DNA of 64,000 nucleotides from Felis catus (taxonomy: Eukaryota). The stretch spans positions 30,380,001 to 30,444,000 of the forward strand of contig NC_058372.1 of assembly GCF_018350175.1 (NCBI RefSeq). The letters are read 5' to 3'. The notes beneath the pieces were generated by a model. That model worked only from the letters and a program-made list of their open reading frames with translations, made no database searches and had not been told where the DNA came from. This document shows positions 1-64,000 of the stretch, piece after piece; the stretch's first letter is position 1, and each line of letters starts with the position of its first letter. Both the position numbers and the translations under genes were made by a program.

Positions 1-7768
<7,768 letters not shown>

Positions 7769-8233
7769 TTAAAAACACAAACAAACAAAAAACCTAGTTT
7801 CTGATAGAAGAGCTAGGAAAAAAACAAACAAGAAAAACAAAAGACTTATTAGTCGTGAGCAGAGCCTTCACCACCTCTTTTCCATCCCCACACTTTTCCC
7901 ACTTTCCCTGTACTGACACCTTTATCTGGAAAGAAAAATAACAAGAACACAAAACATAAAAGCAAACATAATATAGTGGTCCCAGGTGAGGCGGTTAAGA
8001 CACAAGTTCCCAAAGAGATTAGAATCAGAGTAGCATAAACCAGAAAGCAGGATGGGGAGAACCAGCATATGAACTCCTGATCTGTTAAGTAACAACAGTG
8101 AAGAAAATAGATAATGAAAAGCAAAATGAATCAAGAGAGTGGAGAATGGAGACAAGATAAAGACAAGTCCTGAAAAACCGTCAAAGGAAGACTTTTTGCT
8201 TTCCCTACATCTCAAAGTGTTGACCCCTAACAA

Positions 8234-8318
8234 GGCAGCCATCAGTCAAGGGTGATAGATTAAGGTCATCATTGCGCAAAGTGCTCACTTCCCAAAATAT
8301 AAACATCATTTGGCTGCC
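8234..8318 (-). ncRNA. SNORD84: Box C/D snoRNA in DDX39B intron 1
   Basis: Minus strand: C box ATGATG (8309-8304), D box CTGA (8245-8242), 8-bp terminal stem GGCAGCCA/TGGCTGCC. Paralogous to the 3265-3346 copy; position matches recalled human SNORD84. Confidence 0.9.
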
Positions 8319-9062
8319 ATCCGCGTCCCACTCCTCAGTAACCTCCTTCTGGTGCTTAAGAAATCCCTGTGTAATTAATGTGGGGGGGGGGGGATAGAAG
8401 AGTAAAGAGAAATGACTAGGTCAGAGATGAATACTATCTTCCCTCTGCTACAATTAATAGGAAAAAAGGTACTCGAGATAAACTCTCACTCCAGCTCTAC
8501 TACAAACTCTAGTAAGGGATCTCATCACCCTTCGTTACTCTTCAGGTGAGACTCCTTTCCTATAAACACACAATGACATCACGCATAAACATTTGGAAAA
8601 TGTTCCAAGTAAAGGCTGGTAAATCGAGGTAAGAAAAGTCCAACCAGGCCCGTAAGGCGGCTCCTCCTCCTATTCCCACCTTGGGCCATTAAGAGGACCC
8701 AGAGATGAGAAGGAAGGTGAAAAGAGCCCCACCCTCCACAAATGCCCAGAAACAAAGAGCACCTACCGCCGCCTCTCACCATCACTGGGGCATCCGATAA
8801 ACGAGGAGCCCAACGAAGGAGCAGGGAGCAAAAGGAACACAATGGCGCTAGGGCCACCATCTTGGATTGGGCCCCCTACCTTCCCTGCCCCCCCCCGAAC
8901 TCTTAAGAGCTCTCAAAAGGGATGCAAGCAATGCAAATAACGACCCATCTAGGCCCCAGGGACCAGACCATAGTCTGTGGAAGGGGTATCAGGAGTCCAC
9001 GAGGCAGAATGGCCGCAGAGAAACGCAGATGGAAGCGGATGATAAAGAAGGCCAAAGCTTAC

Positions 9063-9300
9063 CTGAGCAAGGCGAGCGCATATGGCGGCGGCAACAGCGA
9101 CGAAGGAGGGAATCTGCCTTCACTTCCGGTTCTCGGCTTCCCTCTTACCAGGGCCTCCCGCCTTCTCGGCTGCCAGCGCGCAGGCGCAAGGGACCGGAAG
9201 GCGACCCTTTCACGATCCCATAGTTCTGCGCGCTCCGGGGTTGCCTTTAGAAAATGCCTGTGTGAAAAAAATTTTTAAAGCCACTTCTAACTCCTCCGCT
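9063..9300 (-). promoter_or_regulatory. DDX39B: DDX39B CpG-island promoter and non-coding exon 1
   Basis: CpG-rich; donor CAG|GTAAGC at 9063/9062; ETS motif CCGGAAGT (9129-9122); YY1-like GCCGCCAT just upstream of the donor. Exon 2 acceptor TTTCCTAG|CTCTTC at 7812. Confidence 0.75.
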
Positions 9301-10635
9301 ACTGCAAGTAACAAAGGACATAAAGGAAACTGGCATCCTCTCCTACTGTTATATATTTTCTCGTGCCCTATTCTACTCCATATACTTCACCTCTTCCTTT
9401 AGGTTGTTGTCGGGCAGGTCTTCTCTCCGGGCACCCCTCCGTAGGCTCACCGCTCGGTGGAAAAAGGGTGGCGGGGACTGAGAGTTCCCACGGGGTCCTT
9501 GGCCTGGTAGTCAAGGTGACCCGGGTGCGTCAGCGTTGGAGCTAGAGAACGTGGGACCTCAGTTGAGGGGAGGAATGAGTCTGAGCCGCGCGTAGGGGGT
9601 CCTACCCTTTCCCCCTTGCCCAAAATGTTGGCCAATGTAGTTGATGCCCCAAGGGCCCTGAGGCTATGGGACAGGAAATTCGAGTCTGGAAGGTGTTCTA
9701 AATCCACCGAGTGGATTCTGCCTCAGGTTTTAAAGAAGTGGTGGGGCTTGAGGGTTAGGCAACATTATATAAATATTGTTAATTCGACCAGAATGCCTTT
9801 AGCCCCGCCTCCAGCAGCCCCATTGTTGAGCTTGAATTTTTTCCTTAATGAAGCATTTGATAACCCAGTCTTTGATATGCTACCAAAGTCAGATGTGATG
9901 TCAACAAAAATGACAGCAAACATTCGGCTCTTTACCTGTTACCAGTTAGCCACTTAACAGTAACGAATAGGTACCATTATTGCCATTCTACAACAAACAA
10001 AGCAACAGATCCAAAATAAAGCTAGCTGTTTAAACGTCGTTTAGTCTCTATTGTATCCTGCCTCCCTGCTTGAAGAGTCCGGTTAACAATTACCCTATGG
10101 ATTACCTCATTGGTTCAAGTCTTTGGTGAAGTAGGCATTGTTCTGCGGCCAAGAGAAGGAACAGTGATTCAAGGATGATGTTTCCGACTTTAAGTATCAA
10201 TTGATTCAACAGTATTTATCAGCTGCCTACCCTGTGCCAACCGCTAACCTAGGATCCGGGGACTCGGTGAACAGCCCTGTCATCAGAGTTCACATTCCAG
10301 GGAAGACAACATATAAACAAATGTCAAGTAGTAATAAGTGCCATGAAGAAAAATAATGCAAAATAAGGAGCAAAGAGTGCTTGTTAATACACCCCAGCTT
10401 TTCTCTATAGTTGCCATTGTGGTTCTCGGATTCCCAACGAGGAACCACATATGTACCTCATTTAAGAGAAACAATAACATACTAGTTGCTTTTATTTTTT
10501 CCAACAAGCTTCAAAGGACAGCGCTTTGGGGTATTTGGGGAATATGTAAATAAGGAACAAGAGAGTGAATGAAAGTGAGAAATGATGAAGCAAAAAGGAA
10601 GCTGCTTCCACACACCAACTGATTTGCCCAAAGGT

Positions 10636-10647
10636 TTTATTTTTATT
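10636..10647 (-). terminator. Tandem AATAAA polyadenylation signals, ATP6V1G2 3' end
   Basis: TTTATT at 10636-10641 and 10642-10647 on + (AATAAA on -), about 1 kb past the stop codon. Confidence 0.6.
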
Positions 10648-11149
10648 ATTATTATTGACACTTTCTTATTGTTACAAAGGAAAGGATGTTAAGGATGTAG
10701 AAAGGGAGGCCATGCATACAAAGGAACACAGCATCACTTTACATCTCAGGAAGCAGTGAGCATCTGATGGGTCTTTGGGGAAATCGGAAAAGGAAAGGGA
10801 AAAATCCAATAAAAAGAAAGACCAATTTAGAGACAAAAAGAGAGACTACAAAATGCAACATCTTCCTGGAACCACAGTAGAGAGGCTAAACGAGGTCTTC
10901 ATTTCCTTTTCAGGGACCATAAAGTCTCTGGGAAAAGAGAGGTGGGAAGAACCAATTCTTCAGAAAAATTACTAGGTTCACAGAATGAGTGAGTGATTTA
11001 GACAGCCATTGACAAATGTGAGGAAACAGTTGTGTTTTGGTTTTGACGGTGGGCAACGGGTGGTAATAATATCATAGGGTGGACATTTATGGAATCACAG
11101 CAACTACATGCCAAAAACCATGCTAGGCTCTTTACAGAGTGATTCCTAA

Positions 11150-11340
11150 TCATTGCAGCAGTCCCGTAAGGTAGGTATTATTGTTATTATCACCATCAGC
11201 ATCATGCCAGTCTTGCAAAGGAGGACACTGGACTACAGATTAAGTAGCTGTCCTAGGTGCACAGCCAGAAAGTGGCAGGGTTGGGAAAGGAACCCAAGGC
11301 TTCCAGGCTCTGAAGTCAGTGTTTTTTCCACATCCCTACT
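11150..11340 (-). mobile_element. MIR in the ATP6V1G2 3' region
   Basis: GTAAGGTAGGTATTATT...AGTAGCTGTCCTAGGTGCACAGCCAGAAAGTGGCAGGGTTGGG...AACCCAAGG pattern. Confidence 0.6.
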
Positions 11341-11608
11341 TATCCATGCTACAAATTTCACAGAGGGTTTCGGTGAGAGTGACTTGGGAGTTTACAAGGT
11401 CCCAGCGAAGGTTAAAGAACAGTAAGGAGACTCAGATCTGAGCAGGGTACTTTTCACAGAGTTATTGGATCTTGCCCCTAGAATTTCTAGGGAATGGAAA
11501 GGAGAGAAAATAGGAAAGAAGCAGTGAAGATGGCAGGTGGTAATTTTGTTTGGGGGGTTTCTTTGAGGAAGGGAACTGGAAGGGAACAGTCAGGTCCTAT
11601 GGTGAATT

Positions 11609-12787
11609 CTAGGCAGCAATCCGGTAGTTGGGGTGGACCTGGGGCCTGACGTCACAGACCATGCCAAGAAGTTGGGCCAGGACGCGTTCACGGTTTCTCT
11701 GCTGGGAGCTCTGCATGCCCTGTACCTGGCGTCTCGTAGCCTGCTCCACCTCAGCTGAGAGGTTCCCCTGGGAGCCCATGGCCTGGGGGATCGGGAAAGG
11801 GGCAGAAGACAGAAAGGCAAAAGCAGAAACACAGAAAGAAGGGTACAGGTATGTGGAGGAAAAAGTCCTGGAGCAAGGCTAGGAAGAAAAGCCCTTGCCA
11901 AAACCACCCCCATCCCATGGAAATATCCAGACACCAAAGAAAGCAACACAATTCCCTTTCCTTTGAAATTTGACATGCAACTTCATCCTAAAACAACTGG
12001 AAAACCCCCACTACCTCACCACACGTGACCATAAAACTTTGCCTTCCACCCCAAATGACATCGTACTCCACACAGACGGTGGCAAGTCCCCTCCCCCCCC
12101 CCCCCCCCCCCCCGCCCCACAAGCCATCCAAGTCTTTCAAAACTCTCAGATTCTCATACATCTCACATACCTTGAACAATAACGTGGTCCCTGCCAAGGG
12201 TCCCCTTCAGCCCTTTACCATCTTGTTTTCTTCTAGGGTCACCCCATACACACCTCATCAGATGCACCCACCAACTTGCACCCCAGGATCCCATTTCAAC
12301 TCTCCCACAACGCACCGCCTGCTGCTTGCTCTGGAATTCCTGCTCTCGCTCTCGACGGTAATGCTCCACCTCCATCTGGGCCTCCTCCTTTGCCTGCTTC
12401 AGACGCCGGGCCTTCCCTGGAAGCAGAAGATAGGGGGTGGGAGTAGACCCCCTCACAAAATGTGATAGTAGGGGTCATTCCTTTCCAGAAAGTTTTGCTG
12501 CCATCTCTCAGCCGACCAGGTGCTAGATTCTAACACCCACCCTGCTAATCACCCTCCTAATCAGCCTCCTAATCAGCCAGCCCAGCCCCAGCTTTCTCCC
12601 CTACCCCACCCCGGCCTTGGATTTTCCCAGGGACTCAAATGTTTGCTGTCCCCCCGCACCCCAATTTTCTTTCCAGACTCCTAAGGGAGAGAAAAGGGAA
12701 CTCACTCTTTCTGGCATCTGCCACCTTCTCAGCCGCCCGCTTCTCAGCTTGCAGGAGCTGCTGGATACCCTGAGACTGACTGGCCAT
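11609..12787 (-). CDS. ATP6V1G2: V-type proton ATPase subunit G2, 118 aa
   Basis: Exons 12787-12706 (82 nt), 12416-12316 (101 nt), 11782-11609 (174 nt) = 357 nt; [41 protein letters not shown]...VHPNYRIAA*. Confidence 0.97.
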
Positions 12788-13335
12788 TTCTGTCGTTATG
12801 GCTGATGCTGTTTCGGATGCTACCAAGGTACCAGAAGGCTCCCCCAACCCCCAACACACATACACACCACCTACTCCTCTTCCACCAGCTTCTCGCTGCA
12901 ATTCTCCACTGTCCCTGGGTCTTAGTGCTCCCCTTTTCCGCTAAGCCTGCTGCACCAGGTGTCTCCCCCAAACTGATCCTCCAACTGATGGCTGGTCTCT
13001 TCTCCCACCTCTCCCACGGGCAGTACCCAGAAGGACCACCTGGGAGCAGCAGAGACCAGGCCCAGAGCTGCTCGCTATCATCACCGCAGGTGCAGGGTTT
13101 TCCGGGTCACTGTCTAGCAACCGGGACAGGGGCAAAGAGGAATGAAAAGGAGGCTTAGAGGGCTTGAAAATGGGATGAGAGGGAAAGGAAGTCAACATGT
13201 GTCGTTAATTGGGAAAAGAGTATGCTGGGTTTCTGAATTCTTCCTACTTCTCTTCCTTTTTTTTTCTACCTCCCCTTTCTATCTCTTTTTCTGTATCTTT
13301 CCCAAGTCCAAATTTTCGTTTGCTTTGTCCTACTC

Positions 13336-13550
13336 TTTTTAATTTTGTTTTAATGTTTATTTATTTTTGAGACAGAGACAGAGCATGAGTGGAGGAGGGG
13401 TAGAGAGAGCCAGAGACCCAGAATCCGAAGCAGGCTCCAGGCTCTGAGCTGTTGGCACAGAGCCCGACGTGGGGCTCAAACTCACGAGCTGTGGGATCAT
13501 GACCTGAGCCGAAGTCGGACGCTCAAGCGACCAAGCCACCCAGGCGCCCC
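13336..13550 (-). mobile_element. Full-length feline CanSINE between ATP6V1G2 and NFKBIL1
   Basis: Reverse complement of GGGGCGCCTGGGTGGCTTGG...TCTCAAAAATAAATAAACATTAAAA. Confidence 0.92.
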
Positions 13551-13769
13551 ACTTTTTTTTTTTCAATGTCTTTCACACATGTCTTTTTTGATTTGTCCCA
13601 GTTCTTGGCCTCACCGTGGTTTTAGTTTTGGTTTTCCATTTTAACCATGATTTTTAATCCTCTTCATCTCCCCTGTTTTTTCTCTCTTATCTATCTCTGA
13701 ACCATCTCTTCTCTCTTCCCTGTTGGGGGAGGGGAAGCTAAATCTCTAAATCACCGTTTTTACCCTCCC

Positions 13770-14093
13770 TTGCTCGGCTCCTTTTTCGCGTCTACCGTCC
13801 AGTCTTACGGTTTCAGACGGACCCTTTACCTTAAGTTCCCCTAGTTTCCCCCCGAGGCCAGACTGAGGGAACACACCCCCCCACCCCACCCCCGCCTTTC
13901 CCCTCGGAGAGAGACGACATCCGGTAACGTGCCTTCCAAGTGCGTTTCCGCCCTTTACCTGCGTCTCGGCGTGCGCCATTTCCGCCAGCCTACAGTGTCT
14001 CCGCCCTTCCCGCCTCCCTTCTTCCGAGCGTCTTAAACACAGGCCTCGGGCCTACAGCTCTGGGGGTACTTAGGGGGGCGGGGGGCAGGTCTG
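13770..14093. promoter_or_regulatory. CpG-rich divergent promoter between ATP6V1G2 and NFKBIL1
   Basis: Head-to-head start codons at 12787 (-) and 14094 (+); high CpG density; GC boxes; GCGCCATTTCCGCC (YY1/ETS-like) near 13973. Confidence 0.65.
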
Positions 14094-17000
14094 ATGAGTA
14101 ACCCCTCCCCCCAGGTCCCAGAGGGAGAAGCCTCCACATCTGTCTGCCGGGTAGATTATATTCAATTTCTAGATCATTATTTGAAATTATCTGTGACTTT
14201 TAAATTCAGATTTCTGTTGATTAAAATGTCCCCCATCATTCTTTATTTGCCTTTTTCAAAGCCCCGTATTAAAACTTACCTGGGCTAGTGAGCCTCAAAA
14301 GCAATTATTTATCCTTTTCTCAAATTTTACATTAAAAATGTCTGTGACCCAAGCCCACTTCAAAATTGTTTTCAAACCTATCATCTGGTTAAGGGATGAG
14401 CGTTAGGATAGGCCTCATCTGTTCCTGAAGATGTAAAAAGAAGGGGAACCGAAGGGAGGAACAAGATGGAATGTCAGGGATGGTGGGGGAGGGACCAGGC
14501 AAGGCTGGGGCCCTGACTGCTGCCTTTTTCTCCTTCTTCCTCAGCCCAAGACTTCCATGGCCTCCACTTCCCGCCGCCAACGCCGAGAGCGTCGCTTCCG
14601 TCGTTACTTGTCTGCAGGACGGCTGGTCCGGGCCCAAGCCCTCCTCCAGAGACACCCGGGCCTTGATGTAGACGCTGGGCAACCCCCACCACTGCACCGG
14701 GCCTGTGCCCGGCACGATGCCCCTGCCCTGTGCCTGCTTCTTCGGCTTGGGGCTGACCCTGCCCACCAGGACCGCCACGGGGACACGGCGCTGCACGCTG
14801 CTGCCCGCCAGGGCCCTGATGGTGAGTTTGCCTGGTGGGGAACAAGGTCATGAGCGACTAACTAAACGGGAAGGAGATGAAGGCCAACAAATGAAAAATA
14901 AGCTAGCGATGCAGAGGAAAGTAGCTGTCCACGTTGGCATGTGGCAGTCATTTGTGCCTTTAGGTTACTGAGCTACCATTCATTCTCTGAAGATCCCAGC
15001 ATTCTCGAAACAACAACTTCAATTTTCACATCTTTCTACATTAGTAGCTACTGTGTGTCTTGACTGGTTGTCAAGACACAGTACAAAAAGTAGGATAGAG
15101 GGTAGGTTCTGCAGTTAGATTGCCTAGGTTCAAATCCCAGCTCCACATTTAACAGCTGAGTATTCTTGGGCAACTTCCTAAACTTCCCTGAGGCTTAGTT
15201 TGCCCGCGTGCAAAGAGTTAAATAACTCTTGCTATATTCCAGTACTTCTCACAAAACCACTCATCTAGTCCTCCCAACAACCCTATGAAACTATAAGAAT
15301 TAATATTTTCCCCTATTTCTCAGATGAGAAAACAGCACAGAGAAGTAAAATAACTTGCCAAAGTCCCCCAGCGACAAAGTAGTAGAGCAGGGATTATAAC
15401 CCAGGCAGCCTAGCTAGACCGTCTGTACTCTGTAACGACTGTGTTATCCTGTGTGATACATTACAGAATTATACAATGATAGTGCCCATGTTCAAAGCAC
15501 CCATGCTGTCACGTATGTTTTGAGAATGAATTGACACCATATGCAGTTAGAGCACCCGGCCTGTGATTAACATGCAGTAGATGCTGGATGTCGTTTCCGT
15601 TATCAGCAGATCCATACTCCCTTAGCCTCAGTTCTGCAACTCAAAACACTAAGAGCCAAACATTTTTCATCAGTCAGCCACCAGACTCGTTTGGAGAGAA
15701 AACCTAACCTGAACTAAAGGGAGACTATCTATCATTCATTTTTATCCTACTGATGGCGTTTCACTGCAGAAACATTTCACGTGTTTGGTTACCGGAGCTA
15801 CCCAGGCTCTCCTCGGCTACCTAAGATACGATGTATGTACTTTCAGGTCAGCCCTACCAAGTCCCAAAAACATCTGAGTTCTGAGAAACCTTTGACACTG
15901 AGGGTTTCAGGTGGGGACCTATTGACAGCGGAGGCAGCTCAGTAGAGGTAATAGCCCTTAGGAAAATAAAACCCTCTAGAGATTTTCCTTCTAGTGAGAA
16001 CGTTGGAGGAAAATCTGGGTTGGAATGAACAACCTTAACTCAGTTTGATTGCTATTACCATCCTCCAGCTCCCCAACAGAAACCTCTCACCCCAAAAACT
16101 TCTCCCCATATGGTAAATTTTAAAAAAACCCTTTAATTCCGCTTAACATAATGAGATAGGCTGGCATATTCAGATTTTTTGTTAAAAACAAAAAGAGCAG
16201 GTGTGCAAAATGCAGGCATCTAATTTGACAGCTCACGTTATACATGGCAAGAGAGCAGAGGACCCTGTGGCAGATCCCAGACCTCCTCCAAGTTCAGCCT
16301 CTACCCCTTACCGGCTGTGTAACAGGAACATGCAACTTAACTTCCGTGACCCTAATTTGCCTTTTTTATCATTATTATTATTTATATTTTAACTTGCTTC
16401 TCTAAAATGAAAGCTGTGACAAGTAAATGAGGCAAGTACTTGGCAGATTTGGCACTCACTAGATGAGAAGTATTGTTATTTTTATTCTCATATTTTCCAA
16501 TTATGGCTTTTTGAGTAATAAAACTACCTCATAGTGTGGCAGGATTTTCCTTCGTCGTATTGACATCTAAGAAGCATATGAGATTGATACTATTATCTCA
16601 TTACAGATGAGGAAAGCAGGGCCCAGAAAGTTCAGGAACTTTTTGAAATCTCATAACTGACAAGTTGTTGTCTTTCCTAAGGGGGACCTGCTCTCAGGTC
16701 ATTCCCAAGCTGTGGTGTCCTCTCGGGCCTTACTTCCTCCTGTTCCCCTGATGGTCCAGCCACCAGGTGGCCTTCTGGCTCTTTGGTAAAATGGCCCATC
16801 TCATTCAGCTTTGAGCTGCTCTAGAGACCATTCTGCCTTAAAATGCAAATATTTCCTTTGACCAGATGAAATGACCCAGGATCCCCTGAGGAGGGGAGGT
16901 TTTCTCCCATTCCCACATTAGGCGAGAGATGAGGCAGTTCATGCTGGATTGTCTGGCTGTGCGGTCACAACCGATGAGAAGCCAGTGAATGGCTTTTGGT

Positions 17001-20000
17001 AACTTCTTTTGGGGACCTATCACCTCATGGGGAAGTGGTCTTAGCTGCCAAAGACCCCCATATAAACACACCTTAGTCAGACAATAACCATTCTCTGCGT
17101 ACAACAAGAATTAGTGGACACTAAGAAACGGTCTTTGCGAAAACAATCAAGTCCAAAGCCAGCCTGTTTTCTTTGTGTGTGTGTTTTTTTATGTAACATT
17201 TACTGTACTTCTGTTCTGTGCCAGCACAGTACCTGACATCGCCCACCTATTACTCACTTTGACCTACACAGTAGGTGTAAGCGGTGGCCCGTTTTGCAGA
17301 TAGCTGAGCCATCTGGTTTATGTTCCATTTGCCTTTCAGCCTTACCTACCATGGCACAACCACAAGCCTGCAACTCCAGCTACCCAGCTCTGTCTTCAGT
17401 GACCCCAGGCATGTTTTCACAAGACTGCCTTCCCATCCACCTAATTTCCACTTTGCTAAGTTATCCTCCCTTTCCAGCCCAACATAAGCCCCACCTCCTT
17501 TTTGGAGCCTTCTCTAACCACCCTGCCCACTTTTTGTTTTTGTAATTGTTTGTTTATTTTGAGACAAAGAGAGAATAAGTGGGGGAGACAAAGAGAACTA
17601 GAGGGGAAGAGAGAACAGCAAGCAGGCTCCACACTGTCAGCACAGAGCCCTATGTGGGGTCAAGCTCACAGATGGTGAGAGGTCATGACCTCAGCCAAAA
17701 TCAAGAGTTGGCCACTTAACTAACTGAGCTACCCGGGTGTCCCCACCCTACCCACTTTTACCTTTTCTTCCTCTGTGCCTCTATCAACCATCACTCAGTA
17801 TAAACTTACAATATTGGTGTGGTTTTTTTTAATGTTTTTATTTATCTTTGAGACAGAGAGAGACAGAGCATGAGCAGGGGAGGGTCAGAGAGAGAGGGAG
17901 ACACAGAATCCGAAGCAGGCTGCCGGCTCTGAGCTGTCAGCACAGAGCCCGATGCAGGGCTCGAACTCACAAACAGTGAAATCATGACCTGAGCCGAAGT
18001 TGGATGCTTAACCGACTGAGCCACCTAGGCTCCCCAAATACAAGTGTGTTGGACCAGTGAGTGTGAACGTGATGTTAAAATAGAAATCATGCCTCATTAT
18101 GGGGAGGGGAAGAACAGTGCTTCCACCACTAAGACACAGAGCGTGTTTTTACTTCAAAATTTTTTTCATCTAGATTTTTCTCAATATTAAAGTACAACAT
18201 ATTAAAGAACCCTGGGAAGTTGATTTGTACTGCTAAATTGATGATGAAAGTGGCATTTCAAATCACTGGTGGGTGGTGAGCTATTTAAGAAACAATTTTG
18301 GAGTATTTGGTTCATCTAAGGAAAGGACTCCTACCTCACCCCTGACTCAAAAGTATATTACCAGAGGGCCGCCTCAGTGGCTCAGTCAGTTGAGCATCCG
18401 ACTTCAAGTCATGTCATGATCTCATGGTTGGTGGGTTCAAGCCCCACATCAGGGTTTGCACTGGCAGCACAGAACATGCTTCAGATTCTGCCCCTTCTCT
18501 CTCTGCCCCTCCCCGACTTGTGCGTGCACACGCTCACACTCTCTCGTGCTTGCTCTCTCAAAAATAATCAATCAATCAATCAATCAGTCAATAACGGGGG
18601 CACCGAGTGGCTCAAGCAGTTGAGCATCCACCTCTTGATTTCGGCTCAGGTCATGATCCCAGGGTTGTGGGATTGAAACCCATGTCAGGCTCCACGACCA
18701 GCATGAAGCCTGCTTAAAATTCTGTCCTCTCCCAGCCCCTTTCCCTGCTTGTCCACACGCTCTCTTTCTCTCTCTAAAATTAAAATAAATAAATTACAGC
18801 AGCTTAAATATCTTAACATGACAGGAAGGGTATGTAGCAAATTCACAGGAGACATTTCCTTTGGCGGTGAGGGGCAGATGGGGAATAATATTCAGAAGGC
18901 AATATTAGAGAAAGCTTTAACTTTACCTATGATACTTTATTTCTTTAATACAAAATAATGTTGCAAAAATGACAGAACAGTAACATACCTTGTGGGAGGA
19001 GTGGGGGCGCTTATTGTACTATACTTTTTAAATTTGTTTGGATTTCTAAAAATAAAAATTAGTAGAAAAAAAACACTAGAGAATATTTTTATAATCTTAG
19101 AGTGGGGAAAGCCTATCTAAGGATGACGTAAAGCCAAAAGCAATGAGAGAAAATATTGATACATATTTAACTGCATAAAACCTTTCTAAGGATGGGAGGA
19201 AATATTTACAAATACTTGGCACAAGGTATAAACGTATACAAAGTGTACTACAAAGTATAAAGAGCTCTCATGTCTACATGTATAATTTCCAGGGGAAAAG
19301 TAGATGAAGAACATGAACAAGTCATTCACAAAAGAGATAAAGAGCCAGGGGCATCTGACGGGCTCACTTGGTAGAGATTGTGACTCCTGATCTCAGGGTC
19401 ATGAGTTCAAGCCAATGTTGGGTGTAGAGATTACTGAAAAACAAAATCTTTTAAAAAAGAAGGACACAAGGAAAGAAAGAAAGAGAAAGGAAGAAAGAGT
19501 GGGCCAAAACACATTAAAAAAGGAAAAAAAAAACAATGAAATCTTTTCCTCTATCAGATGAGCAAAATTAAAAGGGTGGGTTGGTGATACTCAACTTTAG
19601 TAAAGGACAACACAGGCACTCATGTTCTGTATCAGGGCGTATGTTGACACAAATTTGAGAGCAATTCAGTAAAATCGCACGTTCTTTGACTCAGAAATTC
19701 CACTTCCGAGAATCTACCCCACTCCTTGTCCACAGAGATATATGTAGGAGGCTGAACATTTTTGGAAACAAAGTCTGTTGACTGGAGGTGGGAGATGTTT
19801 GTTTCATACGCATAGCGGAACACTACACAGTCATAAAAAAGAATGAGGTAGGCTGTGTATACTCTTGTGGAAAAATACAAATGAGACGTTAAGTGAAAAA
19901 AGCAAGTTGCCAAACAATAGAAATAGCATGGTCACATACCTCTGAAAAAAAGACGCCCATATATGCATTTATACACACCAAGACAGGACTGGAAGGGACC

Positions 20001-22839
20001 ACAGCAAACTGTTAACAGTGATTAAATTTATTCTTCATTCTTTAAAAAGAGAAACATTTTTTCACATCAGTTATCCTGTTTACATTAAAATATTTACCCA
20101 TAGTCCTGCCACACAGAGACCAGAATTTTTACACATTTCCTTCTAGTTATTTTTTTTAACCATAAGATTTGGCCTCTTTTTTTCACATGGTTGTGACTGG
20201 ATCCCATGTATGGTTTTATAGCCAGTTTTTTCCTCACACAGGCATCATTTTTAGTGGCTATTTAATATGCTGTACCAGATTTTACTTGCCCTGTTTTTTA
20301 GTTGGAGGCCTTACTCCTTAAAATCTATGAATTTTAAAACCTCCTATGGGAGTCTGAGCACCCACCCACCCTCCCGCGGCTGTGAACCCTAATGGGGAAT
20401 AAACAGTTGAAAGACAGGACCAGGTATTTGCTGAATGGGACAAGTTGGGAGGGCTTGTGACCAGTCACATCAGTAATAAGTACCCCCTTCCCTCATCCTG
20501 ATATGGTTTGGGCTGGGCGGCGCTCAGAGATGCACCAAGAGGTGATGGGTGGGGGGTGATGGGCCTTGGCCAGCCCAAGTTGGCCCATTCTGTTTTCCTG
20601 CCTTCCTGGCAGTGACAGGACAATCCTTCCCTTGTCCCATCCTTTTGTCAGGTGGCCAGTACTTCCCAGCACAAAATAAGGATTTAAGGACTGCTGGCCC
20701 ATTTCCTCCTGCCCTAGGGAGAGAAAGTAGGTCCATAGGAAGGGAGGGTACTTCACTCACCTTCCTCTGTCCCCGGAGTGAAGAGGTGCTTGGTGGCCAT
20801 GGTGGGTGGGCTTGACCAGGGGTAGAAGGCTGGGTTGGTAGTGAAGTGAGCAGCATGGCCTTCTGCTGATGCTAGAGTGGATGCAGTGAGGGCTCAGAAG
20901 AGGGGGGTTCAGGAATGTCAGTCCCTCTGCTGTTTACCCCCAGCCTCCTGTCAGCCAGCCCCTGGTGGGACCCTCTATGTCAGCCCTTTTCCCCTGCCCT
21001 AGGTCAGCAGTCATTTGGAACAACCTTGCTCTGTTCCTGGGAACATTTCCCTTTACTTCCCAATCCCCCTTCCAGTATGCCCCATATGAGGTTGGCTGAG
21101 AGAAATTCCCCTGAAAACACTTATTTTACTCAGTTCATTGAAAAGCATCGTAAGGGCCTCCTGAATGGCTCAGGTCAGTTAGACATCCTTCTCTCGGTTT
21201 GGGCTCGGGGCATGATCTCATGGTTTCATGAGATGGAGTCCCACATCAGGCTCTGCACTAACAGTGTGGCGCCTGCTTGGGATTCTCTCTCTCTCCCTCT
21301 CTCTCTACCCCTCCCCCAATCATGCTGTCTCTGTCTTTGTCAAAATGGGTAAATACTTTAAAAAAAAAAAAAAAGCCATGTACAAAGGCACCTCTTATTT
21401 ATTTGTATATCTATAATGGTACAGAGTAAAACATACAGGTATTTAACCAGTCTGAATTAGTTTTGGATGAGAAACACGGTAAGGGTTATAAAGTGACAGT
21501 ATTTTCAAACTAAAAACGAAGTACATAGTTAGAGGTTTTTGACATTGCCCAAGGTGGCTGGACGCAGACTAGAAAATGTCATTTAACATAGCAGAACTCC
21601 CAGGACACTGAAACAGTTTGTGGGAACATAGGTCATAATATTGTAAACTACCACACTTATCACGCATGTGGTAAACTATCAGTAGATATTTGTCGGTGAC
21701 CGTGATTTCCTAATGCCCAGGAGACTTCCATGTGGGCAACCCTTTCCGTTGCTCTAAGACCAAGGGAGGGAGTGACCAGCAGGATTCAAGATGGCAGCCT
21801 GCCAAGGAGTGGGAGTCCCAGCTAATTTCTGCTCACTGCTCTCCCACCAACAGCCTACACAGACTTCTTCCTGCCACTGCTGAGCCGCTGCCCCTCTGCT
21901 ATGGGAATAAAGAATAAGGATGGGGAGACCCCTGGGCAAATTCTGGGCTGGGGACCTCCCTGGGATTCTGCTGAAGAAGAGGAAGAAGACGAGGCCTCTA
22001 AGGAGCGGGAATGGAGGCAGAAGCTGCAGGGAGAACTGGAGGATGAGTGGCAGGAGGTCATCGGGAGGTTTGAAGGTAAGGAATCCATTCCCATCCATAG
22101 CTGCCCTTCTTCCCCTTGACTGCTTTTCCTGTACCCACCGCATGGGTGCTCCCACTGGCTTCCTGTGCCCCCTTTCTCTGAACCTCCCTGCCGCTCTTGC
22201 CTGTCACCTTTTCACAGCATCTCCCCAACCACCCCCATCCTGCCCTCCCAAACAGATGATGCTTCCCATGAGACCCAGGAACCCGAGTCCTTCTCAGCCT
22301 GGTCAGATCGCCTGGCCCGGGAACATGCCCAGAAGCAGCAGCAGCACGAGGCAGAGGGAGCCCGCCGACCCCCACGGGCTGAGGGCTCCGGTCACAACTG
22401 GCGACAGCAGGAGGAGGAGCAGCGGCTCTTCCGAGAGCGAGCCCGAGCCAAGGAGGAAGAACTGCGTGAGAGCCGAGCCAAGAGGGCACAGGAGGCTCGT
22501 GGGGACCGAGGGCCAGAGCCGGCCAGGGCTGGGCCCAGGGCAGAGCACCCAAGAGGAGCAGGGAGGGGCAGCCTCTGGCGNNNNNNNNNNNNNNNNNNNN
22601 NNNNNNNNNNNNNNNNNNNNNNNNNNNNNNNNNNNNNNNNNNNNNNNNNNNNNNNNNNNNNNNNNNNNNNNNNNNNNNNNNNNNNNNNNNNNNNNNNNNN
22701 NNNNNNNNNNNNNNNNNNNNNNNNNNNNNNNNNNNNNNNNNNNNNNNNNNNNNNNNNNNNNNNNNNNNNNNNNNNNNNNNNNNNAGCTGTGACGGCCCTT
22801 TCTCAAGCCCTGAATCGCCACGCAGAGGCCCTCAAGTGA
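14094..22839 (+). CDS. NFKBIL1: NF-kappa-B inhibitor-like protein 1 (IkBL), about 379 aa, ankyrin repeats
   Basis: Exons 14094-14150 (MSNPSPQVPEGEASTSVCR, weak donor GTAGAT), 14545-14821, 21854-22075, 22256-22839 (N run 22581-22784 inside) = 1140 nt, in frame, ending ALSQALNRHAEALK*. Confidence 0.97.
15070..15560. mobile_element. Cluster of MIR fragments in both orientations
   Basis: GGTTCAAATCCCAGCTCCAC...CCTGAGGCTTAGTTT (+) and CAGATGAGAAAACAGCACAGAGAAGTAAAATAACTTGCC (-). Confidence 0.7.
16757..16775 (+). promoter_or_regulatory. Candidate CTCF site in NFKBIL1 intron 2
   Basis: CAGCCACCAGGTGGCCTTC matches the CTCF core CCACCAGGTGGC; motif evidence only. Confidence 0.55.
17541..18034 (-). 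mobile_element. Two CanSINEs (about 17541-17745 and 17825-18034)
   Basis: Reverse-complement CanSINE heads and tails. Confidence 0.9.
18100..20050 (+). mobile_element. Old L1 (L1M-type) 3' fragment interrupted by CanSINEs at about 18366-18590, 18596-18795 and 19348-19455
   Basis: A-rich L1 ORF2/3'UTR motifs (CTTTGACTCAGAAATTCCACTTCCGAGAATCTACCC; CATAAAAAAGAATGAGGTAG) with + strand SINEs inserted. Confidence 0.7.
21156..21375 (+). mobile_element. CanSINE in NFKBIL1 intron 2
   Basis: GGGCCTCCTGAATGGCTCAGGTCAG head, (CT)n, A tail. Confidence 0.85.
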
Positions 22840-24999
22840 CCCCAGGGAAAGAGTGAGAAACTGCAGGGAGTGCAGCCTTAGAGGCAGGGCAGTAGTAAGG
22901 GGCAGGTCAGGGCGGGGGTGACGAGGAAGAGGCTGATGCTGCCCCGCGCGCAAAGGATATGGGGTGGGAGTGAAACTTGTAACCAGTGGGGGTGGGGAGG
23001 ATATGGGCCACCGCCACTGCTCCTTGACTCCTCCATTTCCTAATAAGACCTGGTTCCACATCTCACTCCCAGTGTCTCCTCTGCCTTTTTCCATTGCTGT
23101 GGTTTTCATCATACGTGACATCTCCTTTCCCACCCCGCCTGCCAAAACCCGCAGCTCCTACACACCTGCAACACGCACGCACACACTGAGCCGCGCTCTC
23201 AGCTGGAGGCAGGAAGGCCCTGCTTGCCCACCCCCATACCTAGGCAGCCCGGAGAAGACCCATGTTGCCCCCCAGTCTCACTCCCCTCCCTGCACTGGGC
23301 TCCTCTACTCTGCAGGCAGTGACTGGAGAAATAGATGTGAACAGAGGCAAAAAAGGGAACAAAACCAGTTTCCCTCCTCTCCCCAGTTCCCCGGGGCAGA
23401 ACCACATCCTCCTCCCCACTTAACACCCCCTTCCCCCGGCACAGGGCTTTCCCTTTGCTGAGTCACTGAACGTTCTGAGTTGGGGGCAGCTGGAGCTGGG
23501 GGCCATGAGGAGATTGTGGGAGGACGGGATAGAAGCAGAACGGACAGAGGAAGAGCCCTGTGGGGGAGTGGAATTTCGGTTGCTAAAATTAGGAGCCGGG
23601 GAGGGAGGTGGAAAGAGCCAAATTATGTAACCTGGGTTGTCTGCTCTTGGGCAACCAGGGATCCACACCCAAGGCTATCTCCCCTCTAGCTCCTCAGTCC
23701 ATCTCTCTACCTCCAGGGCCCCAATCCTCCTCTCTACCCAGCTTCTGCCCCCACCCCAGACCCGGGCTTCATCTCTGGGCAATCCAGGCTTGGCTTTCCG
23801 GATAGGTATCTTTTCCTGAAGTTGAGAAAAAGGTCCTGGGGGTTGGAGGGAGAGGAAGCTGTTGACAGTACCAAAGCCCAGTTCCATTCCCCAGGACACA
23901 ACAGGGAACTCCGTGAAAGGAAGAGACAGTACAGGCATGCGCTGGCGTGTACAGTCTGCACAGGTCTACCGCAGAGAATCTTACAGGTCAGAAACCTATT
24001 TTTCAGATCTGGAGGCCCCATGTACTCGGGAGAGTCCCAGGCGTGGAGGTGGAGGGGAAGCCCGTGGAAGCAGGGGCACACGGGGTGGGCGCAAGACCCT
24101 GGGAGAAGACAGCTCAGAGACCCAAGGCCTCGCAGGGACCAGGCAACTGTTCATGGAGCAGGAGGAGGAAGGGCTGGTGAGAAAGATCCTGTGAGAGGAA
24201 GCTGCTGTGATTCAGAGAAGAGCCGGCGAGCTGTGAGCAACCCAGGCGTCCGGTTCCTCTCACAGGCCGGAGGTTTCGGAAGTGGCATGCAAAGAGCCCA
24301 TGTTTGTTGTCGGGGGGGAGTTGGGGTTAGGATCCGAAGCTGGGGCTTGACAGGTAAGCAATAGAAACTTCTGGTGTCCAAATTTGCTCTTCCAGGAGAT
24401 TTTTCTCTGGTTTTCAAGTCATTTCCCCTCTGCCAGAGTTACGTAAAACCAAAGCAAGATAAGCCCTGATACCTGGCCCCCCAAACCTCCTTCTTTTCAA
24501 CGTCCCTCCCTGGTGTCTGGCCCCCGGCCCTGTTGGGGGTTCCCCTGAGATGAGGGCTGTTCACTTTCTCTGACCACAGGGTTTCCGCTTCTGTGTCTCT
24601 TGCTTCCTAGGTTGATAAAAATACTGAGCCCTAGAGGCCTTGGCTTCCTCTGACCCCCTGGGGCCAGGCAGCAGGCATCCTGTCCACTGTGATGGGGGCA
24701 GGGAGGGAGGCCCAGGGGTCCCCAAGGGATGACTCAGTGCCTCCCGTGAAACACTGGGGAGGTGTGAGTGTATCTGCTCTCGAGAGCTGGAAGGAGGAAT
24801 CAGTTCTCAGTGAAGGATGATGCATTGGGGTTCAGTTAGAAAAACGGGATTAGGGAACAAGACTAGCAAGATAAAAGAGTGTCAGTTGGGGACTTGGGGT
24901 TGCAGCAGGTTTGGGTTAAGTTAGGAAAAGGGTTTGGGAGGGACTCTATTCAGTGTAGTTCAACTGAGCATCAGGTAGCCGAAAGAAACCCAACCTACT

Positions 25000-27900
25000 T
25001 CAATATAAGTCCCACAGGGGAGGCAGGCCCACACCTAACTGTGACTCAGGGCAGGGTGCTGAGTAAATCTTATAAGACATGGTGGATACAGAAAGGGGAA
25101 GGCGCATTCCATCCTAAAGCATGGGGGCGGCGGACTCTGAGCAGGAAAAGGGCATTTGAGCTGGTGCTGGTGAATAGGTACAATTTCTATGGGTGGGGAA
25201 GGCTCTGTAGATAAGTGAAATGGCTTCAGCTTAGGCCAGGAGTCAAAAAAACGGCGTATTGAGGAAAAAGATGAATGTCGTGAGGTAGACGAAGTACAGG
25301 TGTGAGTGTGCACATGTTGAAGAAAGGACCACAGAAGGCCAAGGTGAAGGATTTGGGCCTTCATCCTGTGTGCCATAGTGACAGCTGTGCAGAAGAGAGA
25401 GAGCAGGAGAGTGCTGCAGGGGTTACAGACAAAGAGTAAAGAAGAAAACAACTATCATTCGGTGAACACCTGCCATGTTCCTAACATGAGTAATTCTGCC
25501 AAAACGGTTCAGAAGGTGGGTGGTGGATCTCTATTATAAAGAAGAAACCAAGGGCTCATAAACGTACTGAACTTCCAAAAAGTAGTGCAATTAGCACGAA
25601 GCTCATCTTACTCTGAAACTTGTGTACTTTCACTTAGGCCCCAGTAACAATGGCATTAAAGGAGAAAACAGATCTTAGAAACTTGAAAGGGTAAGTCATT
25701 AGCACAAGACAACTCCTGGGATGGTGGGACTGAGGGAAGAGGAATCTTAGGTGACTCTGAGTTTTGAGCCTAGGGGATTAGAAAGATGATGCCTTCCGCC
25801 TAAAAGGAGACACCTGGCTGAGGGAAAAGATAAGGAATTCAGTTTCAGACATCGAATCAATAATTTCTTTTTTGAGAGAGAATCCCAAGCCGACTCCACA
25901 CCTAGCACAGAGCCCAACGCGGGGCTCGAGCTTACGACTGTGAGATCATGACCTGAGCTGAAATCAAGAGTTGTACACTTAACTAAGAAGCCCGGTGCCC
26001 CTAATCAATAAAATTTTATTAAGTGCCAGATAGGATCAGGGTACTCTGCAAAACAAAGGGTGTTTTTTTATTTAAAAAAAAATTTTTTTAATGTTTATTT
26101 TTGAGAGAGACAGAGACAGAATGTGAGTGGGGGAGGGGCAGAGAGACAGGGAGGCACAGAATCTGAAGCAGGCTCCAGGCTGTGAGCTGTCAGCACAGAG
26201 CCCGATGTGGGGCTTGAACTCACGAGCCATGAGATGACCTGAGCCAAAATCGGACACTCAACCTACTGAGCCACCCAGGCGCCCCCAAAGGGTTTAAATG
26301 AAATAAACTCACTGCTTTCACTGAACTTACACTCTAATAAAATAAACAATATGTAAGTAACAACTACAGGTAATTACCCTAAGTAATGCTTAGAGTAATA
26401 AAGTGCTCAAAGGCGGCCTGCTGAATTTGAGATGCTAACATAACACTCAGGTTGGAGACTTCCGGCAAGCAGGTCTGGAGCTCAAGAGAAAAGTTTGAGC
26501 TGGAGGGGTAGATTTGAGCATCATTCCCTTCCTAGCGGAGATTGAGCCCCTGAGTGGACAGGATCCCCGAGAGAGGGTAACCAGAAGAGACCCTGAAGAT
26601 GGTAGGCGCAAGAAGAATCAATAAAGAGGGGAGGTGGGGAAAGAGGAGTAGGGCAAGGGAGGGGTGTGCCAAGCAGAGACAGGGCACCCACATCTAATCC
26701 TTCAAAGAGGTCTAGTAGGGGAAGGTTGAAAAGATACTTTGGGTTCAGGAACTAGACAATTACAAATTTTGAGAAAACAGTTTCCACTTACCAAAGGGGC
26801 AGAAATCACTTTACATAGGTTGAGGAATGAGTGGGAGGTGAGGAAAGGGAGGTGGTAGGTACAAAGTCATAGAATGGTGAATGTGGAAGATAACTAAGAA
26901 TCATCTCTGCTTCAACCCACGAATTTTACAGATAAGGAAAATTTTACCAGTTCCCAAAAAAAGTGGGCAAAGGGGCTAGTCTCTGGAGACATCACACAGA
27001 AAAAGAAAGAGAGATGGGATGGACATTTGAGGGAAAAACAGAGTCCAGGGAAGGATTTTCTTATTTACAAGAAATTACAATATTACAAAAACATGTTTGT
27101 AAAATGCAAGCAAGGTGCATGAAGAGAGAAAGATACTAAAGATGTAAGCAGGGAAAGAATATAGTAAAGACAGAGGAAGTGGAATACACAGTGCAAAGGA
27201 TCAGCCTTGGACAGGAGAGTCCTTCTCTGAGTCAGAAGAAAAGAACGATGAAATGTAAATAAAGTGAAGGAAAAGAAGGACGTGAAGAGATCCAGCTTGG
27301 TGGGCCTTGAGCACAATAAAATAGATGATAGTATCACCAACTGAAAGTAAAGAGGTCAAGAGGCACGGATTTTTAGAACAACGCCTGCAGGGGTATAACA
27401 GGGAATCAAGAAAGGATTAAGAAACACTGAGGGCTTTCTGAGATTAGATGGCCAGGATTAGCAGACGGCCCCTTTTGGTGACATGACTCCCTCCTGCGGT
27501 GTTTGGCAGCCCAGGAGAAGCCCCCAAGAATGAAACAATTGAGTTTACCCAAGTCAAGTTTTTCAAGGTCATCTTGGTAGAACACCAAGTGATTCTTAAG
27601 TGCTGGTGAAAGTAGTTGAAATTTTTGACCATGCAGTGCAAGTTAAACCAAATGGACAAGGAAAACAAGGAAAGAAGAGGGATTGGAAGTCTTAGAATGG
27701 AGAACTAATTTGATGGGAGGGAAGAGTTGGGGTTGTGAAAGCGGAGTGGTCGTGATGAGAGGGAGAATTCAGAGTTCAAGATCTCAAAGATGTAGCCCTT
27801 CCAAGTGAGGCTGAGGTTTGAGAGACAACCTTGCTCGTGGATGCCTAAAGTAGGGAAAGAGGCTGGAGAGCTGTTGTAATTGAGAGTTGAAGCACTGAGA

Positions 27901-28480
27901 GGACAGAGCATGAGACTCATCTGTGTGGTTTTGAACTCTCTAAAGATGTTGGTGGGGATGAGATACGAAGAAAAACTGAGCTAGATATAAAGATGTTAAG
28001 AGTGTGATAAAGATGTTGGTGGAGAAGACTGTGCTGTGCAGATAGAGCATGGCAAATGCGAAAGGCATGGGCTTCAAGAGAAGAAAAGGAGGTTATCAGT
28101 GGTGCAGAATCATGGTCTCTCCTCTGCTCCCTGCCTCCTAGTGATTGGGTAGAAGAAAGAGCAGACTTCACCACAAAAGAGAAGGAGCATCATTAGGGTA
28201 AATACTGCCAGAGGAAGACTCTTTCAAAAATGAAACAGAATTAGAATATTTAGGGAATTCCACAGAATACTGTGAAATTGATTGGTAGAAGTGTCCTTGT
28301 GGTGTAAGGAATCTAATCCAGGGAGGTTAGATCCCAGTGAGAGTTCAGGAGAAGACGACAAAGTCTGGAGGGGTTTGCTTCTGGAAACAGGAGGTAGGTC
28401 CCTGCTTCTGGAATTTAAAATGGAAGGTACATAACATTTATTATGAGGGGGAAAACATAAATACCTTGAAGGGGGTGTTA
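25000..28480 (-). mobile_element. Degenerate L2 LINE, with CanSINEs at about 25866-26001 and 26070-26286
   Basis: Purine-rich reverse-strand L2 signature such as GGTCTGGAGCTCAAGAGAAAAGTTTGAGCTGGAGGGGTAGATTTGAGCATCATT. Confidence 0.55.
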
Positions 28481-28519
28481 AGAGGATGCACAAGACAAGG
28501 TATCCCTACCAGTTCCGTG

Positions 28520-29965
28520 GCATTAAATGCCATCTTCATGCTGATGACTCCCAGCATTGTCTCTCTAGTTCTGACCTTGCCTCTGAAATCCAGACTCCTT
28601 TGTCACTGCCAAGTGACATCTCCACGTGGATGTCTGCCCCAAAGATTTAGACTTAACCTATTCAGAATTGAACTTTTGGTTCTCCCATCCCATCAGAATC
28701 CACTTCTGTCTCTCCATCTTCCACCCCCACTCCCCTGCCATCCAATTTATCATCTAGTCCTGGCAATTCTACCCCTGAAACATATCCCAAATGTATCTAC
28801 TTCTCTCCATTTTCATGGCTGCCACCATCTTCTCTCCTGCTATTGCTGCGATTGCCTCCTAACTGGTGTCCACGCTTTCACTCTTTACTCCTACAATCCA
28901 GTCTAGACACAGGATCTTTTAAAAACATAAGTCCAGGGCTGCCTGGGTGGCTCAGTCAGCTAAGTGTTAGACTCTTGATTTCAGCTCAGATCATGATCTC
29001 ACAGTGATGAGATCAAGCCCCTCAACAAGCCCCACGTAGGGGCACCATGCCTCGCGTGGAAACTGCTTGAGATTCTCTCTCCCTCTTCACTCTCTCTCTC
29101 TGCCCCTCCCCTGCTCAGGTGACTGCACGTGCAAGCTGGCTCTCTCTCAAAAACATTTTTGTAATAAAACTTAAAAAATTAAAAATAAAAATATAAATCC
29201 AATCACCTCTGCCTCCCTCCTCCTCCTCCTCCACATCCCCTATTCCCCCCTTCCCCTGCTAATACACACACACACATACACACTGACACCTTCCAAAGGC
29301 TTCCCATGGTTGAATAAAAGCCAGATGCTTTATTTCCCTTTGCATGGCCCTGTGTGATCTGGCTCCTGCCTCCTCTCTCTGACCTCATCCCCCACTGCTT
29401 CCCACTCTCTCTCTGCTCCAGCCACACCGGCTTCCTTTCTGTTCCTCAACACCCCCAGCTCATTTCTACCTTCCAGCCTTTGCAATAGGCTATTCCCTTT
29501 GCCTGGAATGCTTCTCCCCTAAACCTTCACCTGGTCACTTTTACTTGTAATTTGGGTCTCAGCTTAAATGCCACTTACTTAGGACTTTCCTGACCACTGT
29601 GTCTCAAGTAGTCCTCTGCCATTCATCACATGCCCTGTATTATTTCCTCATAGCACTACTTACTGACTTCTTCAGTATTATTTCCTTTCTGCCTTGCTAG
29701 GATGTCCAATTTGTTTGTCACCATATTCCTACTACCTAGAACAGTGCCCAGCACATAATGAAAACTTTTTAAAAGTTTATTTATTTTGAGAAAGAGAGAC
29801 CAAGCGGGGGAGGGGCAGAGAGAGAGGAAGAGAGAGAATCCCAAGCAGCCTCCACGCTGTCAGCACAGAGCCCAACTCAGGGCTTGAACTCACAAACCGT
29901 GAGATCATGACCTGAGCCAAAATCAAGAGTCAGATGCCTAACCAACTGAGCCACCCAGGGGCCCC
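28520..29965 (+). mobile_element. L2 3' end, with CanSINEs at about 28937-29192 (+) and 29766-29965 (-)
   Basis: ATGCTGATGACTCCCAG...CCTAGAACAGTGCCCAGCACATA matches the L2a 3' end. Confidence 0.75.
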
Positions 29966-31007
29966 AATGAAAATTTCTTAAATGGAGGGATGGATAAATA
30001 ATGGGGTGAAACAGGAGAAAGCTCAACTTCAGGTCTGTGGCTTCGACTGGACTTACCTTTAGAGTCAGGTTTAACTATAGGGTCAGGTATGGAGATGAGT
30101 AGATTTCAAGATTTAGCTATAGGAAACAAGGTTACGTTAGTTTAGAGGCTAAGTTTACTTTCAGGTTCATTTATTGGGATGTGTTTAGATTTGAGGTTAG
30201 GGTTGAGTTTGGGTTGCAATTTGGGTTGAGGTTAAATTTGAGTAACGGTCAAACTTATTAAGTCTCAACTTAGGTGGTTAGGCTAAGTCCAAGTTTGAAG
30301 CTAACGTCATTTCAGCTTCATTTGGAGGCCTCAGAGATTTCACTAGTTTCTCCACAGAGCCCACTGTAGAGACTGTATTTCCCTGAGTTTGGGGCACAAG
30401 ACTCTAGTCATCACCCCTCCCACCCAGGGAAAGCCCCAAACCAACTGCTGGCCTCCCCAAGAAAGAAACCGAATTTCACACAACCTCCGAAACTGAGATT
30501 GAAACCAAGATTGGCCCATCGCAAGGAGCGCCCTTCAGCACATCACAAATGCCCGTGACACTGAGCCTCAGCCCAGTTCTTGTCCTTCCTTCCTCTCTGT
30601 CTCTCATGTCTCCCCATCACTCCTTCTCACCTTCCCCTTTTTATCCCTCAATGCCCCAGTCTTCCTCTCTGACCTGTTTCTCCCTTTCTCAGTTTCTCAT
30701 CATTAATTGCAACATTGTTTTATATTTTAATATAAATGAGGTCTCTTAGTCCATTGGCTCCTACCATCGGAGAGGCAGAAGGAGACAAGAAGAAAAAGGA
30801 ACGCAGAGGAAAAGGGACACAGAGAAAAGGAAAAGAGCAGGGACCAAGAGGGAAACCAACAGGGACATAAGAGAGAATAGGTTAAAAGAATAAGAACCAG
30901 CCAACATATTGACGAGATATTTAAAAGGAGCATCTGTGGCTTCTCTTCCTCCATCACATCTGGTCAGCCACCAAGACCTGCAGATTTTGCCTCAAAAACT
31001 CTCCTCC

Positions 31008-33500
31008 TGGGGCGCCTGGGTGGCTCAGTCGGTTGAGCATCCGACTTCGACTCAGGTCATGATCTCACCATTCATGAGTTCGAGCCCCACGTCAGGCTCT
31101 GTGCTGACAGCTCAGGGCCTGGAGCCTGCTTCAGATTCTATGTCTCCCTCTCTCTCTTCCCCTTCCCCTCTCACGCTCTCTCTGTCTGTCTCTCTCTCTG
31201 TCTAAAATAAACATTAAAAAAAAAAAAAAACTCTCCTTTCCAGCCTCCTGCTGCTGCCTCTTGTATCTCCTTCCTAGGTTATTGCACAATCTCCTAACAA
31301 GGCTCCACTTCTGGTTTTGCCTCCAGCCCCCTAACTCCCATACCCCAGTCCATTCTTCGTGCAGCTTCCAGACTCATTTTTCTGAGGTACCAATCTGCGT
31401 GAGTCCCTGTCTCACTTAAAAATGCCAGTGGCTCCATTTTGGATCCTCTGTCTCCCTCTCTCTCTGCCCCTCCCCCTCTTGCTCTCGTTCTCTCTCTCTC
31501 TCAAAAATCAAATAAGTATTTATTATTTTTTGTAAAAATTTTTTTAACGTTTATTTATTCTTGAGACAGAGACAGAGCATGAATGGGGGAGGGGCAGAGA
31601 GAGAAGGAGACACAGAATCCAAAACAGGCTCCAAGCTGTCAGCACAGAGCCAGACGCGGGGCTCGAACCCACAGACCACGAGATCATGACCTGAGCTGAA
31701 GTTGGATGCTCAACCGACTGAGCCACCCAGGCGCCCCTATTTTTTGTTTATTTTTGAGAGAGAAAGAGACAGAGTGCGAGCAGGGGAGGGGCAGAAAGGG
31801 GGAGACACAGAATGGGAAGCAGGTTCCAAGCTCCCAGCTGTTAGCACAGGGTCCAACACAAGGTTCGAGCCCACAAGCCATGAGATCATGACCTGAGCCG
31901 AAGTCAGACGCTTAACTGACTGAGCCACCCAGGTGCCCAAAAAATAAAGTATTAAAAAAATAAATACAAAATAAATACAAAAATACAAAATAAATACAAA
32001 ATAAATGCAAAAAAATAAATACAAAATAAAACACTTAAAAATAAAAAATAAAAATTGTTGGTGGCTCCCCATTATAATTAGAAAGAAACAAAACTTCTTT
32101 TCTTGGTTTTAAACCCTTCAGAATGTATTCTCAGCTTACCTCCCAAGCCTCATCTCTGCTCCTTCTATTTGTACCCAATTGCACCTCTTGGCATACTTCA
32201 TACTCTTTTACCTCCAGTCCTTGCACATACCGTTCCCTCCATCTGGAATACTCCTTGCCATCTTCTTTCCCTCAACACTTAATGCCTGACACCCCTCCTC
32301 CAGGCCAAGTTTGATGGCTTTTCTGTGGGCTGCCCACCGACACACTTTGTTGTAATGATCTGGTAACCTTTCTGTCTTCTGCACGGGTCTTTGAGCTCCC
32401 GGAGGCCAGGGGACTGTCTTTTGCGTCTGCATCCTCATTGCCTTGTGCAAGGTACTCAGGAAATGTTTGTGAAATCCAGAGAAAGGCAAAGAGGCGAAAG
32501 GAGAGTGAAAAGAAATAATAGATGAGTTTGGAAGGCATGAAAAGCAAAGGGGAGGAAAACAGGAGAAATGAATCATACACACCCTGAATGTTACGTGCCT
32601 GTCACAGGACCCCAGACCACTCAGAAACTTTGTGCCAGAGAACAGCAATACGCCCAATGCCACAGAGGGAGGGCTGTAGCCGTTCAAAACCCTCAAAATG
32701 AAAGCATAACAACATCAACAAAAATAATAATGATAGTTGGGGTGCCTGGGTCACTCAGTTAAGCATCCGACTCTCGGTTTCAGCTCAGATCATGATCTCA
32801 GTTTGTGGGTTCAAGCCCTGCATCAGGCTCTGCGCGGATGGTGCAGAGCCTGCTTGGGATTCTCTCTCTCCCTCTCTCTCTTCCCCTCCCTCGTCTCTCT
32901 CTCAGAATAAATGAACCTAAAAAAATATAATAAGGGGGGGTGCCTGGGTGGCTTAGTCAGTTAAGGGTCCAACTTCAGTTCAGGTCATGATCTTGCAGTT
33001 TGTGGGTTCGAGCCCCCATCAGGCTCTCTGCTGACAGCTCAGAGCCTGGAACCTGCTTCAGATTCCATGTCTCCCTCTCTCTCTGCCCCTCCCCTGCTCA
33101 TGCTCTGTCTCTCTCTCAAAAATAAACAAACATAAAAATTTTTTAACTTTTTTAAATAATAAAAATAATGATGATATTTGACATAGCAGATTGTTATTTT
33201 CTCAATCTTATGAAACATGGATAAAATCATCTTTAGAAATCTTGCTTTTCATACTTACAAATTAAGTGAAAACTGGCTCATGTATAAAAGTGCTCATATA
33301 GGGGTGCCTGGGTGACTCCGTTGGTTCAGCGTCTGACTTCAGCCCAGGTCATGATCTCACGGTGCGTGGGTTCAAGCCTCGCGTCGGGCTCTGCGCTAAC
33401 AGTGAGGACCCTGCTTGGGATTCCCTCTCTCCCCCTCTCTCTCTCTGCCCCTCCACTGCTTGAACTTTCTCTCTCTCACAAAAATAAAAAAAAATAATAA
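31008..33500. mobile_element. Dense CanSINE cluster upstream of LTA (about 7 copies in both orientations) with an (AAAATAAATAC)n tail at 31939-32052
   Basis: + copies near 31008, 31433, 32740, 32936 and 33301; - copies 31536-31737 and 31740-31938. Confidence 0.9.
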
Positions 33501-33504
33501 AAAC

Positions 33505-33960
33505 AAAAGAATGTTCATATCAATATCTTTCATAGTAGCCAACAACTAGAAACAAACCAAATGTCCGTCCACAGAAGAATGAGTAAATAAATTAGAGCAT
33601 ATTCACACAATAGACCATGACATCATAATGAGAAACAAAGAAACCAGCCACTACTGATACATGCAACCACATGGATGAATCTCACAAACATCATGTTGAG
33701 TGAAAAAAGCTAAACCCAAACCAGTAAATTCTGTGTGACTTCATTTATACGATACAAAAGCAGGAACAACTAATCAATGGTGACCAGAAAGTGGTTGGTT
33801 ATCTTTGGAGGGTATCACCTGGGAGGGGGCATGAGAGAACCTTCTGGGGATCTGAAAAATATGGTGGCTACATGGCTATCAGCAGATGGAAATGTTCAAC
33901 AGGCTGTAAATTTAAGAGGTGTGCACCTTACTGCACCCAAGTTAAAAAGGGGAAATCTTT
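33505..33960 (+). mobile_element. Old L1 3' end
   Basis: AAACCAAATGTCCGTCCACAGAAGAATGAGTAAATAAATT...ACCACATGGATGAATCTCACAAACATCATGTTGAGTGAAA. Confidence 0.8.
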
Positions 33961-34782
33961 AACAATTTTAAAACAGAATACTGGTTCTGCAAATGCAGCT
34001 TCGAGACAAGTCCTGTGGTTGTCCCCACCTTGCCCTAGCTCACCACCCTCCAGCCCCTCACCACCCTCCAAAGTCTTCCCTGTAGAGAACTTCAGAAGTT
34101 GCTACATTCCTTGATCCCGGAGTGTGTGTTTGTTTGGGGTTATACAAATCTGATCTGTGGGGGGGCTGCCTAAGGTGGAGATAAGGTAGAAGACATCCCT
34201 CCACAGTGAGAGGAGACCTCATCGTATGTGAGTACGTGACGACATCTCTGAGAAGGGGAACCATAACATTTATCTTCCAAACGAGGACACTTCTGAGAGC
34301 AAAAGGGAGATCCATGAACATTTTCACCAGGACGGCAGGCATAAACCAGAATGTCCCAGGCAAGGGGGTAGATCATGGAACTTCTTGATATAAAACCTGC
34401 CAGATGACCAGGAAAGTCCACATACTGGGACAAGTGTGAGTTGAGCTGTTTGGGACAAGGATGGGGGCATCAGAGGAGGAAATGGGCACAGAGAGTAGCC
34501 TGTAATCAACCAAGGGTGCAGAGGTGTTATATATAATCGCTCTTCAGGGAACCGGGCCTCCAGCCCACGCCCCAGCTGCTCCCCCCTCCTCTCCGAATTC
34601 ACTGTCCGTCCCTTCCCTGGAACTCCTAAGCCTGACCCTGCTCCCTGCCCCTCCCAGCCCACGGTTCCCCTGACCCCACTCCCTTTCCCAGAACTCAGTC
34701 GTCTGAGCCCCCAGCCTGCGGTTCACTCCTAGGCCTCAGCCTTTCCTGCCTTCGACTGAAACAGCAGCATCTTCTAAGCCCT

Positions 34783-34899
34783 GGGGGCTTCCCCGGGCCC
34801 AGCTGGGGCCTAGAACCCGCCCGCCGCCTGCCACGCTGCCACTGCAGCTTCCTCTATAAAGGGACCCAGGCGTCCGGGCCCAGGGGCCCCACAGAGCAG
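34783..34899 (+). promoter_or_regulatory. LTA: LTA promoter and non-coding exon 1
   Basis: NF-kB site GGGGGCTTCCCC 34783-34794; TATAAA 34855-34860; exon 1 donor CAG|GTGAGA at 34899/34900. Confidence 0.85.
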
Positions 34900-35315
34900 G
34901 TGAGACTCTCCCGCCCCGTCTCCTTGGGCTGCCGGGGGGTGGACTCCCCTGGGCACTCTGCCCCTCCGCCTGCGCCCCGGCCCCCCTCCTGTACCTCCTG
35001 CCTGAGGCTGGGCCTTGGTGGGTTTGGTTTTGGTTTCTCCTCCCTCCGACTCTTCATCAGTCATTTTCTCCCTGTCTCTATCACACCTTCTCTGTTTCTG
35101 CCACGAGTCCTCTCTGTTCCCTTCCCGTGTCTCTGTTTCTCTTTCTGTCTCCCCCTGCTCACCTTGGGGTTTCCCTGACTGCATCTTGTCCCCTTCTCTT
35201 ATCCGTTTTGCCCTGTCTCTCAGATGGCTGTCTCTCCGCGGGCAGGCAGGAGGCCGTCATCTGCACCTTGCCCCGCCCCACTCACTGTCTCTCTCCCCCC
35301 CCGCAGGTTCTCCCC

Positions 35316-36267
35316 ATGACACCACCTGGAAGGCTCTACCTCCTGCGGGTGTGCAGCGCCCCCCTCCTCCTCCTCCTTCTGGGGCTGCTGCTGGCCCTGC
35401 CGCCTGAGGCCCAGGTGAGGCAGCAGGAGAACGAGAACGGGGCAGCAGGGGTGGCCCAGCCCATCTTTGGGCCCTAGAGCCATCCTCGTCCGTCTTCTCC
35501 CCTAGGGGCTTCCTGGTGTTGGCATCTCACCCTCAGCTGCCCGGACTACCTATCAGCACCCTCAGAAGCACTTCGCACAAGGCACCCTCAAACCTGCTGC
35601 TCATCTTATTGGTAAACACCATCTGGCCCTCCAGACACATAGTCCCCAGCTCTCCTCCTACACCCCCTCAAGGAACCAAGCATCTACCGCACCCCTCCCC
35701 CAACTTTCTCCACCTCCCAAAACAGGGCCATCCCTCTCCCATCTGTCCTCCCAACCATCCCCCCAGGAACCCAGTCCAGCACCTACTTCCTCAGGGATTA
35801 AGACTGCTGACCCCCAGCTTCTTGACCTCTCCCATCCCCTATGGCTCTTCCTAGGAGACCCCAGCACCCAGAACTCACTGCGCTGGAGAGCAAACACAGA
35901 TCGTGCCTTCCTCCGCCATGGCTTCTCCTTGAGCAACAATTCCCTCCTGGTCCCCACCAGTGGCCTCTACTTTGTCTACTCTCAGGTGGTCTTCTCTGGG
36001 GAAGGCTGCTTCCCCAAGGCCACCCCGACCCCTCTCTACCTGGCCCATGAGGTCCAGCTCTTCTCCTCCCAGTACCCCTTCCACGTGCCTCTCCTCAGTG
36101 CTCAGAAGTCCGTGTGCCCAGGGCCACAGGGACCTTGGGTGCGCTCTGTGTACCAGGGAGCTGTGTTCCTGCTCACCCAGGGAGATCAGCTATCCACTCA
36201 CACAGATGGCATCTCCCACCTACTCCTCAGCCCCAGTAGTGTCTTCTTTGGAGCGTTTGCTCTGTAG
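35316..36267 (+). CDS. LTA: Lymphotoxin alpha, 205 aa
   Basis: Exons 35316-35414 (signal peptide [10 protein letters not shown]...PEAQ), 35506-35611 (...TLKPAAHLI), 35855-36267 (TNF homology domain ending SVFFGAFAL*) = 618 nt. Confidence 0.98.
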
Positions 36268-36611
36268 AAATCTCCAGAAAGAAAATTAATTGGTTTCAAG
36301 ACCTTCTCCCATTTTGCCTCCGTGCTGACCACTTCAAGGGTGTCACCACACCTCTTTCGACCATTCCACGTGTCTCAAGTCTCCCCTGCTCATGTTACCT
36401 GGAGCTTCCAAAGAAGGAATTCTAGGCAGCCCGGGGGACCACACCCGCCTGAACTACACCGATGCGAGGCTGAGGATTTCGAGTCTGCCTAGAAATTCCC
36501 ACCCAGAGCTCTTCATCTGTCCTGCCCCTCTAAGGAAGGCCTGGCCCTGCACGTGGAGGGGGCAGACACATGGAGGAGCTTGAGTGGATGACAGGAGGCA
36601 GGGGAGGGGGG

Positions 36612-36884
36612 ATTATTTATAAAGGGAAAAAATTAAATTATTTATTTATGGAGGATGGAGGGAAGGGAATAATAGAGGGCCATCAGAAGAGAGAGAGAGA
36701 GAGATACAACCAAGAGATGAAGAGCCAGAGAACATCAGCATAAGGATAATCCAGTGAGAGAGAAAACAAGTGAATCTGAGACACCGGGAGCTCTAGAAGG
36801 AAGCAAGAGACTCTTAAGATCCAGCCACTGCTTGACTAGACACCCCATGAGGAGACATCTGCACCTTCAATGAAGCCCAATAAA
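36612..36884 (+). terminator. LTA 3'UTR AU-rich element and poly(A) signal
   Basis: TTATTTAT repeats 36612-36649; AATAAA 36879-36884. Confidence 0.8.
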
Positions 36885-37489
36885 CCTCTTTTCTCTGAAA
36901 TGCTGTCTATGTCTGTCTGTCTGGGAGGGGAGAATTTCCCAGGTCTCTAAGGGATGGAAGGAGGACAGAGGCCCCCGAAGAGACAGGAACTGTGGGCATA
37001 CAAGGAGATAAAGGGGCCTAAGGAGCTCTGGGGGAATGTGGTAAAGTCATAGAGGTGAGGCAACCAGAGATATTGCAGGGAAACCAAAGGATAAGCTGGG
37101 AAGAAAAGGGAAACATGGGGGTCCAAGGTCTGGAGGAGTGGAGGTCAGGGGGGCCACTGGCAGATGCGGCCACATGTCGAGGCTCTGAGGAAAGGGGGTT
37201 ACAGGAGGCCTCTAGGGAGAAGTGATCACACCAAAGGTGTTCAGGACCATGGGGGTGGACATGGGGATCCTCTGGAAGACATGGCTGTACAAGGGTCCTG
37301 AGGAGTGGGAGAGCGCCCAAGGCGGGGGGGGGGGGGCACCCAGGGGACACTTTAGGGGACAAGGTGATACAGAGGGGCTCTGAGGGCTAGGGCTACCTCC
37401 AGAAATCTGGAGGGAGTTGGAGTTCTTTGGGATACATGGCCCCACACAGGGGCTCTGAGGGATGGGGGCTTCATGCAAAAGTCAGGGCT

Positions 37490-37709
37490 TCAGGGACACC
37501 TGGGTGGCTTGGTCAGTTAAGCGTCCAACTTCAGCTCTGGTCATGATCTCACAGTTCATGAGTTCGAGCCCCTCATAAGGTTCTGTGCTAACAGCTCAGA
37601 GCTTGGAGCCTGCTTCGGATTCTGTCTGTCTCTCTCTCTCTGCTCTCTCCCCATTCATACTCTGTCTCTCTGTCTCTGTCTCAAAAATAAACATTAAAAT
37701 TTTTTTTTA
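37490..37709 (+). mobile_element. CanSINE in the TNF distal promoter
   Basis: 13-bp target-site duplication AAAAGTCAGGGCT at 37477-37489 and 37710-37722. Confidence 0.93.
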
Positions 37710-37809
37710 AAAAGTCAGGGCTCCAGATTCCCTTGGAAGCCAAGAATGAAACTATCACTGCTGAGTTCCTGGTCAGAATGAAAGGAGAAGGCCTGCCCTC
37801 CTGGGGTTC

Positions 37810-37851
37810 GTGAATTCCCAGGGTTGCTTTCACTCCCACTGGGGCTGTCCC
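37810..37851 (+). promoter_or_regulatory. TNF distal NF-kB cluster (kB2/zeta/kB2a homologue)
   Basis: GTGAATTCCC 37810-37819, GGGTTGCTTTC, GGGGCTGTCCC 37841-37851; same order and spacing as the recalled human TNF cluster near -600. Confidence 0.75.
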
Positions 37852-38435
37852 AGGCATGTCCCTGCTATTTACCGCCCCCTCCCCAGCCCTTTCAGAGACC
37901 CCTATTCACATCCCCAGCCTTCTCTCAAGCTCCCTTCTCTCAAGCTTCTTTTTCTCCCAGGGACCCAAACACATGTCTCAGGACCCAACACAACTTTCCC
38001 CCCTAAACCATCCCCCCCCCCCCGTCAGGTTTCTCCCCACCAAGGACTCTGCTTTCTGAAGTCCTTCCCCTTTCTAGCTCTACACCTACCTAAGTCCTGT
38101 CTGGAAATCAGAGGGAAACAGGCCATGGACATGATCCTCAAGAAAAAAACAAAAATGGAGGGAATTGGGGGCAGTGGGAAACTGGGGTCCAGCCTCCAGG
38201 GTCCTACATATGCACCAAGCCTCCCTCAGAATCCGAGTGGGGCGGATAGGAAGTATCCTTGATGCCTGGGTGTCCCCAACNNNNNNNNNNNNNNNNNNNN
38301 NNNNNNNNNNNNNNNNNNNNNNNNNNNNNNNNNNNNNNNNNNNNNNNNNNNNNNNNNNNNNNNNNNNNNNNNNNNNNNNNNNNNNNNNNNNNNNNNNNNN
38401 NNNNNNNNNNNNCCGCCCTCCTCTTGCCCTGTGGG

Positions 38436-38443
38436 TATATAAA
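38436..38443 (+). promoter_or_regulatory. TNF TATA box
   Basis: TATATAAA, downstream of a GC box at 38413; the more proximal promoter elements lie in the N run 38281-38412. Confidence 0.85.
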
Positions 38444-38661
38444 TGCAGCTGTCTGCACACCCAGTCAGCAGAAGCTTCCTCAGCGAAGACACCAGGGGAC
38501 CAGCCAGGAGAGAGAGAGAAGCAACTCCAGACCCCCCCGGAAATAACATCTCAGACGACACACCCCCAGACAAGCAGCCAGGCGATTCTCTCCCTCTCAC
38601 ACACGCTGCCTTAGGGCTCTACCATCACCCAGCTGGACTTGAGCCCCCTGGGAAGAACGCC

Positions 38662-40419
38662 ATGAGCACTGAAAGCATGATCCAGGACGTGGAGCTGGCC
38701 GAGGAGGCACTCCCCAAGAAGGCAGGGGGCCCCCAGGGCTCCAGAAGGTGCTTGTGCCTCAGCCTCTTCTCCTTCCTCCTCGTCGCAGGAGCCACCACAC
38801 TCTTCTGCCTGCTGCACTTTGGAGTGATCGGCCCCCAGAGGGAAGAGGTGAGTGCCACACCAGACTTGGCTCATTCTCCTACCCAGAGAGAAATGGGAGA
38901 GCAGGAGGGCAAGAAATGGGGTGGAGGAAGGAGGTGTGCTGATGGGGATGGGTGAGAGAAAACGTGGAGAAAGACGGGAGGCAGAAAGAGATGTGGAGAG
39001 CGATGAAGAGAGAAGGGACGGAGCACACCAAAGGTGCTCTCTAAGCACTTCTTGAATGAATGAATGAGCACACACATAGACAGACAGAGAGAGAGAGAGA
39101 GATGTGTGGAGAGATGTGGGGTGTGGGTTGAGAGATGGGAATAAAGATGCGAGACACAATGATGTGGGCGATATGAGAGAGATAAGGAAAGAGGTGAAGA
39201 AAGAGATAAGGAAAGACAGACAGATGTCTGTCACGTGGAAGACAGTGAAAGTGCTGTTGAATGAATGAATGGATGAATCAATCGATGAACGGAGAGAGAG
39301 AACCAGAGTATGAGCTGCATAAACAACCTAGCTGTTTCTCGGTTAGGGGTAACTTGTTCTGATGCTAAACCTCCTCCTTCTCCCCAACAGCTCCCACATG
39401 GCCTGCAACTAATCAACCCTCTGCCCCAGACACTCAGTAAGTGTCTCCAAAGCTTCTCTCCTGGTTCTGGGCTTGGGCGAGGGTGGAGGTTAGTCCTGGG
39501 ATAGCAGCAGAGGGGGAAATTCAGAGTTTGGGTTTGAGGGGAGGAGGAATGGAAGTCAAAGTGGGATATTTTCCAGGAAGCGTAAGGGTCTCACCTTTTT
39601 CTTTCCTCTTTCCTCCTCAGGATCATCTTCTCGAACTCCGAGTGACAAGCCAGTAGCCCATGTAGTAGGTAAGACTTCTGAGGCTGTAGCTGGAGGATGG
39701 CGAAGCAGGTGGGACATAGAGGGCTAGGATTTGGGGGCTGAGCCCAGGCTGAAGGCTGAGCCCAGGCCTTGGAGATGATATGAGAAGGACTCACTGAGCT
39801 CAAGGAGAGAGTGAAGGAAGAGCACAGGCCTTGAGGGGGACACTCAGAACCTCATGGCCACACGAGACGTGGGAGGACAGACAGAGGGGACAGGAACCGG
39901 ATGTGGGGGGGGGCAGAACTTGAGGGCCAGGATGTGGAGAGTGGAACTAACAGGGTCACACTGACTTACCCCTCCCTCCTTCTCTCCTTCCCTCCAGCAA
40001 ACCCCGAAGCTGAAGGGCAACTCCAGTGGCTGAGCCGGCGTGCCAATGCCCTCCTGGCCAATGGCGTGGAGCTGACAGACAACCAACTGAAGGTGCCCTC
40101 AGACGGGCTGTACCTCATCTACTCCCAGGTCCTCTTCACAGGCCAAGGANNNNNNNNNNNNNNNNNNNNNNNNNNNNNNNNNNNNNNNNNNNNNNNNNNN
40201 NNNNNNNNNNNNNNNNNNNNNNNNNNNNNNNNNNNNNNNNNNNNNNNNNNNNNNNNNNNNNNNNNNNNNNNNNNNNNNNNNNNNNNNNNNNNNNNNNNNN
40301 NNNNNNNNNNNNNCTTCCAACTGGAGAAGGGTGATCGACTCAGCGCTGAGATCAATCTGCCTGCCTATCTTGACTTTGCCGAGTCTGGGCAAGTCTACTT
40401 TGGAATCATTGCCCTGTGA
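38662..40419 (+). CDS. TNF: Tumor necrosis factor, 233 aa
   Basis: Exons 38662-38847 (186 nt), 39391-39436 (46), 39621-39668 (48), 39998-40419 (422, N run 40150-40313 inside) = 702 nt; [20 protein letters not shown]...[10 protein letters not shown]. Confidence 0.98.
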
Positions 40420-40609
40420 GGGGGCCGGACATCCATCCTTGCCCACCTCAACTCCTTTGTTATCTGCTCCTTCTGACCCCCTCATCCCCTTCTGGCTTAG
40501 AAAGAGAATTAGGGGCTCAGGGCTGGGCCCCAAGCTTAGAACTTTAAATAACAACACTTAGAAACCTAAGATCCGGGGACCTGGACTTTGGAGCATTGGC
40601 CACCAGCAA

Positions 40610-40722
40610 GAATTCAAACTGGGGCTTCCAGCATTCACTGGAGATCTCAGGTTTGGGTCCCTCAACGCAACCTGGGACACCTGGAATTCGGGGGTCAGGG
40701 AACCTTTCTGGCCAGACACTTC
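40610..40722 (+). promoter_or_regulatory. Homologue of the TNF 3'UTR PKR-activating element (2-APRE)
   Basis: Starts GAATTCAAACTGGGGCTTCCAG and ends CTTTCTGGCCAGA, matching both ends of the recalled human element, upstream of the ARE. Confidence 0.65.
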
Positions 40723-40852
40723 AGCACATCCCTTAAGAAGATCTCACCTACAACTTGACATGAGTGGACCTCAGGCCCCCCTTTCTTCAGATATTTCCAG
40801 ACTCTTCCCTGAGATGGAAAGCCCAGCCCCTCCCTCATGGGGCCAGCTCCCT

Positions 40853-40925
40853 CTATTTATATTTGCACTAGTGATTATTTATTATTTATTTATTATTTAT
40901 TTATTTACTGATGAATATATTTATT
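40853..40925 (+). promoter_or_regulatory. TNF class II AU-rich element
   Basis: Overlapping TTATTTATT array: GATTATTTATTATTTATTTATTATTTATTTATTTA. Confidence 0.95.
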
Positions 40926-40977
40926 TGGGAGGTTGGGGTGTCCTGGGAGACCAAATGAAGGGGCTGCCTTGACTCGG

Positions 40978-41000
40978 ACATGTTTTCTGTGAAAACGGAG
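40978..41000 (+). promoter_or_regulatory. Constitutive decay element (Roquin-binding triloop hairpin)
   Basis: ACATGTTTTC-TGT-GAAAACGGAG: stem 40981-40987 pairs with 40991-40997 around a UGU triloop; identical to the recalled mouse Tnf CDE core. Confidence 0.92.
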
Positions 41001-41190
41001 CTGAACTCTAGGCTCTTCCCTCCTGGCCTCCTGGCCTCTGTGCCTCCTTTTGCTTATATATTTTTAAAAATATTTATCTGATCGAGTTGTCTAATTAATG
41101 CTGATTTGGTGACTGACTGTCGCTACATCGCTGAACCTCTGCTCCCCAGGGGAGTTATGTCTGTAACCGCCCTACTGTTCAGTGGCGAGA

Positions 41191-41196
41191 AATAAA
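41191..41196 (+). terminator. TNF poly(A) signal
   Basis: AATAAA in the conserved context CAGTGGCGAGAAATAAAATGT. Confidence 0.85.
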
Positions 41197-41317
41197 ATGT
41201 ACCTAGAAAAGACACATGCATGGTCTCTTTGTTGGCATTAATTCTGCGGCTGCTTCTCCTTGGGGGTGGGGAGCCACTCCCTGAAGTCCCCTCTCTCTCT
41301 CTCTCTCTACATGGCTT

Positions 41318-41386
41318 AAGATCCCTGAACCCATAAAAATAAATGTGAATAAAAGTTAAAAAAAAAAAAAAAGATCCCTGAACCCA
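41318..41386 (+). mobile_element. Extremely 5'-truncated retro-insertion (37 bp) with a 16-bp TSD
   Basis: AAGATCCCTGAACCCA at 41318-41333 and 41371-41386 flanks an A-rich insert ending in poly(A); TT/AAGA nick site. Confidence 0.85.
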
Positions 41387-41504
41387 GTCCCCACTCCTTA
41401 GACTACTGGGACTCAGGAGACCCTACATAGAACAAAGCCAAGCCACAAATGCCCCTCCTCCAGGAAACTGGAGCCTGAACCTAATTACCTCTCCCTCAGG
41501 GCAT

Positions 41505-41571
41505 GGGAATTTCCAACTCTGGCAATTCCACGGGGGAAGTCCTACTCCTTAAGTGTTCAGGTGAGATTTCC
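41505..41571 (+). promoter_or_regulatory. TNF 3' NF-kB enhancer (kB4 / HSS+3 homologue)
   Basis: Perfect GGGAATTTCC 41505-41514, then GGCAATTCCA, GGGGAAGTCC 41533-41542 and GTGAGATTTCC 41561-41571. Confidence 0.8.
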
Positions 41572-41921
41572 GGCTGTTGCAGCCAGCAAGAGAGCCTGGG
41601 AAGGGCCACATTCTCAGGCACCTGAATCACAGCCAAAGGACTTTCAGACCTTCAGGCATCAGGGCTCCAAATCTGCCTGATCCTGGGCTCCCCCAGCAGC
41701 CCTAACTGTGCAACCTGACCCAGTTGCTAAGCCTCATCTACCCAATGAAGATTCTGCATGTGGGGCCACGACAGAATAGAGGACCTAAGCTACGTGAGAG
41801 CACCTAGCGTAGCACATGGCATAATAAGTGCTCAGTGAATTCTGACTTTCTTCCTTCATACAGCCCCCAGCTGTTCTCTCTGCTTCGGTCTCTCAGTGGG
41901 TGGACTTGAAGAGACGAAGGA

Positions 41922-42150
41922 GGGGCGCCTGGGTGGCTCAGTAGGTTGAGCGTCCGACTTCAGCTCAGGTCATGATCTCACACTTTGTGAGTTCGAGTCC
42001 CGCGTCCGGCTCTGTGCTGACAGCTCAGAGACTGGAGCCCGCTTCAGATTCTGTGTCTCCCCCTCTCTCTGCCCCTCCCCTGCTCATGCTTGGTCTCTCT
42101 CTGTCTCAAAAATAAATAAAAACATTTTAAAAAATTTAAAAAAAAAAAGA
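41922..42150 (+). mobile_element. Full-length CanSINE between TNF and LTB
   Basis: GGGGCGCCTGGGTGGCTCAG head; GAAGAGAC repeated on both flanks. Confidence 0.92.
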
Positions 42151-42681
42151 AGAGACAAAGGAAAATTTAAAAAGAGGAATAAGGTGCAGGTGAAGGACTC
42201 ACGTGCAAACTCTCACAGATTTTCTTGGTGAATGATGAGGGGAGGGACATGAGGTGAGTGAGCTGAAAAGAGAAAAAAAGCACTCTCTGTCCCCAGGAAG
42301 ACTCTTCTGGACACAGAGTCAAAGACAAATATGGAGTCAGAAATGAAGACCCAGGGAGTGGGAGTCCCCACTGGGTTCAGAAGTTGGCCCTTCCTTCCTG
42401 CCAGGGCTGCCAGGCAGGGGGAAACCGTGTGGTCTGCCGCAGTGGGATAACCCACTGGGGTGACCTAGATAGGGCCTTGGGTCCCTCTCTGCCTCCTCCA
42501 GCCTGGAGCTGAAAGTGTGTCATGGGGTGATGGGGCTGTTGTTACTCACCCCGGGGCCCCAATACTTGCCAGTGCATGGAAAGCACAGCTGAAGTGCGAA
42601 CAAGGGGTGAGGACTTTCCATCTCACCCTGGACAGGGCCAGGTGGCCAACAGAGTTTCCCCCTCGAGTTCTCCCTGGTGTC

Positions 42682-42755
42682 CTCAGGTACCCTCCCCGCC
42701 CCAGCTCTCTCTTTCAGTCTCAGGTACCCTCCCCGCCCCAGCTCTCTCTTTCAGT
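42682..42755. repeat. Perfect 37-bp tandem duplication
   Basis: CTCAGGTACCCTCCCCGCCCCAGCTCTCTCTTTCAGT x2 (42682-42718, 42719-42755). Confidence 0.95.
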
Positions 42756-43259
42756 CTCCTCCCTTCACCCCCCAGAGCTGTGTTTTTCCTTGAAGGTAGT
42801 GGCTAAAGGGGCCTTCAGGCAACCAGGCAGGCAGCAGGGGAGAAGTGCTAGGCCCTCAGGGATCATTCCTCACTCTGTGCTCCGTCTTCCAGAGCATTGC
42901 TTGCCTTCCCCTGTAATGACCCCTGTCACCGATAGAAGGGACCCAAGAGAAAATGCAGTGTGGAGTCTGCTGAGGACTATGTGGCTCTGAGAATAAGGAT
43001 GGTTGGAGATGCTTTGCGGTTTGAGATCCCCTTCTTCCACCTTCCAAATGGGCTAAGGTTGGGACAAGTGCATTCGGAGGCAGGAGGTGGGTGGGAATGC
43101 CACAGATGGCCTTCTCAGAGAGTAGAGGCCATAGGAATTGATTTGATTGTTTCAAGTAACCAGAAAAAGAATATTTTACCAACACTTCTTTACCAACCCT
43201 GAATTAAGACATACTAGCATCTCAGCATCTGTATTTGGCAGCACTAAAGGTTTACATTC

Positions 43260-43265
43260 TTTATT
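43260..43265 (-). terminator. LTB poly(A) signal
   Basis: TTTATT on + (AATAAA on -), about 145 nt after the stop codon. Confidence 0.75.
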
Positions 43266-43409
43266 TTCTTCAGGCTCGAAATCAATTTTCAAACAGTCTC
43301 CTACATTTTTCCCACTGCCACGGGGTCCCTGGAGGCCGGGTCCCCAATATCTGGGCTGGGTCACACATTCCAGCCATGCAGTCGCTTTCCCCGGGGCCGC
43401 AAGCGGCCC

Positions 43410-45197
43410 TCACCCCACCATCACAGCCCCAAAGAAGGTCTTCCCTCTCCTGTAGTCCACCATATCGGGGTGACTGATATTGACGTACACCCTCTCGCCC
43501 CTCCGGAGCTGTACCAGGCCCCCGAAGCCCACACTCGTGTACCAGAGAGGCCCGTACTCGTGCGTCCGGGACGGGTCCAAGACCGGGGTCACGGTCTCTG
43601 CGCCCTCCAGCAGCAGCTCGGGAGTCCCCGGTCCATACGCGCCCCCCGTCCGGTACAGCCGGCTGCGCAGCGTGACCGAGTGGTCAAGGAGGCCCCCGCC
43701 GGCAGGGGGCGCCCGACCCCGGTAGCCGACGTGACAGTAGAGGTAATAGAGGCCGTCCTGTGGGAGCGCCAGTCCCTCGGCGCCGGAGAACTGCGTCCCG
43801 CTCCTCAAAAACGCCTCTTCTTTCTTGGCCTCCCAGCCTAGCCCCTGCCCCTTCGTCCAGGCACCTGCGGAGAAACGGGCCTGTCGGCTCTCGGGAACCC
43901 CATCCCAGAGGAATGATCTAGGCCCGGGACTTCTGGGAGGGTGAGCATGAAGGAGAATGGGGACTTTCAACCCCCTGCAGGGACTTTCAACCTCCCACCC
44001 CCCGCCGGAGACGGGAGTGGGGGATGGTGGGGGGCGAAGGCCGTGGTGCCACCCCTGCAATGATTATGACTAAGGGGACTAATAGCACCAGAGTGTGGGG
44101 TACGGGGCGCTGTGGTGGGGAGATCCAGGCCAGGTTTTGCCTGCTCCAGGAGGGAAGCAAGAAGCGAATAGGGGAGAAGGGTTAGGGACAAGCGGTGGTG
44201 AAGCAGGTCGGAAACACAGCCCCGCAATAACGGAGCAAAGGGATTCGGGCGGGCAGAACTGCACCCTTGACTATCTATGAGATCCTTACCTATGAGGTGG
44301 GCAGCTGGGAGCCTGGAGCTGAAATCTTTTCCTGCCTCTTCCTCTGGCAGCACCTGTGTCCCTGGAAGGGGCGAAGAGTCCACGATTGGGGGCCAGGGTG
44401 GCCATCCATGCATGGTCCCCCTGAGAGGACCGGGCGCCAGGGCCCAAGGATGGGGCACCTGGATTCCGGGAGGAAAAGCTCTTCTGGGGATGCAGATGAA
44501 TGGGAGCTGGGCATCCCTGAAGGGCTGGAGCAGGGGAGGGGGTGATGGTCTGCTCTTACCCAATCGCTGCTGGGCCTGGGCCTGTGCCCCCGGGTCAGCC
44601 GTCCCTGTTACCTGGGTGGGTGGGGTCACAGTGCCCAGAGTTCAGTTTTAGCTGATGCCAACCCCACCCCTCCCAACATAAACCCAAGCTCCAGGCCTAG
44701 GGTTTTTCCTACCAGTCCCATCCCCAACATACATCTATCTCCCTGGAAGGGAGAACAAGCAGAACATGTGTACTTGGGCAGAGACAGAGGCCTGAGTATG
44801 TCTTGGGAAGAGGAGAACAGCCAGCCAGACAGCAAGGAAGGAGCTTGGAGATATCAGAACACAACAGCATCACAGGATCTTGGAAAGAGGGCCAGCAAAG
44901 AGACGGACAAGGCATCCCCACCGAGGACGGCCAGGCCAACTGAGCAGGATGGGGCAAGAGGCCCCCCAGGCATAGCCAGAGATAAGTGAGCCTCAGCCAC
45001 ATACAGCCCTCCTAGGGCTGGTTGCAGCTACTCACCTGTCCTCCCTGCTCTTGGGGCACCAAGGCCAGCACAGCCAGGACAGTGATAGGCACAGCCAGCA
45101 GCAGGGTCACCAGGGAGGTGGCTCCTGCCACAGCCAGCAGGAGGCAGCCCTTCCCCTGGGGCCTCCTACCCCGGCCCTCTAGCCCCAGTGTCCCCAT
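43410..45197 (-). CDS. LTB: Lymphotoxin beta, 246 aa (type II membrane TNF-family ligand)
   Basis: Exons 45197-45036 (162 nt, TM segment), 44611-44560 (52), 44361-44290 (72, ...LPAAHLI), 43864-43410 (455, ends GKTFFGAVMVG*) = 741 nt. Confidence 0.97.
43696..43714 (+). promoter_or_regulatory. Candidate CTCF site inside LTB exon 4
   Basis: CCGCCGGCAGGGGGCGCCC closely matches the CTCF consensus; CTCF binding in the last exon of human LTB has been reported. Confidence 0.7.
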
Positions 45198-45282
45198 GGA
45201 GACTGAGCCAGGGCCAGGGCAGGGGGGCTTTCATACCTCAGGGGTGGGGCCACCCCCTCCCCATAGACCCACACACCTGGCT

Positions 45283-45325
45283 GGGACTTTCCGCACACCC
45301 CTGCTCCCCTCACCCAGCTTCCTGT
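45283..45325 (-). promoter_or_regulatory. LTB promoter NF-kB and ETS sites
   Basis: GGGACTTTCC 45283-45292; CTTCCTG near 45318; TATGAAA TATA-like sequence on - near 45230. Confidence 0.8.
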
Positions 45326-46090
45326 TTACCCAGAGCTGGGGTGGGGCAGCTGGATGCCCGGGTTCTCTGAACTGGGGAAGGAGTTGGGGTGAAGAGACAG
45401 GCTTGTAGGTTAGAGCTGGAGGGGGGCCTTAGAGATCATCTGGTTCAGCAGGGAGGGAAACTGAGGCCCAGGGAGGGAAGGCAGCTTACAGAAAGTCAGG
45501 CAACAAAGCTGCAATGAGAACACAGAAGTCCAGATTTCCAGGACAGTCTGCATTCTTCTACACCCCGGCGGTGGGTGCTGGAGGAAGGACTGTGTCCATG
45601 TCCTTGAGAACTTGAGGGATGGATGGCTGCGTTCCTGAGAAGAACTTATGCCCACACTGGACCAACCTCCTCCTTCCATTCCCTTGCTCATCCCTAACCC
45701 CGAGAGCCTGGTGAGCAGCAGAGTTCAGCCCGTCCACAGAAATAGCAGCTGAAAGGGGCCTCAGCCTCACCACTGACTATCATCTCGCTGAGGAGGGATG
45801 GAAATGAGCATCACCTCCCTTGCTACACAGAGTGTAGACAGGAGAGCGGTGAGGCATAGCCCCACCTCAAAGAGCCTTGCTGTCTAGCATGAGCCCCATC
45901 CATTCAGTAGGTGAGACTAAATGTTTATGAATAAATGAAGAAAGGACAAATGAATGAATGAGCAAAACAAAGCAACAAGGATCCAACAAATGGTATGGTA
46001 GACAGTGCAGTGGGAGTTACAGGGAGGAAGGACCAGGTCCAAGGAAGTTGGAGGTGGTCCTAGATCATCACCCCATCTCTGTCATCAAGT

Positions 46091-46660
46091 AATAATAATA
46101 ATAATAATAATAATGCTATTATACAAGTAGCAGTTAGCACATGGTTGCCACTGACCTACACACTTTATGCATAGAAATTCTTTTAATCCTGACACAAACC
46201 TTAAGAAACTGAGGCACAGAGAGGTTAAGGAACTTCTAGAAGGCCACACAGTAGTGGCAGAGTCAGGATTTGAACCCAGGCTATCTGCCTCCAGAGCCCT
46301 GACCACAAGACAGTTTAAAAGCTGAATGCTGACTTCAGATTTGTGCATTTTAGTGTATGTAAATCTTGCCTTCCTCAGCCCCCCAAAAAAGAAATGGGGA
46401 AACAAAAGCTTGACTCAAGTCAACGATAAGCATGGTAAAAAGGTTTAGAGGCAGGGGTGCCTGGGTGGCTCAGTTGACTGAGCGTCTGACTTTGGCTCAG
46501 GTCATGGTCTCACGGTTCATGAGTTCAGCCCTGCATCAGGCTCTCTGCTGTCAACGCAGGGAGCCTGCTTCAGATCCTCTGTCACGTTCTCTCTGCCCCT
46601 CCCCTGCTTGCACAACGTGCGCTCACTCTCTCTCAAAAATAAATAAACGTTTAAAAATTA
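46091..46660. mobile_element. (AAT)8, a MIR (about 46120-46310) and a CanSINE (46454-46660)
   Basis: AGAAACTGAGGCACAGAGAGGTTAAG MIR core; canonical SINE head and tail. Confidence 0.8.
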
Positions 46661-48059
46661 GTTAACTTTTAAAAAGGTTTAGAGGTAAAATGTACTGATG
46701 TTTGCAACTTTGAAAGGTATCAAAAAATGAGATAGATAGGTATGTAATAAAGCACTATAGAAAATGTCGGTTTTAGAGTCTACGTGGTAGGGATATGTTC
46801 ACTGTAAAATTGTCTCAATTTTGTTCTGTTTGAGCATTTTAATAATAATAAAATGTGTTAAAATTTTTTTCAAAAACAACCCTAAATATTGCCCACCATC
46901 CAGCATGGGGAACCTTGGGGGGGGGGGGTGGGGGGAGGGGGAAGAAATGCCAGGAAGTTTCTGAATTTGAAGAAGGAAATGCAAATGCATGTGGACGCAA
47001 GCATCAGACATCCTCCTTTTCCTCTTGCCTCCACATGAGGTCCCCAGTCTTCACCCTCCTCAAGAACTGGGTGTGCAGTCCTCCAGCACCCATCTCCCTC
47101 TCCATCTCAGTACCACTAAGAGGCCTTCATCTAGGTCTCTGTCCAGAAGTTTTTGGATCACTGCCCTTATTTTTGTGCTCAACCGCAGAATGCTGCCTCC
47201 TACAAGAAGTCCACCTAGATTGTCCACACTTCCTTTCCCAACACCGACTCGCCATCAGCTTTCTGTCCTAGACTATCAGCAGTACTCATGTACATCTAGT
47301 CTCTCGTCTGTCTACTGGTCTGTCTACCAGCAGGCCGCAGACTCTGGATAAGCGGGGAGAGAGCAGGAACCCTGGGGAGCAGGGGGGGGGGGAGGGGGGA
47401 GGGGGAGGGGAGGCAGTCACACCCCACAGTGAGGTGAAGCTGAGGGAAGAGAGTACGGCTTTGAGGTTCCCGGGGCCCTGGAGTCATCTGCTGTCCAGCC
47501 TCTGCCTCTGCTCCCTAAAGAATTTAATACAATCCACTTCTGCCCCCACTTCTCTTCGTGGCTACCTCAGGCTCTCTCCTCTCCACCTGTGTTTCTGCTC
47601 CCCAATCCAACCACACGCATACCCCCAGCATTCTTCTTCAACCCAGGAGGGTCCCAGTTTCTAGACCCTGGTCAGTGCAGCTGGCTCTGGTGTGAAGTCA
47701 GCTACCCCCTCTTTGTCCTCAAACAGGAACCAGTGGTTACGGGGCAGGAAGTGCCTGAGGGGAAGTTATGGGGCCCAGACACTCCTCCATGCCCTACTTC
47801 AGCCCTAGCAGTATCTGCCCATGGGAAGTGGCTCTCCACCCGAATTGGGCCCTGCTCTCCTGAGTGGCTCTGGGGCTGGGGGAGCGGCCCCAACTGCCAG
47901 ATAGTCCTGGACACCACCCTCCCTGTTTTTCACGGGTCCACACACACACTCAAAACCGTGTTTCCTCCTCCTCCAACAGCCACTCACCAGAACCTAAAAC
48001 CATCCCGTGCTGGAGAGGCCCCTATGAACTACCCGGTCAGCCGAGGGCAGAGGAATAGG

Positions 48060-48390
48060 GGTATATGCTGGGGCTGACACAGCTGGCTTTGAACCCCAGC
48101 TCTGCCACTTCTGGGCTGGACCTCCTTGTAAGTAAGAGTCTGAACTCAAGCCTGAGGTTCCCCACCAGGGAAACAGGCACCGTAGTACCCCACGTTGTGG
48201 GGATTCGCAGTGACAAATGGAAAGTGCCCGGTTCAGGGTTGGCACATAAGTGGGGCTCCTCAGCCCTGGAACAATTGTAACAGAGGGCCCCGCACTTCAC
48301 AGATGAGGAACTTGAGGCACGTGACTCTCCCCGGGGCCATTTAGCCTAGCAGAGCAGGGACCAGGTTTCCTGACTTCCAGGCCAGTCTTC
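48060..48390. mobile_element. Inverted MIR pair; the second copy overlaps LST1 exon 2
   Basis: + copy TTTGAACCCCAGCTCTGCCACTT... (48060-48260); - copy TTCACAGATGAGGAACTTGAGGC... (48295-48390). Confidence 0.65.
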
Positions 48391-48403
48391 AGTGCTCGAC
48401 CTA

Positions 48404-49828
48404 ATGGCAGCTTATAAGGAATGGAAAGAGGGTAAGGTAGCCCTCTGCACAGGGGAGGGTTGTGGGTAAACAGCAGTGTGTGCGTTCATGAGTAGGTGGT
48501 CAGAGGACACTCGGTCCAGGTGGGCAGGGGACCTCATGGGGAGGCCCAGAGACGGCACAGATGGCAGTGGGAAGCCTCTGAGGGGCCGGTGGTCATGGGT
48601 GTGGGTGAGGTAACAGGTGAGAGGTGGGCACCTCTGGTAGGAGGTGAGATAAACCAGATCCGGATGAAGAATCTGAGTCTGCTTTTCTGCCTCTAACGCT
48701 GTTGGATAGGGAAGCTGAGATACCCTCGGCCAACCAGGAGGATGGGGGAAGCTGAAGGGAGAAATGGGTCCCTGATACCTACCCCTTCTCGCCGCAGGTA
48801 TATGCCTTTACTTATTTGGCAGCAGCCTGGGGCTGGGGGGGCTCCTGCTCCTGGCTGTGGTCGTTCTGTCTGCCTGTCTGTGTCGGCTCCATCGGAAAGG
48901 TGAGCCCCAGCCTCACCTCCCTCATTCGCCCACCACAATGCCCCGTGTTGCCCCCACGCACCCCCTCTCCCGCTGCTTTCCCAGAAGGCCCCGTCAATTC
49001 CCACACACCCTGGGAGAGGAGGGTGGGAGAGAGGGGAGGACGGTGTCCAAAGAGAGAGGCAGGCGGGCGTTTGGTTTGGGCCATGGGAACCACAGAGATG
49101 TCAGCAAGTGAGGCAACACCGCTGGGGTTGGGAGAGTGATGGGGGAAGGGGGGGGGGGGCCTGCTGAGTTTCTTCTTTTCTTCCAGTGAGGAGGCTGGAG
49201 AGGAGCTGGGTGAGTCTGGGGGCAGGGGAGTGGGTGATGGGGACGAGCAGGCTGAGGGCTGAGAAGGGAGAGCAAGAGAAGAGAGGGAACACAGGGGCAC
49301 GAGAGAGCCAGAGATGCAGAGAAAAAAAGGGGGAGAAAAAGAGAAATAAGGATGAGAAGAAAAGCAGAGAGAAAGGGTATAGAGAAAGGAAAAGGTAATA
49401 AGAAAGGAGAAAGAGTGTGGAGAGCAGTGAGAGAGACAGAGAGTGAGAGAGAAAATCAGATGGAGAAGGAGAGAGATGCAGGGGGAGGGAAAAAGAGAGA
49501 GAATAATGACAACAGAGACGCAGGGAGGAAGGCAATGAGAGAAATGAGCAGGAGTTTAGGCTGGCAGAGACAGAGGGCAGCGAGCACTGAGGAGGCAATG
49601 AGGTACAGCGGGGTGGGCAGCAGCACAAGGAAGGACCCAGGGGAGGGGGCTCCTCCGGTGACCTCCCAGCAGCACCTTCTACCCTCGCACCAGGCCCAGC
49701 TCTCAGAGCAAGAGCTCCACTACGCATCTCTGCTGTCCGTGCCTTGCCGTGAGGGGCCTGGCCTCAGCCAAAGGGAAGGCTCCAAGGAGGACCCCAGCAG
49801 TGACTATGCCTGCATTGCCAAGAACTAA
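48404..49828 (+). CDS. LST1: Leukocyte-specific transcript 1, 95-aa transmembrane adaptor with two ITIMs
   Basis: Exons 48404-48431 (28 nt), 48798-48899 (102), 49187-49209 (23), 49694-49828 (135) = 288 nt; [95 protein letters not shown]. Confidence 0.9.
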
Positions 49829-50380
49829 TCCACCTGAGCTCCCCCAAACGCCTTCCCCCAACCCAGGACTGTGGCCCACCCAGTAAAGACCGTGGTCTCA
49901 CCACCTTCTGTGCCTTGGGGTTCTCAGTTCAACTCAACTCAGTCCCATTTCAGCATGACCGCCATCAAAACTTAAGCAAGGTTATCTTCCCACCCACTCT
50001 GGGGTCGAGTAGTGATTTCTCGGGTGTTTAGGAACCCAAGCTTCCCTGAAGTCCAGAAAGAGTACATGTGTGAGCCTGGCTGGAATGGGGAGTTAACAGG
50101 TGGGGCTAATCCGATCCCATATGCCCCATTTCTCAGGAGAATCAGACCTAGCCCCCTGCACCCCAGAGAGGTGGAGGTGTTGAGTCCTGGATGGTGATGG
50201 GAGAGGCTCCAGACACAATTACTGGGAAGGTCGCTCCTTGGACCTTTCCAGGCCAGGCTTGGCAGAAGGGAGAGTTAGGAAGAGTCAGGGGACCCCAGAG
50301 AGGGACATTTTGGGGTACCTGGAGAATGGAAAAGGAAAAACATGAGACTCATAAGGAGTTAGTGGTGGGGCAGAGAAGGA

Positions 50381-50386
50381 TTTATT
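50381..50386 (-). terminator. Proximal NCR3 poly(A) signal (c-type last exon)
   Basis: TTTATT on +, about 50 nt after the c-type stop at 50434. Confidence 0.75.
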
Positions 50387-50433
50387 GGGGTCTCTTGAAG
50401 AGGGTTGGGATGGCTGAGGTCTCGAATCACTCA

Positions 50434-51734
50434 TCAGAGGCCATCTGAGGAGTGGCAGCATGTTCCCAGGTGACAGTGGCCTGCAGGAGAGACAACAGGG
50501 GTTGCCCATCGCCACAGCCCTCCTCTTCCTGGTCTCTGTCTCCCCCTCCTCCAGCTCTCTTCCACCATTGCCCTGGCCCCATTCCTTACATTTGCCTTGG
50601 TAATAGATGGTGCTGCCCATGGCCACAGAGATAAAGCTGAAGGCATAGAATGCCGCCCGAAGGAGGAGGACTGTGCTGGCCCCCAGCCAAGGAGGTCCTG
50701 AATGTAGGCGGTAGAAGGAAGGGCTTGGTAAGGGGGGGGCCTCAAGAAGAAGCATGCACAGGCTCAGGGAGGGACAGAGAGCAGGAGGCCTCAGGGAAAG
50801 ATTCCCAACTTCCGGGGAGAGGGGCCTCCCACCTCACCTTTTTCTATCACCAGCAGAGTCCCATTCCCTGTTCCAGCACCAAGACCCAGCACCTCCACCC
50901 TGCACACGTAGACTCCAGTGTCACAGTCTTGGGTATCCCAGATGTGCAGCTCAGCCTGGTGGTCACAGAGGAAACGGGAAGAGGCAAGAGGGGCCAGGCG
51001 GCCCCTGAACTCTGGCGTCTCATTCCTCACTTCCTTCCCTGGGGCCACCTTGTCCCGGTACCACGCGACAGAGCCAATGGCCAGTCTCCCTCTGCTGGCA
51101 TTGAAGGAGCAGGGCAAGAGGGCAGCAGAGCCCTCCTGGGTACGAATCTCAGGGGGCTGGAACACCCAGAGAACACAGGATCCTGGCAGGCAGAGAGAAG
51201 ACCCAGAGAAATGCCTCCCCACTTACAGTAAAGAGAAAGGACCAAGAGCTTGCCGTAGAATATCCCAGCTGTGTCCCCAACTCACGGAGGACCCAGAGGG
51301 CCAAGCACTTTGGTACCTCATGAAACCCTTTTCTCTCCACCAGGCTAATTTCTTAACATTGCTTATTTAAATAGTTTTTCGGGGGCACCTGGGTGGCTCA
51401 GTCACTTGAACATCTAACTTTTGATTTTGACACAGACCCAGGGTCATGGGATGGAGCCCCCATGTCGTGCTCTGTGCTGAGTGTGGAGCCTACTTAAGAT
51501 TCTCTCTCCCTCTGTCCCTCTTCCCTGATCAATCATGCTCTCTCTCTAAAATAAATAAATATTGGTGCACCTGGGTGGCTCAGTCAGTTAAGCACCTGAC
51601 TCTTGGTTTCAGCTCAGGTCATGATCTCACAGTTTGTGAGTTCAAGCCCCATGTGGGGCTTTGCACTGACAGTGCAGAGCCTGCTTGAGATTCTCACTCT
51701 CTCTCTCTCTCTGCCCCTCCCCTGCTCATGCTCG

Positions 51735-51765
<31 letters not shown>

Positions 51766-52907
51766 AAAATAAATAAACCTTTAACAAAATATTTAAAATA
51801 AATAAATAATAAAAATTAATTTTTCAAATTCTTTCTTATACCAACTGTCATCCTTGCCCCCTCCCATCACTCCCCTGCTACATTCACTAGTAGGTTCTTG
51901 CTGAAATTTAACCTGTCACATTAAAATTGAAGTTCATTGATGAACGTGGCTCCCTAGTTAACTAATAATTAACTATATTATTCCAGGTATTATTTTCACA
52001 CCAGTGACATACTATATATAGTACACCACCCTTGCTACTTTGTTTTTTGTTAAAGAGCATTAACTAATTAAGTCTTCTGGTGACGACGTGGCTATAATTG
52101 ATGAAAATCCCTAACTCATCCAAATTGATGAATTAAACCAATTAGTAAAATCTCCAATTGGATTCTCTAGTTGATGAAATTCACCTGCCATTCTTCTATT
52201 TCAGAAGTTCTCAAATTTAAGAGCACATGGGAATCACCCAGAGTGTTTGTTCAAATAGATTCCTGGGCCCTACCCCCAGAGACATTTACTCAGTGGTTTT
52301 AGAGTAGGGCCTGAGAATTTGCCCCAGGTTCCCAGCTGATGCTAAAACTTTGGGTCTGGAGTCCACACTGCATGTAGTTAATGGATATGACTCATAGTTA
52401 AAGTCTCTCAGTTAATTAAAATCAGTTTCATTAAGAAACTTCCCTTAGAGTTAATTAGGTCTCCCAAACTCCTAATTACATCTAGACCCTAGATAATAAG
52501 ACTTGTTTAATAGGCTTATTAAGCTCATCAAATTAAAATTGACCCCTTCAGAAAAAAAATTCACCTCTTCCTTCTTTAAGCCCTTTATACTGGTTCTTTC
52601 AACTTTATCTTACTAGGGTGGCAGCTGAGAAGAAAGGGCCTCTGGGATGGAAGCTGGGGAGTGACGCTCCCAGCGGACAACACGGAGACATGGAGGGAAT
52701 TGTGAACTGGGGGGTGTCCGCGTTGCATCAGCTTTACGGAGGGCCCCACCTGCTCCCAGTTTCCTTTCCTGGCCACTCCCCTCAGGCCTCCAGGTCAGCC
52801 TCCCCCCATCCACCCTCCTCCCAGCCGCACACCCCCTCAGGGTTCTGGGAGAAAGCCCTCTCACCTGGATGGACCATGATAACGATGAGCAACAGCATCC
52901 GGGGCAT
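50434..52907 (-). CDS. NCR3: Natural cytotoxicity triggering receptor 3 (NKp30), c-type isoform, 180 aa, intact
   Basis: Exons 52907-52865 (43 nt, leader MPRMLLLIVIMVHP), 51182-50838 (345, IgV), 50697-50590 (108, TM with Arg in LLLRAAF), 50480-50434 (47, CHCHLGTCCHSSDGL*). Alternative acceptors at 50318 and 50257. Confidence 0.95.
51381..51815 (+). mobile_element. Two tandem CanSINEs in NCR3 intron 1
   Basis: Heads at 51381 and 51565; (CT)n and A tails. Confidence 0.9.
52198..52375. mobile_element. MER5A-like hAT DNA transposon relic in NCR3 intron 1
   Basis: GTTCTCAAA...GAATCACC...ATTCCTGGGCCCTACCCCCAGAGA...GGGCCTGAGAATTTG...GATGCT. Confidence 0.7.
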
Positions 52908-53927
52908 GTCAGAGGGTGTTTGTTTCAATTGGCGAGGGGGACCTGAGCGGTAAGCTCTGGGTGGAGAAAGAACAACCTACTACTCGTGGCCAGGGTTGCC
53001 AGATGGAGGTGGGGAGCTTCCTATGACACACGGGACTCTCACATCACTTGTCAAAGACCTCAACTGCCTAGGACCTCAGGCATCAAATTCTTGCCTCCCT
53101 GAGGAGAGAGGATGCTGCTAATGGCAGTATCTGGGTCACTAGGAGGTAGGGGCAAAACATGGTCAAGTGACCCAAGTGTTTGAGGGCTAGGGTGGGGCTT
53201 AGATGGCTGCTAACACGAGGGTGGGTGGGTGAGACCAGGATGTGGTTCCCCTATCTTCTGAGGTTCAAGAAGACCAACGCTTTACTCAGAATAAGGCTCC
53301 AGAAACCCTCCTGGGCTCAGAGCTAACCTACTTCCCCTCATCTTGGCTCAGCAGTGCCCAGGCCCATCCCATCTGTTCCCTTTAGGCTGGCCCTCCCCCA
53401 AGGCTGCTCTAGAAATTCTATAATGGAGGGGATTAGGAGAAGCAAGCTGATTGGTGGTGGCAGCAGGTGGTTGCTAGGGTCTTTGTTTGGAAGGTTCATT
53501 TGCATAGCAATCAACCTGTTTTACTTAGATTGTGTGGACTTGGGTGGTTTGGCCAAGTGCAAGGGATGGAGAGATTTGTACTCTTTCATATTCAGGTCTC
53601 CATTAAAGGAGTATACCTCTCGCTGAGGGCTGCTTTACCCTATTGTGTTCTGCAAGCACTTATCACTCACCAGTAAACCGACTCATTTATTATTTTATTC
53701 ACTACTTAGCTAGCATTTCTTGAGAAACTACCAAGTGCTCATTACATGAAAAATACTCTTACAGACACTAAGGAAAGACATTGAGTTCATAACTCCAGGG
53801 TTATGTAGGGAATGGTACAAGAATATACCACACATTCTTGTAAATGCATTACACACCAAATGAGATAGCACAGCATCTAGAAAAGGAGGGTTACGTATAC
53901 AATGCTCCTCATGAGACATGGGCACAA

Positions 53928-53952
53928 AGGGTTAGGGTTAGGGTTAGGGTTA
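53928..53952 (+). repeat. Short interstitial telomeric repeat (GGGTTA)4
   Basis: AGGGTTAGGGTTAGGGTTAGGGTTA. Confidence 0.9.
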
Positions 53953-54340
53953 ACAACCCTCACCCCACAGTTCTGGCTCCTTTTATATTAATACATCTTC
54001 TTCCCTTTGTGTCCCTGTTTCTAGCTCTGTTTCACAATACATTCGTGGATTGCAATTCCCAGTCTTCCCTGCAGTGATCTGGAGTTTTGTCTTGGGGAAA
54101 CAGTAATCGCATGGTTAAGAATGCTGGCTTGGAGTCAGGCTGGGTTCTAATGCAAAATCCCCAACAAACTAGTTATATGATCTTGAACAAATTATTTAAC
54201 CTCTCTGAACCACCTGCACAAGAACATAGGCCACATAATCTGGGAAGGACTGACTTGATCTTTCTCCATCAGGAGACTGGCTTCCTCTTCAGGGCCTCTA
54301 ACCTGAGGGTGTGGAATTGAGGTGTCATGGCTAGGCAAGG

Positions 54341-54358
54341 GCTGCCCCCTGGTGGTCA
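54341..54358 (-). promoter_or_regulatory. Strong candidate CTCF site upstream of NCR3
   Basis: Minus strand TGACCACCAGGGGGCAGC, a near-perfect CTCF consensus. Confidence 0.75.
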
Positions 54359-55145
54359 TGGAGCCTGGGGAGTCCTGAGACACCCAGAAGTGGTTTTTCT
54401 CAAAAGGGCCTGAATTCCAGCTTCCGTCCAGTCCCTTACCTTGCCTCATCCTATCAACAGACCATCTCCACCCCAAAGAGTCAATACGGAAGAAATGGTT
54501 TCTTCTACTCAACTATGATAAGCAACTTGAGGAGGGAGCAGAAATCACCACCAGTGGACTGGGGCTGTAGGGCTGGGAAGCGCCACTGGCCTGAAGATAA
54601 AACTCCATACTTCTACAGTACAGGCTCAATCACATGGCACTGCTCCATGTCTCAGGACAATGCGGCTTTGAAGTCAAGTCAGCCTAAGTTGGAGCCCTGG
54701 TTCCCCTGCTTACACATCTGTGAATGTGAATAGCATCTGTCAATTTCCAGACTTCACTGTCCTGGATGCTCAGTGTATGTTAGTCCCTAGCCCCTCCCCA
54801 GTCTGGGGCTAGGATGACCATGGTTAAGCTCTGCCTGAACTCAAGGGTATCTTGCTCTCTCTACCTCTTTTCTGTACCTAAGATTTCCAATATCCAAAAA
54901 TGTTGTGGATTCCAAAGATTGTACTTGGATTTTTTTTTTTAAGTCCATCTACAATAAATCCTAGTAGAAGTGTAGATTCAAGGACCCTTTTCAATAACTC
55001 TGAGACTCTCTAAGGAACTTTAACCTGCAGGACAGGAACTGATGCACTAATCAGCACAAGGATGCAATTTTTTACCAGGGACTCAAGAGGAAAGCCAATG
55101 AATAAAGAAGTTGTGAAGTAGATGTATATACATCTGTGATCTAAC

Positions 55146-55184
<39 letters not shown>

Positions 55185-55310
55185 TTTGAAACCAACTTTT
55201 TTTTTTAAAGATTTTATTTTTAAGTAGTCTCTATACCCAACACGGGGCTTGAATTCACAACCCCAAGATCAAGAGTCCATGCTTTACTGACTGAGCCAGC
55301 CAGGCACCCC
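55146..55310 (-). mobile_element. (TTAT)10 followed by a short CanSINE
   Basis: Read directly; the SINE head GGGGTGCCTGGCTGGCTCAG lies on the minus strand. Confidence 0.8.
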
Positions 55311-55699
55311 TCTGATCCAGCTTCTTTAACACCTCACTCTAGGCTGCCTTGAGGGTGGCCAGGACCAATTAACAAATAACTCAGAGCTCAGAGCAGGAAA
55401 AGAGGTGAAGACACAGAAGGAACTCTGGAATCCTAGCACAGCCACCCCACCTCACCTGGGGTTCCTTCCTGTGTTGGTAGTGGTGAGATGTGGTGGACTT
55501 CTCCTCTGGCCAAGTCTTTTTAAACATTTTCAACTAATTCGTGGCCCCCAGGTTCTACTTTCAACCTCTAACCACAGCTACTCTTGAGGTTCCTGCATCG
55601 GACCTCACCACCTTCAGTCTCCTTGCCCTCATTGTCTAATCTCCTTCACATTCACCAAGAGCAGGCACCTAACTCTCTAGCTTCCTCTCTGTTCCAGCC

Positions 55700-56620
55700 T
55701 CTGCTATCTCTCTGGGAGACTCAATGTCCATGTAAATGGTATTTCTAAACATTGAGGTGTAATTCTTTGCAGTAAAATGCACAGATCTTAGATGTACAGT
55801 TTGATATCCTCTGGCAAATCTACACATCCATGTAAACAACATTGCAAATGAGATACAGATCATTTCCATCACCCCAGAAAATTCCCCCATGTCTCTTTTA
55901 GGTCAATCCCTCTCCCCTCCCAGAACCAACCACTGATTTATACCCCTGTAGATTTATATCCCTATATTATGCCTCTATTCTTGAACTTCATGTAAGTGTA
56001 ATCATATAGTACACACTCCTGCATATGGCTTCTTTCAGTCTGTATAATGTCTGTGAGATTCATTTATTGTTGCATGTATCGGTAGCTTGGTTGTTTGTTG
56101 TTTTTTTTTTTAATGCTTATTTATGCATTTTTGAAAGACAGCAGGAGAGGGGCAGAGAGAAAAAGAGACAGAGAATCCCAAGCAGGCTCCGCGCTGTCAG
56201 TGAATAGCCCCATGTGGGGCTCAAACTCATAAACCATGAGATCAAAACCTGAACTGAAATGAAGAGTCTGATGTTGGGGCATGTGGGTGGCTCTGTCAGT
56301 TAAGCATCTGACTTCAGCTCAGGTCATGATTTTGCGGTCCTTGGGTTAGAGTCCCACATCAGGCTCTGTGCTGACAGCTCAGAGCCTGGAGCCTGCTTCG
56401 GGTTATGTGTCTCCCTCTCTCTCTGCCCCTCACCCACTCACTCTCTGTCTCTCGAAAATAAATAAACGTTAAAAAGAGAGAGACAGAGAGAGTCTGATGC
56501 TTAGCTGACTGAGTCACCCCGGTGCCCCAGTAGCCTGTTCCTTTTTATTGCCAAGTGGTATTCCATAATACAGATGTACCACAGTTTATTTATCCACTCA
56601 TCTAATGATGTGCAACTGGG
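55700..56620 (-). mobile_element. Old L1 3' end containing a - CanSINE that is itself interrupted by a + CanSINE (56276-56488)
   Basis: TSD AGAGTCTGATG at 56263-56273 and 56489-56499; L1 motif ATTTCCATCACCCCAGAAAATTCCC. Confidence 0.8.
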
Positions 56621-56929
56621 TTGTATGAACATTCTCACATGTCTTGCAAATGATCTTTCAATACACTAATTTCACAGTTGCTCTACCTTGTCTACTCCAA
56701 CCACCACCTTGATTCTACATGGCCTACACCGTAAGTCATGTTACCACGGTTGGAATCTTACCTCCCCTTTCCCAGGGACATAAATCGATCAGGCCTGAGT
56801 CCCTCCAGACTCCTGTAACCTATGCATGTGCTTTCACACACAATTCAGCTGTTGGAGACTTCTGAGTTTTTTCTCTTTCACTTTCATTCAACAAATTTTG
56901 AATTTACCATCTACCATGGGGCTCACCTA

Positions 56930-57830
56930 GGCAATCTTGTTGTACGTAGCCAGTTTTTACTACTTCTTATTCCCTGTCAAGTCTCCAGTCTGTATCTCCA
57001 TCTCCGTCTACACCTTCACCTCAGGCCTCTTTTTTTTTTTTTTTACATTGTTTAAAATTTATTTTTGATAGAGACAGAGCACAAGTGGGGAAGGGCAGAG
57101 AGAGACAGATACACAGAATCCAAGGCAGGTTCCAGGCTCTGAGCTGTCAGCACAGAGCCTGATGCGGGGCTCTAACTCACAAACCGTGAGATCATGACCT
57201 GAGCCAAAGTTGGACGCCTAACCGACTGAGCCACCCAGGTGCCCCTTAGGCCTCTTTCTTGACACCTGAGTCCAGAATATCTACCTGCCCTCTAGATATC
57301 TCCTCCAGAGTGTTTCACAGGCATTTCAAAATCATCCGTGTCCACCCAAACTGGGTCAGCTTCCTATATTCCCCATCTCGGTGAATGGAAACACAGTCCA
57401 CCCCATCACTTAAGGTAAAAACGTGGAATTTATATGGGCGCCTGGGTGGCTCAGTCAGTTGAACGTCCAACTTCGGCCCAGGTCATGATCTCACAGTTTG
57501 TGGGTTCAAGCCCCACGTCGGGCTGCATGCTGACAGCTCAGAGTCTGGAGCCTGCTTGGGATTCTGTCTCTCTCTCTCTCTCTCTCTCTGCCCCTCCCTG
57601 GCTTGTGCTGTCTCTCAAAAATTAGTAATTAAACATAAAAAAAAAAAAACCTGGGATTTGTGTTTTTCTACTTTCTCCCTCAGTTCCCCGATCCTATCCA
57701 TCTCCAAATCCTGTCCATTCTGCCTCTGAAATATCTTGGGTATTTTCCCACCTCTTAATTCTCACTGCTAGTCAAGGCCCTCGTTACCTCAGTACGAAAC
57801 TAGTACAATTGCTTCTCTAATGGACAGTGT
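56930..57830 (+). mobile_element. L2 fragment with CanSINEs (about 57040-57246 - and 57436-57650 +)
   Basis: CCATCTCCAAATCCTGTCCATTCTGCCTCTGAAATATCT L2 signature. Confidence 0.7.
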
Positions 57831-57888
57831 GGTTTCTTCTCAATATCCATTCCACACCTCCCTCTCCAAGCGTGGAGGCTCAACCATC

Positions 57889-58363
57889 CATTCAACAATG
57901 CTTTTACTGTGTTCCGTCCACATGCCAGACATTCTGTCTTCATCTTCCCTATGTCTTTCTTCACCTCTCCCCTTCTCTTGTATCTCCCACATCTGTGTCC
58001 ACAACTCCTTCTTCTCACTATCTTTATTCGTATAACTTGTTTCTTCCCTATGTCTCTATCCACACCCTATATCTCTCTACACATCTTTACCCAGCCCCCC
58101 TCACCCCTACACACATACATTTGCTTATTCACTAATTCATTCATTCAGCAAATATTTGGTGAGTGCCTACCATGTGCCAGGTACCTATCTCTCCAGTCCT
58201 GTCTCTCTCTTCCCCCATTTCTCTCTATATTCTTTCTGTTTCCCCATCTTCCAGCACATCTCTTTCCCCCACCCATCTCACTCTCCTCCTCCCCATTTCT
58301 CTCTGGGTGGGGGAATGAGCCAAGGCTGGCAACGCACTCACCTTTTTTCCTCTGGGGACCCAT
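57889..58363 (-). pseudogene. Inverted, diverged fragment homologous to the TNF exon 1 3' end and intron 1
   Basis: 43/50 ungapped identity between 58341-58292 and TNF 38848-38897, plus four further collinear exact anchors; GPQRKK|GTGAGT versus TNF GPQREE|GTGAGT. Confidence 0.8.
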
Positions 58364-58459
58364 TGCTACCTCTACCAAAAAGCATTCCCTGACTCCACCA
58401 GACTGGCTGGGACCACTCCCAGATGCCCTCAGATTCTCAGTACAAGGTTCTTTAAAAAA

Positions 58460-61400
58460 AATAAATAAATAACCTACAATATTAAAGGAAAACTTTAACT
58501 CACGTCCATCAGAAACTGACAAATCAAACAGGCAAATAATTACTAACAACACAGAAGAGTGAAACTGGATAGTTAACAAGCTTGATCTAGAAGAAATATG
58601 TAGGATCCTAGAAAAACTAGAAAATATGTATTTTTTTTTCAGGTACAACATAGACACTTAGAAAAAAAAGAATCAAAATCATATAAACCACAATTGCTGC
58701 CCAAAAGCCATGACAATTTAAGAACAATAACAAAGAATATTTATTATATGCTTAGAAATTTTTTTAATGTTTTTTAATGTACTTTTAAACTTTAGAAATC
58801 TACCTGTAATGAAAATGTTAAACAAGATATTATAATAGAATTTAAAATATTTGAACTGGGGGCACCTGGGTGGCTGAGTCAGTTAAGTGTCTGATTCTTG
58901 ATCTTGACATGATCTCAAGGTTCCTGGTTTTGAGCCCCACATCCTGCTTTATGTTGACAGCATGGAGCTTCCTTGGGATTCTGTCTCTCCCTTTCTCTGC
59001 CCCTCCCCCACTTGTTTTCTCCCTCTCTCTCTGTCTCTCTCTCTCAAAATAAATAAACTTTTAAAAAATTAAAATAAAATATTTTGAACTGAATGACAGT
59101 GAAAACACTGCCTATCTAAACTATGGAATGTAGCTAGAACAATTCATGAAAAAAATAAATGTGTATATTAGGAAGGAAAATTCGAAAGTCATTGAATTGG
59201 ACAGGTATTTCAAGAAATTAGAAAAAGAGCACAGAACAATCCTAAAAAATTAAGAAAGAAAATAATAAAGATACTTTTAGAAATTAATGAAATAGGGGAG
59301 CCTGGGTGGCTCAGTTGCTTAAGCAACTGATTTTGACTCAGGTAGTGATCTCACACTCGTGAGATAGAAATTGAGCCCACAGTTGCTTAGGATTCTCTCT
59401 TTCCCTCTACCCCGGCCCCCACTCACAGTCTCTCTCAAATAAAAAAAAAATTTAATATGAAATTTATTGTCAAATTGGTCTCCATACAACACCCAGTGTT
59501 CATCCCGAAAGGTGCCTTCCTCAATACCCATCACCCACTTTCCCCTCCTCCACTACCCCCCATCAACCCTCAGTTTATTCTCAGTATTTAAGAGTCTCTT
59601 ATGGTTTGCCTTCAAATAAAAATTTTTAAAAATTAATGAAAAATAGGGGCGCCTGGGTGGCTCAGTCGGTTAAGCGTCCGACTTCGGCTCAGGTCATGAT
59701 CCCGCGGTCGGTGAGTTCGAACCCCGCGTCGGGCTCTGGGCTGATGGCTCAGAGCCTGGAGCCTGCTTCCGATTCTGTGTCTCCCTCTCTCTCTGACCCT
59801 CCCCCGCTCATGCTCTGTCTCTCTCTGTCTCAAAAATAAATAAACGTTAAAAAATTAAAAAAAAATTAATGAAATATAGAAGAAAATAGAGGGGTGCCTG
59901 GGTTGCTCAGTGGATTGAGCATCCAACTCCTGCTGGGGTCATGATCTCATGGTTCATGGGTTCGAGCCCTCGTCGGGCTCTGTGCTAACAGCACAGAGCC
60001 TGCTCCGAATTCTTGGTTTCCCTCTCTCTCTGCCCCTCTGCCACCCCTCTCAAAAATAAAACGAACATTTAAAAAAAGAAAAGAAAAGAAAAAATAGAGC
60101 AGAAAAAATATATATATTTACAAAGGCTACGAATATTAAAAAATCTCTGACCAGGGTTGCCTTCGTGGCTCAGTCACTTAAGCGCGACTCTTGATTTCGG
60201 GTCAGGTCATGATATCACAGTTTGTGGGTTTGAGCCCAAGCCCTGCATCAGGCCCCAAGATGACAAGACCAAGCCTGCTTGGGATTCTCTTTCCCTCTCT
60301 CTCTGCCCTTTCCACATTTGCGCTCTCTCTCTCTCTTTCAAAATAAATAAATAATAAATAAAAACTTTATTAAAAAAAAAATTTAGCCACCAGTGGGGTG
60401 CCTGGCTGGCTCAGTCAGAAGAGCATGTGATTCTTAATCTTGGGGTCATGAGTTCGAGCCCCATGTTGAATGTAGAGATTACTTAAATAAACTTAGAAAA
60501 AAAATTTAGCCATCAAAAAAAAATCACCAAACCCAGATAGTTATGAAACTTCCAAACCAGAGATCATTCCAGTCATATAAAAATTATTCTAGCTGTCAGG
60601 AAACAGGAAAAGTTTCTCAACTTAATTCATGAGATTAATGTAATCTTCATACAAAAGCCAGGCAAGGGCAAATTGAGAAAGTAAAATTATAAAACAATTT
60701 CACTCATGAATATAGATGCAAGAAAAAAAAGAACTTAATAAAAATATTTAAAAACCTAAACCAAAATTGAATAAATAATACAAAACAACCTAACCAGTGT
60801 TTATCCTAGGAAAGTAATTCACTATTCATGCAATTTCTAATTCTGTTCATGCAATTCATTGCATTAAGAGATTAAGGAGGAAAATCCATCTGACCATCGC
60901 AGTCAATACAATAAAAGCGGTTGACAGATTTTGTTCATGATAACTACTCAAATTCTATAAGCAGGAAAAAACCCATTTCACAAGTCATTTATGATTTTTA
61001 AAATTATGGGCACCTGGGTGCTCAGTTGGTTAAGCGACCGACTTTGACTCAGGTCATGATCTCATAACCCGTGGGTTCGAGTCCTGTGTCGGGCTCTGTG
61101 CTGACAGCTCAGAGTCTGGAGCCTGCTTTGGATTCTGTGTCTCCCTCTCTCTGACCCTCCCCTGTTCATGCTCTGTCTCTCTGTCTCAAAAATAAGTAAA
61201 CATTAAAAAAATTAAAAAAAAAAAAACAATTATGAATGTATGTCTTTATTCTCCCATGAAATTTAGTGTTCACTTTCGTTTTTATTTTTTTTAACATTGA
61301 TTTTTGAGAGACAGAGTGAGAGAGAGCACCAGTGGGGGAGGGGTAGAGAGAGGGGGAGACACAGAATCTGAAGCAGGCTCCATCAGAGCCCAACAACAGG

Positions 61401-61475
61401 CTCGAACTCACTGACTGTGAGATCTTGACCTGAGCTGAAGTCCGACGCTCAACCCACTGAGCCACTAAGGCACCC
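58460..61475 (+). mobile_element. Degenerate L1 ORF2 fragment carrying at least 8 CanSINEs and a feline L1 3' end (-, about 59445-59612)
   Basis: A-rich L1 ORF2 relics (CAAAAGCCAGGCAAGG; CAATTTCACTCATGAATATAGATGCAAG); the reverse complement of 59445-59612 is the feline L1 3'UTR (GGCAAACCATAAGAGACTCTTAAATAC...AATAAATTTCATATT). Confidence 0.8.
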
Positions 61476-61799
61476 TAGTGTTCACTTTTGAAATAGTTTT
61501 GTATTTTTCTTCTGCGTCTTTCTTCCTGTTCGCATTCATACCCTCTTGTTATCTATCATCTGTTCTCTGAGTACTTGTATTTCTGATGTGTGTCCTTCCT
61601 TCACTGCTAAAAGGCTACACCAAGTTTTGTTGTGTTTCAATTCATGATGGAATTTTGGGTTACAATTTCCACGAGGTTTTGGCCATGTATTTCTGGTGCG
61701 TTGTCATCTGTCAGTAAATTGTGTTGCTCTTTTTTTTACCTTTTTTCTCATAGCTAATGGAATACAGTCTTTGTTCATTTCTTTTTCTTTTTTTTTTTT

Positions 61800-62233
61800 T
61801 TTCCTTTTTCTTTTTCTAAAGAAACTGTATGTCCAATGTGGGACTTGAACTCAGGACCCTGAGTTCAAGAGTCATGCTCTACCAACTGAGCCAGCCAGGT
61901 GCTTTTTTTTTTCTTCAAATGTTCATTTCTTTTCGTCACTCATATTTAAATGAGATCGAGTTTTCTCAACTGTTGGCAGGCGTGCCTTGTGAGGGGGGGT
62001 GAGGAGAGGGTCCAAGATGGATTTCCAGATTTACAAGTTCAAGGGCTCCTCCACTTTTGCCATAACCGTGGATTATTTCCTTAAAATTTGGCACCCGTAG
62101 GGTGCCTTGGTGGCTCGGTCAGTCAAGCTACTGAGTCTCAGTTTCAATTTCGGCTCAGGTTGTGATCTCAGGGTTTCCTGAGGTTGAACCCTGCCTCAGG
62201 CTCTGCGCTGCCAGTGTGGAGCCTGCTTGGGAT

Positions 62234-62275
<42 letters not shown>

Positions 62276-62950
62276 TCTCTCTCTGCCCCTCCCCTACTCA
62301 CGCTGTCTCTGTCTCTCTCAAAATAAATAAATAAACTTAAAAAAAATTTTTTTAATTTGGCACTCCTATACGGCCACTACCTTCTCTGCATCTGAGAGCA
62401 TCTCCTAGTTAAGCAAGTGTTTACCCCCAACCTGACGCTTCTTTATTTCCCAGGAGGCCTCACAGGCCGTCATCACCCAAGTGTGCATAATGTTTGGGTG
62501 ATGCACTTAACATTAAGGAGAATTTGGGGGCACAGTCGGTTGGGTGTCCGACTTCGGCTTAGGTCATGAACTCGTGGTTTGGGAGTTCAAGCCCCTTGTC
62601 GGGCTCTGCTCTGATGGTTCTGAGCCTGCTTGGGATTCTCCCTCTCCCTATCTCTCTGTCCCTTCCCCACTTTCTCTCTCTTGCTCTCTCTCTCTCTCTC
62701 TCTCTCTCTCCCTAAATAAATAAATAAACTTTAAATAAATTTAAAAAAAAAAAAGAATTTTGCTGGCACTTTCTGATATCTGCCACCTCTGGGTCCCTTC
62801 AGGCCCTTAGTTATTTTTATTTATTTTTAAAATGTTTATTTATTTATACTGAGAGAGAGAGAAAGAACACACTTGCGAGCGAGAGAGCAGGGGAGGGGCA
62901 GAGAGGCAGAGAGAAAATCCCAAGCAGGCTCCGTCTGCACTGTCAGCGCA
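61800..62950. mobile_element. CanSINE cluster (4 copies)
   Basis: - copy about 61800-61900; + copies 62099-62345 and 62526-62755; partial - copy 62815-62950. Confidence 0.85.
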
Positions 62951-63241
62951 GGAGCTGACATTCTCCCTCCTTTAAAACATTCTCTCTCCACCTTTTACCA
63001 ATACTCGAGTCCATTTAATCAGCCCTGCGCTCAGGTTTTCCTTCTCCGGGTGATGCCCTTCCTCCCAGGAAGGAGTATTTGTTTTTTTCAGAGCTGTCAC
63101 TTGGACCCTCCTTCTCTCCCTAATCTTCCCTGACACGTTGCTGGGGACTGCCTCTGCCTTTTCAGTGTGGAATTTGGGCACACGTACTCATAATTTGGAG
63201 TCTGTAGGTGTGTCGGGTGTCCTAGTTTCAGTGAAAATGTA

Positions 63242-63266
63242 GTGTGTGTGTGTGTGTGTGTGTGTG
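63242..63266. repeat. (GT)12 microsatellite
   Basis: Read directly from the sequence. Confidence 0.95.
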
Positions 63267-63842
63267 AGTGTGTGAGACACCAATCTCCTTATCGCTCTGT
63301 ATGGTTTCCAGGAGACAAGAGGTGAAATTTAGGAGTAAACTGCTGCTGTGCTCCCCTCAAAGCCCTACAAGGAGGCTTTTTAGAAAAGAAAAGGCTTTCA
63401 GTAAGGCCGAGGTTTTCACCTGGCTTCAAGGAGAGCATCTTGTTAAGCCCCTGGGTCTGGTGCACACGCCAGGAAACCCTTTTACCCATTGACAGTGAGA
63501 AACAGCTGCAGAAATCCATTTCTCCCCAGACCCTCACACTCCCTCCATACAGACATGTGCGCACGGCATCAGTCAGAGTCTGGGGGAAAACAGGAAACAG
63601 CACCCTCAAATTAGGTTGAGGAGCTCATTTATTTACAAAGCTGTCAGTGGGGTAGAGGGGAATCACAAGGGATATTACCACCCCAGGTTCAAAGGAATGA
63701 GGGAAGAAAAAGATTACGTCAGAGATTCTAACTCATTTTGTACCGCAGATGTCTTTGGCATTCTGGTAAAGCATAAAATAAAAAATATATAACAAAGTAA
63801 ACCCATTATAGTTACAAAAATATTAATTAAAAGTTGCAATAG

Positions 63843-63943
63843 AGGGGCGCCTGGCTGGATCAGGTGGATGAGCATGTGACTCTTGATCTCCAGATTGTGA
63901 ATTCAAGCCCCACCTTGGGTTAGAGATTACTAAAAATAAATAA

Positions 63944-63982
<39 letters not shown>

Positions 63983-64000
63983 AATCTTCAAAAATAAAAG
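63843..64000 (+). mobile_element. Short CanSINE with an expanded (TAAA)n tail
   Basis: GGGGCGCCTGGCTGG head; (TAAA)n at about 63935-63982. Confidence 0.85.

Follow-up and report, generated by a model that had tools for sequence, protein, structure and literature searches.

The class III region of the cat holds, 19.5 kb from TNF and inverted relative to it, a short stretch that resembles the end of TNF exon 1 together with the beginning of intron 1. This raises the question of whether a further gene of the TNF family once stood here and was lost, or whether only a piece of TNF was ever copied to this place. We favor the second answer and put it at a probability of roughly 85%: the stretch, called the relic in the following, is an old, short and partial copy of TNF that was made at the DNA level, inserted nearby in inverted orientation, and has been non-functional and neutral since. 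The window, that is, the whole stretch of 64,000 nt of cat DNA analyzed here, shows the gene order LTA, TNF, LTB, LST1 and NCR3 according to its open reading frames and a scan with the domain model PF00229. Its translated SINEs resemble carnivore Can-SINEs, and some of the sequencing runs that contain the relic stretch carry the label 'feline metagenome', both of which fit a genome of the cat family. The relic lies between NCR3 and AIF1, the interval to which the sequence-only reading of the window had assigned it, at 6–8 kb upstream of NCR3 and in the orientation of that gene. The window contains five runs of N, which were kept as such; two of them touch TNF, namely at 38281–38412 in the promoter region and at 40150–40313 in exon 4. 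All features are compiled in Table 1.

Table 1. Positions of the TNF relic, its parts and flanks, the parent stretch, neighboring genes and counterparts in other mammals. Positions refer to the window unless preceded by a locus label (L016 to L022, genomic loci retrieved around NCR3).
Feature	Position	Strand	Remarks
Copy of last ~21 nt of TNF exon 1	58342–58363	-	parent 38827–38847; 17/21 aligned bases match, one extra base
Possible earlier start of exon 1 homology, ~5 nt	near 58368 / 38822	-	homology may begin here
Relic of TNF intron 1 GT donor	58340–58341	-	AAG/GTGAGT in cat; read from sequence
Copy of first ~420 nt of TNF intron 1	57885–58341	-	parent 38848–39267; blastn, MAFFT, own-genome search
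Repeat tail 1	58127–58184	-	from TNF intron 1, parent about 39020–39075; dispersed copies
Repeat tail 2, end of second internal unit	57885–57941	-	parent 39215–39267
Ancestral intron segment GGGAAGAAACAAGT...AATAAAGAT	58020–58048	-	single occurrence in window; partly lost from cat TNF intron
Possible ~25-nt homology extension, uncertain 3' breakpoint	57862–57884	-	parent 39268 to about 39296
Non-TNF 5' flank	58364–58460	-	same place in dog, pangolin, sheep, lemur; single copy in genome
Non-TNF 3' flank	57650–57884	-	kept in dog, equid, pangolin, sheep, bat, lemur; single copy in genome
Parent stretch in TNF	38822–39296	+	end of exon 1 (CDS 38662–38847) and most of intron 1 (38848–39390)
Dog relic	L016 8082–8968	NCR3 strand	76% to cat relic with flanks; SINE (Can-SINE) inserted inside
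Equid remnant	L017 4987–5126	NCR3 strand	second repeat tail and 3' flank only
Pangolin relic	L018 4152–4787	NCR3 strand	72% to cat relic with flanks
Sheep relic	L019 2744–3267	NCR3 strand	68–75% to cat relic with flanks; internal deletion
Bat relic	L020 3458–4107	NCR3 strand	73% to cat relic with flanks
Lemur relic	L021 1790–2622	NCR3 strand	65–83% to cat relic with flanks
LTA exon 4	about 35.9–36.3 kb	+	ORFs/PF00229 scan
TNF CDS	starts 38662	+	ORFs/PF00229 scan
LTB	43.4–44.6 kb	-	ORFs/PF00229 scan
LST1 C-terminus	49.4–49.8 kb	+	ORFs
NCR3 Ig exon	50.8–51.2 kb	-	ORFs
LST1-area GA-rich matches	window about 49100–49730; L017 13072–13210; L020 14408–14568; L022 13189–13536		

The minus strand from 58363 to 57885 was collinear with TNF 38827–39267 at 66% identity over 494 columns (blastn and alignment), and a MAFFT alignment of the two sequences showed 68% identity over 425 aligned bases with a K2P distance of 0.43. 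Directly after the donor, 43 of 50 positions matched between 58341–58292 and TNF 38848–38897 without a gap, which corresponds to a binomial tail of 3e-19 at a composition match rate of 0.25. Exact collinear anchors were found farther downstream at 58147/39053, 58029/39139, 57968/39190 and 57897/39255. Upstream of the relic donor stands CCCCAGAGG, in which six A take the place of GAAGA in TNF, resulting in one extra base before the donor, and the translations read MGPQRKK (relic) and IGPQREE (TNF). The inverted match with its exon-donor junction had been described from the letters alone, and its 43/50 matching positions, the anchors, the translations, the extra base and a 29-mer at 58048 that is not present in the cat TNF intron were all reproduced here.

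Given that a 55-nt tail of the relic is a dispersed repeat and that the GA-rich intron weakly matches other GA-rich DNA, for instance near LST1, the resemblance could be ascribed to shared repeats and low complexity instead of descent. Several independent controls leave this explanation with a practically negligible probability. A 101-nt piece spanning the junction matched nothing but itself and TNF in the whole genome of 2.43 Gb (E 4.7e-13, 83% over 81 nt). The local Smith-Waterman score of relic against TNF was 114, compared with 17.8±2.8 (maximum 31) for dinucleotide shuffles and no more than 30 for 490 other 480-nt stretches of the window, so that it stands 34–45 standard deviations above the shuffles and amounts to almost four times the best genomic control. 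Moreover, the alignment is collinear over its full length, and cat TNF independently matched the relics of five other mammals at 63–72%. We therefore consider an origin from repeats or low complexity to be refuted by the uniqueness of the junction, the score controls and the orthologue matches; in this point, the initial assignment to TNF stood firm.

The relic was also the only low-copy paralogous patch revealed by a comparison of the window with itself. When TNF 38413–40149 was compared with the genome, only TNF itself and the relic were found, and 40314–41500 had no other copy except short matches to short stretches of the 3' UTR. The single-copy status of the relic thus holds, with only the 55-nt tail being dispersed. 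All sampled words of the relic stretch occurred in at least 14 DNA runs that five studies had produced for the species, demonstrating that it is real and not an artefact of the assembly; two other species labels contained 38–48% of these words.

The internal structure of the relic reveals its source. It holds both of the ~200-nt internal units of TNF intron 1, each of which closes with a repeat tail, and the like-for-like pairs of units from relic and TNF scored 48 and 55, in comparison to 21–33 for the cross pairs. The internal duplication of TNF intron 1 is therefore older than the relic. In TNF itself, positions 38884–39301 consist of a tandem duplication of a GA-rich unit of ~200 nt, the two units being about 60–66% alike. 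The first repeat tail (58184–58127) closes with TGAATGAATGAAT and has at least 38 other copies in the genome at 79–97% identity, eight of which were put into an alignment. We take this tail to be the 3' end of a MIR, and the second tail is presumably MIR as well. Only these two tails of ~50 nt match dispersed copies, and the remaining relic is not dispersed. A CpG site in the first tail was considered as a dating mark and dropped, as the wording of the cat relic at this site is a change of the cat lineage. Because the relic shares both the repeat tails and the internal duplication with TNF intron 1, it must derive from TNF itself and from the mammalian era, and does not represent an old paralogue of the family.

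To follow the relic through other mammals, NCR3 of many species was located by searching proteins with the Ig exon of the cat gene; this led to genomic loci with 10-kb flanks in which NCR3 begins on the plus strand at position 10001. In dog, pangolin, sheep, bat and lemur, the relic together with its flanks was found upstream of NCR3, again in the orientation of that gene. In these five orthologues, the homology to TNF starts at TNF 38821–38830 and ends at about 39271–39300, so that both breakpoints are sharp and common to six species including the cat. The exact 3' end is blurred by the stretch 57862–57884, where the bat orthologue aligns with cat TNF to about 39300 and the multi-species alignment is weak. 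The segment at 58020–58048 is kept in the relics of the same five species, which bears out the earlier suggestion that the relic preserves bases that have gone from the TNF intron of the cat. The great age proposed at the outset is likewise borne out, since the presence of the relic at the same place in Laurasiatheria and in the lemur means that the copy predates the split between Laurasiatheria and primates.

Each lineage has added its own damage to the fragment, such as the SINE in the dog, the internal deletion in the sheep and the loss of the 5' part in the equid. The latter lacks the 5' ~420 nt of the relic (L017:4200–4987), and the interval is occupied by AT-rich DNA and two sequences that we assume to be equid SINEs. 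In the dugong, the interval between well-conserved anchors measures only 462 nt (L022:6732–7194), as opposed to about 6 kb in the pangolin, and both the relic and at least 2.8 kb shared by pangolin and lemur are missing. This reflects either a deletion in the dugong lineage or an insert in the boreoeutherian stem. As the whole surrounding interval is collapsed there, the absence of the relic from the dugong is uninformative with regard to its age. None of the species examined (dog, equid, pangolin, sheep, bat, lemur and dugong) showed both anchors around an empty site.

The sequence-only reading had spoken of a paralogue and of the possible remnant of a lost TNF-family gene. In its strongest form, this would mean that a complete second TNF gene in inverted orientation once extended the LTA-TNF-LTB group to four members, and that all of it except the relic was deleted before the boreoeutherian ancestor. 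We consider this unlikely. In its favor, the relic is oriented like LTB and NCR3, deletions predating the common ancestor may have occurred, and the block of at least 2.8 kb missing in the dugong points to a history of large insertions and deletions in this neighborhood. However, six species share the same two sharp breakpoints, one inside exon 1 and one inside intron 1, and a fuller copy, for which the DNA upstream of NCR3 in other mammals had been the proposed place to look, was not encountered in dog, pangolin, sheep, bat or lemur. The flanks are unrelated to TNF: the 5' flank gave a z score of -0.1 against promoter and exon 1, the 3' flank gave 1.1 and -0.5, and the positive control reached 45. 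A sensitive blastn comparison of 34.5–45 kb with 51.5–74 kb, including 10 kb beyond the window, recovered no further piece of LTA, TNF or LTB apart from the relic and no collinear exons, promoter or 3' UTR beside it, in agreement with the initial failure to find exons 2–4; there is hence no other such piece within 22 kb, and none elsewhere in the genome. In a six-frame genome scan, PF00229 identified TNF, LTA and LTB on the contig and gave no match in the part of the window beyond NCR3. Finally, the short internal branch described below leaves little time for two deletions that both abut unrelated DNA. Together with the intron repeat tails and the duplication that the relic carries along, these findings speak against a lost family gene.

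The preferred reading is a partial copy of TNF. A retrocopy was rejected: intron sequence is contiguous with exon sequence and the relic has no poly(A) tail, with no A-run at its 3' end, which indicates that DNA, and not mRNA, was the template. A candidate target-site duplication at 57777–57795 and 58425–58443 matches at 14 of 19 positions and lies 60–110 nt from the ends of the relic; it was taken as chance, and by our own rough estimate a direct repeat of this quality is expected about 0.4 times by chance. We propose that a DNA-level copy of about 475–480 nt, reaching from ~25 nt before the end of exon 1 to ~450 nt into intron 1, would have been inserted in inverted orientation 6–8 kb upstream of NCR3 prior to the split of Laurasiatheria from primates. 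Judging from size, distance, orientation and breakpoints, nearby sequence may have served as the template for a short copy during replication template switching or break repair; a partial duplication with inversion would be the other route. The fragment would have drifted neutrally since then, with no junction signature surviving.

A different possibility is that the fragment was co-opted after its arrival, either supplying NCR3 or an unannotated transcript with an alternative first exon or donor, or acting on one of them as a regulatory element. The cat copy does have a consensus donor (AAG/GTGAGT) and an upstream ATG, it lies on the NCR3 strand 6–7 kb upstream of that gene, in the dog, the NCR3 gene model downstream of the relic starts at a distance of only about 1 kb, and some RNA-labelled runs contain 0.35–0.85 of the words of the stretch. 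Nevertheless, such a role is very unlikely. Cat, sheep and bat have retained the GT donor, but dog, pangolin and lemur, three of the six species, no longer have it. The ATG and the six-A run of the cat are absent from the other species and hence represent changes of the cat lineage, and bat and pangolin keep the TNF wording GGCCCCCAGAGGGAAGAG exactly; the MGPQRKK frame pointed out at the outset is thus an accident of this lineage. Most of the fragment has been deleted in the equid. The RNA runs in question are gut or feline metatranscriptomes and cover the flanks too, as carry-over of DNA would, and an Rfam scan of 56.5–59.5 kb yielded sub-threshold matches only, with no family above threshold.

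The rate of change points in the same direction. The relic evolves no slower than its flanks, and nothing points to constraint: averaged over all pairs of the six orthologues, K2P was 0.437 at the junction, 0.365 in the rest and 0.374 in the whole relic, and the flanks of the six species had values of 0.401 (5') and 0.301 (3'). Between the relic and TNF of the cat, the K2P started at 0.16 over the first 60 nt, rose to 0.55–0.63 in the middle and fell back to 0.29 over the last 77 nt, and the junction, being 84% similar, exceeded the rest of the alignment (Fisher p 6e-4). Constraint on the cat junction was suspected from this high identity and was rejected, as the comparison of six species showed none. 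Because the orthologues lack any conservation of the junction, we attribute its identity in the cat to slow change on the TNF side together with chance.

A maximum-likelihood tree arranged the relics almost as a star, close to whose center cat TNF attaches with a branch of 0.19–0.24; the path to the cat relic is 0.18. The K2P distance was 0.27 between the majority sequence of the six relics and cat TNF, and 0.19 between the cat relic and the majority of the other five. The short branch evident from the tree and from the majority distances suggests that little time passed between copying and radiation. About 0.04 substitutions per site would separate the two events, a value that is based on one TNF sequence, that of the cat, and that applies only if TNF intron 1 drifts at an approximately neutral rate. 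TNF exon 1 and intron 1 of other mammals were not found in metagenome scans. Copying may thus have taken place in the placental or boreoeutherian stem, roughly in the order of 100 million years ago, where the absolute date presumes general mammalian divergence times.

In view of the block missing in the dugong, the relic could have arrived inside a larger insert. Taken further, the fragment would be the footprint of a larger rearrangement in the placental stem: an inverted duplication in which a second TNF gene was present in full, or else a composite insert measuring at least 2–3 kb. This is conceivable but unlikely. If it were true, the composite insert would also have built the region upstream of NCR3, and the block that the dugong lacks would be the original insert and not a later deletion.

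Some observations on the loci are reported here in their own right. The dog NCR3 model (201 aa, isoform X1; L016:10001–18106) spans 8.1 kb, compared with 1.8–2.9 kb in other species, which suggests that a far-upstream first exon has been annotated; the cat counterpart of its start is located near 56.7 kb (about 56650–56880 of the window). A GA-rich stretch in or near LST1 was the best match to TNF intron 1 apart from the relic in several species, and these matches look like shared low complexity rather than homology. In the Hipposideros assembly (L023:11776–21409), TNF is about 9.6 kb away from the end of LTB, as compared to about 2–3 kb in the cat. This locus reaches only 368 nt into TNF, and the gap could be a large insert or a feature of the assembly. 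The stretch 58440–58860 next to the relic had one weak copy elsewhere in an own-genome word search.

Compared with its parent, the relic has the same collinear end of exon 1, the donor, both units and both tails, at 66–68% identity overall and 84% at the junction. In contrast to TNF, it is inverted, stands 19.5 kb away and lacks the promoter, the start of exon 1 and exons 2–4, while it keeps a segment of ~17 nt that was lost from the cat TNF intron and carries one extra base before the donor. Structural-variant studies have established short templated insertions and inverted local duplications, produced by template switching and break repair, as a general mechanism. Like the relic, such insertions are a few hundred bases long and inverted, have their source tens of kilobases away on the same chromosome, and show breakpoints at no natural boundary of a gene. 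The relic differs in that no microhomology or junction signature is readable after about 100 million years, and its mechanism is inferred. With processed pseudogenes it has in common that a dead copy of a gene sits at a second site; unlike them, it contains intron sequence, has no poly(A) and no significant target-site duplication, and stems from the 5' interior of the gene. Homology including the intron, single-copy status and lack of constraint characterize it as an unprocessed pseudogene fragment.

Unprocessed pseudogene fragments of BAT1, RPS28 and class I genes are contained in the annotation of the cat MHC (PMC2453318). They resemble the relic in being pieces of neighboring MHC genes that were copied at the DNA level, have no coding capacity and are carried neutrally. 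The relic, however, is much smaller, mostly intronic and far older, and its surroundings, the class III region, are otherwise stable. The annotation does not include the relic, and NCR3 and AIF1 are not entered either; the gene table runs from C6orf47 to LTB without APOM, BAT3, BAT2, AIF1, NCR3 or LST1 (PMC2453318). The exons of NCR3 and LST1 are plainly present in the window although they are missing from this table. The part of the literature that was searched, including a comparative paper on the class III region (PMC1654159) and a review of the HLA super-locus (PMC9772353), contained no account of a fragment or pseudogene of TNF in the NCR3-AIF1 interval. The relic therefore appears to be undescribed so far.

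Taken together, the relic is an ordinary kind of object, a gene-fragment pseudogene, in a well-known place. It is no pointer to a new cytokine gene, and nothing suggests an effect on TNF or NCR3. Its value is that of a small, datable fossil added to one of the most studied gene clusters of mammals. It shows that TNF intron 1 already had its repeat tails and its internal duplication before the placental radiation, and it reveals bases that have since been lost from the TNF intron of the cat. Furthermore, it provides a clean case of a short, inverted copy of a nearby gene that has survived for about 100 million years without a sign of function, and is useful as a neutral yardstick for the class III region.
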